Shown piece after piece: positions 1 to 64,000 of a stretch of 64,000 nt of DNA (position 1 is its first letter; every line of letters begins with the position of its first letter). Made by a program: the position numbers and the translations under genes. This stretch comes from Limnothrix sp. BL-A-16 (GTDB lineage Bacteria; Cyanobacteriota; Cyanobacteriia; CACIAM-69d), in the NCBI GenBank assembly GCA_041937175.2, contig CP166615.1, positions 3,392,001 to 3,456,000 on the forward strand, in the 5' to 3' direction. Below the pieces are notes generated by a model that searched no databases, was not told the DNA's origin, and saw only the letters and a list, made by a program, of their open reading frames with translations.

Positions 1-123
1 AGAGCCGCCCAATACCGCGCCGATCACACCAAACCAAAGGGCAAAGTCACCCCACTCTAAGCCCAGGCGATCGAGCAATTGGGATTCAACCACGGCCATG
101 AATGCTGTCATCACTGCTGTCAT
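1..123 (-). CDS. 5' part of a probable membrane protein (runs off window)
   Basis: Manual translation MTAVMTAFMAVVESQLLDRLGLEWGDFALWFGVIGAVLGGS..., open to the window edge, hydrophobic. Confidence 0.4.
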   Translation of the reverse strand, partial: MTAVMTAFMAVVESQLLDRLGLEWGDFALWFGVIGAVLGGS

Positions 124-383
124 TACCCCGATTATGATCGTTGATGGATGAATCTGCTGAATTTGAGAATGGATCTGATTCGTCGGCTGAATAGACCAAT
201 TTCTAATCAGTTTAAAACCAATCAGAAACTAATAGAGCCAAGGGATAACTCAATCCTCCCTTGGCTCTGCAATCTTTAGCGATAAGTTTCAAGTGCTAGG
301 TTTCAACAGCGTTTTCCACTGCTTAGGGTTAATCAACGGTTGCAACTTAGCCTCTTAACTGAAGCATTTTGGCTGAAGTACCC

Positions 384-584
384 TTAAGCCGGTTGGCGAA
401 ACAGCGTTGATAGATAAACCCGCGACACCCGCCGATCGCTCTCCCCGTTTTGCAACAGAAAAAGCGACAGAGCCGCCGCAAACACCCGGTTCAAATCCCA
501 GTCGGGATGCACTTCCAAATAATCCTTAAGGGCTTCGTGGAGTTCTTCAGGAATTTCCGCCACGATGCTAACTGTGCCACTCAT
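384..584 (-). CDS. DUF2811-type small cyanobacterial protein
   Basis: IVAEIPEELHEALKDYLEVHPDWDLNRVFAAALSLFLLQNG family pattern; start taken at MSGTVS. Confidence 0.8.
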   Translation of the reverse strand: MSGTVSIVAEIPEELHEALKDYLEVHPDWDLNRVFAAALSLFLLQNGESDRRVSRVYLSTLFRQPA

Positions 585-820
585 CGGCAAAACCCCAGCC
601 ACATTGGTAAGCGGCAACATTGTGCGCCAGGCTCTCGGCGATGTCAATGCTGCGAAATATTGCGATCCAGTTCAAAAACTCAGAATTTTTTCTGGATAGC
701 ACATATTTTTACTCATTTAATTTACATAAAGTCATACAAAATTGCCTTTTATGAGAAGCTGGGCGATCGCCCAAAACAATCCCCAACCGAACGACAAACC
801 GTATCGTTGGCGACATAGCC

Positions 821-883
821 TGTGGAAAACTCCGCCATTTCTGTGGAAAACTTGGGGGTCTTCTGTGGAAAACCTGTGGAAAA
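821..883 (-). promoter_or_regulatory. Cluster of four DnaA boxes (TTTTCCACA on - strand)
   Basis: TGTGGAAAA at 821-829, 842-850, 864-872 and 875-883, all in the same orientation. Confidence 0.7.
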
Positions 884-1013
884 CTTTCCCCCAAAATAAG
901 AATTTCCCCTTTGCAAAATGATTTGCATCCTCAGAAATCCTGACCGGGGGCCTCGGATCGTCAGCCCAGCGCCCAATGCGATAATGGGGGTGTTGAATTC
1001 AGCCCAGCTAGTC

Positions 1014-2249
1014 GTGACCGTAACCCCGCTCCGTTCCGCCACCTTCAATGCCCAAGTGCCCGATGCCCTCGGCCGGTTTGGCCAGTTCGGCGGCAAATAC
1101 GTTCCCGAAACCCTGATGCCCGCCCTGGCTGAGTTGGAGCGGGCCTACGAGCACTATCGGCACGACCCAGACTTTCAAGCGGAACTTCAAGGGTTGCTGC
1201 AAGACTATGTGGGCCGCCCCAGCCCGCTCTACTTTGCCGAGCGACTGACCCAGCACTATGCCCGGCCCGACGGCAGCGGCCCGCAAATTTACCTGAAGCG
1301 CGAAGACCTGAACCACACGGGCGCACACAAAATTAACAACGCGATCGCCCAAGCCCTGCTCGCTAAACGGATGGGCAAACAGCGAATCATTGCCGAAACC
1401 GGAGCCGGCCAGCACGGCGTAGCGACGGCCACCGTTTGCGCCCGCTTTGGCCTCGATTGCGTGATTTACATGGGCATCCATGACATGGAGCGCCAGGCCC
1501 TGAACGTGTTCCGCATGAAGCTGATGGGTGCAGAGGTGCGACCCGTGGAAGCGGGAACCGGCACGCTGAAGGATGCCACCTCGGAAGCGATTCGCGACTG
1601 GGTGACCAACGTGGAAACCACCCACTACATCCTCGGTTCCGTGGCTGGCCCCCACCCTTACCCGATGATGGTGCGCGACTTCCACGCCATCATCGGCGAA
1701 GAAACCCGCCAACAGTGCCAAGCCAAGTGGGGCGGACTGCCAGATATTTTGCTTGCCTGCGTCGGTGGTGGCTCCAATGCCATGGGGCTGTTCCATGAGT
1801 TTGTGACGGAACCAACCGTGCGGATGATTGGTGTGGAAGCGGCGGGCGAGGGAGCCGACACCGAAAAGCACGCGGCTACCTTGACCAAGGGCCGGGTGGG
1901 TGTGTTGCATGGGGCCATGAGCTATTTGCTGCAAGATGGTGACGGCCAGGTCATTGAGGCCCACTCGATCAGCGCCGGGTTGGACTATCCCGGTGTGGGC
2001 CCAGAGCACGCCTACTTGAAGGATGCGGGACGTGCGGAGTACTACAGCGTGACGGATCAGGAGGCGTTGGATGCCTTCCAACGGGTGTCGCGTCTGGAGG
2101 GAATTATCCCGGCGCTGGAAACGGCCCACGCCTTTGCCCATCTGGAAAAACTTTGCCCGACCTTGGACGGCAGCCCGAAGATTGTGATTAATTGTTCGGG
2201 CCGGGGCGATAAAGATGTGCAAACGGTAGCCAAGGTGTTGATGCCTTAG
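1014..2249 (+). CDS. trpB: Tryptophan synthase beta chain
   Basis: [16 protein letters not shown] (PLP lysine), [27 protein letters not shown] start chosen. Confidence 0.97.
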
Positions 2250-2390
2250 TGCCTGTCGTCAAATCGCCTGAAACCCTGATTCCACCGTTGCTGGATCGTG
2301 GGGGACAAGGGGCTTGAGCATCTTGTTACAACGACTGGGACATGGAAAATCAATCGTTTTCACCTGATCCTAGGAAATGACGACAGGCCC
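2249..2390. mobile_element. MITE family A (142 bp; TIR GGGCCTGTCGTCA; TA flanks)
   Basis: gtgcctgtcgtca...tgacgacaggccc with internal caaggggcttgagcatcttg; homologous copies elsewhere in the window. Confidence 0.8.
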
Positions 2391-2398
2391 TTGTATGT

Positions 2399-3660
<1,262 letters not shown>

Positions 3661-3975
3661 GCTTTACATTTTGTCACTTTCAGACCCTTGCGCCTCCTCG
3701 GCGAACACAGTATCTAGGCCTGGTTGTCACGCCCGATCGCTTGGGATGGGAATGGCTGATTTTTGCAGCCATATCCGTAGGGGTGTACCGCCGTATGCCC
3801 CTACCCAGACGCTCCTTACCCCCAAGATCTTGCAGCGACAAAATTAGGGTTTTGGGAGTGGCATGACAAATCCTCAACCCCTTTTTGATCGTGGACTGAT
3901 CAACCAGCAGCGACGGCCAAATCAGGGGAGCATCGCCACCGCCAAAACCGCACGAGAGCGAGAGTCGCAACAACC

Positions 3976-4656
3976 ATGAAAATTTTGGGCGCGGGCCTCA
4001 GCAAAACGGGCACTTCTTCACTTCATGCGGCTTTGCAGATTCTGGGGTTCTATGGGCTGCATTTCGATCGCGATCGCCTCAACGAGATCCTCAGCGGCCA
4101 AGTCACCCAACCCAATTTCCGCTGCTATGACGATGTGGACGTGGTGACGGATTTGCCCAGCGCCTATTTTTATCGGGAGTTGGCGGCCGCCTATCCCGAC
4201 AGCAAAATCATTCTGACCGTGCGCGATCTGGATGCCTGGTGGCGCAGTGTGGAATTTCATATCAATCACCGCTTTCCGGTGTCGCCCAGTGTGGGGATTC
4301 GGGCCCAGCTTGCCCAGCGTTGGCAGCTCGATCGCTGGTTGAGCCATGGGCCTTGGCCGACGGATTGGCAAGTGGGCTGGCAAAACTTCTGGCAAGAAAG
4401 TGCATCGCAACAGTTTCGCCGCGACCTGCGCAATTGTGTTTATGGCTCGGCGATCGCCACTGAGTTTCTTTATAAGAAGAAGTATCTGGAGCATAACGAT
4501 CGGGTGATGGCAGAAATTCCGCCCGATCGACTGCTGGTGATGAATATTCCCGCCGGGGATGGTTGGGAACAACTCTGCCCTTTTTTAGGGGTGCCAATTC
4601 CCGATCAACCCTTTCCCCACGCCTACAAAACCGAGCACCAAGCCTACAAACGTTAA
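3976..4656 (+). CDS. Sulfotransferase-family P-loop protein
   Basis: KILGAGLSKTGTSSL, KIILTVRD..WWRS, GDGWEQLCPFLG..PFPH. Confidence 0.85.
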   Translation: MKILGAGLSKTGTSSLHAALQILGFYGLHFDRDRLNEILSGQVTQPNFRCYDDVDVVTDLPSAYFYRELAAAYPDSKIILTVRDLDAWWRSVEFHINHRFPVSPSVGIRAQLAQRWQLDRWLSHGPWPTDWQVGWQNFWQESASQQFRRDLRNCVYGSAIATEFLYKKKYLEHNDRVMAEIPPDRLLVMNIPAGDGWEQLCPFLGVPIPDQPFPHAYKTEHQAYKR

Positions 4657-4726
4657 TCAGCAAAAAGCAAGACTGACCCTGTGTTAGAGTCATTCCGACC
4701 CGATCCGGATGGTTTAAACAATTCCC

Positions 4727-6223
4727 ATGGCCAGACTCAGCGGAATCTTGCTGCACCCCACTTCGCTCCCCAGTCGCTACGGAGTGGGTGATCTGGGTGA
4801 CCAGGCCATTGCCTTTTGCGATTGGTTGCAAGCGGGGGCCCAACGGGTGTGGCAAATGTTGCCTCTGGGGCCCGTGGGTGCTGGCAATTCGCCCTATATG
4901 AGTTTTTCTGCGATCGCCGGGGAGCCGTTGTTGATCAGCCCCGATCGCCTGGTGGAATCCGGCTGGTTGCCCGCCGCCGCCCTCGAACAAGGGCCCGATT
5001 TCAATCCCCATCGGGTGGACTTTGCGGCAGTGCGGGCCTATAAAGATCGCCTGTTTGTCCAAGCCTGGGCCGGGTTCCAAGTCCATGCCACCGCAGAACA
5101 ACGCACCGCCTTTGAGCAATTTTGCACCGAGCAGGCCGACTGGCTCGAGGATTTTGCCCTGTTCATGACCCTGAAGGCGGAATTTGGCCAAATTGTTTGG
5201 AACCGTTGGGATGTGGGATTTGCCCAGCGAGATCCGGTCGTGTTGGCCGCCGCTCGCCAAACCCTAAAGGAGTCGATCGCCCTGCAACGGTTTTTGCAGT
5301 TCGTCTTCTTTGAGCAGTGGCAACAGCTCAAAACCGCTGCCAACGAACGGGGCGTGCAACTGGTGGGCGATGTGCCCATCTATGTCTCCTTCGACAGCGC
5401 CGACGTTTGGGCGAATCGCGAGCTGTTTGCCCTGGATCCAGACACCCTGGATCCGGCCCAAATGGCCGGCGTACCCCCGGACTATTTCAGTGCCACGGGG
5501 CAACTGTGGGGGAACCCGGTTTATGACTGGGAAACCAACGCCCAAACGGGCTATCACTGGTGGATCAAGCGATTCCGCCACCTGTTCACCATGGTGGATT
5601 GGGTACGAATTGACCATTTCCGAGGGTTCGAGTCCTTTTGGGCCGTGCCCCAAGGGGAAGAAACCGCCATCAATGGCGATTGGGTTCCCGGGCCGGGAGC
5701 GGCATTTTTTGAAGCGGTGCAGGGGGCCTTGGGCAAGCTGCCGGTGATTGCGGAAGATTTGGGGATTATTACGCCCGAGGTGGAAGCACTGCGCGATCGC
5801 TTCCAATTCCCCGGCATGAAGATTCTGCAATTTGCCTTTGACTCCGGCAGCGGTAACCCCTATTTGCCCCACAATTACCGCAGTCCCAACTATGTGGTTT
5901 ATACGGGAACCCACGATAATGACACCACGGTGGGTTGGTTTAATGGTCGATCGCCCGAGGAGCAACAGCGCGTAATCCGCTACGCTGGCTATGCGGGCCC
6001 CGATGGCATTCAGTGGGATCTCACCCGGATGGCCATGGCCTCGGTGGCCGATTGGGCGATCGTCCCGTTGCAAGACTGCTTGGGCTTTGGCAGCGATTGC
6101 CGCATGAATGTGCCCGGCCAGGCCGATGGTAATTGGGAGTGGCGCTGTTTGGAGGGATCCTTTGCCCCTTGGATGGCCGATCGACTCCGGGAGTTGGTGG
6201 ATTTGTATGGCCGCTGGGGATAG
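4727..6223 (+). CDS. malQ: 4-alpha-glucanotransferase (GH77)
   Basis: SGILLHPTSLP, GVPPDYFSATGQLWGNP, RIDHFRG, IAEDLG, YTGTHDN. Confidence 0.96.
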   Translation: MARLSGILLHPTSLPSRYGVGDLGDQAIAFCDWLQAGAQRVWQMLPLGPVGAGNSPYMSFSAIAGEPLLISPDRLVESGWLPAAALEQGPDFNPHRVDFAAVRAYKDRLFVQAWAGFQVHATAEQRTAFEQFCTEQADWLEDFALFMTLKAEFGQIVWNRWDVGFAQRDPVVLAAARQTLKESIALQRFLQFVFFEQWQQLKTAANERGVQLVGDVPIYVSFDSADVWANRELFALDPDTLDPAQMAGVPPDYFSATGQLWGNPVYDWETNAQTGYHWWIKRFRHLFTMVDWVRIDHFRGFESFWAVPQGEETAINGDWVPGPGAAFFEAVQGALGKLPVIAEDLGIITPEVEALRDRFQFPGMKILQFAFDSGSGNPYLPHNYRSPNYVVYTGTHDNDTTVGWFNGRSPEEQQRVIRYAGYAGPDGIQWDLTRMAMASVADWAIVPLQDCLGFGSDCRMNVPGQADGNWEWRCLEGSFAPWMADRLRELVDLYGRWG

Positions 6224-6337
6224 GGGTAACCTTGCCACGGTCGAGCACCTGATAGTCATCATCAGCCAGGCCCCAAAACCGGCCTGAGGACACAAAGGAT
6301 CAGATCTTGGAGAATAACCCCCACCCGATCGACTCGG

Positions 6338-7081
6338 GTGCATGAAATCAGGCGATCGCCCCGCATGAGCAGAAACTTTGCCAATCGCCGTCTTGACCTT
6401 GCGCGAATCATGCCCGACTCATTCCTTGAAGAATTCGGGCAAAAAGACGCGGGCACAAGACGGTTTTTGCTCAATGCCCTCACCCTATTTGCCGCCATTT
6501 CCCCCGAACAGCAACACCAAGCCATCAACGATCTGATTCAGTTTGAAATCATCATTTTGTCCGATCGCTCGCGGGAATTTTTGCGACGACGGGTGCAAGG
6601 CTTGCTGAAACGATTTTACTTACAAAAAAATCTGGGCGAAAACGATATTCGTGAATATTACTATCGTTATTACATCCTCACGGGCACAATTCCAGAGCGC
6701 CTAACGCCCGATTATTTAAATTTTTTGATGAAGTTCATTGTGGGCATTGAACTGATCATCATGATTTTCTGCATGAGCTTCATGGAGCAACAGCGCTTTT
6801 TTGAGCTGCAAGGCAAATATTCCACCCAAGCCCTGTTGTTTTATCACTACATTCGCCCCATCCGAGATAAGTTGGTGCGCGAACGAGTGGTGACGCGGGA
6901 TCCATCCGGCAATCACTACTATCGGCGGCCCACCCTCGATCATTCTGAGGTGATGGATTTTGTTTTTGATGTGTTCGATCTCGATCGCATCGTCGCCTTG
7001 GGCGAATATGCCGAAAAACTAGCCTTTGAGCGGGACTACATCCACAGCGGCCCCGATGAGCTGGAGTCGGACGGATCCTGA
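6338..7081 (+). CDS. Hypothetical protein
   Basis: 247-aa ORF, no motif recognised; start uncertain. Confidence 0.6.
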   Translation: MHEIRRSPRMSRNFANRRLDLARIMPDSFLEEFGQKDAGTRRFLLNALTLFAAISPEQQHQAINDLIQFEIIILSDRSREFLRRRVQGLLKRFYLQKNLGENDIREYYYRYYILTGTIPERLTPDYLNFLMKFIVGIELIIMIFCMSFMEQQRFFELQGKYSTQALLFYHYIRPIRDKLVRERVVTRDPSGNHYYRRPTLDHSEVMDFVFDVFDLDRIVALGEYAEKLAFERDYIHSGPDELESDGS

Positions 7082-8146
7082 GCGCCATCCCCCTGGCGAT
7101 CGGTGGCTGGCCGCTGGCGTGACCGTTGCCTGAACCTTCCCAAATTGCCCTAATCATCCTGCATCACCCTAATTGTCCTGAGGAACTGGGCCAGCCCTTG
7201 GGAACCTGGTGATACTGGTTACGTCCTTGATTGAGGATCCCTCGAAAAATAGCCCATAGCCAAGATTTACTGAAAAGAATCAAGCTCCTGGGTTTTAATT
7301 CCAGTCACTGTCAAAGCCTGCTTTTAGAATCAACCCAACCACTGAGTTTTGTTTTCAGTAGCCCTTAAAATCAAGAAATTGATTGGATCAATTAGATAAA
7401 ATCTCTAAGCTTCAACCACAAGAAAACTATTAATAGAAAAAATCGATCCAAAGCTGAATCTCTCATTCATGGGCATGAGGCTTGGGGGGATTGCGGTTGA
7501 CGATCCCTAACCGAATGACGGGAGCGATCGGCCATGGATCGCCCATGAATCTCCTCAGTCCTTCAGGATCAATCCGCCTGGGATGCCTTCCTTTTGGCTC
7601 GATCGCCCCTTAGGCCCCAACCCCACGTGATTGCTATCCCCAAACAACCCGAGCCGATCGCCCTGATGGGATTGGGCGGATTGCGTGATCACTCCACCCA
7701 AACTTTGACCAAGGCCCGATCGCCATCTGTCCGATCCTGAAAATCCGGTTCTCAACAGTCGCTCCCCCGACGAACCAGACAGGGCGATCGTTCCCGATCA
7801 GTTTCCAGAAAAATCAAGAATTGCGGGAACTTTTTGAAAACTTTTCAGAACATTTTGTTCCCGCAAAATTCCCCAAAAAAAATTCTCCCACTTCCGGATT
7901 CTTCGATCGCTTCCCGAAGGAATAGGCAGCGAACCACAGTTCACCAACCCGCACAGGGAACGCAACAGCAATTCACTTGCACCTCGATAGCGGTTCCGGT
8001 TCCACCGGCCCCTAAGCACCCAAGAATGCAGGACTTGCACCAGCGTTTGGGACTCGAACTCGTGACCGCAATGGTTGCGGCTGTTCGTCCGCGCCTCTTC
8101 AACTCAACAGCTCACCTTTTGCAACTCAAGTCCACTGGAGGAGTCA

Positions 8147-10315
8147 ATGGCTGTTATTAACGGAACCAACTTTCCCGATGTCATCCCCATTACTGAAACC
8201 CAAGCCGCCCTCGACAGCCTGGCCGGGAATGATGTGATCAGCGGTTTGGATAGCAACGACATCATCCGGGGCTATAACGGAGACGATCGGATCCTGGGCG
8301 GCAACGACAACGATCGCCTGTTTGGCAACCAAGGCGTAGACACCCTGGAAGGGGAATCGGGCGACGATGAATTGCTCGGCGGCGCTGGCAATGACCTGTT
8401 GTTGGGCGGACTCGGCAACGACCTGCTGTTCGGCAACATGGACAGCGACCAACTGTATGGCGGCAGCGGCGGCGACGAGCTGTATGGCGGCAAAGGCAAC
8501 GACCTGCTGTTTGGCGAAGACGGCGATGATGTGTTGTCCGGCGACCTGGGCGCAGACACCATGCGCGGCGGCCAAGGCAACGATACCTTTGTGATCGGTC
8601 GCCGCAGCGACAGCTTCTCGGCCCAGACCGGTCAAATCTCCACCGGCGGTTCCACCATCCTGGAAGCCGATGTGATTGAAGACTTCAGCCAATTTGGCCA
8701 AGACCAAATCCGGCTGATTGGCGGAGTCACGATGTCTGACCTGGAAATCTTTGATGGTTCCGGTCAAACCGCTGGCAGCGCCATCATTCGCGACAAAGGC
8801 AACAACCAAATTTTGGCGGTGGTGAAAGGGGTCAGCGCCAACCAACTGATGAACACCCCCGGCACGTTCAGTTCCGATGGTGTGCAGCCGGGATCTGTGC
8901 CACCCCAAGGCGCACTGCAATTCTCGGTGGCCAACCTGACCGGCACGGAAGGTTCCCAAGTGGAAGTGACCGTGACGCGGGATGTGAACCAATCGGCGGG
9001 CGCGGTTTCCGTGGATGTGGGCGTGTTGGGCGGCACGGCAACGGCCAACGCGGACTACAAAACCTTCAACCAAACCCTGAACTTTGCGCCGGGTCAAATT
9101 AGCCAAACCTTCAAGGTGGATCTGATTGACGACGCACCTTTGGCTGACAGCGGCGAAACGATTCGGATGTTGCTGTCTCGTCCCACGGGCGGCGCAATCT
9201 TGGGCAAGCAGGATTCGGCAATCTTGACGATCGTGGACAAGGGCGCAACGGGTGGCGGCGGAACCACTGGCTCTTCCACTTTCCAATTCAGCGGCGCAAC
9301 CTACACGGCGACGGAAGGCACGGCCACGGTACAAGCGGCCATCAACATCACCCGCACGGGCGACACCTCCCAAGCTGGCTCCGTCACCTTCTCGACCGGC
9401 ACAGGCGGCACGGCGACGGCTGGCTCGGACTACACGGCGGTGGCGAACCAAGTGGTGAGCTTCGCGGCGGGTGAAACGACCAAGACGGTGAACGTGCCAG
9501 TTTTGTCCGATGCGATCACGCCAGAAGCCGATGAAACGGTGAATCTGACTCTGACGGCCCCCACTGGCGGTACGTTGGGCACTCAGGTCACTTCGGTGTT
9601 GACGATCAAGGATGTGTCAACTTCAACCACAACCACGCCGCCCGGTAGCTCGGCTGTTGGCAGTACACTACAGTTCAACAACGATCCGAATGCGATCACG
9701 GCTGATCAAGGCTTGCTCTCTACCTTCCCCGGCGGGATTAATGGTGGCGGTGGAGACGATCAGTTCACCTACTCAAACACGGCTCCAGCAATCCTTCGCG
9801 GTGAAGGCGGTAACGATACCTTTGCGCCTGGGGCAGTTGCGCCGACAGCTCCCATTTCGATCGATGGTGGCGATGGTAACGATGCGATTACGGGTAGCCC
9901 GATCGCAGGTGATAAGTTGCTGGGCGGCGCGGGTGATGACGTGATTACGGCGGGCGCTGGTGGTGGCACGATTGTCGGTGGCCCAGGTCTTGATCGAATG
10001 ACAGGCGCGGCGGGTGTTGATGTGTTTGCGTTCCAAGCTAGTGACTTGACGACCAGCGCGCTGACAGCGGATCAGATCACGACTTTCACCACTGGCGCTG
10101 ACAAAATTGGTCTTGGCCCTGGCCTGACCAGTGTGGTGATTACGCCGGAAGTGGTGAATGTGGCGGGCGTGGCTGCAACATCAGATTTGGCGCTAACCTA
10201 CACCGACGCAAGTGGTGTGAAGAAGTACCTGGCAGTATTGGTAGATACGGCGGCTGCGGGTTTTGTGGCAGCAACCGATGTGACCAACGTTGCGGCCAGC
10301 ACGTTCACAATCTAG
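8147..10315 (+). CDS. RTX (hemolysin-type Ca-binding) repeat / Calx-beta surface protein, S-layer-like
   Basis: GGAGG RBS; many GGxGxDxLx nonapeptides; two Calx-beta-like domains (GTATAGSDY, FAAGETTKTVNV). Confidence 0.88.
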   Translation: MAVINGTNFPDVIPITETQAALDSLAGNDVISGLDSNDIIRGYNGDDRILGGNDNDRLFGNQGVDTLEGESGDDELLGGAGNDLLLGGLGNDLLFGNMDSDQLYGGSGGDELYGGKGNDLLFGEDGDDVLSGDLGADTMRGGQGNDTFVIGRRSDSFSAQTGQISTGGSTILEADVIEDFSQFGQDQIRLIGGVTMSDLEIFDGSGQTAGSAIIRDKGNNQILAVVKGVSANQLMNTPGTFSSDGVQPGSVPPQGALQFSVANLTGTEGSQVEVTVTRDVNQSAGAVSVDVGVLGGTATANADYKTFNQTLNFAPGQISQTFKVDLIDDAPLADSGETIRMLLSRPTGGAILGKQDSAILTIVDKGATGGGGTTGSSTFQFSGATYTATEGTATVQAAINITRTGDTSQAGSVTFSTGTGGTATAGSDYTAVANQVVSFAAGETTKTVNVPVLSDAITPEADETVNLTLTAPTGGTLGTQVTSVLTIKDVSTSTTTTPPGSSAVGSTLQFNNDPNAITADQGLLSTFPGGINGGGGDDQFTYSNTAPAILRGEGGNDTFAPGAVAPTAPISIDGGDGNDAITGSPIAGDKLLGGAGDDVITAGAGGGTIVGGPGLDRMTGAAGVDVFAFQASDLTTSALTADQITTFTTGADKIGLGPGLTSVVITPEVVNVAGVAATSDLALTYTDASGVKKYLAVLVDTAAAGFVAATDVTNVAASTFTI

Positions 10316-10425
10316 AACTGCACGGATTAGAACAGGACGAGAAATTCTGTCCTGTGAAGACTGCCAAAAATTTCACTTCTGTTTGGAGGGGCTGGGTCGA
10401 TCGACCTGGCCCCTTTCCTTGGTGG

Positions 10426-10746
10426 TTAGCGCGGGGCCTTTGCCCAGCCGGCCGCGATCGCCTCCGCCTCGGAACAGAACCAGCGTTCCCCGCGCGATAG
10501 GTCGATCACCGTGCGCTCATAGTCCCGCATTCCCGGCAGGTGATATAGCCGTCGCCCGGTGCTTTGGCCATCTGTGGTTTGGGAGATGTTGCCTTTGATC
10601 GGGCAATTGGGATCGGGTGGGGTGGTGGAACGGCTGCTGGGGGCTGATTGGGTGTTGGGTCGCTGTTGGGCCTGGGCCGGTGCGATCGGGACGATTGTCG
10701 TGGCCACAATCAACAGGGGGATCAGATTTCCTAGACGAGTCTTCAT
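10426..10746 (-). CDS. Secreted protein with ExoI/thermonuclease C-terminal-like domain
   Basis: Signal peptide; CPIKGNIS...YHLPG...Y..T...GERWFCSEAEAIAAGW. Confidence 0.8.
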   Translation of the reverse strand: MKTRLGNLIPLLIVATTIVPIAPAQAQQRPNTQSAPSSRSTTPPDPNCPIKGNISQTTDGQSTGRRLYHLPGMRDYERTVIDLSRGERWFCSEAEAIAAGWAKAPR

Positions 10747-10768
10747 TAAACTGCTTCAGAAGTGATGA

Positions 10769-11452
10769 TTATGCATTAGCTTGTTCTGAGCCATTTTCGT
10801 TGGTGTCGCTCTCATGATCTTCACCCATATCAAAAACATCGAGCTGCATCGATCCCCGAGTCTCGACACTTTGACTCACAGGCAGGTGATTAGCTGCCAT
10901 TATTTTTTCTGACAGCTTTAAGTGCAGGTCTTGGCTATCCTTGTGCTGCAAAGCCAATTCATGGGACTTCATCAAAGCCTCTTGACTGCAACGGTGGTCT
11001 GGCCCATGGTAAGCATAGAGCCATGCACCAGAATCAGTTTCCCCGACAGGCAGTATTATTTCTGCATAGTCTCTTAACCATATCGACACCTGTTCGCGTC
11101 CATACGATTTTTCCATTTTGTACAACTGCTGTCTTAGAGAAGAACGGTATTTGCTTATAACCTGCGCTACCCTTTTTGTGTAAATTTTCTTAGCATCATC
11201 AACAGGATTTCGCTGACAGTAGCCATCCCAAAAAGGCTTGGGCGTATCTCTGGAGTCATCCCTGAATGCAAGAGGGTAAATAGCCATCGCCATCTCTTCT
11301 TTTGTGCGTGGTTCTTCAGAATTCTTGAGATAGGCAAGTAAAGTGCGTGCTTTTTGCCCAAGGTCTTGTTTACTTGGAAATTTCCTTGCAGTCCAAGCTG
11401 GCCAAAAACTATTGACTGTTTCTTCATCAAAGTTAAAATTTTCTTGTGTCAC
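10769..11452 (-). CDS. Hypothetical protein, possible winged-helix DNA-binding domain
   Basis: 227-aa low-GC ORF; LLAYL..EEPRTKEEMAMAIY...VAQVISKYRSSL resembles OmpR-type wHTH. Confidence 0.6.
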   Translation of the reverse strand: MTQENFNFDEETVNSFWPAWTARKFPSKQDLGQKARTLLAYLKNSEEPRTKEEMAMAIYPLAFRDDSRDTPKPFWDGYCQRNPVDDAKKIYTKRVAQVISKYRSSLRQQLYKMEKSYGREQVSIWLRDYAEIILPVGETDSGAWLYAYHGPDHRCSQEALMKSHELALQHKDSQDLHLKLSEKIMAANHLPVSQSVETRGSMQLDVFDMGEDHESDTNENGSEQANA

Positions 11453-11572
11453 GGATAGATCACCTAGGCAAGAAATTCAAAAGTACGATCCGATCATAAT
11501 GAATCAAATTCTGAGCAACCACCAGAGTGAGGTCGTGAAAACCGTACAAGTAATAGTAGGGAGTTTATTGAA

Positions 11573-12892
11573 ATGACAAAAATTTTACATCTCTCAAAAA
11601 TCACCCAAAAGTCTTTGGACGATTACCCTAAGGCCGGTTTTCAGCTAAGAAGCTATCGTGAGTTAAAAAAGCTCAGCGTAGAGGATGTATCTAAAGTATT
11701 ATCCATTCCTATCTCAAAAATTCTGGAAATTGAAAATGGACAACTGAAAAATAATCTACAATCCATTCTGATTATGCTTGGCTTTTACGAAAAGTCAGTA
11801 CATGAAGTATTTGGAGGTTTTCTGCTGAAAAAAACCTTTTCAGAAAATCAAATTTCCCAATTCCAAAATGTCACTTCTTATGTTTTAGAGTCTATATCTT
11901 TTCAGAAGATATTGCGAAATAAATCTGTTTCTGTAAAGAATCAACCATTAAATAGAAGTAGTCGAGCTTCTAATAAGTCGTCAGTAAAGCATTCTCGTTC
12001 TGCTACTAGAAGTGCTCTATCCCCATCAGTAGTTGCGTTTAGAGCTGAACGCTTACTCATTGAGCAAAATATCCATCAATTACCTATTAATGTCTATCAA
12101 ATTGCCAAGAATTTAAATATTCACGTTGGCTTTGATAGTTTTCCTTCAGATTTCTATATGAAAATCAAGGGATATGCGTATAGAGATGATGAGATTCAAA
12201 TAATTGGTGTTAACCGAAGTCACCCAATTCCATTGCAGCGTTTTACAGTTGCGCACGAACTGCATCATATCCTTTACGACCTATCTGAATCTCAGTTTCT
12301 ATGTCAGTCTGACAACATGGAAGAGCAAGTTGAGAAAAATGCCGAGGCCTTTGCCGCTGAGCTTCTCATGCCTACCAAGTTTATTCAAGGACTTTTATCA
12401 AATCCCTTGAATATCAAATATTTAACTGTTCACCTCGTAGCTCGACACTTTGGAGTGAGTTATGAAGCAGCAGCAATTAGATTGCAAAAATTTCAAGTCT
12501 TGAATAGTGCAAACCTTGCCTGTCAAGCATCCTATAGAAAACAAGACCAAATCAAGACAAAGTTTTTACTGAAAGAAAAACTGAAGTACTTGATTGCAGT
12601 TTTTGGATTGGAAACGGGTATTGCTGAATTATTATATGAGCCATCACATCGGCTCATGGTACATGATGCTTGCGGTTTCCCCATTATTGATCCTAAATCC
12701 AATGTATGTTGGCATTGTGGTCTTGAAATATCCCATGAGGAATCCCCATCAATTCCTGGTAACTACTTTCTCCAAAGTCCCTCTAATCTCTCTCCTGAAA
12801 AAGTTGTTTCCTTTGACAGAAGACAACATGGTGATTACAAACAGTTGTCTCTAAATCTGAGTATTCTTGACAGCGGTTCAAGCGATAAGTAA
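11573..12892 (+). CDS. XRE-HTH / ImmA-IrrE metallopeptidase fusion with C-terminal Cys/His cluster
   Basis: N-terminal HTH (LSVEDVSKVLSIPISKILEIENG); RFTVAHELHH and EKNAEAFAAELLMP; HDACG...CWHCG. Confidence 0.85.
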   Translation: MTKILHLSKITQKSLDDYPKAGFQLRSYRELKKLSVEDVSKVLSIPISKILEIENGQLKNNLQSILIMLGFYEKSVHEVFGGFLLKKTFSENQISQFQNVTSYVLESISFQKILRNKSVSVKNQPLNRSSRASNKSSVKHSRSATRSALSPSVVAFRAERLLIEQNIHQLPINVYQIAKNLNIHVGFDSFPSDFYMKIKGYAYRDDEIQIIGVNRSHPIPLQRFTVAHELHHILYDLSESQFLCQSDNMEEQVEKNAEAFAAELLMPTKFIQGLLSNPLNIKYLTVHLVARHFGVSYEAAAIRLQKFQVLNSANLACQASYRKQDQIKTKFLLKEKLKYLIAVFGLETGIAELLYEPSHRLMVHDACGFPIIDPKSNVCWHCGLEISHEESPSIPGNYFLQSPSNLSPEKVVSFDRRQHGDYKQLSLNLSILDSGSSDK

Positions 12893-13025
12893 TCAGAAAT
12901 TCTTCTGGTGATTCGCCTGCGCGTCATATATCGAAGTCAGCACAAAAGAAAAAGGCAGAAGAGATCAGTGCCTCTCCTGCCAGATGGGGAAGACGATCGC
13001 CCCGGAGCGATCGCCCTAAAACGAC

Positions 13026-14819
13026 TTAGCGCTTAGCGAGCTTTTTTGCCGGGAGCTTCCGCAACCGAATCGATTCGGGAGTCACCTCCACCATTTCATC
13101 GGAGCCGATATATTCCAGCGCCCGTTCCAGCGTCATTTGTACCGGCGCTTGCAACTGCACCAATTCATCGCCGCCGGCCGCACGGTGGTTGGTGAGCTGC
13201 TTGGTTTTGCACACATTCAGGTCAATGTCTTGCGGGCGGTTGTGCTCACCCACAATCATGCCCTTGTAAACCTTCGTGCCCGGTTCAATGAAGAACACGC
13301 CGCGATCTTCAGCGTTCTTCATGGCGTAGAAAGTGGCCACGCCTTCTTCAAAGGAAATCATCACCCCGTTGCGGCGGGTGTCGATATCTCCCACAATCGG
13401 GCGGTAGTCATGGAAGCTGTGGTTCATGATCCCTTCGCCTCGGGTCATGCGCATAAACTCGCCCCGGAACCCGATCAGACCCCGCGCCGGGATGATGAAT
13501 TCCAGTTGGGTACGGCCGTTTTCGCCCACACGCATGTCCTGCATTTCGGCGCGACGGGTTCCCAGCTTTTCGATGCAACTACCGGATGCATCGTCGGGCA
13601 CATCCAACACCAGCAATTCGTAAGGTTCGCAGGGTTGGCCGTTCACTTCGCGGAAGATCACCTGCGGCTGCGACACTTGGAACTCGTAGCCCTCGCGGCG
13701 CATGGTTTCGATCAAAATGCCCAGGTGCAGTTCACCCCGACCAGACACGGCCCAGCGATCGGGCGAGTCCGTTTCTTCCACACGCAAAGCCACGTTGGTT
13801 TCCAACTCGCGCATCAGGCGATCGCGCACTTGCCGCGAGGTCACAAACTTGCCCTCACGACCGGCAAAGGGCGAATCGTTCACCACAAAGGTCATTTGCA
13901 GCGTTGGCTCATCCACCTTGATTAGCGGCAGCGCTTCGGGGTTTTCGGCGCTGGCCAAAGTTTCCCCAATGTTGGCATCGGCAAAACCGGAAATGGCCAC
14001 CAGGTTCCCGGCCGAAGCCTGCTCGATTTCCACCCGTTGCAGCCCTTCAAAGCCCAACAGCTTGGTAATCCGACCCTTGGTGATTGACCCGTCTTCCTTA
14101 ATCAAGGCCGCTTGTTGACCGGCGGTTACCGTCCCGTTATGGATCCGGCCAATCACAATCCGACCCAGGTACTCGGAATAGTCCAGGGTGGTCACTTGCA
14201 GTTGGAAGGGTTTTTCGGGGTCGCCCACGGGCGCAGGCACATGCTCCAGAATCGCTTCAAACAAGGGTTGCATATCCTTGTTTTCGTCGGCCAAGTCATT
14301 CTTGGCAAAGCCAGCCATCCCCGAAGCAAACAGGTAGGGGAAGTCGCACTGGTCGTCATCGGCTCCCAGCTCGATGAACAGATCCAACACCTTGTCCACG
14401 GCGGTCATGGGTTCCACGCGCGGGCGATCGATCTTGTTCACCACCACGATCGGGCGTAGACCCTTTTCCAGCGCTTTCTTCAGCACAAAGCGCGTTTGGG
14501 GCATCGGCCCTTCGTTGGCATCCACGATCAGCACGCAGCCATCCACCATGCCCAACACCCGCTCCACTTCGCCGCCGAAGTCCGCGTGGCCAGGGGTGTC
14601 AACGATGTTGATTAGGGTTTCTTTGTAACGAACCGCAGTATTTTTTGACAGAATCGTGATGCCGCGCTCCCGTTCGAGGTCGTTGGAGTCCATCACGCAG
14701 GTGGGCACTTCTTCGCCCTCGCGGAAAATGCCAGATTGCTTCAGCAGCGCGTCAACCAGGGTGGTTTTACCGTGGTCAACGTGGGCAATGATGGCAACGT
14801 TACGAATCGGGAGGCTCAT
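13026..14819 (-). CDS. typA: Translational GTPase TypA/BipA
   Basis: [35 protein letters not shown]. Confidence 0.97.
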
Positions 14820-15141
14820 AGGTTGATTAGCGATGGGTTCACACGGGCCCCACTGGCAGCAAGCGGTCCAGCAGGTTGGGTCTCGGAAAGACGATTTTTG
14901 TAAAAATCTGTAATGATTCTAGCCCAGGATTGCCAATTCGCATGGGCAATGTTATTGGCAAGTGTGATTGGCCACTGACTTTTGCGGCCAAATATGCCAA
15001 ACAGTTGTGCCAAACGGCTATGCCAAACCAGCTCGCCAGCGTCCGGCCACCAAGCGCAAAGGCAAGCCTGAGGGACAGTCTGGGAAGCTGGTTTAGGGCT
15101 AGGGCCACATCAAAAACAGTCGATCGCCCGGCTTAACTGGC

Positions 15142-16386
15142 TTAACTGGTGGGCGGATCTACCCAACGGCCATCGGCCTTAATCAGTTCAATCAGCGCTG
15201 ACACACCCTCGGTTTCTGGCACGCGCTTGATTTCGTCGCGTCCCCGGTAGAGGGCGATCGTCCCCGGCGTTTTGCCCACATAGCCGTAGTCCGCATCGGC
15301 CATTTCACCGGGCCCGTTCACAATGCAGCCCATCACGGCAATGTCCAATCCCACCAGGTGCTTAGTCGCTTCCCGCACTTGGTGCAGCACCTCTTCGAGG
15401 CTAAACAGCGTCCGCCCACAGGATGGGCAAGCCACATATTCAACCATGGTTTTCCGCAAGCCCAGCGATTGCAAAATGCTGTAGCAAACGGGGATTTCCT
15501 TTTCGGGCGCTTCCGTCAGGGAAACGCGGATCGTGTCGCCGATCCCTTCCGCCAACAGGGTGGCGATCCCGGCGGTGGACTTGACCCGGCCATAGTCGCC
15601 GTCGCCCGCTTCCGTCACACCCAAATGGATCGGGTAGGGCATCCCGGCTTCATCCAGCCGCTTGGCCAGCAACCGATAGGCCGCCAGCATCACGGGCACA
15701 CGGGAGGCCTTCATGGAGATCACCAGGTTTTGGAATTGCATGTCTTCGCAAATCCGCAGGAATTCCAATGCCGATTCCACCATGCCCAAGGGCGTGTCAC
15801 CGTAGGTAAACACCATCCGCTCCGCGAGGGAGCCGTGGTTTACGCCAATCCGCATACATTTGTTCTGCTCGCCCAGGGTTTCCACGAGGGGTTGCAGGGT
15901 TTCGCGAATTTTCTTGCCGATCGCCTCGAATTCAGCGGCGCTGTAGTCCTGGTCAGCGCGGGGCTTTTCAAACACATACAAGCCCGGATTGATCCGCACC
16001 TTATCGACGTGCTTAGCCACTTCCAGGGCGATTTTCATGCCGTTGTGGTGTACGTCGGCCACCAGGGGCACGGGGCGATAGGTGTCTTCCAGGGTTTTGC
16101 GAATGCTTTCCATGGCCTTGGCGTGGGCCAGGCTGGGGACGGTGACGCGCACAATTTCACAGCCAATTTCGTGGAGGCGACGAATGGCGGCGACCGAACC
16201 GGGAATATCGAGGGTATCTTCGTTGATCATCGACTGCACCACGACCGGATGGCCACCCCCGATCGTGATGTCGCCCACTTGCACGGGGCGGGTTTGGCGA
16301 CGATGGATCGTGGTGTCAAACAGTCGATCGTCTAGGTTGGTGGCGATGCTGCCGTTGGGAACGGGGGGTTTCGGCAGGGTTTGCAT
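15142..16386 (-). CDS. ispG: HMBPP synthase
   Basis: [44 protein letters not shown]. Confidence 0.97.
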
Positions 16387-16643
16387 GGCTTCGCTCCGAT
16401 CGCGGATGGCGCGGGGTAGGTCTGAAGGCGCGGATGGTTCAAGGGGTTGCCCAAATAAATGGGTTGCCCAGTTTTTTAGGTTGCCATACTTTGGGCGATC
16501 GCTTGGGGTTTGTGGCGGATTTGACGATTTGCGCTGGTGATGGAGTCAGTCAGATCCGGCAATTGGTGCTATTGATCAAAGCAACGTGGGGGGTCGATCG
16601 CCCCAAACGCATTACCCCAAACCTTGACTTCGCCGCGCGCAAG

Positions 16644-16673
16644 TCGTGGGGGCAAGGGGCTTAAGCCCCTTGT
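16644..16673. repeat. Solo palindromic core CAAGGGGCTTAAGCCCCTTG
   Basis: Same core as in MITE families A and B, with no TIRs seen here. Confidence 0.75.
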
Positions 16674-16744
16674 CTGTGTCCTTGCTTGCGGGTGACGTGA
16701 GGAATGGTTACTTCAGCAGGTTATTTCGTAGGAGAGGCGCGATC

Positions 16745-16951
16745 GTGTTTGGACTGGGCTGGCCGGAAGTGCTGTTGATTTTGCTGGTAGCGATCCTGAT
16801 CTTTGGGCCCAAGAAGTTGCCCCAATTGGGTGGAGCCTTGGGCAAAACCCTGCGCGGCTTTCGCGATGAGCTGAATCCTGATGAAAAGGAACTCGATCGC
16901 CCCGCTGGCCCGCCGGACGTGGACGGAGAAGTGATCAAGGGCGATCGATAA
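16745..16951 (+). CDS. tatA: Twin-arginine translocase TatA/E
   Basis: FGLGWPE...LIFGPKKLPQLGGALGKTLRGFR. Confidence 0.92.
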   Translation: MFGLGWPEVLLILLVAILIFGPKKLPQLGGALGKTLRGFRDELNPDEKELDRPAGPPDVDGEVIKGDR

Positions 16952-17219
16952 CCAACCGCCATCCCAAAAATTCCCAAAAATTCTAGAACGTTCTGAAAAG
17001 CTCTCGAACTGAAGAGCCGATCGCCCCAAGGTTAATTCAGCCAAATTAAACGCGATCGAGCCAAACTTTCTCTCCTGGAAATTTGCTCAAAATCAATTCA
17101 TTCTTGTAATTCTTGAGCTGAAAAATTCAAGATACTGAATAGTGTTTGAGGTCAGATCGATCAGTTCAAGATCAGCCAGTAAAATTGGATTTTGCTGCGA
17201 AAAAAACGAGCTGAAATCC

Positions 17220-18218
17220 ATGAAAGCGATCGCCCTGAGTCAGCCCGGTGGGCCGGAAAATTTGCAGATCCAAGATTTACCCCAGCCGGAGATTACGGCG
17301 GGCCAAGTGTTGGTGAAACTCAAAGCGGCCGGCATTAACCCGATCGATACCAAGTTGCGATCGCGCGGCACGTTTTACCCCGAGGCAACGCCCCAGGTGT
17401 TGGGCTGTGATGGGGCTGGGATTATTGAAGCGATCGGCTCCGAGGTGACGGGCTGGCAGCCGGGACAGGCGGTTTATTTTTGTTATGGCGGTCTGGGCGG
17501 CCCGGCGGGTAACTATGCGGAATGGGCGGCGGTGGATGCCCGTTGCCTAGCCCCCAAGCCCGATCGCCTGAGTTTTGTGGAAGCGGCGGCGGCTCCCTTG
17601 GTGTTGATTACCGCTTGGGAGGCCCTGCGAGATCGAGCACGCATCACCGCTGGCCAAAAGGTGTTGATCCATGCCGGGGCTGGGGGCGTGGGCCATGTGG
17701 CGATTCAGCTCGCCAAGCGCTGGGGCGCGGAGGTGGCCGCCACGGTCAGCACGCCCGAGAAGGCGGATTTTGTGGTTGGGTTGGGGTGCGATCGCCCGAT
17801 TCTCTATGGCCAAGAAGATTTCGTGAGCGCTGTACAGGGCTGGACGGGCGGCCAAGGCGTGGATATTGCCTTTGACACGGTGGGTGGCGACCTGCTAACG
17901 GCTACCTTTCCGGCGGTGAAGCCCTACGGCGACGTGGTGACGATTTTGGAACCCGCGGCCAACACCAACTGGAAGGTTGCCCGTAACAATAACTTGCGAA
18001 TTGGGCTGGAGTTGATGCTCACGCCGCTGCTGAAGCATTGGGATGCGGGTTTGCGACATCAGGCGGAGATTTTGCGTCAATGCGCGGCCTGGATTGATGC
18101 GGGCCAACTCAAAATCCAGTTGCACCAAACCTTCCCGCTCGATCGCGCTGCTGAGGCCCACCAACTGCTGGAGCGGGGCGGTTTGATTGGCAAGCTGGCC
18201 CTGGCGATCGACCCCTAA
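17220..18218 (+). CDS. NADPH:quinone oxidoreductase / MDR-family dehydrogenase
   Basis: AAGINPID, GCDGAG, HAGAGGVG. Confidence 0.9.
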   Translation: MKAIALSQPGGPENLQIQDLPQPEITAGQVLVKLKAAGINPIDTKLRSRGTFYPEATPQVLGCDGAGIIEAIGSEVTGWQPGQAVYFCYGGLGGPAGNYAEWAAVDARCLAPKPDRLSFVEAAAAPLVLITAWEALRDRARITAGQKVLIHAGAGGVGHVAIQLAKRWGAEVAATVSTPEKADFVVGLGCDRPILYGQEDFVSAVQGWTGGQGVDIAFDTVGGDLLTATFPAVKPYGDVVTILEPAANTNWKVARNNNLRIGLELMLTPLLKHWDAGLRHQAEILRQCAAWIDAGQLKIQLHQTFPLDRAAEAHQLLERGGLIGKLALAIDP

Positions 18219-18331
18219 TTTCAAGCTGAAAGTTTGCGACTTTGAACGGCTGGGCGATCGCGCGGAATTGTCCCCAAATGGGATTTGAATCCAGTGGCTA
18301 TGCTGGAGAGAGTTCCTGCGATTGTCCTGCC

Positions 18332-18916
18332 ATGACTGCTTCGATTGCCGCCCAGTTAATTGCTGCCAGCCTCACACCCGACGAGTATCGCGCCCTTGAA
18401 GAAAAAAGCGAAACTCGCCATGAATATTCCGATGGAGTATCAATCCCCATGACCGGTGGCAGCTATCGACATAGCCAAATTATTACTAACTTGATAGTGC
18501 TGCTGGCTACAGCTTGGGCCGACACGGAATATACCGTTCATGCCAATGATTTGCGCGTTTGGTTACCGGAATGGCAAACGGGCACATATCCGGATGTGCT
18601 GGTCATTACAGGTGAGCCACGCTTCACCGAAAATCGCACTGATGAAGTGTTAAATCCCACGCTAATTATTGAGGTCTTGTCGCCTTCAACGGCGGATTAC
18701 GATCGCACGAAAAAGTTTAGTAAATATTGCTCAATTCCTGAGTTTCGGGAATATCTGTTGGTGGCTCAGGAAGAACCGGCAATCGATCGATTCTGGTTGG
18801 GCGAAGACGGCGACTGGCGTTGGCGAAGAACTGAAGGATTGACAGAAACCTGCTCGATCGCCACCGGCAATTTAACGTTACCCCTGTCCAAAATTTATCG
18901 ATCGGTTAGCTTTTAA
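18332..18916 (+). CDS. Uma2-family endonuclease-like protein (copy 1)
   Basis: YPDV..., IIEVLSPSTADYDR, EYLLVAQ. Confidence 0.9.
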   Translation: MTASIAAQLIAASLTPDEYRALEEKSETRHEYSDGVSIPMTGGSYRHSQIITNLIVLLATAWADTEYTVHANDLRVWLPEWQTGTYPDVLVITGEPRFTENRTDEVLNPTLIIEVLSPSTADYDRTKKFSKYCSIPEFREYLLVAQEEPAIDRFWLGEDGDWRWRRTEGLTETCSIATGNLTLPLSKIYRSVSF

Positions 18917-18941
18917 ATTCGGTTACCCATCAGCATGGCCC

Positions 18942-19035
18942 ATGAACCCGACTCGATCGAGCGCCTCATCCTGGCAAGCCGTCATCCGTTGGGGGCGATC
19001 GGCTGTGTTGTGTTGGGCATCGGCCTTCGTCTTTG
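18942..19035 (+). pseudogene. Frameshifted duplicate of the 5' end of the downstream GT-C gene
   Basis: atgaacccgactcgatcgagcgcctcatcctggcaa... matches 19744-19838. Confidence 0.8.
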
Positions 19036-19122
19036 AACGGCTGGGCGATCGTGTGGAATCGTCCCCGAATGGGATCTAAATTCAGTGGCTATGCTGGAGA
19101 GAGTTCTTGCGATCGTCCTGCC

Positions 19123-19698
19123 ATGACTGCTTCGATTGCCGCCCAGTTAATTGCTGCCAGCCTCACACCCGACGAGTATCGCGCCCTTGAAGAAAAAAGC
19201 GAAACTCGCCATGAATATTCCGATGGAGTATCAATCCCCATGACCGGTGGTACTTCAAGTCATAACCAAATTGGTCTGAACCTGATTCGGCTTCTAGATC
19301 TAGATCCACCCTTCACGGTTTTTGCATTGGATATGCGTCTTTGGCTGCCGACCTACAATCACGGAACTTATCCTGATTTGATGGTGATTGAAGGTGACCC
19401 CAGCTTTTCCGATGGACGGCGAGATGAAGTGTTAAATCCCAAGCTGATTATTGAGGTTTTGTCACCTTCAACGGCGGATTACGATCGCACGAAAAAGTTT
19501 AGTAAATATTGCTCAATTCCTGAGTTTCGGGAATATCTGTTGGTGGCTCAGGAAGAACCGGCAATCGATCGATTCTGGTTGGGTGAAGACGGCGACTGGC
19601 GTTGGCGAAGAACCGAAGGATTGACAGAAACCTGCTCGATCGCCACCGGCAATTTAACGTTACCCCTGTCCAAAATTTATCGATCGGTTAGCTTTTAA
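19123..19698 (+). CDS. Uma2-family endonuclease-like protein (copy 2)
   Basis: Near-identical ends to copy 1, different middle. Confidence 0.9.
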   Translation: MTASIAAQLIAASLTPDEYRALEEKSETRHEYSDGVSIPMTGGTSSHNQIGLNLIRLLDLDPPFTVFALDMRLWLPTYNHGTYPDLMVIEGDPSFSDGRRDEVLNPKLIIEVLSPSTADYDRTKKFSKYCSIPEFREYLLVAQEEPAIDRFWLGEDGDWRWRRTEGLTETCSIATGNLTLPLSKIYRSVSF

Positions 19699-19743
19699 AT
19701 TCGGTGATTCCCGATATTTAGCCCTTGACCGTCAGCAGCACCC

Positions 19744-21453
19744 ATGAACCCGACTCGATCGAGCGCCTCATCCTGGCAAATCGTCATCCGTTGGGTGGCG
19801 ATCGGCTGTTTATTGTTGGGCATTGGCCTTCGTCTTTGGGCCATTGATCACAATATCCTTTGGCATGACGAAGTATTGACAGCCGTGAGCGCCGCCGGCC
19901 ATCGTTTGCCGGTGCTCCAGTCCCGTGAATTTGCCAACAAATTAGTCATGCAGCCGGAATTGGCTGCCTACTTGGGGCCCAAGGGACAGCCCTGGCACAC
20001 CGTTTTTGCTTCTGTGATTGGCAATCCGGAGCATCCACCGCTCTATTACCTGTTAACGCGGTTTTGGATGGAATGCTTTGGCAGCAGTGCCTTCGCCCTT
20101 CGGAGCTTGCCCACGATTTTTGGGTTGGCGGTTTTTCCCGCGCTGTATTGGGTCTGTTGGGAGTTAACCCGATCGCCCCTGGTGGGCTGGGTGGCCATGG
20201 CGCTGGTGGCCCTGTCCCCGTTCCATGTGCTGTATGGGCGAGAGGCGCGGGAATATAGCCTGTGGGCGGCGTTGCTGTTGGTGTTGGGGGCGCTGCTGCT
20301 GCGTGCTTTGCGGTTAACAGAGCGGGCGGCAACTTGGGGCGATCGGGTGCGGGCCTGGTGGCCCTACAGCTTGGTTTTGGCGCTGGGGCTATACACCTCC
20401 CTGTTGACGGTTTATGTATCCGTGGGTCAAGGGTTGTATGTGTTGTGGCTCGATCGGGGACGACTGGGCTGGCGGGTGCGATCGCTCGTCCTGGCCGGCT
20501 TGGCCGGTGGGCTGTTGTTCTTGCCCTGGGCGCTGGTGTTGTTGAACCATTGGGAAGCTGCCCGCCAGCTCACCGCCTGGATGACCGCCTATGAAGAACC
20601 GCGCCTTCAAGTGCTTCGCCGATTGGTAATCCAAGTGTTGCGAGGGTTCACGGATTGGGTTCCTGTGGGCGCTGGTTGGTGGGGGGCGGGGCTGTTTTGC
20701 GCGATCGCCCTGGGATCCTTGATTTGGATTCAGCGACGGCTGCCCCGGTGGGTGAGTGGTTGGGTGCTGAGTTTCACGTTGGTCTCCACCAGCCTCTTAG
20801 TCATCCCGGATCTGCTCGATGGCGGGCTGCGCTCCATCTCAACGCGCTACTGGACTCCGACCTACCTAGGGCTGCAAATTGCCTTTGCGATTCTGATTGT
20901 CCAAGGCCTGACCCATGGGCCAACCCTGCGCCGCAGTCTCGCCGCGATCGGGGCCAGCCTGTTGTTAACCATTAGCCTGAATGGTAGTTGGCAATTAATT
21001 ACCGCCACCACCAATTGGGCCAAAGGCATTAGTGTTAGCTTGCCTGCTTTTGCGGAACAGATCAACGCCGCCGCTAACCCCTTGGTGATTGCGGATGGAT
21101 TTGGTTATCGAGCGGGCAACACCATCGCCCTGGCGCTACGTCTGCGGCCCAATGTGCCATTCTATTTGGTCTCAGATTTTCGGCAGGTCAACCCCGGTGA
21201 TTTGCAATTGTTGAAAACGGCGATCGGGCAAATGACCCCACCAGTCAGTGATCTATACGTCCTGAACCTGATGCCCCCGTTTCGCGAGGCGATCGAGACA
21301 GAGTTAAAAGGGCAAATTCAACCCCTTGGTGGCGACAACATGGCCTGGCTCGATCGATTGCAACTTCCTTCCTCGATCGCCGCCCAAAAGCCCATGCCGC
21401 TCAATTCAAGCCCTGGCGAACTTCAACCTCAACAAAAAAGACAAGGGGTTTAG
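19744..21453 (+). CDS. GT-C fold (PMT/GT39-like) membrane glycosyltransferase
   Basis: WHDE, EHPPLYY, EAREYSL, many TM helices. Confidence 0.85.
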   Translation: MNPTRSSASSWQIVIRWVAIGCLLLGIGLRLWAIDHNILWHDEVLTAVSAAGHRLPVLQSREFANKLVMQPELAAYLGPKGQPWHTVFASVIGNPEHPPLYYLLTRFWMECFGSSAFALRSLPTIFGLAVFPALYWVCWELTRSPLVGWVAMALVALSPFHVLYGREAREYSLWAALLLVLGALLLRALRLTERAATWGDRVRAWWPYSLVLALGLYTSLLTVYVSVGQGLYVLWLDRGRLGWRVRSLVLAGLAGGLLFLPWALVLLNHWEAARQLTAWMTAYEEPRLQVLRRLVIQVLRGFTDWVPVGAGWWGAGLFCAIALGSLIWIQRRLPRWVSGWVLSFTLVSTSLLVIPDLLDGGLRSISTRYWTPTYLGLQIAFAILIVQGLTHGPTLRRSLAAIGASLLLTISLNGSWQLITATTNWAKGISVSLPAFAEQINAAANPLVIADGFGYRAGNTIALALRLRPNVPFYLVSDFRQVNPGDLQLLKTAIGQMTPPVSDLYVLNLMPPFREAIETELKGQIQPLGGDNMAWLDRLQLPSSIAAQKPMPLNSSPGELQPQQKRQGV

Positions 21454-21598
21454 GGGGTATCGTGGTTTAGCCCGAAACCCCAGATCTGCCGTTAGCGGAT
21501 CGATCGTGGGGGACAAGGGGCTTAAGCCCCTTGTTGCGACGATTAGGGCATAGAAGATCAACCGTTTCAGCATCACTTCAAAAAATGACGACAGGGCC
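21453..21598. mobile_element. MITE family A copy
   Basis: TA flanks, tgacgacagggcc end, palindromic core. Confidence 0.75.
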
Positions 21599-21650
21599 TA
21601 AACCCCTTGCCTCTGAACGATTGCCATTGACCGCGAATGGCTAGCAATTT

Positions 21651-22628
<978 letters not shown>

Positions 22629-23022
22629 TTATCGTGATGGGTTACTAAAAAAGGGGGCAGAGCAACTGGCTCGCGCGATTCATGCCGATCGAAACCGATG
22701 GTAGTCGCCTCGATCGCGATCGGGAACGCTTTGCCCTGATGCATGATGCCACCGGGCCCAAACGGGGCCAGGCGATCGCATCCTATCGAGAATCGCCTAA
22801 TTGCGCGTCGCGAAAGGCGAAAACCTCAACCAATCTTAAAATCTTGGCCGGTTGTTGAGAATTTTGTAGGGCTGCATCCAAATTATTTGGCCAGCACCCT
22901 TGCGATTTTTCATCCATGGCGTATAATACATACTCGCGTCAAAAATATTGAGTTTTGTTCCGTTAACTAAACGATCACCACTCAAACAATCTCCGTAACC
23001 TAGAGATTTGAAGACGCATCAA

Positions 23023-23095
23023 GGCTCAGTAGCTCAGAGGTTAGAGCAGGGGACTCATAAGCCCAAGGTCGCAGGTTCAAATCCCGCCTGAGCCA
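23023..23095 (+). tRNA. tRNA-Met (CAT), elongator type
   Basis: GGCTCAG/CTGAGCC acceptor stem, anticodon loop CTCATAA, GGTTCAAATCC T-arm. Confidence 0.93.
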
Positions 23096-23173
23096 TCGCT
23101 GAAACGCTTGTTTTGCAAAACTTTTAGATTACTCGCAACAGTATTTAAAACTGTAAAAGTAAGATCCATTTAA

Positions 23174-23304
23174 GAGGATGTCTGAAAAGTATCTTTCGGC
23201 CCGAACTAAGCACCAATAGTCGTGGCAGCAAGGGGCTTAAGCCCCTTGTTTCCGTCGATTGCTGGAGCAAGCATTGTATTAATTTTGGCTTTTCAGACAT
23301 CCTC
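23174..23304. mobile_element. MITE family B (131 bp; TIR GAGGATGTCTGAAAAG; TAA duplication)
   Basis: taa-gaggatgtctgaaaag...cttttcagacatcctc-taa. Confidence 0.85.
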
Positions 23305-23470
23305 TAAGATCATTGGCCGTCGAGCTGATTTTCAAATGGTCAGCCTCCCTGTTTGCCGCACTAGCAAGCTTGAAGCGGAGCACTAGGTCAGTAGACTTCT
23401 TTCACGAATCAGTTAGAAGCTCTGATCCTGAACCCCTTTTCCCAAAATGGGCTGATCAACGGTCATTTTG

Positions 23471-23572
23471 TAGGCTGGGTTGAGGCACGTAGCTTGCTTC
23501 CCGAAGGGTAACCCAACAACAGTAAGGTTCGTGGTGATTGAGTTGGGTTTCGCAAAGCTCAACCCAACCTAC
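23471..23572. repeat. Inverted GTAG-type REP pair (REPIN-like)
   Basis: gtaggctgggttgag...aacccaac and gttgggtttcgcaaagctcaacccaacctac. Confidence 0.7.
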
Positions 23573-23690
23573 TGGAGAACTGCAAGCGATCGAAATTTAG
23601 CTTCCAACAAAAGCGCGATCGACTGTTTAGGTCGATCGCGCTAATGATGCTCAACGAAGGATGGGAACCAGAAAACGCGCTAGGGAAAAC

Positions 23691-24983
23691 CTACAGCGTC
23701 AGGGATTGCACATCGCCTTCGATTAGGGCGGCCAAGTCGCGCAGGAAGCCCGCCGAATCTGCACCGTAGATGATCCGGTGGTCGGCGGTCAGGTTCACTT
23801 GCATCACCCGCTTCACACCCAACAAACCGTCATCGGTCGCCACCACAGTCGGCTTGGACGCGCCCACAGCCAAGATTGCCCCTTGGCCCGGCGGCAAGAT
23901 CGCATCAAAGCGATCGACCCCAAACATGCCCAAGTTCGACAGGGTGAACGTGCCGGTCGTGTACTCATCCGGTTGCAACTGCTTGCTGCGGGCCCGAGTT
24001 ACCAGGTCTTGCCAGTTGCGTGACAGGGAATAGAGATCCACCTGGTCGGCATTCTTCAGCACGGGGGTGATCAGGCCACCATCGGGCATGGCCACGGCCA
24101 CGGCGATGTTGATGTCGCTGCGGTAGGCGATCGCGTCAGGGGCGTAAGCGGCGTTCACCACCGGGTGCTTGCGCAGGCTGAGGGCCACGGCCTTGGCCAG
24201 CAGGGCGGTCATGGTCACGCCCTTGGACTTCACTTGTTTGTAGAGTGCATCCAGCTTGTCGGTGGTGATTGAGTAGCCCACGCGGAAGGTGGGAACGCTC
24301 AGGCTGACCATCATGTTGTTGACCACGGCCTTTTGCAGGGTGGTCATGGCCACAGCTTGACCGGGCATGGGTGGCAATGGGGCAGCCGCAGCAGCCGCAG
24401 CCGGGGCAGCAGCGGGCACGGCCACGGGCGCGGCGATCGGGGCGGGAGCGGCGGCCGGGGTGCGACCGGCGGCCCGTTCCACGTCTTCGGCCACGATTCG
24501 ACCGTTAGGGCCAGACCCCTTCAGGCCGCTGAGGTCCACTTTCAATTCTTTGGCCAGCTTCTTGGCGCGGGGCGAGGCGATCGTGCGGTCGCTGGGGCTG
24601 GTTGCGGGGGCGCTGGCTCCGTTGCTGGGGGCAGCGGCCACGGCCACCGGAGTGGCAACGGGCGCGGCGGCCGGGGCCGGGGCGGCGCTGGCTGCTCCGC
24701 CGGATAGGCTGGCTGCTTGGGCCTTGGCGGCTTCGATTTCCGCTTCGGTTTCGGCAATCAGGGCGATCGTGGAACCCACAGGGGCGGAACCACCGGCATC
24801 AACCACAATCGCGGCCATGTAGCCCTCGTTAAAGGATTCCACGTCCATGTCTGCCTTGTCGGACTCGACGATCAGGATCGTTTCGCCTTTGGCTACTTTG
24901 TCGCCCGGCGCTTTCTCCCACGAGACAATTTTGCCTTCGGTCATCGTGGAGCTAAGGGCAGGCATGAAGACTTCGTGAATCAT
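23691..24983 (-). CDS. pdhC: Pyruvate dehydrogenase E2, dihydrolipoamide acetyltransferase
   Basis: Lipoyl VESDKA, ASPRAKKLA, DHRIIYG. Confidence 0.96.
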   Translation of the reverse strand: MIHEVFMPALSSTMTEGKIVSWEKAPGDKVAKGETILIVESDKADMDVESFNEGYMAAIVVDAGGSAPVGSTIALIAETEAEIEAAKAQAASLSGGAASAAPAPAAAPVATPVAVAAAPSNGASAPATSPSDRTIASPRAKKLAKELKVDLSGLKGSGPNGRIVAEDVERAAGRTPAAAPAPIAAPVAVPAAAPAAAAAAAPLPPMPGQAVAMTTLQKAVVNNMMVSLSVPTFRVGYSITTDKLDALYKQVKSKGVTMTALLAKAVALSLRKHPVVNAAYAPDAIAYRSDINIAVAVAMPDGGLITPVLKNADQVDLYSLSRNWQDLVTRARSKQLQPDEYTTGTFTLSNLGMFGVDRFDAILPPGQGAILAVGASKPTVVATDDGLLGVKRVMQVNLTADHRIIYGADSAGFLRDLAALIEGDVQSLTL

Positions 24984-25157
24984 GGGCCGATCGTACCGGG
25001 GAACGCTAGGACTTGAATGGTTGGGCTGCAATTCGCCAAAGTCAGATTTTACCGTCTGTGGGGGACGGTGGTGGCGTTGGTTGGCGATCGAGCCGTCAGA
25101 GTCAGGGATCGATCGTGTCACGCCGGGTGCTCACCGGTCGGTGGCCCCGGAAGCGCC

Positions 25158-25676
25158 CTAGTTGCGGAGGTCAGCAGATTTCAGATATTCCGTGTTCACA
25201 CCGGATTCACGGGTGAGGGCAATTTTGCCGGTGCGGGCCAGCTCGCGCACGCCAAATTTTTCCAGCAATTGCAGGATCGCCACCATTTTTCCGGGGTCGC
25301 CCACCACCTCGATCGTCAGGGAATCGTCAGACACATCCACCACCCTTGCCCGGAAAATTTGCGCCAGTTCGATAATTTCCGATCGGGCACTGCTGGGCGC
25401 ATTCACCTTCACCAACATCAACTCCCGTTCCACACAGGGCACTTCGGTGATGTCTTGGACTTTGATCACGTTGATCAGCTTGTAGAGCTGCTTGACGATT
25501 TGCTCAATGATCCGGTCATCGCCGGACACAATCATCGTGATTCGCGATACGCCCCCTTGCTCGGCGGGGCCGACGGCCAGGCTTTCGATGTTGTATCCCC
25601 GGCGGGCAAAGAGACCCGCGATGCGCGTCAAAACGCCGGCTTCGTCCTCGACAAGTACAGAAAGGGTGTGTTTCAT
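25158..25676 (-). CDS. ilvH: Acetolactate synthase small subunit
   Basis: [33 protein letters not shown]. Confidence 0.95.
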
Positions 25677-26006
25677 GGTTCGGTGAAAGGCTGATGGCCA
25701 GGGCGGGCGATCGATCGAGTGCATCCCAAAGGTGAATCGCACCCAATGCTGATCCCAATTCCCAATCGCATTCCAAATCTTGCGACAGCCTTTCAGTTTA
25801 GGCGATTTGGCGGTCTTCCGATTGCCCAACTCCAGTAACCAACCGAGGGACGGCAGAAGGCGCGATCGGAGCTAATCAGGGGCTAATCAGGGGCTAATCA
25901 GCAGTTATTCAACGGCAATTCATTGGGGCCAAGCCCGATCGCCCAGAGACCGATCGGGCTTGGCCATCCCGGGGGCGACGGGGCCTCAGGGGGGTGTTAG
26001 AATTTT

Positions 26007-26025
26007 TTTGAGAACCATTCTCAAA
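26007..26025. promoter_or_regulatory. Zur-box-like palindrome
   Basis: TTTGAGAACCATTCTCAAA just downstream of TGtTAGAAT (extended -10), upstream of metal ABC genes. Confidence 0.65.
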
Positions 26026-26129
26026 CTAATCTTCGGCATTTCCGTGAGTCACTGCCATTGTGCGGCGCTGTTGGGGCGCGGTGGTGGCTGGCGGTTTTGT
26101 TGGCTTTCCTACTGGAACCCATCGCCTCC

Positions 26130-26879
26130 ATGTTGCAAGTTCAATCGCTGTGTGTTCGCTATCGCGGACTCTCGGTTCTGGACGATGTTTCGCTTGACCT
26201 CGCGCCCGGTGAATTGGTGGGGCTGATTGGCCCTAACGGCGCGGGCAAAAGCACCCTGATCAAGGCTCTGCTGGGCCTTGTGCCGATCGAGTCGGGCCTA
26301 ATTACCTTTCGGGGCGTGCCCTTGCGGCGACTGCGCCATTGCGTGGCCTACGTGCCCCAACGGTCACAAATCGACTGGGACTATCCCATTACCGTGCAGC
26401 AGGTGGTGATGATGGCCTTTGCCAAGGCGGCGGGGTGGTGGCGATCGCCGGGCCCAGCAGCCCGGGCCGCAGCTCGATCGGCCATGGAACAGGTGAATAT
26501 TTGGGATTTGCGCGATCGCCCGATCGGCTCCCTTTCCGGTGGGCAACAGCAGCGGGTTTTTTTGGCTCGGGCCCTGGCCCAAAAGGCAGAATTTTTTCTG
26601 TTAGATGAACCTTTTACCGGTGTGGACAAGCAAACGGAACTGGTGTTGTTGAATCTGTTTGCCGAACTCCGCAGCCGGGGCCATTTGGTGTTGGTTTGCT
26701 CCCACGAGTGGGGCAGCTCCCTGGAACGATACGATCGGTTGCTATTGCTGAATCGATCGCTCCTGGCGAACGATCGGCCCCAGGCGGTAATGACCCTTGA
26801 TAATATTCGGCGTGCCTATGGCGAAAATATGCAAACGGTCGATCGCCATGCTCCCTTTGAATCGGTTTTAGCCTGTTAG
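26130..26879 (+). CDS. Zn/Mn ABC transporter ATP-binding subunit
   Basis: GPNGAGKST, AYVPQRSQIDW, LSGGQQQR, LLDEPF. Confidence 0.92.
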   Translation: MLQVQSLCVRYRGLSVLDDVSLDLAPGELVGLIGPNGAGKSTLIKALLGLVPIESGLITFRGVPLRRLRHCVAYVPQRSQIDWDYPITVQQVVMMAFAKAAGWWRSPGPAARAAARSAMEQVNIWDLRDRPIGSLSGGQQQRVFLARALAQKAEFFLLDEPFTGVDKQTELVLLNLFAELRSRGHLVLVCSHEWGSSLERYDRLLLLNRSLLANDRPQAVMTLDNIRRAYGENMQTVDRHAPFESVLAC

Positions 26880-26945
26880 CAAATCCCGTGAGACTATCCT
26901 GATTGGAAATCCGAATCTGATTCACCTGAATGCTGAGGGCTAATT

Positions 26946-27845
26946 TTGGACTGGCTGCTTGATCCTCTGCAATATGAATTCGTGCGTAATGCGATCGCGA
27001 TCGGGGTGATCGTGGGCGTAGTTTGTCCTGTGGTGGGCAGTTATTTAATTGTGCTGCGGATGTCTCTGCTGGGTGATGTGATTGCCCATGCGGTAATGCC
27101 TGGTTTGGTGATCGCCAATGCGCTGCGTATTGATTTATCGATCGGGGCGTTCATGTCTGGCATGTGTAGCACCTTCGTCATTGCCTGGATTCGACAGCAA
27201 TCGCGGGTGCGGGTTGATGCGGCCATGACCCTAACTTTTTCCACCTTTTTTGGCTTAGGAATTGCTCTGATTTCACTGCTAAAAACGCAGCTTGATCTGG
27301 AAGGATTTCTCTTTGGCGATATTTTGAATGTCACCCAAGGAGACTTGCTGCACGGGGTGATTGTGGCAGTGATTTTATTAGCTTTAATTAAACTGCATTA
27401 TAAGGAACTACTGTTTTATACCTTTGACCCCTTGGGGGCCGAGGCGGCCGGATTACCCACCACTTGGATTCACTACGGCTTGATGGCGGGAGTGACCTTG
27501 GCGATCGTGACGAGCTTGAAGGTGGTGGGGGTGATTATGGCGATCGCAATGTTGGTGGGCCCGGCGATCACGGCCTATTTGTTGGTCAAAGAGCTGCACA
27601 TGATGATGTTGGTGGGCGCTGGCTTGGGGGTGTTGGCCGCGATCGGGGGCATGTACAGCAGTTTCTATTGGGATTTGCCCTCGGGCGCGGCGATCGCCCT
27701 GGTGATTTTTGGGTTGTTTTTGATGGCCCTGTTGTTTAGTCCCAGTCAGGGAATCTTGACCCGTCCCCGCGCCAACTCAACCCGTCCGCGATCGGGCAAG
27801 GCTTCGGAGTCGGCAGCTCCCAAACCGACCGCAGACCTGGACTAA
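26946..27845 (+). CDS. Zn/Mn ABC transporter permease
   Basis: SLLGDVIAHAVMPG, LFGDIL; ABC-3 type. Confidence 0.92.
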   Translation: MDWLLDPLQYEFVRNAIAIGVIVGVVCPVVGSYLIVLRMSLLGDVIAHAVMPGLVIANALRIDLSIGAFMSGMCSTFVIAWIRQQSRVRVDAAMTLTFSTFFGLGIALISLLKTQLDLEGFLFGDILNVTQGDLLHGVIVAVILLALIKLHYKELLFYTFDPLGAEAAGLPTTWIHYGLMAGVTLAIVTSLKVVGVIMAIAMLVGPAITAYLLVKELHMMMLVGAGLGVLAAIGGMYSSFYWDLPSGAAIALVIFGLFLMALLFSPSQGILTRPRANSTRPRSGKASESAAPKPTADLD

Positions 27846-27892
27846 CAGCCAATCTGAGCTAGCGGATCTCAGTGAATTTCAGTGAACCTCAA

Positions 27893-28438
27893 CTAGCGAA
27901 TGGTCTGTGTGGGTGGCCCTTGGTTGGGAGAGGTGGGGAATTGGGGCGTTGCAGCAGGGCTGGGGGTGTTGCGTCTGGGGGCCCAAGCACCACATTCAGC
28001 CAGCAGGGCGCTGGGTTGGTCGCTGTAGGCGCTCATGCAGTCGATCGTGATTCTCGATCGATTGGCGGAGTTGTAGCGACTGGCCGGAACACCGGTGCTG
28101 GTGGCGGCGGAGCCATTGCCGCGATTGGGGTTGCTGCCGGGGCCGCTGGCGGAATTGGGTTGGCTGGGCGGCGGCCCGCCGGAGTTACCGCTGCCGGGCG
28201 AGGGCGTAATTGGTTCTTCGAGGTTGGGAGCCTGGGCGTTGGGGTTGCGGCAACGGGCCAGAGCATAGGGATCATTCCCCGCGCGGCGCATACAGTCCAA
28301 CAGGCCAGGACTTTGGGCCTGGGCGGTGGGCGTGCCCAAGGTCACGAGGGCCAACAGCCCGATCGCCCCTAAACCCCGGGTGATCACGTTGGTGATCGCG
28401 AGTTGCCACTGAGAAACCATCGGTCGATCGAACGCCAT
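27893..28438 (-). CDS. Hypothetical secreted protein, two Cys-pair repeats around a P/S/N/G linker
   Basis: AQA signal cleavage; DCM...LARC and DCM...LAEC. Confidence 0.6.
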   Translation of the reverse strand: MAFDRPMVSQWQLAITNVITRGLGAIGLLALVTLGTPTAQAQSPGLLDCMRRAGNDPYALARCRNPNAQAPNLEEPITPSPGSGNSGGPPPSQPNSASGPGSNPNRGNGSAATSTGVPASRYNSANRSRITIDCMSAYSDQPSALLAECGAWAPRRNTPSPAATPQFPTSPNQGPPTQTIR

Positions 28439-28442
28439 CGGC

Positions 28443-29954
28443 TCAAACCTCCAGGTAGTCGCACAGCCGATCCAGGGTTAAGGATGTTTCCAAAAGGTCG
28501 GCCATTCGATCGTACAACTGTTGCCGATGTTGTTGCCAGGATTGGGGGTTGGGGCGATGGGTGGTGATGCCGGCCAAGTGGGTCAGGGTTTGGCGCACCG
28601 CCGCCGACTCAAACAGTCCATGGACATAGGTTCCCCAAATGTATCCTTGGGCCGATCGGGCCCCTTCCGGTTCCGGTGGTTGCCCGATCGGCTCCAGGGT
28701 CAGCAATCGATCGCAAGGGGCGATCGGGCGGGTTTGTCCCATGTGAATTTCATAGGCTTGCCAGCGATCAACCTGCGGAATGTCATGCGGTGGGGTTGCA
28801 CCGGCCGGACTGGGCCAATGGGCCGTCACTTGGCGCACGGTTTTTTGTGGAAAATAATCCGTTTCCACCGGCAACAGCCCCAACCCCGCCATCTCGCCCG
28901 CAGCCCCCGCAATGCCCGTGCGATCGACCAGCGATCGACCCAACATTTGATAGCCCCCACAAATGCCCACCACCGGCACACCCTGGGCGGCGGCCCGTTG
29001 AATGGCCGCTGCCAAGCCCGTTTCCTGGAGCCAAGCCAAATCCCGCAGGGTGTTTTTGCTGCCCGGCAACACGATCGCCCGGGCGGTGGCCAACTCGGCC
29101 GGCCGGGTCACCCAGCGCACCGCCACCCCTTGATCGATCGACCAAGGTTGGCTGTCTTGGGAATTGGACAAAAAGGGAAACCGAATCCAGGCAATCACCG
29201 GGTGATCGCATTCCGCTGGGGCCTCTTCCGCCGATCGACAGAGGCTATCTTCGCTTTCCGGTTGCAACTCCGCCGCGTAGGGCAAGGTTCCCAAATAGGG
29301 CAGGTGGGGCAAATGCTGCTGAAAATAGCGATCAGCATCGGCAAATAGCCGCAAATCACCCCGAAACTTATTCACCACCAAGCCCAATCCCAAGGCCTGA
29401 GCCGATCGGGGCATCAGTTGATAAGTCCCCACCGCTTGGGCAAAAATACCGCCTCGTTCAATGTCTCCCACCAACAGCCAGCGGCCTTGGAGATGCTCGA
29501 TCGGGCGCAAATTCACCAAATCCCGGTGCATCAAGTTCAATTCCACCGGGCTGCCTGCCCCCTCCAGCACCAACACATCACAGCGATCGCGCCAGTCCGC
29601 CAGGGTTTGCGCCACCACTTCCCACAGGCGATCGATATGTTGGTAATAGTCTGCCGCCGCAATATGCTCCCCGGCCTGGCCCAACAGCACCAACTGCGAT
29701 CGGCTATTGCCCGAAGGCTTCAGCAAAATGGGATTCATCTCCGCCACGGGCCGCAACCCGCAGGCCTCCGCCTGGGCCGCCTGGGCCCGCCCAATTTCGC
29801 CCCCTTCCAGGGTCACGAAGGAATTATTGGACATGTTTTGGGCCTTGAACGGCGCAACCCGCAGACCCTGCCGCCGCAACCAAGCACAAAGGGCTGTGGT
29901 TACCCAACTTTTGCCCGCGTTGGAGGAGGTTCCTAAAACTGCGATCGACTTCAT
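28443..29954 (-). CDS. cobQ: Cobyric acid synthase
   Basis: GTSSNAGKS, PFKAQNMS, EGAGSP, GICGGYQMLG, GTYVHG. Confidence 0.95.
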   Translation of the reverse strand: MKSIAVLGTSSNAGKSWVTTALCAWLRRQGLRVAPFKAQNMSNNSFVTLEGGEIGRAQAAQAEACGLRPVAEMNPILLKPSGNSRSQLVLLGQAGEHIAAADYYQHIDRLWEVVAQTLADWRDRCDVLVLEGAGSPVELNLMHRDLVNLRPIEHLQGRWLLVGDIERGGIFAQAVGTYQLMPRSAQALGLGLVVNKFRGDLRLFADADRYFQQHLPHLPYLGTLPYAAELQPESEDSLCRSAEEAPAECDHPVIAWIRFPFLSNSQDSQPWSIDQGVAVRWVTRPAELATARAIVLPGSKNTLRDLAWLQETGLAAAIQRAAAQGVPVVGICGGYQMLGRSLVDRTGIAGAAGEMAGLGLLPVETDYFPQKTVRQVTAHWPSPAGATPPHDIPQVDRWQAYEIHMGQTRPIAPCDRLLTLEPIGQPPEPEGARSAQGYIWGTYVHGLFESAAVRQTLTHLAGITTHRPNPQSWQQHRQQLYDRMADLLETSLTLDRLCDYLEV

Positions 29955-29965
29955 GAACTTTGCTA

Positions 29966-30107
29966 GGGCCTGTCGTGATTGCCTGGAATTGAGCGGAAAC
30001 GGTTAATTTGCCATCCTCCAGTCGTCGGCACAAGATGCTCAATCCCCTTGCTTCCCACGATCTCGTTACGGCGGAATCAGAGTTTTGGGCGATTTGACGA
30101 CACCCCC
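29966..30107. mobile_element. MITE family A copy (142 bp), followed by a partial copy
   Basis: ta-gggcctgtcgt...tgacgacaccccc-ta. Confidence 0.8.
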
Positions 30108-30160
30108 TAAGCCCCTTGTCCCTAGTGAGATTGTCACGGTGGGATCAGGGTTTTGGGCGA

Positions 30161-31393
30161 TTAAACAAAATCCTTCGCTTTGGTGGAAAGGGCCGATCCC
30201 AAATTGCCCGCCAACACCACCTCGTAGTTGTAGCTGCTGTTGGCCGACAATGCGCCACCGCCCACCCGTTGGGTCATGGAGGTTTTGTCGGGCCGGCGCG
30301 GCGCATAGGTGGAGTCGGCCTGAACAGTCACAGTCCCACCCGAAAACCGCAGCCCCTTGACCGTTAGAGAGTTGGTGCGATCGTCCGCAACGCTAACCGT
30401 GCGCCGATCGTTGCGAGCCGTTAGGTAGGTGGCGTTTTGGATGTTGCCCGTGGCCAGGTCAACCTTGGCCAGAATGCTGACTCGGCTGCCACCGCCACCG
30501 CCGGGGCTGCCATCCGTGTAGCCGCGCAGCCAACCACTGCCCGTGAATCGGCTGTAGCCATTGCCCGGTTGCGTGCCGGTGGAGGTAAAGACGGCGTAGA
30601 GATTGGAGCCATCCCAAGCCAAGCCCGTGCCCGTACCGTCATCGTTGGTGGTTTCGTAGTCCGTGCGCACCCAGCGTCTGACCCCGTTGTTAAAGCTCAC
30701 CAGGATCGGATCTTTGTTGGCGGAGGTCACTTGGCGATAACCGATATAAACGGTGGTGGTGCCGATCGTGACTTTGGGCCCATTTTTCGCGGCGATCGCG
30801 GCCTCCGAGTCGTTGATTCCGAAGGTAACGGCGTTTTTCACCGAAGATTGCACACCGTTGCGAGGCACATTGACCGATCGGGGCAGGTCTGGGGCGATCG
30901 CGGCGGTTTCCTCCTGAGGCGCTCCGGTCAGGGGATCCAACGGGCGATCGGGGGCATCAGTTCCCGATCGGCGACCCAGATGATCAAAATCCTGATTGAA
31001 ATTGCCACCCGTTTCACCGCGCCTCAGGTTGCGATTTTGTCCCCAGGAATTCAACAAGAAATCATCACTGATTTGACCCAAATTGATCTGATCATTCACT
31101 CCAGCATTAACCGCAGAATTCCCAGGCAAATCAACCCCAGAAAGAAGCTGCTTTGTGCTGAAAAATTCGGAAATGTGATCAATGCTTTTGATCTCAGAAC
31201 TTTTGATCTCAGAATCTTGGGTTTCGATCGAGTGCTGAGTGCTGAAACCGCCTCCGGAATTGTGAGCATGGATTGGCGAAAAGTAGGATGCAACCCCACT
31301 TGAACCCATCGTCCAACGTGGCTCAATGCCTTGGCCCAGAACAGCCGTTGCCGAATTGGCCAAGCTTCCTCCCCCAAAATCAGTAGATGCCAT
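30161..31393 (-). CDS. Hypothetical protein sharing the C-terminal domain of the upstream RTX protein
   Basis: DSEAAIAAKNGPK...ALSTKAKDFV paralogous to the end of 31438-33762; start uncertain. Confidence 0.75.
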   Translation of the reverse strand: MASTDFGGGSLANSATAVLGQGIEPRWTMGSSGVASYFSPIHAHNSGGGFSTQHSIETQDSEIKSSEIKSIDHISEFFSTKQLLSGVDLPGNSAVNAGVNDQINLGQISDDFLLNSWGQNRNLRRGETGGNFNQDFDHLGRRSGTDAPDRPLDPLTGAPQEETAAIAPDLPRSVNVPRNGVQSSVKNAVTFGINDSEAAIAAKNGPKVTIGTTTVYIGYRQVTSANKDPILVSFNNGVRRWVRTDYETTNDDGTGTGLAWDGSNLYAVFTSTGTQPGNGYSRFTGSGWLRGYTDGSPGGGGGSRVSILAKVDLATGNIQNATYLTARNDRRTVSVADDRTNSLTVKGLRFSGGTVTVQADSTYAPRRPDKTSMTQRVGGGALSANSSYNYEVVLAGNLGSALSTKAKDFV

Positions 31394-31437
31394 CAAGAAC
31401 TCCAGACGATCGTGAGCGGGCCCTGGCATCCTAGGCC

Positions 31438-33762
31438 TCAAATGAAGTCTTTGGCCCTCGTGGACAGGGCAGATCCCAAATTGGCTGAGAGTACCACTTC
31501 GTAGTTGTAGCCCGTGCTGGCGGGCAGTGCACCATTGCCAACATTTTGAGTCATGGCTGTTTTGTCGGGACGGCGCGGCGCGTAGGCCGAATCCGCCTGC
31601 ACCAGCACATTGCCGCCCGTGAAACTGAGACCCCGCACAAACAGGGAGTTGGTGGTGTCGTCACCAAGGGTGACGGTTCCCTTGTCATTACGTGCCGTCA
31701 GGTAAGTGGCGTTTTGGATATTGCCCGTGGTGGGATCAACCTTGGCCAAAATCCCCACTTTGCCGCCGCCGCCCCCGCTGGGGCTGCCGTCTGTGTAGCC
31801 CGTGAGCCAACCGCTGCCCGTGAAGCGACTGAGGTTATTCCCCGGTTGGTTGCCGGTGGAGGTGAAGACAGCATAGAGATTGGAGCCATCCCAAGCCAGG
31901 CCCGTGCCTGTTCCATCATCGGCGGTGGTTTCGTAGTCGGTGCGTACCCAGTTGCGCACGCCGTTGGTGAAACTGACCAGGATCGGATCCTGATTGAGGG
32001 CCGATACCTGTTGATAGCCGATGTAGATGTTGGTGTTGCCGAGGGTGATCTTCGGGCCATTTTTGGCGGCGATCGCGGCTTCCGAATCACCGGGGCTGAA
32101 GGCAACGGCACTGGATACGGAGGATTGCACCGGGCCGCCGGTGGGCGTGGTGGTCGCGTTGGGGCCGCTGGCGGCGCTGTCGATGATGCTGATGGTGGCG
32201 GTGTTGATGCTGCCCAGTTGCCCGCCCGTGGGGCTGCTGAGGTTGAGTTGGAAGGTTTCCGTTGGCTCGGCCAGGCTGTCAATCAGGATCGGGATCGTGA
32301 GGCTGGCGACGCTTTGGCCGGCGGTGAAGGTGAGCTGGCCATTGATGGCGCTGTAGTCGAGACCGGCCAGGGCGGTTCCGTTGCTGGTGGCATAGGTCAC
32401 CGACAGGGGTTGGGACAGGTCGCCGGTTCGTCGCACGGGGATGGCCAGAGAGCCGCCGGTTTCGTTGATGCTGTAGCTGCTGCCATCGAGGGAAACGGCG
32501 GGGCCGGTGGGGTTCGTGCTGCTGCCGCCGCCGCTGCCGTCGCGGATGGTGAGGGTGGCGGTTGCCCGATCGAGCTGGGCCCCCACGGGATTAGACAACA
32601 GCAGGGCCACGGTTTCATCGGTTTCCGTGAGGCGATCGTCTGTTAGGGGAATGGAGATGGTTTTGCGGGTTTCGCCAGGCGCAAAGGCGATCGCGCTGTT
32701 CACGGGAGTGAAATCTTGGTTGGGGGTGGCCGTGCCGCTGCCGGTGCTGAAGGTGACCTGGGCGGCGGTTTGCAGGTTGCCGGAACGCTCCAGGGTAATC
32801 ACGGCGCTGCGATCTTGCTCGTTGCCCACAAAACCGCCGTTCAGGAAGCGCAGGATCGTGGTGCTGGCGTTCAGGCTTTCTTGGGAGATCACGTTGCTGG
32901 CGCTGACGCTATTGGGGTTGATGCCCTTGAGAACGGCCATGTAGCGGCCCGTTGCCCGATCGCGGACGATCGTGTCACCGCTGTTAATGCCAGTACCGGC
33001 CGTGAAGTCCAAATCTTCAAACCGTTGACCGCTGGGGATCACCAGCCGATCGGCTCCTTCCTGCAAAAAATCCAAAATCACATCGGCCGAGGCGATCGAG
33101 CTGCCACCCGTCACCGCACTGATCAAGAACAGATCGGCCCCGGCTCCACCGGTCAGGGTGTCGGCTCCCAAATCTCCCGACAGCACATCATCCCCCAAGT
33201 CCCCCGACAGCAGATCATCGCCCGCACCGCCCCAGAGGGTATCGGCTTCCTTGCCGCCGCGCAGTCGATCGTTGCCCCCATTGCCAAACAGCAAGTCGCG
33301 GCCGCGGTTGCCAGCCAATTGATCATCGCCCGCTAGCCCCTGGATTTGATCATCGCCACTCCAACCCAACAGCAAATCGCGACCAGTGCTCCCCGTGAGC
33401 GAATCGGTTGACTCGCTGCCAAAGTTGAAACGGTTAAACCCGCTGCCCGGTTCGCGCCGTTCCCGAAATCCCGATCGGGCAAAGTGCTCCAGGCCCGAAG
33501 TGAGCTGACCCCGCCCGATCGCCCCTTGCACGTCAGGATTTTGGGCTAAATAATTCGCTTCGTTGTAAAGCGGCAACACCGCTTGCAAAATCTCATAGTC
33601 GCCGCTGGGGCTGCGGCCTTCCTTGAAGCCATGCTGTGAAAAATGCGCAAAGCCCGATCGCAGCAAATTACTGCTTACCGCAAGGCTCACATCGGGATTT
33701 TGGGCTAAATAATCCGCTTCACGATAGGCAAAACTCGCCACCTCAAAACCGGTGAAATCCAT
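31438..33762 (-). CDS. RTX / Calx-beta protein with uncharacterised C-terminal domain
   Basis: YLAQNPDV repeats, GGxGxD nonapeptides, two Calx-beta domains. Confidence 0.88.
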   Translation of the reverse strand: MDFTGFEVASFAYREADYLAQNPDVSLAVSSNLLRSGFAHFSQHGFKEGRSPSGDYEILQAVLPLYNEANYLAQNPDVQGAIGRGQLTSGLEHFARSGFRERREPGSGFNRFNFGSESTDSLTGSTGRDLLLGWSGDDQIQGLAGDDQLAGNRGRDLLFGNGGNDRLRGGKEADTLWGGAGDDLLSGDLGDDVLSGDLGADTLTGGAGADLFLISAVTGGSSIASADVILDFLQEGADRLVIPSGQRFEDLDFTAGTGINSGDTIVRDRATGRYMAVLKGINPNSVSASNVISQESLNASTTILRFLNGGFVGNEQDRSAVITLERSGNLQTAAQVTFSTGSGTATPNQDFTPVNSAIAFAPGETRKTISIPLTDDRLTETDETVALLLSNPVGAQLDRATATLTIRDGSGGGSSTNPTGPAVSLDGSSYSINETGGSLAIPVRRTGDLSQPLSVTYATSNGTALAGLDYSAINGQLTFTAGQSVASLTIPILIDSLAEPTETFQLNLSSPTGGQLGSINTATISIIDSAASGPNATTTPTGGPVQSSVSSAVAFSPGDSEAAIAAKNGPKITLGNTNIYIGYQQVSALNQDPILVSFTNGVRNWVRTDYETTADDGTGTGLAWDGSNLYAVFTSTGNQPGNNLSRFTGSGWLTGYTDGSPSGGGGGKVGILAKVDPTTGNIQNATYLTARNDKGTVTLGDDTTNSLFVRGLSFTGGNVLVQADSAYAPRRPDKTAMTQNVGNGALPASTGYNYEVVLSANLGSALSTRAKDFI

Positions 33763-34140
33763 AGATCGGCTCCGTCTAGCAAAACTGATTCGCAGGGAAG
33801 GGTAGGAGCTGTCATCGCATTCGCTGAATTCCTGATGCCGGTGCGATCGACCGTGGGCAATGACCGCTGAAACCGGCTGCTCACAAAAGCTCCAGTTCCT
33901 TGTTTCTGGCGATCAGATCATGACAGGATGAGGACTGCGAGGATTTGATGACAGACCCTAACGGTTCTTTTCAAAAATTTTCCTGAGAAACCGGAATTGC
34001 GCTCCGAAACTAGATTGGGTGGGCATTTTGAACATAAAAGAAGTTTCAACAATAATTCAAAAGGGCATTTGATCAGGATATCTGAACAGTCAAAGCGGCC
34101 ATTTTGTGGATTTCATCGATCAACAAAGACAAATGGTTAA

Positions 34141-34271
34141 GAGGATGTTTGAAAAGTATCTTTTGGCCTGTGCCAAACACCAATAGTTGTGGGGGCAAGA
34201 TGCTCAAGCCCCTTGTCTACGTCGATCACTGGAGCGGACAGAGTAGCAATTTTGGCTTTTCAGACATTCTC
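34141..34271. mobile_element. MITE family B copy
   Basis: taa-gaggatgtttgaaaag...cttttcagacattctc-tga, 131 bp. Confidence 0.8.
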
Positions 34272-34429
34272 TGAGAGCCTGTCGATTTTTCGAGATCCTT
34301 TCGAGGCATCGTTGACCAATTTCTGACCCATTTTGGTTGAGCAGAGGCACGCCGATCGACGTGCCCGATCGCTCTGGATTCAAGTGCGAAATTGACGATG
34401 GGCAACTACTCGGCCCACTTCAACCCTGC

Positions 34430-35677
34430 TCAAAGGCCGTTATCACTAATGGTGAGGGTAGCGGTTGCCAAATCTAGCTCGGCCCCAACGGGATTGGACA
34501 GCAGCAGCATTACGGTTTCATTGGGTTCCGTGCGCCGATCGTCCGTTAGCGGAATAGAGATGGTTTTGCGGGTTTCGCCGGCCCCAAAGACGATCGAACC
34601 GGTGATGGGGGTGAAATCTTGGTTGGGGGTAGCTGTGCCGCCGCTGGTGCTGAAGCTCACGCTCACATCCGTTGCTGTGTTCACCGATCGCTCTAGGGTA
34701 ACGGTCGCCTTGCCATCCAGCTCAACGCCCAAAAAATTGCCCTTGCTGAACCGAATCACGGCCGGGGTCGGGGCCAGGCTATCTTGGGACACCACATTGC
34801 TGGCGTTGAAACTATTGGGGCTGACCCCCTTTAAAATCGCCAAATTGCGGCCCGTCGCCCGATCGCGCACGATCGTATCGCCGCTGTTGTTTCCCGTTCC
34901 GGCGATGAAGTCCAAATCTGCAAACCCTTGACCGCTGGGCAGCACCAACTGATCGGCCTCGCTGGTTCGGAAATCCAAAATCAAATCCGCTTGGTCGATC
35001 GTGCCTCCATCCATCGCCATCCCAATCAAAAAGCGATCGGCCCCCAAGCCGCCAGTCAACGTATCAATACCCAACTCGCCCGCGAGCCAATCGTCTCCCA
35101 AATCCCCCAATAACTGATCGTTGCCGCTGCCGCCCCACAGACTATCTGCCCCTTGTCCCCCTTGGATCCAATCATGGCCATCATTGCCCCATAGCTGATC
35201 TCGTCCTCGGTTTCCCAGCAGGCGATCGTCCCCATCCAAGCCGTGTAATTCGTCATCACCGCCCCCGCCTTGAATCCAGTCCCGGCCAATGCCCCCAAGA
35301 ACCAGATCGGCGTTTTCAGTGGTTAGCTCCACACGATAAAAACCATCATTGGCGCTGCGGCGTTCCCTGGTTTCTGGGGCGATCGGGGTGGTTAATCCAC
35401 CGCTGGATGGGGTGATGGGCGTGGTGTCCGAAATTGCAGAACTCGCGACTAAATTGCTCGCTTCCGAATTGAGCAGAAAATCTGCGGCTGAAACCGTCTC
35501 TGAAACTGCGTTGGTACTTCTAAAACTCTGATTTGCGGGGAAACTACTGGATGCCAATTGCCAGAAACCGAATTTTGGTAGATTTTGGCTGGAGGGAAGG
35601 CTGATCTCAAAAGTTTGCGCCCAAGGATCCGACTCTCGACAATCAAAATTTGCCACACCAAACTCGCTAAAGTTCAT
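34430..35677 (-). CDS. RTX / single Calx-beta protein, paralog of the 31438-33762 N-half
   Basis: GGxGxD repeats; shared ADLILDF...GDTIVRDRATGR...TATLTI block. Confidence 0.85.
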   Translation of the reverse strand: MNFSEFGVANFDCRESDPWAQTFEISLPSSQNLPKFGFWQLASSSFPANQSFRSTNAVSETVSAADFLLNSEASNLVASSAISDTTPITPSSGGLTTPIAPETRERRSANDGFYRVELTTENADLVLGGIGRDWIQGGGGDDELHGLDGDDRLLGNRGRDQLWGNDGHDWIQGGQGADSLWGGSGNDQLLGDLGDDWLAGELGIDTLTGGLGADRFLIGMAMDGGTIDQADLILDFRTSEADQLVLPSGQGFADLDFIAGTGNNSGDTIVRDRATGRNLAILKGVSPNSFNASNVVSQDSLAPTPAVIRFSKGNFLGVELDGKATVTLERSVNTATDVSVSFSTSGGTATPNQDFTPITGSIVFGAGETRKTISIPLTDDRRTEPNETVMLLLSNPVGAELDLATATLTISDNGL

Positions 35678-36123
35678 GGGAAAACTCCGTCAGTCGTGGC
35701 TGATTTTTAGGGAATATAATTTTTTCTTCAGAAATTCAAAACAAGAACCGGATCTGATAGAGAATTTTCTTTTGTAAAGATCAAGTATTAAATCGAACTC
35801 ATGAAAATTATTTCTAATAAAAGAGGTCTATATTTTGATGAGTTTTAATTATGCAAAATTCATTGACGACTTATCGAAAAGTGCAGTGGATTCAATTGAA
35901 TTCAATCAGTCGCTTGGGTTAATCTTGGAACCTTGCAATTAGATCGGACTGCTGGCCTCGATTGGAAATAATTGAATCAATGGTGGCTTGAGCGCAAAGT
36001 TGGAGCCTTGCAGCAGCCTTGAGCAATCTTTGGGTCAAAATTTTTACCCACGGTGCGTCAAATAGGTTGCTTTGGCTTACGGAAGGGATATTGATAGCCG
36101 GATAGACAAATGCCAAGGCGCGA

Positions 36124-37221
36124 TCAGTCTTCGGGGCGATCGACCTGGCCATGAATTGGCCCCTGAAAGCGCGGCACGAGGGTTAAGGTCAAGATCCGAT
36201 CCTGGATGCGCTGTAGCCCTAATTGCTCGATCGCCCTTTGCCCGATCGCTCCCGGTAGCCCCATCAGCCCCATCTTGAGCACAATTTGCGCCACCAAGGG
36301 CCATTGCTTCAACACCCCTCGATTGCACTGCAAGACTTGCCAGGCGAAGCGAGCGGCGGTTTTGGCGCGGCGCAGTTGGGCGGGGCCATCCAACGCCTTA
36401 AAGAGCAGATATTTGTAGCGGTTGCCCCAAATGAGGGCCCGGTGGGGAGTGAGTTGGTCGGGCGATCGGGCGATCGCCGTTTGCAGAATTTGCCGACTGA
36501 CGCGCTCCTGTCGCCACACGTTTTCCGATGAGGAGGTGGGCCGTTGGCGATAGAACACATGGCATTCGGGCACATGGGCCGCTGGAAACTGCCAAGCCAA
36601 TCGCAACCACAAATCCCAATCTTCTGAGGGAACCAAGTCTGGATTAAAGCCCCCCACTTGGCTCAAGGCCGATCGACTGACCAGCACATTAGACCCGCTG
36701 GAGACAAAATCCGTGACCAACAGGGGCCCATAGATCCAACCGCTGAAAGGGCTGATGACCGGTTGCCCGATCGCCCGGCCCGTGTCATCGGTGAGCTGAG
36801 TCCAACTGTAAACCCAACCGGCGGCGGGGTTGGCCGCCAGGGCCGCCAGTTGGGCCCGCAACTTGTCGGGATGCCAGCGATCGTCCGCATCGATGAATCC
36901 AATCCAGTTCCCCCGCGCCCGAGCGATCCCACGATTCCGGGCGATCGCCTGTCCCCCGTTGGCAAAGGCATAAACCCGAATCCGGCCATCGGCGACCGCC
37001 ATCGATTCAGCCAAGGCCCGGGAGCGATCGTGGCTGCCATCGTCAATGATCAACAGTTCCCAATCGGGTTCCGTTTGGGCCAAAATCGAGGCCACCGTAT
37101 CCGACAGGGTGTCTGCCCCATTGAACACCGGCAGCACGATCGACACCTGCGGCTGGTGGCTGTCCTCGGTGCTGTTGTCCTCGGTGTTGTGGGTTGCGGG
37201 TTTGGTGGCTCCCTTAGCCAT
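36124..37221 (-). CDS. Glycosyltransferase family 2
   Basis: VSIVLPVFN, IIDDGSHD, FIDADD, SEDWDLWLR; start may be 37236. Confidence 0.92.
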   Translation of the reverse strand: MAKGATKPATHNTEDNSTEDSHQPQVSIVLPVFNGADTLSDTVASILAQTEPDWELLIIDDGSHDRSRALAESMAVADGRIRVYAFANGGQAIARNRGIARARGNWIGFIDADDRWHPDKLRAQLAALAANPAAGWVYSWTQLTDDTGRAIGQPVISPFSGWIYGPLLVTDFVSSGSNVLVSRSALSQVGGFNPDLVPSEDWDLWLRLAWQFPAAHVPECHVFYRQRPTSSSENVWRQERVSRQILQTAIARSPDQLTPHRALIWGNRYKYLLFKALDGPAQLRRAKTAARFAWQVLQCNRGVLKQWPLVAQIVLKMGLMGLPGAIGQRAIEQLGLQRIQDRILTLTLVPRFQGPIHGQVDRPED

Positions 37222-37222
37222 A

Positions 37223-37363
37223 GAACCTGTCGTCATTTTCTGGAATCAAGGGACAACGGTTAATTTTTCATCCCCTCATCGTCGTAACAAGGGGCTTAAG
37301 CCCCTTGTCCCCTAGGATCTCGTCACGATGACATCAGGGTTGCAGACGATTGAGCACAGGGCA
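37223..37363. mobile_element. MITE family A copy
   Basis: ta-gaacctgtcgtca... palindromic core ...cacagggca-ta. Confidence 0.7.
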
Positions 37364-37367
37364 TAAC

Positions 37368-38585
37368 CTAGGCGCTGCGGAGGGCCACGATCGGATCCAG
37401 CTTGGCCGCCTGTTGGGCTGGAATTACACCAAAAAAGAGACCAATCCCACCAGAAACACCCACAGCCACCCCGATCGCGGTGCTAGAGGGGGCCGCTTCC
37501 AAGTCCGTGGCCACGCTCACCAAGGCCAAGCCGCCAACCCCAACGGCCGTGCCGATCGCCCCGCCCAAACTGGCCAAAATCGTCGCTTCAATCACAAACT
37601 GCATCAAAATATCCCGCTGGGAAGCCCCGATCGCCTTGCGCAGCCCGATTTCTTGGGTGCGTTCCGCCACCGACACCAACATGATATTGGTGATGCCAAT
37701 GCCACCCACCAGCAGGGAAATACTGGCGATCGCCACCAACATCACCTGCAACGTGCCGGTGATTGCCCCCAGGGTGTTTTGCAAATCCTGCTGGTTACGA
37801 ACGGTGAAATCATCTTCACCCACAATTTTGTGTCGTCGGCGCAGTAGGTTTTCAATCTGGAATTGGGCGGCTCGCATCACCGTTTCATCCCGCGCCGACA
37901 GGGAAATATAACTAACACTGGTTCCATAGGGCGATCGACGACCCACCAACTGGTTCGCCATGGTGCGCAGCGGCAAAAACACGGTCATGTCCATATCCAT
38001 GCCGAAGCTGGATCCCTTGGGCTGCATCACCCCAATCACCTCTGCTCGCAGGTTGCGAACGCGCACGGACTGCCCGATCGGGTCTTGGCCGTTGAACAAT
38101 TGCCGCGCCACCTCAGATCCCAACACCACCACCCGTTGCACCCGTTGGCCATCGAGCTTGGAGATAAACCGGCCCCGATCGACCTGAAAATCGCGCACCT
38201 CGGTGTAGTCCGGCGTGGTGCCAATGACGGTGACGCTAGCGTTGCGGCCCCGGTAGCTCACCACTTCGTTCCCGGTCAGCTCCGGAGCCACTGCCACCAC
38301 GGTGGGTACTTCTGTAGAAATGGCCTCCGCGTCTTCCAGCACCAGGGTTTGTGGGGGCCAAAGGGGCCGCCGATCAGCCTCCGGGCTGCCGGGGCGAATA
38401 AACAATGTATTGGGGCCCAAGGATTGCACCTCGGCGGTCACAAACCGTTGGGCCCCCTCGCCCACCCCGATCGTGGCAATCACCGAAGCATTGCCAATCA
38501 CAATCCCCAGCATGGTGAGGCTGCTGCGCAATTTGTTGGCGGCCAAGGTGGCGATCGCCATTTTGAGGCTTTCCCAGAGGTTCAT
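37368..38585 (-). CDS. MacB/FtsX-like ABC permease
   Basis: NKLRSSLTMLGIVIG, ERTQEIGLRKAIGA, AAKLDPIVALR. Confidence 0.92.
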   Translation of the reverse strand: MNLWESLKMAIATLAANKLRSSLTMLGIVIGNASVIATIGVGEGAQRFVTAEVQSLGPNTLFIRPGSPEADRRPLWPPQTLVLEDAEAISTEVPTVVAVAPELTGNEVVSYRGRNASVTVIGTTPDYTEVRDFQVDRGRFISKLDGQRVQRVVVLGSEVARQLFNGQDPIGQSVRVRNLRAEVIGVMQPKGSSFGMDMDMTVFLPLRTMANQLVGRRSPYGTSVSYISLSARDETVMRAAQFQIENLLRRRHKIVGEDDFTVRNQQDLQNTLGAITGTLQVMLVAIASISLLVGGIGITNIMLVSVAERTQEIGLRKAIGASQRDILMQFVIEATILASLGGAIGTAVGVGGLALVSVATDLEAAPSSTAIGVAVGVSGGIGLFFGVIPAQQAAKLDPIVALRSA

Positions 38586-38670
38586 CGGTAAGGGCGATCG
38601 GGTGGGCGATCAATGAGGGGACTGGAATTTGCTGTCAGAATTAATCCTAGCGAACTCCAAAAACCCTGCG

Positions 38671-38889
38671 GCGATCGCTGAGCCTAGTAGCACGGCTGTT
38701 TTAATTCGATCGGTCAAGTTCAATGACTGTTGCTGCTACCCGATCGTTAGGCAGACAAGATCTTCAGCCCCCTGTCACCACGACTGACTCCGCAACATTG
38801 ACCCACGTGCTACGAGTTGCGGTCAAAATCCCTTAGATGACGGCATATCCCGCAGTGACAGAAGAACGCCCGTAATACCGGAGTTAGAC
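38671..38889 (+). repeat. Left arm copy 1, ending in attI-like site
   Basis: Homologous to 42235-42453; ends CCGTAAT-ACCGGA-GTTAGAC. Confidence 0.8.
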
Positions 38890-38978
38890 CGCACATGCTT
38901 GATAACACCCTGCGGAGGGGAGTTATTGTGTACATGCGGTCTAATACATAGTGGGGCTTCAGTAATGGAGGTTCGGTG

Positions 38979-39539
38979 ATGGTTAGTGCGTGGAATGAAA
39001 TCATTGCCCATTTGAAACACGAGCGCCTGTTCGAGTCATGTGAACTCAACGCGGGTGCGACATACTCGGAATTGGCACAACTCGAACAGCACATCGGTCA
39101 GTCACTTCCGCAAGAGCTTCATGACTTCTTGTCTGAGCACAACGGACAGAAAGTACATGCCAAGCTCGGTATCTATGTGGGCAGCGAATTGCTATCGACC
39201 GAAAGCATTTGTCAGCAGTGGGACGTTTGGCGCTCTATTGATGAGTCCACAATGAATGATGATTGTGCTGACTTCATGTCATCCAAACCGCCGGGTGCAG
39301 TAAAGCCGATGTACACCAATCGATGCTGGATTCCTATGACGCACGACTACGGCGGCAATCACGTCGGCTTAGACTTCGACCCAGGCCCAACCGGTGTCGT
39401 CGGCCAAGTCATTGCCTACGGACGGGATGAAGATGAGAAACGATTGCTAGCAAATTCATTCAAGGAGTTCCTTCCAATTCTGGTCGCAACGGTGCGAAAT
39501 GAAGACTGGTCTTTCGCCGATGAACTCCGAGGACAGTAG
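38979..39539 (+). CDS. SMI1/KNR4 (SUKH) immunity-family protein, gene cassette
   Basis: LNAGAT..ELAQLE...LP....HNGQ, WIPMTHDYGGNHVGLDFDPG..GQVI. Confidence 0.88.
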   Translation: MVSAWNEIIAHLKHERLFESCELNAGATYSELAQLEQHIGQSLPQELHDFLSEHNGQKVHAKLGIYVGSELLSTESICQQWDVWRSIDESTMNDDCADFMSSKPPGAVKPMYTNRCWIPMTHDYGGNHVGLDFDPGPTGVVGQVIAYGRDEDEKRLLANSFKEFLPILVATVRNEDWSFADELRGQ

Positions 39540-39560
39540 TAAATCGTCGAAACCAATGAC

Positions 39561-39656
39561 ACCCAACCCCTCCGTCAACCGGACCGCCTGCAAGCTGTGC
39601 TTGCAAGTTCGCTCCCGCCGGCCGGCGAAGGTGGAAGGCTACGTCCAACGTTCGCC
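39561..39656 (+). other. attC site 1
   Basis: ACCCAAC...GTTCGCC imperfect palindrome. Confidence 0.8.
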
Positions 39657-39715
39657 CACTAAATCACGGTCGCAATCAGTCGGTCGCCTGTCAATGATGA
39701 ATGATGTGAATACCC

Positions 39716-40156
39716 ATGTCGAAACCGAAACGCAACGATATCAGCATCGGAAAAGATAAATGGATCACGTTCGTTGAACTTGATGGCCAACAGACAAACG
39801 CGATCGAGTTGGACGAGATTCTGAAACCCATCGAACCATTCTTGAACTCGCTGGAAACTGAATGTGTCGCCGCCTGTTGCGGAGTTGATGCATACGCACT
39901 ATGGCCGGAAGACATTGCAGGTGCTGCGAAACAATCAGACATTCCCGACCTGTCGCGGTCGATTGAAACCGTACGACAACACATCATTGATTCGGGCGGG
40001 GATTCATTCGTGAGCCACCGCATGAACAACTTTTTCCACAGGCAGACTCTGTTACAGTTGATCGACCATATCGCTCAGTGCGTCGGTCATGCAGACGACG
40101 TGGGCGAACAAAGCGGTGAACCGGAGCCGCCGATCACGCGGAATTTGAAGTCATAG
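39716..40156 (+). CDS. Hypothetical cassette protein (DUF6331-like), reading into its attC
   Basis: LETECVAACCGVDAY motif. Confidence 0.75.
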   Translation: MSKPKRNDISIGKDKWITFVELDGQQTNAIELDEILKPIEPFLNSLETECVAACCGVDAYALWPEDIAGAAKQSDIPDLSRSIETVRQHIIDSGGDSFVSHRMNNFFHRQTLLQLIDHIAQCVGHADDVGEQSGEPEPPITRNLKS

Positions 40157-40193
40157 TTTCTTGGCGGCGGCCCGGTTACCGCAGCCGTTAGCC
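40103..40193 (+). other. attC site 2
   Basis: GGCGAAC-aaagcggtgaaccggagccgccg...ggcggcggcccggttaccgc-GTTAGCC. Confidence 0.88.
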
Positions 40194-40202
40194 GTCAAAT
40201 CC

Positions 40203-40640
40203 ATGAAAGCGATCGAGTACTCAGAAGCGGATAGACAAGGACTCGCACAAGCTCTCATGATTGCGAGATCGGGTGTCCGCTCGCACGTTTCTGAAGGTGA
40301 TGAAAAACTTCTCGGTTTCTTGCTCAGACACGGAGAATGCGATGTCGTGATTTCCGTCCTGCGTATTGAAGTGAGATTTTCATGGCTACAAAAGCGAAAA
40401 CCATCAACTTATTTCGGTGCGCTCGCGCCAGGACTTGTCACCCAATTGATGGAACTGGGGGGCATTGAATCCGTAAAGGATGCAATTGAGTTTACTGTTG
40501 GTCCTGGTAGCACTGGCTCGGATACCTACAAGTTTTTCTTCACCAAGAAATGGGTGCGGCTCACCTGTTCGGACGAAGCAATTCACATTCAAGTGCGCGA
40601 TCAACAACACGATCTGACTGCGCCGCTTCGATATGAATAA
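40203..40640 (+). CDS. Hypothetical cassette protein
   Basis: ORF fills the space between attC2 and attC3. Confidence 0.7.
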   Translation: MKAIEYSEADRQGLAQALMIARSGVRSHVSEGDEKLLGFLLRHGECDVVISVLRIEVRFSWLQKRKPSTYFGALAPGLVTQLMELGGIESVKDAIEFTVGPGSTGSDTYKFFFTKKWVRLTCSDEAIHIQVRDQQHDLTAPLRYE

Positions 40641-40684
40641 TCCCAGAAGCAAGTGACAACACTGACGCAATAAGACCGAAAGAC

Positions 40685-40775
40685 GGCTAACAAGGCGGCC
40701 AACCTGAGCGGTGGATCGGGCGGATTCTGAAATCAAAGGTTCTCGGTCGCCGCTGGGTTACCTTGGTCGTTAGCC
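40685..40775 (+). other. attC site 3
   Basis: GGCTAAC-aaggcggccaacctgagcgg...ccgctgggttacctt-GTTAGCC; related to attC2. Confidence 0.88.
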
Positions 40776-40831
40776 TGCAATCTTAGTTTCTGAATTAGCC
40801 TGAGAATGTAACTCGTGGCGAGGTTAGCAAT

Positions 40832-41653
40832 ATGAGTTTTGATTTCTCCACCGCCTCCGATTCGACAACAGATGCGTTGAGCTATTTTTCTGATCGGGGC
40901 GAAGATTACGAAAAGTACCGCCCGATTTATCCCGCTTCTGTGATCGATACAATTTTGTCAGGCTTGGGAAGTCCGACTCAGATTACTGCTGCTGATGTTG
41001 GCGCAGGAACAGGGATTGGCGCAAGATTGCTGGCAGATCGAGGGATTCAGGTTGTGGCGATCGAACCCAACGAAGACATGAGAACGGCAGCGACCCCGCA
41101 TGAAGGCGTAGAGTTTCTGGTCGGAACTGCCGAACAGACCCCTCTCAAGGATGCCTCAGTCGATTTAGTTACTTCGTTTCAAGCATTCCATTGGTTTGAT
41201 TTTGACAAAAGTCTCCAAGAGTTCCGCCGTATCCTCAAACCCAGTGGACGTTTAGCATTAACATGGAGCTTTTGGGATCAAGATGACCTTGTTTCCAAAG
41301 AATACACCCGCTTGGTTTTTGAAGCATCCAAAGATCGAGAGCACCAATCCCGATCCGAAATGCAACTGGAAACATGGTTCAAGAGCATCAGTTATCAACT
41401 GTTTTGGCAAGGGTTATGGTTGCCTTGCTTCACAAATTTAAAGCGACATCAGTTTGTGTCTAACCAATACTTAGATTCTCTAGGGCTAGTCGGTTTAGCC
41501 CGAAGTCAGGGATTTACAGCGTCTGAAGGAAGAAATTTAGAAAAACTTGTATCAGACTTAGCCGTATTTCATCAACGTTTTTGCGATCACCAAGGTTTGG
41601 TAAGATTAATTTATCGCACACACTTGTATACCGCAACTTCCAACTGTCGTTAA
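40832..41653 (+). CDS. Class I SAM-dependent methyltransferase (cassette)
   Basis: [24 protein letters not shown]. Confidence 0.9.
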
Positions 41654-41666
41654 AGTACTACTCATT

Positions 41667-42056
41667 ATGGATATAAAACCTTTACAAAAGAAAGCTAAAT
41701 CACGAGGTATTGCTATTGATGGGCAAGGTGGTTACGAGCGACATATTTTGCTGTGTACTGGATTACGTCAAAGTGGGGACACTTGTTGTCCCGCTGAAGA
41801 AGGTGCTAAAACCTGGAAATATTTGGGCAGGCGATTGAAACAACTTGCTCAAGATGGACATAATATTTATCGTACAGAGACAGAATGTTTAATGTTTTGT
41901 CGCAGTGGTCCCCTTGCCGTTGTCTACCCCGAAGGAACTTGGTACTGTGAAGTTACTCCAGAGGTTTGTGAACGTATTATTCAAGAACATTTGCTGGAAG
42001 GACAACCAGTTGAAGAATTCATTTTTGCTTGTAATCCATTGTTGAAAGACCCGTAA
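41667..42056 (+). CDS. Thioredoxin-like [2Fe-2S] ferredoxin (same cassette)
   Basis: HILLC...CC...[20 protein letters not shown]. Confidence 0.9.
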
Positions 42057-42071
42057 ACACACTCCCATACA

Positions 42072-42159
42072 GGCTAACAACTTCGCTGCGCCGGAACGCC
42101 GTAATCTAGTCGGTTGAGTTGCAAAGTTTGTCTGCGTCCGGTGAGCTTGGTCGTTAGAC
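42072..42159 (+). other. attC site 4
   Basis: GGCTAAC...gctgcgccggaacgc...gcgtccggtgagc...GTTAGAC. Confidence 0.85.
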
Positions 42160-42453
42160 GACAAAAGGCTCTGGGTATTTTTAAGGCAAAATATAATTTT
42201 GGTTCGGGTGTTCTTTTGAGAAGCGGTCATCCTAGCGATCGCTGAGCCTAGTAGCGCGGCTGTTTTAATTCGATCGGTCAAGTCCAATGACTGTTGCTGC
42301 TACCCGATCGGTAGGGAGCGAAGGTATTAATCTCCTGATCACGACGACTGACTCCGCAACGTTGACCTATGCGCTACGAGTTGCGGTCAAAGTCCCGTAG
42401 ATGACGGTATATTCCGCAGCAACAGAAGAATGCCCATAATATCAGAATTAGAC
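42153..42453 (+). repeat. Right arm copy 1 fused at HIP1 (42235-42242) to left arm copy 2
   Basis: 42153-42242 matches 45089-45178; 42235-42453 matches 38671-38889. Confidence 0.85.
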
Positions 42454-42496
42454 CGCTAGATTTTGGGCTAGGACATCAAGTATTTCAACTTAAATT

Positions 42497-42973
42497 ATGG
42501 AAAGGTTTCAAGATACAGGAGACACAATTCAATCATTTCAAGATCAGGTTCTGGTGCGCTGTCCCCATTGTGAGTCATGTGCTGTTGTGCGTTGCACCAC
42601 TCCTGAAAATTTCCGATTTTCTCCTCGCAGGTTTTCCTGCAAAGCCTGTGGCTCCTACAAAGATTGGGCTGAAAGCACAATTTCAAGAACTTGGAAAAAT
42701 GAGCCACCAGTAGATGATTATTTTCATTACCCTTTATGGTTGCAAGCGCCTTGTTGTGGCCAGACGCTTTGGGCTTACAATTTTGAACATTTAGATTTTC
42801 TTGAAGCATTTGTCAGCGCAAGATTGCGAGAAAGCCAACGCGACGAGAATGATCTTTGGTCGAATCGCAGCCTATTTTCACGCTTGCCGCGATGGATTCA
42901 ATCAGCTAAGAACCGAGAAACTATTTTGAAAGTTATCAGCAAAATTCGTCAATCAAATGAAAGTATTTTGTAG
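42497..42973 (+). CDS. Hypothetical zinc-ribbon-like protein (cassette)
   Basis: VRCPHC, CKACG, PLWLQAPCCGQTLWAYNFEHL, RLPRWI. Confidence 0.8.
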   Translation: MERFQDTGDTIQSFQDQVLVRCPHCESCAVVRCTTPENFRFSPRRFSCKACGSYKDWAESTISRTWKNEPPVDDYFHYPLWLQAPCCGQTLWAYNFEHLDFLEAFVSARLRESQRDENDLWSNRSLFSRLPRWIQSAKNRETILKVISKIRQSNESIL

Positions 42974-42986
42974 CGATACTTCCTAA

Positions 42987-43117
42987 GAGAATGTCTGAGA
43001 AGTATCTTTCAGTACGGGCCAAGCATCAATTATCGTGGGGACAAGGGGCTTAAGCCCCTTATTTGCGTTGACCGCTGGAGCATATGGAGTAGCAATTTTA
43101 GCTTTTCAGACATCCTC
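42987..43117. mobile_element. MITE family B copy
   Basis: taa-gagaatgtctgagaag...cttttcagacatcctc-taa, 131 bp. Confidence 0.85.
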
Positions 43118-43333
43118 TAAGAACGCTCTAATAACGATGATTATTCTAAAATTGTTGACAAAGTGGCATGATCTAAGAATTCTAGTGCGGCGGGCTATCG
43201 AAGATTGATTTGCAGCAAACATAACTTATGCTAAACACAAAAAAGCTTACAGTCGCTGACTAGAAACGTTAAATTTCGCAAAGTCAATGGATAAAAAACT
43301 ATGGCACACTAAAACTATCTTTGAGGAATATTC

Positions 43334-44314
43334 ATGAAAGCAATTGTATGTGCCAAGTATGGATCTCCCGATGCTATGCAGCTTCAAGAAGTAGAAAAAC
43401 CTACTCCTAAAGCAAACGAGGTGCTAATTAAAATCTATGCAACAACAGTAACATCAGCAGATATCCGCATCCGAAAAGCTGACCCATTCCCCGTAAGATT
43501 TTTCTACGGTTTCGCAAGACCTAAAAACAACACGATACTCGGATCGGAGCTAGCCGGAGAGATTGAAGCAGTTGGTGAAAATGTAAAACAATTCAAAGCA
43601 GGCGACAGAGTATTTGCTGGTGCAGGAACCAGTTTTGGTGCAAATGCTGAGTATATTTGTCTGCCTGAAGCAGGGGCAGTTGCGATCAAGCCTACCAATA
43701 TGACCTATGAGGAAGCTGCGGCCATTCCTTTTGGGGCAACAACCGCATTGATCTTCCTGAGAGATAAGGGAAAGATTCAGAGCGGGCAGGAAGTTTTGAT
43801 CTATGGCGCTTCTGGGGCAGTGGGGATGGCTGCCGTGCAGCTTGCCAAATTTTTTGGCGCACAAGTGACCGGATTGTGTAGTACAGCGAAATTAGAATTG
43901 GTGAAATCTCTCGGATCTGATCACGTTATTGACTATACCAAAGAGGATTTCACTCAAAACGGTAAGACCTATGACATCATTTTTGACACCAGTGGCAAAA
44001 GTCCATTTTCAGGCTGTCTCAACTCGCTAAAAAATAATGGCATCTATCTTAGAGCTGTTCATATCAATCTATTGCCGATCCTTCGAGGGCTGTGGACTTC
44101 AATGATCAGCAGCAAGAAAGTCATCGGTGGGGTGGCGATCGAGCGTAAAGCAGATCTGATTTTTCTGAAAGAGTTAATCGAAATGGGCAAGATGAAATCG
44201 GTCATCGACAGGCGTTATTCACTGGAGCAGACTGCCGAAGCTCATAGGTATGTTGAACAAGGACACAAGAAAGGGAATGTCGTCATTATTGTGGAGCAAA
44301 GCAACAAAGTCTAA
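43334..44314 (+). CDS. NAD(P)-dependent MDR alcohol dehydrogenase-like protein (cassette)
   Basis: [28 protein letters not shown]; stop codon lies in the attC R'' box. Confidence 0.9.
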
Positions 44315-44404
44315 CAACGCTCTGCACCAGAATGTTCAATAACATTCAATAGGGTCTATTGATTTACAAAACCTGCCTGCGCTTGGTGAGTGCAACCATT
44401 GGGC
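44309..44404 (+). other. attC site 5 (degenerate; GTT mutated to ATT)
   Basis: GTCTAAC...ctctgcacca...tggtgag...ATTGGGC; related to attC4. Confidence 0.7.
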
Positions 44405-44472
44405 GAACAAGAATCTTTGAAGAAAGTCGTAAATTGTCGCACTGGAAGCTTTTTATATTTTGGGAGAATTTG

Positions 44473-45030
44473 GTGCAACCAAAGTTGACGGATAGGCTTG
44501 TATTGAGGCCGTTCTCGGAGAGAGATGCCGAGGGATTATTTCGCTATCTGTCGAGAAAGCAAGTGAATTGCTTCGCTTCAGACAGAATTGAGACAATGGA
44601 TCAAGCAATAAAGGTTGTGGAGGAACGACAGAGAACTGATAAGTTCATTGCTGTTTGTCTTAAAGAGACTGATGAATTGATCGGAGACCTGTTTCTCCAG
44701 AAAGAGGAGCCAGACACTTACAGTGTGGGTTGGAATTTTAACGCAGACTATCAGGGAAAAGGATATGCTCTTGAGAGCGCTAAGGCGCTGCTAGACTATC
44801 TTTTTAAGGATAGAGGTGCAAGAAGAATCTACGCTTATGTGGAAGAAGACAATATTCGCTCTCAGAAGGTCTGTGAACGCCTTGGTATGAGAAAGGAAGG
44901 ATGTTTCAAGGAATTCATCACGTTCATCAATAATGATGACGGAACGCCGAGATACGAAAATACAATGCAATTTGCAATATTAAGCAAAGAATGGGATCCA
45001 ACGAAAGACATCGATATAGAGAAAAAATAG
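44473..45030 (+). CDS. GNAT RimJ/RimL-type acetyltransferase (cassette)
   Basis: YQGKGYA, NIRSQKVCERLGMRKEG; GTG start after GGAGA. Confidence 0.88.
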   Translation: MQPKLTDRLVLRPFSERDAEGLFRYLSRKQVNCFASDRIETMDQAIKVVEERQRTDKFIAVCLKETDELIGDLFLQKEEPDTYSVGWNFNADYQGKGYALESAKALLDYLFKDRGARRIYAYVEEDNIRSQKVCERLGMRKEGCFKEFITFINNDDGTPRYENTMQFAILSKEWDPTKDIDIEKK

Positions 45031-45032
45031 CC

Positions 45033-45095
45033 GCCCAACATTGACTTTAACTTGATGATTTTGGAACAAAATTGCAAGTTAAATCAGCGTTAGAC
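45033..45095 (+). other. attC site 6 (63 bp)
   Basis: GCCCAAC-attgactttaacttg...caagttaaatca-GTTAGAC. Confidence 0.88.
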
Positions 45096-45178
45096 TAAAA
45101 AAGGTTCTGAGTATTCTTGAGGGAGAATATAATTTTGGCTTGGGTGTTCTCCTGAGAAGCTGTAATCCTAGCGATCGC
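45089..45178 (+). repeat. Right arm copy 2, ending in HIP1
   Basis: Homologous to 42153-42242, with conserved TATAAT. Confidence 0.8.
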
Positions 45179-45256
45179 CTGCCCTAGTTGCCGCCGCGAT
45201 CGCACCCGATCGACTGTGCTTGACTCACCGCGCTGACTGCTCGCCCTGTCTACCCC

Positions 45257-46255
45257 ATGACCTTCTTTAATCTGCGCCCCGACTGGCAACTGCGCGATCG
45301 CGAAGCAACGGATCCAGCCCTGTTTCTCAATCGCCGCCGCTTTTTGCAATCCCTCGCCGGGTTCAGCATTGCCGGTAGTGTTTCGTCGCTGACGGGTTGC
45401 CAAAATACACCACCCGGCGAGCTGGAAGCGGCTCCACCCCCCGGCCCCACCACCATGCGATCGCCCTTTGTTGGGGTGCAGCGCAATTCCCAATTTGCCG
45501 ATCCGCAGCGAGCCGTCACGCCCCAAGACTTGGCTGGTCGCTACAACAACTTCTATGAGTTTGGCGGAACAAAGGACATTGCCCAGCGGGCCCAACGGTT
45601 GCCCACCAATCCCTGGACCGTGGAAGTGTCTGGATTGGTCAAACAGCCTAAAACTTGGGCGATCGAGGATTTAATCAAAGCCTTTGAGATCGAAGAACGC
45701 ATCTATCGGTTTCGCTGTGTCGAAGCCTGGGCGATGGTTGTGCCCTGGCTCGGGTTTCCGATGCGCAAACTGATCGAAGCGGTCGATCCCTTGCCCGATG
45801 CTAAATTCGTCCGCTTCACCTCCTACTACAACAAAGACATCACGATCGGCCCCGGTTGGTCTCTCCGGGAGTTGCCTTGGCCCTACACCGAAGGCTTGCG
45901 GATTGAGGAAATGGCCAATGAGCTAGCCTTTTTCGCGGTGGGTAATTACGGCCAGATTTTGCCGAAGCAGCATGGCGCGCCAATTCGGGCCGTCTTGCCT
46001 TGGAAGTACGGCTTCAAGGGGGCTAAGTCGATCGTCAAAATTGAATTTTTGCCCCGTCAGCCCCTGACCTTTTGGAACACTCTGGCCCCTGATGAATATG
46101 GCTTTGAGGCCAATGTGGATCCCCTTGTGCCTCATCCCCGTTGGTCTCAGGCCACGGAGCGGTTATTGGGGTCGGGCCCGCCGCTGGCCTGGAAAACGGT
46201 TCCCACCCGTCCCTACAACGGCTATGGAAAATGGGTTTCTGGTCTTTATGCCTAG
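45257..46255 (+). CDS. msrP: Protein-methionine-sulfoxide reductase catalytic subunit
   Basis: Tat motif NRRRFL; YNNFYEFG, ERIYRFRCVEAW, PWKYGFK. Confidence 0.95.
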   Translation: MTFFNLRPDWQLRDREATDPALFLNRRRFLQSLAGFSIAGSVSSLTGCQNTPPGELEAAPPPGPTTMRSPFVGVQRNSQFADPQRAVTPQDLAGRYNNFYEFGGTKDIAQRAQRLPTNPWTVEVSGLVKQPKTWAIEDLIKAFEIEERIYRFRCVEAWAMVVPWLGFPMRKLIEAVDPLPDAKFVRFTSYYNKDITIGPGWSLRELPWPYTEGLRIEEMANELAFFAVGNYGQILPKQHGAPIRAVLPWKYGFKGAKSIVKIEFLPRQPLTFWNTLAPDEYGFEANVDPLVPHPRWSQATERLLGSGPPLAWKTVPTRPYNGYGKWVSGLYA

Positions 46256-46322
46256 GCTAATTATTGCAATGATCATCAAGCTGTAACGATCGCCTCGACC
46301 GCTGAATTCTCCGCAAGCCACA

Positions 46323-46643
46323 ATGGCCAAAGTTCAGGACGTACCAGCCAGCGGAGGAGGCGATCCAATGCCGATCGACTTTCAAAGAGCTTTGGTAATG
46401 CGGTTTTGGCAGTTGGCTCGATGCCGACCCGTTGCGGGTTATGCCATGTATTTGGATGTGTTGGAAGGGCGATCGGTCTTGGCCATTGATTGTCGGGCAG
46501 ATAGCGCTGCCCACAAGCTTTGGGAACAGCGGGCCCAACTTAATCAAGCGGCCTGTCAGCTTGGCATTGAGCGTTTGGTGTTGCGGGTGCGGGGCGAAAT
46601 CTGGCGATCGCCCTGGCAAGCCACTGCCACGGATTCACAGTAA
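46323..46643 (+). CDS. Hypothetical protein
   Basis: ORF only. Confidence 0.5.
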   Translation: MAKVQDVPASGGGDPMPIDFQRALVMRFWQLARCRPVAGYAMYLDVLEGRSVLAIDCRADSAAHKLWEQRAQLNQAACQLGIERLVLRVRGEIWRSPWQATATDSQ

Positions 46644-46895
46644 TCCTTGAATCAGCATTGCAAGAACTGGTGATTAATGAATTGCGATTAATGAATTGCG
46701 ATTAATCGTTGCAATTAAGAAAATGCGTTGCACTGAAGAATCGATCGCCCTTGATCCCATATTGGATTTCTGTATTGGATTTCTGGCAATCGGTGAATCG
46801 TGCCGCATGAATAGAAATGAACACCAAAAATGAACACAATAGACCCTGGATCAAAAATTAGCCAGGGGTGGGGCAGCTCAAAGATTGCTGAAAAA

Positions 46896-47258
46896 TTAGC
46901 TCAAAATTTCGATTTTGCCCGCTAATTCCGCAGGCTGAAAGGTCTCATAGAGCAACAACAATTGACGCACTATCCGCCCGATCGGGAGTGCCAGTGGACT
47001 ATAGACCACGCCCCCATGATCTTTTTGCGATCCGGCGAACTTCACCAGCGTCACTTCCGCTGTCACGAAAACCAATTGGTGGCGATGGGCAAATAAAAGC
47101 TGGGTGGCATCACTCTGGTTCTGGAGCTTCACCTCTGTGGGCCGGGTGGCCCGCACCCCATAGCCGCGCAGGGCTGCGCTGACGGCGGGATCAAGGCTGT
47201 CGTCTAGGTAAAATCCCAAGCGTGGTTGGCTCACGGGTTGCAGGGGTGTCAAGAGCAT
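46896..47258 (-). CDS. DUF5615 / PIN-like (VapC45-type) putative toxin; start uncertain
   Basis: FYLDDSL...ALRGYG...SDATQLLFA...VFVT...HGGVVY. Confidence 0.75.
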   Translation of the reverse strand: MLLTPLQPVSQPRLGFYLDDSLDPAVSAALRGYGVRATRPTEVKLQNQSDATQLLFAHRHQLVFVTAEVTLVKFAGSQKDHGGVVYSPLALPIGRIVRQLLLLYETFQPAELAGKIEILS

Positions 47259-47433
47259 CTCAGGATTGGATATAGCCTGAAGCGCGATCGATTGCAATTT
47301 CCTGAAACTTTCCGCACCCTTTCGCGGCCGCTCCGGAGCGATCGCCACAACGCTCAAGCATGAGGTGGGCTACCGGCTCGATCGGCGCTCAATCGCTTGA
47401 TCGAAAAACGCTCAGTTAAGGACGCACTCAGCC

Positions 47434-47745
47434 CTAATCTCCGCGTAGCTCACTGAGGCGCTCCTGAAGGACGGAGACTTGGCTTCGCTGAAATCCGGCA
47501 ACGAATGCCAGGTCTTCGTGAATGGCCAAGTCCATTTCGCTACGGTGGTCAAAGTAATAGGCCATGGCCGCATAGAGGGCCGCCAGGGGCAGTTGATAGC
47601 GCCCAGCGATTTCCTCGATCGATTGGCCAAGTCGTAGATGCATCAGGGCCACATCGGTCACGGTAATCCGGGTTCCGGCCAGCCGCGGACGACCGCCCCG
47701 AATCCCCGGTGTGGTTTCAATATGGCGTGACAAGCTTTTACTCAT
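47434..47745 (-). CDS. DUF433 putative antitoxin
   Basis: IETTPGIRGGRPRLAGTRITV...YAAMAYYFDH. Confidence 0.88.
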   Translation of the reverse strand: MSKSLSRHIETTPGIRGGRPRLAGTRITVTDVALMHLRLGQSIEEIAGRYQLPLAALYAAMAYYFDHRSEMDLAIHEDLAFVAGFQRSQVSVLQERLSELRGD

Positions 47746-48031
47746 CGAACTGGGCTGTGCAAGAGTACCCATTTTGACGTGTATTTTCTGACATGTATGT
47801 TCTGACATGTACTGGCGGCGCATCGAGGTTGAACTTTGCTCCGATTTTGAGAGGCTGTTCCGATGCGGCCCCGTCGCGATTGTCACACTTTGGTCAGCTT
47901 TTGGGCCGCCAATGATATGGCCAAGAGCATGGCCAAAATCCGGGTGATTGGATTGCTGGTTCAAGCTTTGATTTTAAGAGAGTGGGGGGATCTTTGCCGG
48001 TCAGGGTCAAGCCCTTAATTCGGAGGGCAGA

Positions 48032-49048
48032 CTAGCGGGGCAGATCACTTCCGTTCAGTGGCTCCGTGGGAGGCTGTGCCAGTTGATTCAAGGCATCAGC
48101 TAAATCTTGGGTCAGGGCGGGGGCGGCCACCTTGGCCGGGCGATCGAGATATTGCGCCAACGGGAGCGATCGCCCAACTATCACCCGCACGCCACAGCGC
48201 CAACCCACCTGCGGCGAACCATATTCCACATGAATCGGCACGATATGCACACCCGAATGGCTGCGTTCCGCCTGGATTGCCATTCGCGCCAAACCGGGCT
48301 TGAGGGGGTGCAGGTGGCCATCGCGGAAAATGTCGCCTTCCGGAAAAATCACCAAGGCCTTGCCCGTTTCCAACACTTTGATGCCGTGGCGAACGCTGGC
48401 AATGCTGGGGTTGGTGGTGTCTACGGGAAACCCACCCATGCGCTGAATAAACCAGCCTTGGAGGCCGCGGGAGGCTTCGTTGGCCGAAACCATGAAGTGC
48501 AAATCGGCGGGACAGATGGGCCGGCCAATGGCACAGGGAACCACCAAGGCATCCCAGCGCGATCGATGGGTGGGGGCAAATAGGAGCGATCGGGCGTTTT
48601 GGGGCAGGTTTTCCAAGCCCTCGATCGTCACGGAACCAAAATAGGTTGGCAACACAACCCGCCGGGCCAGGGGATAGAGCACCCGCGCGAGCCAAGGCAA
48701 CACACAGGAGCGAATCGACCCAGAATCAACCACATGATCCATGGCTTGGTGATTCGTGGTTTGCTGATGCGTGGTTTGCTGATCCTGGGTTGGGTTGGTT
48801 GGCTCCGGTGTTCCCTGTGTTGCGGGCTGCTGTCCGGCGGGAGAACCTACCCGATCGCCCTCATGGCAGGAAGGATTGCGTTCCGCATTCAGCGGGTCGT
48901 CTAGCTGCATCACCGTCCCCCGCGCCGTCCCTGGCACCGAATCAGTCACCACCGCCATGGTGACGGCGCTGCTGGCCGGTCTGGATGTCCCTTGGACAGT
49001 CGGGGCGTTCGGCACAACCTCAGTAGAAGCAGAGTTTAGACGCATCAT
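48032..49048 (-). CDS. 1-acyl-sn-glycerol-3-phosphate acyltransferase family; start uncertain
   Basis: THRSRWD, VIFPEG. Confidence 0.85.
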   Translation of the reverse strand: MMRLNSASTEVVPNAPTVQGTSRPASSAVTMAVVTDSVPGTARGTVMQLDDPLNAERNPSCHEGDRVGSPAGQQPATQGTPEPTNPTQDQQTTHQQTTNHQAMDHVVDSGSIRSCVLPWLARVLYPLARRVVLPTYFGSVTIEGLENLPQNARSLLFAPTHRSRWDALVVPCAIGRPICPADLHFMVSANEASRGLQGWFIQRMGGFPVDTTNPSIASVRHGIKVLETGKALVIFPEGDIFRDGHLHPLKPGLARMAIQAERSHSGVHIVPIHVEYGSPQVGWRCGVRVIVGRSLPLAQYLDRPAKVAAPALTQDLADALNQLAQPPTEPLNGSDLPR

Positions 49049-49630
49049 GGGCAGCTAGAGTTCCCCGACCGGTTGGATATTCTTCATGGTTTCTGAGGCT
49101 AACAATACCAGGTTGATTCTGCTGGCCAGTTCATGCACCGTCTGGACAAGGGACAGGGCAGGGATCGGTGGCTGGGGGCCGGCGTTCTCGCCACCATAAG
49201 TCTTGGGCGAACTGGGGCAGACCCTCAGTGAGCGCAACTTTATTGACCGGGTACGTTGATGGGTGGATTGCTTTTTGTAACAAATCCTTAATAATCATTC
49301 TATGGGATCTCACCCCCATGGAATTTCACCCCGATCGCGATTACCAGCTCATTGCCGCCAGATTTCTACCCAATTTCTGCAAAATCTCTGCAAAATGCCT
49401 GCGAAGTCTTGGCTCAATCCCGCGCTCCTGTTGGTTCAATCTTGCTGATGGTTCAATCTTCCTGAATTGCTTCCTGAATTGAGTTTTTTGTGCGGGTCTG
49501 GACTGGTCTTGAGTTGATTCCCAAGTTGATTCCCAAGTTGATCCCCAGCCAAGCTTGCGCAAATCCTGAGCCTGTTGGGCTTTGTCTGAGCGCTGTCTGA
49601 CTCTTTTGCTAAATCCTTTGCCAAAACCCT

Positions 49631-50482
49631 ATGTACGAAGCCACTGCCCGATCGAGCGATCGCCCCATCATGACTCCCAAGGGCGATCGACCCCAGCCCG
49701 CCCTTTTCAAAACCTTTTGGGCCGATGCCCTGTCCGTTTTTTGGGGTGACTGGCTGAAACTGCGGGTGAGGGTTGGGCAGGTGGCCGCTTCGGGGCTGGT
49801 TTCCCCGCTGATTTATATCCTGGCTTTCGGGTTGGGATTGGGAACCTCCCTGGATGCCGTGGCCAAGCCTTCCGCAGGCGATAGCTATTTGGAATTTATC
49901 TTGCCGGGGATGGTGGCCCTGTCTTCCATGGCCATTAGCTTTGGGGGCACAACATTTTCAATTTGTGGCGATCGCCTGTTTACCAAAACCTTTGAGGAAA
50001 TGTTGCTCGTGCCGGTGCATCCCTTGGCCATGCACCTGGGACGGATGATGGCGGGCATTGTGCGCGGCCTGCTGACGGCTGGCTCGGTGATTTTGGTGGC
50101 GGTGTTGTTTACGGGCAAGGTTTGGAGCTTTTTAAATCCGCTCTTTTTGCTGTTGCTGGTGCTCAACTGTGCTGTGTTTGCGGGCTTAGGGGTGATTGTG
50201 GGTCTTTCGGTGCAGTCTTTGGAAATGGTGGGGCTGTACAACAATTTTCTGATTGTGCCCATGTCCTTTTTGGGGGCCACGTTTTTTGACCCGGCCAAGT
50301 TGCCGCCGCTGCTGAAACCGATCGTCTATTGCTTGCCCTTGACCTACACCAGTATTGGCTTGCGATCGGCTGCTTACCTTCCCCTGAGCGAATTTCCTTG
50401 GTACAGCATCCCGATTTTGCTGGCGGTGGCCACGGTGCTGGCGTTTTTGGGGGCCCAGCGGTTTTCTAAGCAGCAGGATTAG
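49631..50482 (+). CDS. ABC-2 type permease
   Basis: YLEFILPG, multiple TM helices. Confidence 0.85.
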   Translation: MYEATARSSDRPIMTPKGDRPQPALFKTFWADALSVFWGDWLKLRVRVGQVAASGLVSPLIYILAFGLGLGTSLDAVAKPSAGDSYLEFILPGMVALSSMAISFGGTTFSICGDRLFTKTFEEMLLVPVHPLAMHLGRMMAGIVRGLLTAGSVILVAVLFTGKVWSFLNPLFLLLLVLNCAVFAGLGVIVGLSVQSLEMVGLYNNFLIVPMSFLGATFFDPAKLPPLLKPIVYCLPLTYTSIGLRSAAYLPLSEFPWYSIPILLAVATVLAFLGAQRFSKQQD

Positions 50483-50967
50483 GGGCTGCCTGCTCGATCG
50501 ATGGGTTGCAATTCGGTGGTGATCGGTCGCAATGGGCTGCATCACGATCGGTTGGTCGGCAGCGTCCAACGCCATACCCGATCAACGGGGATCAAGATCG
50601 CACCATCCGGCGATCGCGATCGCAGACTCTGGCGGGTTTGCGGCCGAAACTGAAGGCTAGAGCGCTTCATAGTCTCTAACCCTGTACTCTCGCCAATCTT
50701 GACCCAGCACTTGGGTTGAGCGTGCCCGGTGCTTCCATTCCTTAACACAGGACAGCTCAGAAACTGGACAACGTGATCCTGAACCTGAGCCAGGGCCCTG
50801 AAACAGAGAGTCAGAAAACCGCTGGACGGTGATTCACTCCCCTCGATCGCAGTGTGAACCCTGTTGATTGCCGCCGAAACCCAGGCGCGATCGAGACCGG
50901 TCAGAATCGGGCACTGGTTGCCAACCCAATCCAGCCGTTGACGACGGTGGCTAGGAGGTAAAAAGCT

Positions 50968-51174
50968 ATGCAACGTCAGGGATTAGAAGGTTTGGTTCGG
51001 TTTTTGCAAGAGGACTTGCAGTTGAGTGCTGCGGATTTGGCGCTGGCCCTCAAGCATCCCGATAGTGGCAACAATCTGCCAACGATTTTGTGGCAATACG
51101 GGGCAATTACCACTCAACAGCTCGATCGGGTGTTCGATTGGCTGGAACGGTGGATGTCGCCCGAAGGAATTTAA
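50968..51174 (+). CDS. DUF2949-type small protein
   Basis: AGGAGG RBS; LPTILWQYG..T.QQLDRVFDWL. Confidence 0.85.
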   Translation: MQRQGLEGLVRFLQEDLQLSAADLALALKHPDSGNNLPTILWQYGAITTQQLDRVFDWLERWMSPEGI

Positions 51175-51467
51175 CGGCTGGCGGTGCGCGGTTGAGAACA
51201 GGTGGTTGAGAACAGGTGGCTGAGAACTGTGGTTGGACAAGTTTGGCCCAGCTCGGAGCCGTGCAAAGTCGCTCGGAGCCAAGCCAAAGCCGGTGCAGAG
51301 CAGATTCAGGGCCAAAGGCTCACAAGAGCGTTGGGCGATCGCACCAAGGCGGTTCGGTTCTGACACCCCCCAGTTGCCCATTTGCCTGTTAGATTGTGCT
51401 TGTTCAACGGAGACCATTCGCACCGTTCACCCGCGAGGTTTGAATCGTGGCCCCAGAACTGAACCCC

Positions 51468-51815
51468 ATGTCTAATTTTTGGAAAAGCGAGCCAACCACC
51501 GATCGCGAACCGAGCGAATCGTTGATGCGCTACATCCAATCCCTCAATCCGGAAACGATCGCCCACCTGTCGCGGCCGGCTTCCCCGGAAACGATTCGGA
51601 TGATGGAGCACAACATCGTGGGTCTGCTGGGCGTGTTGCCCGGCGAACAGTTTGATGTGTCCATCACCACCAACCGCGAACATTTGGGGCGGCTGTTGGC
51701 TTCGGCCATGATGAGTGGCTACTTTTTGCGGAATGCTGAGCAACGGATGAGTTTTGAAAAGTCCTTGCAAAACTGGTCGGGTGATTTGGCTGGCGACGCG
51801 CCGACGGCGGATTAG
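51468..51815 (+). CDS. DUF760-type protein
   Basis: LMRYIQSL.PE...TTNREHLGRLLASAMMSGYFLR. Confidence 0.88.
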   Translation: MSNFWKSEPTTDREPSESLMRYIQSLNPETIAHLSRPASPETIRMMEHNIVGLLGVLPGEQFDVSITTNREHLGRLLASAMMSGYFLRNAEQRMSFEKSLQNWSGDLAGDAPTAD

Positions 51816-51845
51816 GTTCGATTCGGTTGATGTCAAGAACCTTGG

Positions 51846-52973
51846 GTGATTTTGCGTTCCTCAATTGCTGAAACCTCAGAACCGCTGCCGGTTTCGGCGG
51901 CGGTTCTGCAGCGATCGCTCCTGGATTGGTACGATCGCCACGGCCGCGACTTGCCTTGGCGAAAACCCCCGGACGTTTTGGATCCTTACCGGGTTTGGGT
52001 TTCAGAAATTGCCCTGCAACAAACCCAGGTCAAAACAGTTTTGCCTTACTACCAACGGTGGTTCGATCGGTTCCCCACGATCGCTGATCTGGCCCAAGCC
52101 GATTTACAAGCAGTGCTGAAAGCCTGGGAAGGCCTGGGTTACTACAGCCGGGCCCGCAATCTGCACCGGGCTGCTCAGTTGGTGATGGAACGGCATGGGG
52201 GACAATTTCCCCGCACGCTGGCCGAGGCGATCGCCCTGCCCGGCATTGGCCGCACCACGGCCGGCGGCATCCTGAGTTCTGCCTTTAATTTGCCCTTGCC
52301 GATTTTGGACGGCAACGTGAAGCGGGTGTTGGCGCGGTTGATTGCGCTGCCCATTGCACCAGCCAAAGCGCTCGATCACCTCTGGGCCGCCTCCGCAGCG
52401 GTGGTCTCGTTCGATCGCCCCCGAGACCTCAACCAAGCCCTTATGGATTTGGGGGCCACGGTTTGCACCGCCCGAAAACCGGCCTGTTTGGTTTGTCCTT
52501 GGATGGCATACTGTCAGGCGTACCAAACCAACCAGCAGCAGCAAATTCCCGTGAGCGAACCGAAAGCACCGATTCCCCACAAAGTGATTGGCGTGGCCGT
52601 GATCCGCAATCCCCAGGGGCAAATCTTGATCGATCGTCGGCCCGCCGAAGGGCTATTGGGCGGCCTATGGGAGTTTCCGGGCGGCAAAGTGGAACCCAAT
52701 GAGTCGATCGCCGACTGCATTCACCGGGAAATTCAAGAAGAATTAGGCATTGAAATTGCTGTCGGTGAAGAACTGATTGTGGTGGATCATGCCTACACCC
52801 ACTTCAAAGTGTCGCTGCATGTGCATCTTTGCGAGCATCTGCAAGGGGAACCCCAGGCGATCGAATGTGATGAAGTGCGTTGGGTCACCCTCGCCGAAAT
52901 TGACCAATTTCCCTTCCCCAAGGCCAACACCACCATCATCGAAGCACTGAAACAGCGCTTTCCAGATGCCTAG
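51846..52973 (+). CDS. mutY: A/G-specific adenine glycosylase with C-terminal NUDIX domain
   Basis: WVSEIALQQTQV, LPGIGRTTAG, DGNVKRV, C..RKPAC..C, WEFPGGK. Confidence 0.95.
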   Translation: MILRSSIAETSEPLPVSAAVLQRSLLDWYDRHGRDLPWRKPPDVLDPYRVWVSEIALQQTQVKTVLPYYQRWFDRFPTIADLAQADLQAVLKAWEGLGYYSRARNLHRAAQLVMERHGGQFPRTLAEAIALPGIGRTTAGGILSSAFNLPLPILDGNVKRVLARLIALPIAPAKALDHLWAASAAVVSFDRPRDLNQALMDLGATVCTARKPACLVCPWMAYCQAYQTNQQQQIPVSEPKAPIPHKVIGVAVIRNPQGQILIDRRPAEGLLGGLWEFPGGKVEPNESIADCIHREIQEELGIEIAVGEELIVVDHAYTHFKVSLHVHLCEHLQGEPQAIECDEVRWVTLAEIDQFPFPKANTTIIEALKQRFPDA

Positions 52974-53093
52974 AGAATAGTGCTCCAAAAACATCAGGCT
53001 TTAAAAACAGGGGCGCACGATGGTGCGCCCTGCTTGATCTGAATCGATGGAACCCAGTCGCTGAAAACCAGCTTGAGGCAGAGCGAGAGACCA

Positions 53094-53260
53094 GGGCACG
53101 TCGTCAAATCGCCTGGAACCCTGATTCCACCGTTAGCGAATCGTGAGGGACAAGGGGCTTAAGCCCCTTGTTACGACGATCGGGACATGCCCTTGTTACG
53201 ACGATCGGGACATGGAAAATCAGTCGTTTTTGGCTGACCCCAGGAAATGACGGCGGCCCC
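53094..53260. mobile_element. MITE family A copy with 25-bp internal duplication
   Basis: gggcacgtcgtca...tgacggcggcccc; cccttgttacgacgatcgggacatg twice. Confidence 0.8.
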
Positions 53261-53356
53261 CAGAGCGATCGCCCCTAGATTCTCCCAAGGGGGTGCTGAA
53301 TGCCCCCGTCGCCTATGGGCCCTAGCTCACTCCGGGTTTCCTGAGCTTGAATAGCT

Positions 53357-54541
53357 CTAGATTGAGTAGCTCTCAGGGATTTGCATCGCCCGGGCCAACT
53401 CAGCCGCCACCAAAGGCCGCGAGAATTCCGGCGGCGGCAACTCGCCCCGACGCAACATTTCGCGCACCTTCGTGCCCGACAGGTGAATCCGTTCGTCCGG
53501 TTCGCTGGGGCTGGTTTTGGTGGTGGCCATGCTTTGGGTGCGTTTGCAGTAGAACGCGTGCTCAAACTTCAGCGGCATGATTCCCAACTCACCCGGCGCA
53601 AACTCATCGAAAATGTACTGCGCATCGTAGGTTCCGTAATAGTCACCCACGCCCGCATGGTCACGACCCACGATGAAATGCGTGCAGCCATAGTTCTTGC
53701 GAATGAGGGCATGGAAAATGGCTTCCCGGGGGCCCGCATAGCGCATGGCGCAAGGATTGATGGCCAAAATCACGCGGCCACGGGGAAAATAGTGCTCCAG
53801 CATGATTTCATAGCAACGCATCCGCACATCGGCGGCAATGTCATCGCTTTTGGTCACCCCCACCAGGGGATGCAGGAACAGGCCATCGGTGATTTCCAGG
53901 GCGCACTTGATGATGTATTCGTGGGCGCGGTGGATCGGGTTGCGGGTTTGGAAGGCTACGATCGACTTCCAACCCTTGTCGCGGAAAGCATGGCGCGAAT
54001 CGATCGGGTCAATTTGATAGAGCGGGAAGCGAGGATCCGGCTCGCGCTCCAGCAACCACACGGGCCCGGCTAAATAAGTCGCCCCTTGGCTGTAAACCAC
54101 CGCCACACCGGGGTGTTTCTCTTCGTTGGTGCGATAGACGTTGAGGGCTTCCCGGGTTTTGTCGTAGTGATATTTCTCCGTCAGCTCCAGCACGCCAATG
54201 AAGCGGCCGGTGGGATCGTCTAGGCGCACCAATTGCCCTTCGCTGAGGGTGTTGGCCTGCTCATCGCTCACGGGCAGGGTCACGGGAATGGCCCAGGGCA
54301 GCCCGTTGGCCAAGCGCATGTTGTCAACCACGGTTTTGTAGTCCGCTTGGCCCATGAAGCCATCGATCGGGCTGAACGCACCAATGGCGATCGCGATCAG
54401 GTCACAGACGGCGCGATCGTCCAGGGAAATGCGCGGCAGGTGGTCGGCCTTGCTCAGGAATTCGGCCTTTTGCTCAGGGCTGGCAATGCGGTTAATCAGC
54501 GTGCCGCCGTGAGGGGCGATCGCGTCGGCTATACGGGTCAT
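53357..54541 (-). CDS. sat: Sulfate adenylyltransferase
   Basis: [32 protein letters not shown]. Confidence 0.97.
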
Positions 54542-54653
54542 GGAACTCGGGGTGAGGTTGCTTCAAGACAATAATCAGTAAAAATTCAACACTAAAACGG
54601 TCGCCTTGTGGCCGGCTAGGGGATAGCCAGGGTTTTTCATCTCAAATCACGTT

Positions 54654-55463
54654 TTAGTTAAAAAATGCCCTAGTTTGCAGATATAGCCCAATCACGAGGG
54701 GAATGACCACATAGGCATAGGATCGAAGATTTGCGATGGCAATGGATCGGCCAAGATGAACTGAAGGGTTGGGCAGCCACTTCGCTAGACAAGCTCCCTC
54801 GATCGCCCAACTCATCGCCCAGCCAATCATAAAATAGGCAAAGGCACAGAAAAGCTCAATCCAAAAGGGAAACTTTGCATTGATAATGCCAATAATGACC
54901 AATGCCAATACTAAATTAAAAGGCCAAAACAGCAACCACAGCCATCGCCAGCCAACAGACCAGGGTGTTAGCTGCCGCAAAGCATCATGGGTTGTCAGTC
55001 CCATTAAACCTAGGCAGCCAATGAGTACGAAAGTAATTCTTCGGTTCCAGTCATCACCGTAGTTTAAAAACGGTATGACAACCAACCCAAATGAAAAGAT
55101 AAGACCTGTGATTGATGAAACCAAATTAGCGCCAGTTACTGCAATCCAAACTCGCTTAGAAGAATAAGTTTCGCGTTTAAGGATTGTGATTGCTTCAATA
55201 GCAATGATGGCCACCAAGCCCCACCCAAAGCTGATGAATGAGGCGAAAAGAGGCAAGTTAAACAGGGAAACGGCCATGGGTGGCCAGCTATTGGCCCAAG
55301 CAGCTTGGGGCAGGGTGATCGCCACTAATATCGCGATCATGCCTGTAGCCCAGATCATTAGCCGGGGATGGATGGCAGAAAACGAAAACCAACGAGGGCG
55401 ATTTGATTTTTGGGGTGTTGCCCTACGATGATGGGTAGGTGGATGATCCATGGGTTGGCGCAT
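54654..55463 (-). CDS. Hypothetical membrane protein
   Basis: Several TM segments; IE...ANLxS repeated. Confidence 0.65.
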   Translation of the reverse strand: MRQPMDHPPTHHRRATPQKSNRPRWFSFSAIHPRLMIWATGMIAILVAITLPQAAWANSWPPMAVSLFNLPLFASFISFGWGLVAIIAIEAITILKRETYSSKRVWIAVTGANLVSSITGLIFSFGLVVIPFLNYGDDWNRRITFVLIGCLGLMGLTTHDALRQLTPWSVGWRWLWLLFWPFNLVLALVIIGIINAKFPFWIELFCAFAYFMIGWAMSWAIEGACLAKWLPNPSVHLGRSIAIANLRSYAYVVIPLVIGLYLQTRAFFN

Positions 55464-55490
55464 TGAGTTTGGACTAAATTTTCATTTGAG

Positions 55491-56519
55491 GTGGTGACTG
55501 TGCAGGGAGATATTAATCAAAATACTAATCAGGAAGTTAATCAGAACATCAATCAGGAATCTGGCCAGGGAATTCATCAGGAAGCCATAAATGAATTTCC
55601 GGAATTTTTACCTGAAGCAGTAGCCAATTTAACGGAATCAGAGTCGATCGACTTTGTGCGTCAAATTCAGCGCCAAACGATCCAAACTCCCTGGCCCGAT
55701 CCCCATCGTGTATTGCCGATCGAAACCAGTTTCGTCACGGGTCAACCGCCGGAATTGCCCGATCGATTGCCCGATGCGCCACCTATTTTGCTCGTGCATG
55801 GCTTTGACAGTTCACTGCTGGAATATCGTCGATTGTTCCCACGATTAGCCCAACAATACGCCACATGGGCCGTGGACTTGTTGGGGTTTGGGTTCACCGA
55901 TCGCCCTGAGAAGTTGGAATTTACCGCTGAAGCAATTCGCACCCATTTATATTGCTTTTGGCAGCAAATCATTGGGCGGCCGGTGGTGTTGGTGGGGGCT
56001 TCCATGGGGGGTGCAGCCGTGATGGATTTTGCCCTCACCTATCCGGAGGCGGTGCAGAAAGTGGTGCTGCTGGATAGTGCTGGATTTGTGGGCAAACCGA
56101 TCGCCAGTCGGTTTTTGATTCCCCCCTTGGGACAATGGGCCACGCAATTTTTGGCGAATAAAAAGGTACGATCGGGCATTGGGCGCAAGGCCTACGCCGA
56201 CCCCGATCGTTGTGCCACCGAAGAGGCCTATCGTTGCGGCGCATTGCATTTGGGAATGCCTCGATGGAGTGAGGCGCTGATTTCCTTCACGCGCAACGGT
56301 GGCTACACCATTACGGGCGATCGCATTGCTCAACTGCCCCAAGAGACCTTGATTCTGTGGGGCGATCGAGATCAAATTTTACCCAAGACCACGGCCCAAA
56401 AGTTCCAAACGGCGCTGCCCAAAAGTCAATTTATTTGGGTGGAAAATTGCGGCCATGTGCCCCACTTAGAACAGCCCGATCGCACAGCTCAAGCGATTCA
56501 AAATTTCTTGAAGTTATAG
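55491..56519 (+). CDS. Alpha/beta-fold hydrolase
   Basis: LVHGFDSS, GASMGG, CGHVPHLE. Confidence 0.92.
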   Translation: MVTVQGDINQNTNQEVNQNINQESGQGIHQEAINEFPEFLPEAVANLTESESIDFVRQIQRQTIQTPWPDPHRVLPIETSFVTGQPPELPDRLPDAPPILLVHGFDSSLLEYRRLFPRLAQQYATWAVDLLGFGFTDRPEKLEFTAEAIRTHLYCFWQQIIGRPVVLVGASMGGAAVMDFALTYPEAVQKVVLLDSAGFVGKPIASRFLIPPLGQWATQFLANKKVRSGIGRKAYADPDRCATEEAYRCGALHLGMPRWSEALISFTRNGGYTITGDRIAQLPQETLILWGDRDQILPKTTAQKFQTALPKSQFIWVENCGHVPHLEQPDRTAQAIQNFLKL

Positions 56520-56814
56520 GGACTGCCAATCATCTTCCCAAAACGCTAATTCCACCGTTGGTAGATCGTGGGGAACAAGGGGCTTAAGCCCCTTGTCTGT
56601 GACGACTGGAGCATGAAAATCAATCGTTCTCGCTTGATCCCATCAAGCGATTCAAAATTTCTTGAAGTTATAGGGACTGTCGATCATCTTCCCAAAACGC
56701 TAATTTCACCGTTAGTGGATCGTGGGGAACAAGGGGCTTAAGCCCCTTGTCTGTGACGATTGGAGCATGAAAATCAACCGTTCTCGCTTGATCCCAAAAT
56801 ATGAGGACAGGCCC
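56519..56814. mobile_element. MITE family A, truncated copy plus full 142-bp copy
   Basis: 154-bp tandem duplication; full copy 56673-56814. Confidence 0.8.
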
Positions 56815-57011
56815 ACAGCCCCTTGTCTATGTTTACTGGTGTCTATGTTTTATTTTTGTCTTTGCCTTTGTTTCTTGATGGAATGAATTAGCGATCAGCT
56901 TTGCCTCTTCATTTGACTTTTCAGATGTCTCCCAACCCCAATCTTTAGACCCAAAAAAGGGCGATCGCCCTCAGACGATCGCCCCATGCGAGATGAATTG
57001 AACCCAGCTTC

Positions 57012-58172
57012 CTAGCGGATATATTCCTTCAAGATGCTGTTGCGGTTCGGGTGGCGCAACTTCCGCAGGGCCTTCGCTTCAATTTGGCGAATTCGCTCGC
57101 GGGTCACGTTGAAAATTTGCCCAATTTCTTCCAGGGTTTTCATCCGACCGTCATCCAAGCCGTAGCGCAACCGCAGCACATCGCGCTCACGGGCGCTGAG
57201 CGTATCGAGCACGCTTTCTAGATCTTCCCGTAGCAGGTTCTTGGAAACGCGATCTTCCGGCGTTTCGCCGTCGGATTCAATGAAATCGCCCAGGCGCGAA
57301 TCTTCTTCCTTCCCGATCGGGGTTTCCAGCGAAATTGGCAATTGAGCCGACTTGGCAATGAACCGCAACTTTTCGATCGTCATTTCCATCCGCGTTGCAA
57401 TCTCTTCTTCCGTGGGCTTGCGACCCATTTCTTGAGACAGCAACTTGGTGGTTTTCTTAATCCGCGAAATGGTTTCGTACAGATGCACCGGTAGGCGAAT
57501 TGTCCGAGATTGGTCGGCGATCGCCCGGGTGATGGCCTGCCGAATCCACCAAGTGGCATAGGTAGAGAATTTGTAGCCCTTTTCGTGGTCAAACTTTTCG
57601 GCGGCGCGAATCAAGCCCAAGCTACCTTCTTGGATCAAATCCTGGAATGACAGGCCGCGATTCATGTATTTCTTGGCGATCGAAACCACCAAGCGCAGGT
57701 TCGACTGCACCATTTTGTCCTTGGCGCGCCGACCCACATACAGCCGCTTGCGGAATTCCGGCAAGCCCATATTCAACGCTTCGGCCCACTCCCGATCGTT
57801 CGGTGCGCGATCGAGTTGATCCAGCAGCTTTTCATGCACCCGTTCGATTTCTAGCAAGTCAGCAATCTTACGGGCCAGTTCAATTTCTTCGTCGGCTCGC
57901 AGCAAGCGAATCCGACCAATTTCTTGAAGATATAGCCGAATTGAGTCTTCGGTGTAGTGCTTTTTCTTAGCAGCCGTGCGGCGACGAGATGCGGCCGCTT
58001 TGCCAGGCTGCTCTTCCTCTTCCTCGTCGAGTTCGGCAGACGGGTCATCATACTCATCAATATCGACCTCATCTTCGTCCTCTGTGGTGAGTAGCTCTAG
58101 TTCGACCTCTACATCATCCACAGCATCAGTCAATACATTCATTTCTTCGAGTACGGTTTTGGCCTGGGTCAT
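57012..58172 (-). CDS. sigA: Principal RNA polymerase sigma factor
   Basis: [46 protein letters not shown]. Confidence 0.96.
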
Positions 58173-58890
58173 GCCGAGTCCTCTCGCTCCTTTCAACGAA
58201 GTAGGGTAGATATGCAGTGATCGGTGGGAAGTTGGAAACTGCGACGGTTGCGGAAACAGGCACTGAAGGGCTGGCAACGCCGCAGTCTGGGCTGGATTTT
58301 TTGCCGAGATCCAGATTAGCCCCAGATTTTTGAAATGTCCCAATAAACTGTAGCCTGTCTTACGAAATTTTGCCGGGACGATCGAAAATTTGCTGGCAAT
58401 TAACTCCGGAAATCACAACAAACAAGCGAGAAACAACCGATTGGCCGCTGATTTGCCGCCCATGACCGATCTTGTGTCGGCTGAAGTGGGCAATTTGGCT
58501 AGGGTTTAAGTTATGAGTTATTGATATTTCCCTGGATAAGCGGCAAATGTTGTCAGCAGAGGAACGGTCTTTTTTCCTCGTGATCGCCCCGGCCATTGTC
58601 GCTGAAATACTTCCAGCGATTTCGTCTCCCTAGACAGGCTCGATTGGGGCTGATTTACAGACCTCCAAGGTGATGCTTTCGCGTTTTCTTGAGCCTTCCT
58701 CTGTTGTAACACGCTCTTTTCTAAATCACAGGGCTATTGATTTCATTTGGGTTTCATTTTTCGGGTTTTCATGTTTGGGATTTGAATCGGCCAATCCCTC
58801 AGGGCGTGAATAACAGTTCTGTGGATTGGGTGATTGATCCGTCGATCGCGCATTCATCAATCCAGGATTGACCCAGTATTCAACGACTAT

Positions 58891-59652
58891 TCATTCATCG
58901 GACATTTGATCGATCGCCCGATCGATCTCGTGAGCCGTTGGTTTTGGGGAAGCCGGGTTGAGCGCGCCTTGCTCGATCGCATCCCACAGCTGATCGACCG
59001 TCACAAACCGCCACCCCCGATCGCGCAGGGACGGAATCAGTTGCGCCACGGTTTTGACCACATCGCGCCCGCCACAGGGCCCATCGTGCAACACAATCAG
59101 CGAACCGTTTTGCACCTGATCCAAAACCCGCCGCTGCACCACCGCCGGCCCCGGATGCGTCCAATCTTCCGGCACAACGCTCCACATGACTGGTCGATAT
59201 CCCCAACTGCGCCACTGAGCCAAGGCCCCCGGCAAAAATAGCCCGTTGGGTGGCCGTAAATCTCGCACATGGTGTTGCACCCAAGCCGGATCAAGCTGAC
59301 AGGCCTGGGCGATCGCCCGTTGGGTGCGTTTTAAATCCCGTTGCAGTTCGTCTGAGCTGAGGCGGGGAAACGATCGGTGATGGTAGCCATGGAGGCCAAG
59401 CCAATGGCCCGCGTCCCAAACTTGTTTGGCAACGGCAGGGGCCCGATCGACCCAACAGCCCAACCAAAAAAAGCTAGCGGTCACCTGCTCTTGATCCAAC
59501 AGGCGCAACAGGGCTGGCGTATATTCCGGGTGGGGGCCGTCGTCAAAGCTGAGAGCAATTTCCCGGCGATCAGGATTGCCGGCCCACAGACCCAAGGGAA
59601 AGCTGGCCGCCAAAACGGGATAGAGGCGTGGATAGAGCCAAGCAAATTGCAT
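58891..59652 (-). CDS. Polysaccharide deacetylase (NodB domain)
   Basis: SFDDGP, HGYHH, RPPNG, IVLHDG. Confidence 0.9.
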   Translation of the reverse strand: MQFAWLYPRLYPVLAASFPLGLWAGNPDRREIALSFDDGPHPEYTPALLRLLDQEQVTASFFWLGCWVDRAPAVAKQVWDAGHWLGLHGYHHRSFPRLSSDELQRDLKRTQRAIAQACQLDPAWVQHHVRDLRPPNGLFLPGALAQWRSWGYRPVMWSVVPEDWTHPGPAVVQRRVLDQVQNGSLIVLHDGPCGGRDVVKTVAQLIPSLRDRGWRFVTVDQLWDAIEQGALNPASPKPTAHEIDRAIDQMSDE

Positions 59653-59738
59653 TGCCGAATGGGCCAGCTACATTAGCAAATGGCGAGCTTAATTGGCGAT
59701 CGCGCCGGACGGGGGCGAAGAGTTCTGCCGCCTGAACC

Positions 59739-60641
59739 TTACGGGTTCGTAGGATTGGTGTTCGTAGGATTAGCGTTCGTAGGATTGGTGCTGGGCAGCG
59801 CTTCGGCCGGTTGCAAAAGCCGCAGCGTGTTGAGGGCCCGTTCGTAGCCCTCGCGATCGCCCCGACGGGCGAATAACCGGGCCGCCTGTTGCAAGTTATC
59901 CACGGCCTCTTGCAAATTGCCTACGGCCGCTTGGGCGATCGCCCGATTGTGAAAGGCTTCCGCATCGTCCGCTGCGATCGCCAGGGCGCGATCGTAATCT
60001 TCAATGGCCCGGAAATAGGCCTGCTGCTGAACCAGCAAATTAGCCCGATTGAAATAGGCGTTGGCGTATTGGGGATCCAGTTCGATCGCCCGGTTATAGT
60101 CCGCCATCGCTGCCAAGGGATTGTCTAGGGCCGCGTAGGCCGTCGCCCGATCGTTATAGGCCTCTACTAAGGCTGGATTCAACCGCAGGGATTCTGAAAA
60201 AGCCTCGATCGCCTGCTGAAGCTTGCCCGCCGCCGCCAAGGTGGTTCCTCTGGCATAGGCCGCTTGGGCCTGTTGACTGCGGGCTGCATTCGGTTGGGCT
60301 GGTTTGGGTTGCGCCGGGCCCGGTGGCGTATTGCGGGCCGGTTGGGGCGATCGGGAGCGGGTCGGGTTGGTCGGTTGGGGGCGGCGCGGCTGGGATGGCC
60401 CTTGGGCCTGAGCGGCCGGCGCGATCAACAATCCAAGCAGCCCGATCGCCCCCAAAAGTCCCCAAAGTCGCCGCCCCTGTCCGTTGAATGGCTTCCAGCC
60501 GAACTGAGACTGATCAGACTGAGACTGATCAGACTGAGACTGATCAGACTGAGACCGATCGAACCCAGGCCGGCCGTTCCGATCGCCCGGAAATTGCCCG
60601 AGAACCCGTTGAGTCGATCGTTGTGGATCCTTAAGCCTCAT
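59739..60641 (-). CDS. Tetratricopeptide-repeat protein
   Basis: AYxxR...DYNRAIELDP repeats; QSDQS and TNPTN microrepeats. Confidence 0.85.
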   Translation of the reverse strand: MRLKDPQRSTQRVLGQFPGDRNGRPGFDRSQSDQSQSDQSQSDQSQFGWKPFNGQGRRLWGLLGAIGLLGLLIAPAAQAQGPSQPRRPQPTNPTRSRSPQPARNTPPGPAQPKPAQPNAARSQQAQAAYARGTTLAAAGKLQQAIEAFSESLRLNPALVEAYNDRATAYAALDNPLAAMADYNRAIELDPQYANAYFNRANLLVQQQAYFRAIEDYDRALAIAADDAEAFHNRAIAQAAVGNLQEAVDNLQQAARLFARRGDREGYERALNTLRLLQPAEALPSTNPTNANPTNTNPTNP

Positions 60642-60963
60642 CCGTCGGTTGAGAGTTAGAAGAAGGGTTAGACGAATCTCCCGGCGAAGCATCAAACAAC
60701 GCATCCAGACGGCTGCGAGCATCTTCAACCGTGATTGACTTCATCACCAACAGGGGTTCACGGATCGGTTGTCCCCGATCGTCCAGCATTTCCGGGTGCA
60801 ACGAGATGGGCGGTTGAGCCGGTACCGCCGACCGCGCTGAATGATCCATTCGATCGGCCGTGCGGCCCGCCTCAGTTCCCAGTGTGAAGAGATTGCGGAC
60901 TAAATTCCCGATCGCCAAGAATGCCAACACTGCAAAGGCCAGGATATACAACACCTGTAGCAC
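60631..60963 (-). CDS. DUF2973-type protein
   Basis: LYILAFAVLAFLAIGNL...HPEMLD..G...EPLLVM. Confidence 0.85.
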   Translation of the reverse strand: MLQVLYILAFAVLAFLAIGNLVRNLFTLGTEAGRTADRMDHSARSAVPAQPPISLHPEMLDDRGQPIREPLLVMKSITVEDARSRLDALFDASPGDSSNPSSNSQPTDEA

Positions 60964-61027
60964 GGCCGTCGTCTCCCTAACGGATGATCTCTAAATAAAT
61001 AGTCTCTAACATGATCTGAGAAGGCGA

Positions 61028-61360
61028 TTACCCCGCCGAACCCGAAGGATTCTGTTCAGCCCGGAACCGCATTGCCACATGCCAGCATTCCTGAACTAGG
61101 TTGTGCCAAGGCATGAGGGTTGACGTTTCAACACCCACTTGGGCCCCCATGGCCTCAAAGAGCAACTGAGTGCTGCTCACTTCCTGTTGGGCCTGTTTGA
61201 CCCTTGCCAACAAGCTTTCCTGTTGCTCATCGCTCAAAAACGACAAGCGCTCCGATTCCAGCAAGGTGCGCGATCGCCCAAACCAATATTGAAAATCTTC
61301 AAGCAGCGGCTGCAAGACGGTCTTCAGCAGATTGGGATCGGGAGGGGTAGGAGCCGACAT
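61028..61360 (-). CDS. DUF2605-type protein
   Basis: LLKTVLQPLLEDFQYWF...MPWHNLVQECW. Confidence 0.85.
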   Translation of the reverse strand: MSAPTPPDPNLLKTVLQPLLEDFQYWFGRSRTLLESERLSFLSDEQQESLLARVKQAQQEVSSTQLLFEAMGAQVGVETSTLMPWHNLVQECWHVAMRFRAEQNPSGSAG

Positions 61361-61491
61361 AGGCAAAGTGGAAACTAACCAATCTACATACAAGCTTAAC
61401 GCTATTCATCTTTCGTAACATTTTTTTGGAAGATTTCGCATCATCTCTTTCAGCTATTTCAGCGCCGAGGGCCAAGCCATGGTCAGGACGA

Positions 61492-61687
61492 GGGCCAGTC
61501 GTCATGTTTTGGGATCACGCGAAAACGGTTAATCGTCCATGTCCTAACCACCCCAGACAAGGGGCTTAAGCCCCTTGCCCCCACGACTCCCACGATTCGC
61601 CCTTGCCCCACGACTCTCATGATTCGCCCTTGCCCCCACGACTCGTCACAGTGGAATCAGGGTTTTGGGCAATTGGACGACCCGCCC
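61492..61687. mobile_element. MITE family A copy with internal tandem expansion
   Basis: gggccagtcgtca...gacgacccgccc-ta; cccttgccc(c)cacgactc three times. Confidence 0.75.
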
Positions 61688-63150
61688 TAAAGCCCCAAAT
61701 CAAACAGACGCGCAATCCGCTTGCGCACCCACTGCACCGGGTTGCTGTCATCCTCATCGGCCGCAATCAAGCCCAAGGCCCGAAGCTGAGCCTGTCGATC
61801 GCGCAATTCCTCTTGGCGCACGGACAGTTCCCGCACAATCACCTCCGCGATCGGGGGATGCTGTCGCAACAACTCCGTGAACCCCCGCTGATTAATGGCA
61901 AAGAGCAAGGTTTCCTCATTGGCGCTCACCGTTGCCGTGCGCGGAATGCCCAACATCAGCGCCAACTCCCCAAAAAAGCTCCCCGCCTCCAAATCCGTCA
62001 GGTGCTTATCCAACTCCGCCACAAACACCTTCACCGATCCCGACAGCACAATATAAAAGCTATTGCCCGGATCCCCTTCCCGAAACAGCAGCTCATCTGG
62101 CTTGAGGCGCTGACGGTAACCGCACTCAATCACCCGCCGCAGATCCAAATCATTTAGATGCGAAAAGTAGTGAACCCGTTTCAGGGATTCCGTCAGCAGG
62201 CTCGATCGTGTTTCGCTGGAAATTTGGCGTTGGGCCAAGGGCGCAGGGGGCATAGCGGCCGTTGGATCACTGCCGCGCCCAAGGGGATAGAGCACTTCCG
62301 GGTTCCGGAGCCACAAATCCCGCTGGGGAAAGGGAATTTCAATGCCCTGTTGATGGAATCGATATTCGATCGCGCAGTTGAGGGCATGGCGAGCATCAAA
62401 CTCCCGTTCATAGCCCCGAATCCAAACCCGCAGATCAAAATCCAGCCCATGATCGCCCAACCCCAGCAAAATCACCGTGGGAGCCGGATCATCCAACACC
62501 ATGGACTCGGAATAGGCCACATCCAACAGCAATTCCGTCACCACCAGCGGGTCACTGCTGTAGGCCGTGCTGACTTTGATGTGCAGCCTTGCGGCTAAGT
62601 CGTTGTAGTGCCAATTGATGACCCGTTTTTCCACTAGATCGCTGTTGGGAACGATCACATGGGCCCCGTCCAGGGTGCGAATCACAGCCGATCGCAGGGC
62701 TACCTCCACCACATGCCCCGCCAGCCCATCGAATTCAATGAAATCCCCCACCCGAAGCTTGCGCTCCAAGAGCAGATTCAAGCCGCCCACAAAGTTTTTG
62801 GTGATGTTTTGCAGGCCCAAACCCACACCCACCCCCAAAGCTCCGGCCGGTACAGCGAGGGAATTGAGATTGAATCCGGCACTTTGTAAGAGCGCAACGA
62901 AAATCAAAACGCCGATGCCGTAACTAACAATGCCGGCGATCGGGCCGCGATTGCCCTCATCAATGCGGAGTTTGGCAAGCAGGCGGTTTTGCAGAAATCC
63001 CTTGATGATTTGCGCACCGCCGTAAACCAAGGCACTGTAGAGCACCAGTTGCAGTAAAAACCCAAGAGAAATAACCGTTTCGCCCAATTGAAACAGGGGT
63101 GTTTGCAGCAAATCCAGAAGGCCTTGCTGAAGGGGTTTGAACCAGTTCAT
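61687..63150 (-). CDS. MscS-family mechanosensitive channel with C-terminal cNMP-binding domain
   Basis: GVGVGLGLQ, IEIPFPQRDL, FFGELAL...PRTATV. Confidence 0.92.
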   Translation of the reverse strand: MNWFKPLQQGLLDLLQTPLFQLGETVISLGFLLQLVLYSALVYGGAQIIKGFLQNRLLAKLRIDEGNRGPIAGIVSYGIGVLIFVALLQSAGFNLNSLAVPAGALGVGVGLGLQNITKNFVGGLNLLLERKLRVGDFIEFDGLAGHVVEVALRSAVIRTLDGAHVIVPNSDLVEKRVINWHYNDLAARLHIKVSTAYSSDPLVVTELLLDVAYSESMVLDDPAPTVILLGLGDHGLDFDLRVWIRGYEREFDARHALNCAIEYRFHQQGIEIPFPQRDLWLRNPEVLYPLGRGSDPTAAMPPAPLAQRQISSETRSSLLTESLKRVHYFSHLNDLDLRRVIECGYRQRLKPDELLFREGDPGNSFYIVLSGSVKVFVAELDKHLTDLEAGSFFGELALMLGIPRTATVSANEETLLFAINQRGFTELLRQHPPIAEVIVRELSVRQEELRDRQAQLRALGLIAADEDDSNPVQWVRKRIARLFDLGL

Positions 63151-63294
63151 GTTAGGGAGAGGTGAGCAACCTAGAGGCTGAAATCAAGCCAGACTAGCCG
63201 TTATTTAACCGAATTACTGTAGTTGAGTTGCTCGGGTGAGGAATTGATTCTGAAGCAAAAATAATGTGATTTTTCAGCCGAGAACCGGTGATTT

Positions 63295-64000
63295 TTAAGC
63301 TGGAGGGGCAGCGGTGTCTGATTCTGAGGCTGCGGCCTGGGCCCGATCGCCCAGGGATTGCAGCCATTGACCCAGGGCCGGAGACTTGGACGTGAATTGC
63401 ACCAAAACGTGATCCGGGCGATCGGGACTGGGGAGCACTTTGACATAAACTTCGCGGTTTTCCGGGCCTGGGGGCAGGGTATCCGGGGCTGAGGCTTCTG
63501 CCAGGTTCAGCTTGAGATTTGTTAGGGGCTTGGTTAAGGCCTGGGGGTTCGGGGCCGGGGCATTGCTGTCCGGGTCGATTGCCCCTTGGATTTTCAGCCA
63601 ACCGCCTTTGGCAGACAACTCCACCAACGCAACGGCCCAAGCCTGACTGCTGACATGTTTGCCATCCAGGGGTTGGGCGGTGAATTGCAAGGGGGCGATC
63701 GGGTAGTAGGTTTCCTGGGCCCGTTCCAGGGTGAGGTGATAGGGCGCACCCACGCCGCCCACGTCGTAAATGGTGATTGGTTCGGGAACGCCCTTAGGCT
63801 GTACCTGTTGGGTGGCGGCAATGTTGACGTAATCGGAGCCGCCAGCTTCTTCAAGGGCCGATTCGGTAATTAGAATTTGTCCCCCGATCGTGTAGGACTC
63901 AATCCGATAGGTCAGGTTGACTTGGGCCCCCACCACGCCATATTTAGCCCGTTTGTAGGAACCAATGTTGCCGACCACCACTTCGCCCGTGTTGATACCA
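63295..64000 (-). CDS. Class III adenylate/guanylate cyclase, 3' part
   Basis: GINTGEVVVGNIGS.KRAKYGVVG.QVNLTYRIES. Confidence 0.9.
   Translation of the reverse strand, partial: GINTGEVVVGNIGSYKRAKYGVVGAQVNLTYRIESYTIGGQILITESALEEAGGSDYVNIAATQQVQPKGVPEPITIYDVGGVGAPYHLTLERAQETYYPIAPLQFTAQPLDGKHVSSQAWAVALVELSAKGGWLKIQGAIDPDSNAPAPNPQALTKPLTNLKLNLAEASAPDTLPPGPENREVYVKVLPSPDRPDHVLVQFTSKSPALGQWLQSLGDRAQAAASESDTAAPPA

Follow-up and report, generated by a model that had tools for sequence, protein, structure and literature searches.

In the 64,000-nucleotide stretch of Limnothrix sp. BL-A-16 DNA that we analysed (the window), two integrase-less integron arrays lie in tandem between host genes for a MacB/FtsX-type ABC permease (37368-38585, minus strand) and an msrP-like molybdopterin oxidoreductase (45257-46255, plus strand). 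The name msrP comes from the original prediction, the Pfam assignment being Oxidored_molyb. That prediction had described the flanks as this permease and msrP, ordinary genes and not intI, with wholly different cassettes in the two modules, and indeed no cassette is common to both. Unless said otherwise, the features below are on the plus strand; the HIP1 sites and the L1/L2 identity carry no strand. Module 1 opens at HIP1 a (38671-38678), in host DNA 5 nt left of a copy of MITE-like repeat A (copy 1, 38684-38816, ends CTAGTAGC and GCTACGAG). An attI of cyanobacterial type (attI 1, 38817-38952) and four cassettes follow. Cassette 1 (38952-39656) carries an SMI1/KNR4 (SUKH) gene (38976-39539; attC 39561-39656), cassette 2 (39651-40193) a DUF6331 gene (39716-40156; attC 40103-40193) and cassette 3 (40188-40775) a 145-aa gene without family (40203-40640; attC 40685-40775). 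Cassette 4 (40770-42159), which has homologues across many cyanobacterial genomes, encodes a SAM methyltransferase (40832-41653) and a 2Fe-2S ferredoxin-like protein (41667-42056; attC 42072-42159). The module closes with R1 (42153-42242), a diverged copy of the msrP-side flank.

Module 2 starts at the HIP1 junction between R1 and L2 (42235-42242) and contains a second repeat A copy (42248-42380) and the first 76 nt of an attI (attI 2, 42381-42456). A segment at 42497-43274 holds a 158-aa gene without family (42497-42973), MITE-like repeat B (42979-43122) and a weak attC (43219-43274). Two cassettes follow, one with a zinc-binding dehydrogenase family gene (43269-44404; gene 43334-44314; attC 44309-44404) and one with a GNAT acetyltransferase gene (44399-45095; gene 44476-45030; attC 45033-45095). 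R2 (45089-45178), the 90-nt flank upstream of msrP, ends in HIP1 b (45171-45178). An Rfam scan of 38000-46000 gave one match, attributable to chance. A promoter scan found 13 sites against 8.6 expected, among them neither the TATAAT of the R arms nor an attI promoter; TTGATA...TATTGT within attI, a candidate Pc promoter with a 19-nt spacer, is likewise absent from these sites.

The L arms, L1 and L2, are 222-nt copies, 86% alike, beginning at GCGATCGC (38671 and 42235), as expected of the diverged homologues starting at HIP1 that had been proposed. They had also been taken for an attI platform of about 300 bp. A genuine attI is present; the arm, however, is not a single platform but a composite of 13 host bases, a repeat A copy and attI. 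Repeat A has the properties of a MITE (about 146 bp, non-coding, inverted-repeat ends CTAGTAGC/GCTACTAG) and 45 matches in the genome, 24 of them full length. A HIP1 lies at most 25 nt upstream of four of the 45 copies, two of these being L1 and L2. As judged from loci L089 and L103, copy 1 would occupy the position of the intI start in intact integrons. At L089 a full-length IntI (TIGR02249, 461 bits) starts 143 nt away from the same platform of about 140 nt, and it is because of homology to the attI beside this integrase that we regard 38817-38952 as a real attI. The original prediction had placed recombination at an attI1-like site (38873-38889), which turns out to be an upstream element enclosed in attI 1. 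As a crossover it was ruled out: homologues change sequence instead at 38951/38952, 62 nt further on, where attI 1 has its crossover at GGTCTAATACATAG/T (38938-38952; G38951/T38952). This is a variant of the G/TT point, reading GTG in attI 1 against GTT in the homologues, while L2 ends at 42456, before the crossover site. Since attI 1 reads GTG and attI 2 has no crossover, both may be inactive now, judging by their sequences. Cyanobacterial attI of this kind, accompanied by 5' intI stubs, are scattered through the genomes of several lineages; platform copies were sought by single-sequence searches, and distant ones may be undercounted.

Seven candidate attC-like sites were recognised, with fold z scores from -3.9 to +0.5 (below -2 in three of the seven), and in cassettes 2, 3 and 4 the R'' end complements the R' end exactly, at 7/7 positions. 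A crude attC pattern scan of the whole genome was dropped, having recovered one of the seven sites of the locus. With at least two candidate attC sites and no intI nearby, the locus has the make-up of a CALIN; no intI lies beside attI, as it would in a complete chromosomal integron. The claim that the arrays come with no integrase extends to the whole genome, where neither a TIGR02249 match above cut-off nor an intI fragment was found, near the locus or elsewhere. None of eight genomes of the family has an IntI above this cut-off, whereas 15 of all 41 genomes sampled do. A metagenomic sequence in a cluster of 6 (P0007) encodes an intact IntI with all catalytic motifs and matches the intI stub of the sister species (G002) at 28 of 28 residues. 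Searches for a source of the cognate IntI found none among plasmids (best match only 24% coverage, 75% identity) or in 47 viral loci (identity at most 62%, the platform in none).

Between G002 and Limnothrix sp. BL-A-16 the cassettes change at 38952 and at 43265-43268, and one contig of metagenome X1 precisely lacks the GNAT cassette (joint 44396>45088). Because such changes fall at exact G/TT boundaries, they point to IntI acting in trans. An array fed by an integrase in trans had been predicted, and the G/TT-exact changes in a genome with no IntI agree with this; the enzyme would presumably come from elsewhere.

R1 and R2 both open with the GTTAGAC that belongs to the last attC (42153 and 45089), carry TATAAT (42192 and 45128) and stop at HIP1 (42235 and 45171), exactly where they had been drawn; 76 of their 90 positions are identical. 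The proposed R-HIP1-L junction is a true HIP1 crossover, the switch falling inside the octamer 42235-42242. HIP1 occurs 5209 times in the chromosome, one site per about 870 bp, which makes the two outer HIP1 sites unremarkable; only the central junction of the three is informative. G002 has this junction too, in the same layout (MITE, attI, R1-HIP1-L' and R2, in this order) with other cassettes. The R1 arms of both species cluster together, by eight sites for and one against. As the junction is common to the sister species and the R1 arms cluster, a single HIP1 event suffices, and the R1-L2 junction apparently arose once. In another genome (G003) separate contigs bear the permease gene and msrP, without the arms; in G001 the msrP contig begins within the gene and the permease region was not found.

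In natural populations module 1 is gained and lost. Its depth is about one third of that of the flank in two metagenomes (8.8 versus 24.9 in X1, about 31 versus 85 in X4), and contigs end alike in both, at 38719 and 42286. A simulated crossover in the 27-nt L1/L2 identity (38693-38719, containing CGATCG at 38707-38712) reproduces these ends, whereas a crossover in HIP1 would give 38691/42264. The alleles at 38692/38720 are A/T in the first L, G/C in the second and A/C in a single L. Indirectly, gain and loss of module 1 map to the L homology 38693-38719, outside HIP1; the mapping uses contig ends of two metagenomes and takes the word length to be 31, and the pattern of an L crossover could also result from gene conversion or a subsequent point mutation at 38692/42256. 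Of the original view that whole arrays excise, transfer and stack via HIP1, the movement of modules is borne out and the crossover site is not.

The best surviving alternative, an unlikely one, is a one-off intrachromosomal tandem duplication between HIP1 sites, the copies having diverged in place while IntI in trans replaced all cassettes, with no foreign allele involved. It agrees with the single origin of the junction and the G/TT turnover of cassettes, and at its density HIP1 is the commonest 8-bp microhomology. Against it, the modules have no cassette in common. Over the right half of the MITE, moreover, the first L of G002 is nearer L2 (87%) than L1, and the two species differ far more in R1 (80/90 identical) than in R2 (88/90), which together suggest allele traffic. 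Similar stacks of diverged flank pieces, with flank duplications of varying length, are found at other attI loci (L062, L129, L131 and L088), also at odds with a one-off event.

Two further readings give HIP1 itself a role in transfer. In the first, which we doubt, attI platforms copied to many loci without the integrase would form a distributed integron, served by an IntI that a subset of strains retains, and whole arrays would travel as HIP1-closed circles that re-enter via L and stack. The second, to which we give slightly less credence, takes HIP1-L-cassettes-R as a transferable unit, excised as a HIP1-closed circle and stacked when it re-enters, either at HIP1 or through RecA in L. A circle of this kind would carry precisely the R-HIP1-L junction, and the alleles at 38692/38720 fit its single-crossover integration in L. 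At locus L068 a cassette and 90 nt of flank are duplicated as far as a HIP1, and in G003 two dispersed platforms share homology starting from a HIP1, and their right arms are alike and end at HIP1 or close to it (none of 2000 shuffles was as good). HIP1 has also been linked to site-specific recombination (PMC4390886). Against the circle, one origin of the junction accounts for both species, and the R arm is present at the permease-msrP locus only, with no second locus in six genomes searched. Neither a joint from R back to L nor an empty site is among the joints listed (15 of 17). Likewise, no empty site or circle was seen in 41 genomes, one metagenome scan and four runs, in which contigs drop rare forms, and a metagenome pattern scan with three HIP1 contexts gave six matches, none homologous to the locus. 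A cut at HIP1 in both platforms of G003 does not hold, since the intI stub of L072 continues 31 nt past a HIP1 that sits inside intI codons.

In the wider set of breakpoints HIP1 cores are favoured at duplication ends, yet most ends lie elsewhere. Besides the permease-msrP locus, 5 of 21 duplication ends fall at a HIP1 core, against a background of 4-9% (P 0.001-0.03), P values that overstate the enrichment because the breakpoint list was hand-made, the ends BLAST-defined and the loci related; 16 of 22 duplication ends lie away from HIP1 cores. Left ends of platforms are at HIP1 in 3 of 24 cases (not significant, P 0.1-0.35) and elsewhere in 21, and the ends of other platforms and stacks are mostly non-HIP1. 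In the original prediction HIP1 might form the functional boundaries of a mobile unit, and arms elsewhere with ends not at HIP1 had been named in advance as evidence against this. L-like arms elsewhere do end mostly away from HIP1, R has no second locus in the six genomes searched, and the idea is not supported. An att site would place the same unit at several loci and the gain/loss crossover within HIP1; no such spread was found, and the crossover maps, indirectly, outside HIP1.

It is very unlikely that MITE-like repeats move attI and cassettes as a composite transposon, with HIP1 incidental. A MITE copy from a 45-copy family opens both modules, but the right end of module 2 has none, the duplicated unit extends over 13 host bases to the left of the MITE and over the 90 bases of R, and other platforms of this genome lack a MITE directly upstream; the position of the junction largely refutes this reading. 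As for an assembly chimera of two strains, which the original prediction had listed as a possible refutation, alleles without module 1 do exist in natural populations, but it is refuted to near certainty by one contig of even depth across 37270-43020 in an isolate (run X13, 23 differences from the window), a single X1 contig across R1-HIP1-L2 and the shared junction in G002.

We consider it probable that an integron without integrase became stacked here through a microhomology junction at HIP1, and that RecA-type recombination has exchanged its modules since. The starting point would be the remnant of a chromosomal integron, lying between the permease gene and msrP, with 38817-38952 as its attI by homology. 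A MITE-like repeat would have entered at CTAG between attI and the start of intI, and intI would have been lost. Later cassette changes at exact G/TT points may have used a trans-acting IntI from another locus, presumably supplied in strains still keeping the gene. After stacking through the HIP1-microhomology junction, homologous recombination between L arms would have added, removed or exchanged module 1, as the contig graphs suggest. In our best model HIP1 is a favoured microhomology for rare junctions and not the att site of a mobile element. The 86% alike arms, the 8-bp HIP1 junction and intact comEC and dprA genes are as expected of an array built by homology-facilitated illegitimate recombination in a putatively transformable host. 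A HIP1-closed circle integrating by RecA in L would leave an identical sequence. It counts against the stacking model that, in the class 1 integron experiments reported in PMC3410848, the outcome in 76 of 76 transformants was replacement of the cassettes, without stacking.

The stacked arrays are a variant of known orphan integrons. Like CALINs, as outlined in PMC4889954, they hold several attC cassettes with no intI nearby; half of CALINs are in genomes without intI, and integrase loss or IS rearrangement was proposed as their origin. Unlike CALINs as described there, in a work that had no means of searching for attI outside clinical integrons, the Limnothrix attI is retained, identifiable and doubled with host flank, at several dispersed loci. 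The Xanthomonas integrons, with inactivated intI, and CALINs (PMC12444791) share lineage-wide intI decay, fixed chromosomal positions and an assumed mobilisation in trans. In Xanthomonas, arrays that have lost intI are for the most part stable, whereas in Limnothrix cassettes and modules vary between and within species and the platform is stacked. Mobile integrons with attI-flanked or delta-attI cassettes (PMC12901181) also have more than one attI per array, those being class 1/2 attI pieces as IntI1 cassette ends, in contrast to a repeated platform of about 290 bp with host flank.

Vibrio T6SS immunity arrays and Rhs orphan modules grow by homology-facilitated illegitimate recombination (Kirchberger et al. 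2017, PMC5361080), plain homologous replacement being commoner there than module addition. As in those arrays, a homologous anchor and an illegitimate junction would here add a module while the old one is kept; the Limnothrix cargo, however, is an integron array and the junction a HIP1 octamer. The transformation of class 1 integrons in Domingues et al. 2012 (PMC3410848) is a RecA-dependent, integrase-independent exchange of whole arrays via conserved flanks, as we propose here, with replacement and no accumulation, versus stacking and loss at the Limnothrix locus. HIP1 has been found at precise junctions in cyanobacteria and promotes transformation and recombination (Elhai 2015, PMC4390886; Kamoku and Nielsen, 10.1101/2024.09.10.611283; Robinson 1997 and Akiyama 1998 as cited there). 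The evidence given in these sources is mainly from cloned sequences and plasmids, whereas the junction we describe formed in nature, on a chromosome and within an integron array; nothing points to a dedicated recombinase. A literature search covering few subscription papers found nothing on HIP1 together with integrons, on multiple attI in integrons or on integron cassettes and attC in cyanobacterial genomes.

In summary, our results define a cyanobacterial attI, which lies beyond the reach of standard tools, and a natural, base-precise HIP1 junction, with a measurable bias of duplication ends to HIP1 cores. HIP1 function could thus be tested by transformation with defined substrates. If platforms copied without integrase were indeed joined through HIP1-closed circles, HIP1 would function across the genome as a joining site through which whole arrays exchange genes. 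Independently of that reading, the locus shows that an integron whose genome has lost the integrase can go on evolving, at the level of single cassettes with G/TT precision and of whole arrays by recombination in their arms.

The array between the MacB/FtsX-type permease gene and the msrP-like gene consists of two modules, whose repeat arms lie at the originally predicted coordinates. The left arms L1 (38671-38892) and L2 (42235-42456) are 86% alike, and the right arms R1 and R2, which run from the last attC's GTTAGAC up to a HIP1 octamer, agree at 76 of 90 positions. Since the central octamer (42235-42242) carries R-type sequence on its left side and L-type sequence on its right, the junction falls within GCGATCGC. 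Cassette DNA of the two arrays looks foreign: its G+C content is 49% and 42% and HIP1 is absent from it, while the flanks have 56-57% G+C and roughly one HIP1 per kb. Cassette products comprise SMI1/KNR4, DUF6331, a methyltransferase with a ferredoxin-like protein, a zinc-binding dehydrogenase, a GNAT protein and two proteins with no family assigned. Folding z-scores of the seven attC candidates, some with boundaries a few bases off, range from -3.9 to +0.5 (below -2 in only three), and in three cassettes the two ends are exact complements. A second dispersed repeat family (more than 100 matches) lies at 42979-43122, between a 158-aa gene and its attC, with another copy at about 37230-37310; it also breaks up an attC at L103, another locus of the sister species. 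Both the left flank (38641-38688) and the right end (45162-45188) contain TAATCCTAGCGA and GCGATCGC-N4-CCTAG, which may be a decayed duplication dating from the original insertion, or else a promoter element on the minus strand.

The left arm is composite. Positions 38684-38816 belong to a repeat of about 146 bp with terminal inverted repeats (45 matches in the genome, 24 full length), which we take to be a MITE; a HIP1 lies within 25 nt upstream of four of the 45 copies, two of these being L1 and L2. The stretch 38817-38952 is an attI. Scanning species-representative genomes with a 19-nt pattern yielded 25 loci; at one of them (L089) a full-length integron integrase begins 143 nt from the same platform. 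Conservation across all 16 aligned homologues extends through CTAATA(C/A)ATAG-T and is lost beyond it, so the crossover lies at 38951/38952; the attI1-like site proposed at 38873-38889 is an upstream element. L2 stops at 42456 and lacks the crossover. The sister species' second L arm (L024, 1030-1216) contains a rearranged MITE, and all that is left of its attI is the final 34 nt, crossover included, the complement of the part surviving in L2. In intact integrons CTAG stands just ahead of the intI start, the position occupied by the MITE at our locus, suggesting that the MITE inserted there and that intI was then lost.

The original prediction treated HIP1 as the site of excision and stacking. 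In two of four sequencing runs (X10 is too thin) read depth over module 1 is roughly one third of that over the flank (8.8 vs 24.9 in X1, about 31 vs 85 in X4), and both runs have contigs ending at 38719 and 42286; no such break occurs in clonal run X13. In a simulated 31-mer graph combining the tandem with an allele of one module, a crossover at 38693-38719 gave exactly these ends, whereas one in HIP1 gave 38691/42264. This is indirect evidence that recent gain or loss of module 1 used L homology, outside HIP1, a signal that a later one-base change could mimic. The R1/L2 junction itself, base-precise in HIP1 as proposed, is also present in the sister species, and the R1 arms of both genomes group against R2 (8 sites vs 1). 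One HIP1 event is therefore enough.

The absence of an integrase at the array extends to the whole genome, with no IntI or fragment found, and to the seven other genomes of its family; 15 of 41 genomes in the whole sample have one. Cassettes at this locus have nevertheless changed after the MITE arrived. The sister species has the same MITE-attI, with homology ending at 38952, returning at the GTT of R1 and switching again at 43265-43268 (its two contigs are joined through an IS whose target duplication is 8 bp), and one X1 contig lacks exactly the GNAT cassette. We infer from this that IntI acts in trans. At L103 a decayed 5' intI piece adjoins an attI; over its first 28 residues this piece is identical to the full-length integrase P0007 and two cluster members, from public assemblies and with catalytic motifs intact. 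The closest full-length integrases of the clade (P0001-P0007, P0137-P0141) are on contigs of 1-9 kb, which fits fragmentation and small elements alike. The attC before the GNAT cassette (44398) reads ATT in the window and GTT in X1, and the first attI crossover (38951-38953) reads GTG, not GTT; both may be inactivated in the window's strain.

Orphan platforms are not confined to this locus. A profile search found about ten attI-like platforms, some weak, at six loci of the genome. Behind a phosphoketolase gene (L062, 9200-16700; C1, about 1.601-1.609 Mb), a second stack alternates four phosphoketolase 3'-end copies of varied length with three attI copies and cargo (methyltransferase and nuclease-like), one duplicated piece ending inside a HIP1. 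In the sister species a peptidase 3' end is repeated behind a cassette, the repeat starting at GGGCGATCG. Further degenerate platforms in the window's genome, behind a peptidase gene (L066, 6900-11650) and at about 2.557 Mb (L065, 7240-9180), have short flank duplications, one ending inside a HIP1. In several cyanobacterial lineages an attI with 5' intI stubs of varied length was found at 17 loci. Such platforms, often several per genome, occur at various loci (L068, L072, L073, L077, L078, L081-L083, L085, L087, L091, L092, L099 and L101-L103). At L068 (1222-3154) a two-gene cassette, its second gene PIN-like by eye, is duplicated with its attC and 90 nt of flank, both copies ending at HIP1. 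At L072/L073 a HIP1, apparently arisen by substitution, occupies intI codons 10-13, and the cut end of one of the two stubs falls precisely on it. In a hand-made breakpoint list, omitting ends at attI crossovers and apparent same-event ends in two genomes, six of 22 duplication ends touch a HIP1 core (five of 21 without the window junction) against a background of 4-9% (P 0.001-0.03, inflated by relatedness of loci). Only three of 24 platform left ends do so. HIP1 seems to be preferred as a junction without being required.

We think the array is probably an integrase-less integron in which two alleles would have been joined a single time through HIP1 microhomology, either by homology-facilitated illegitimate recombination (HFIR) during transformation or by unequal exchange, and which would now vary by RecA-type exchange in the L arms and by IntI acting in trans. 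The competence genes comEC and dprA are intact in this genome. Duplication in place followed by divergence is an unlikely alternative. Slightly more doubtful is a circle that closed at HIP1 and entered by way of L: it would leave a sequence identical to that of the allele fusion, but no such circle, empty site or second locus of the unit was found, and a dedicated HIP1-bounded element is not supported. The R arm occurs only at the window locus in this genome and, among five relatives searched, only in the sister species; most simply, R is the msrP-side flank. A MITE composite seems very improbable, and an assembly chimera can be dismissed, as a single contig of isolate run X13 (23 differences) covers 37270-43020.

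The array falls under the definition of a CALIN, an attC array without nearby intI (PMC4889954), and outside that of a complete integron. In its workings it is comparable to the immunity arrays that HFIR built in Vibrio (PMC5361080) and to integrase-independent array exchange by transformation, which gave replacement, not stacking (PMC3410848). In Xanthomonas, more stable arrays accompany intI decay (PMC12444791); PMC12901181 and PMC12614218 are cited for comparison. HIP1 has already been linked to recombination and transformation (PMC4390886; 10.1101/2024.09.10.611283; PMC13756078). Among the papers covered, we found none that connects HIP1 with integrons or treats several attI platforms in such terms.

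In summary, what was first seen here stands in part: the stacked orphan attI arrays and their base-precise HIP1 junction are real, and so are the signs of turnover in a genome that has no integrase of its own. The original interpretation is likewise supported in part, its dedicated HIP1 element not. These three features of the locus can now be tested.
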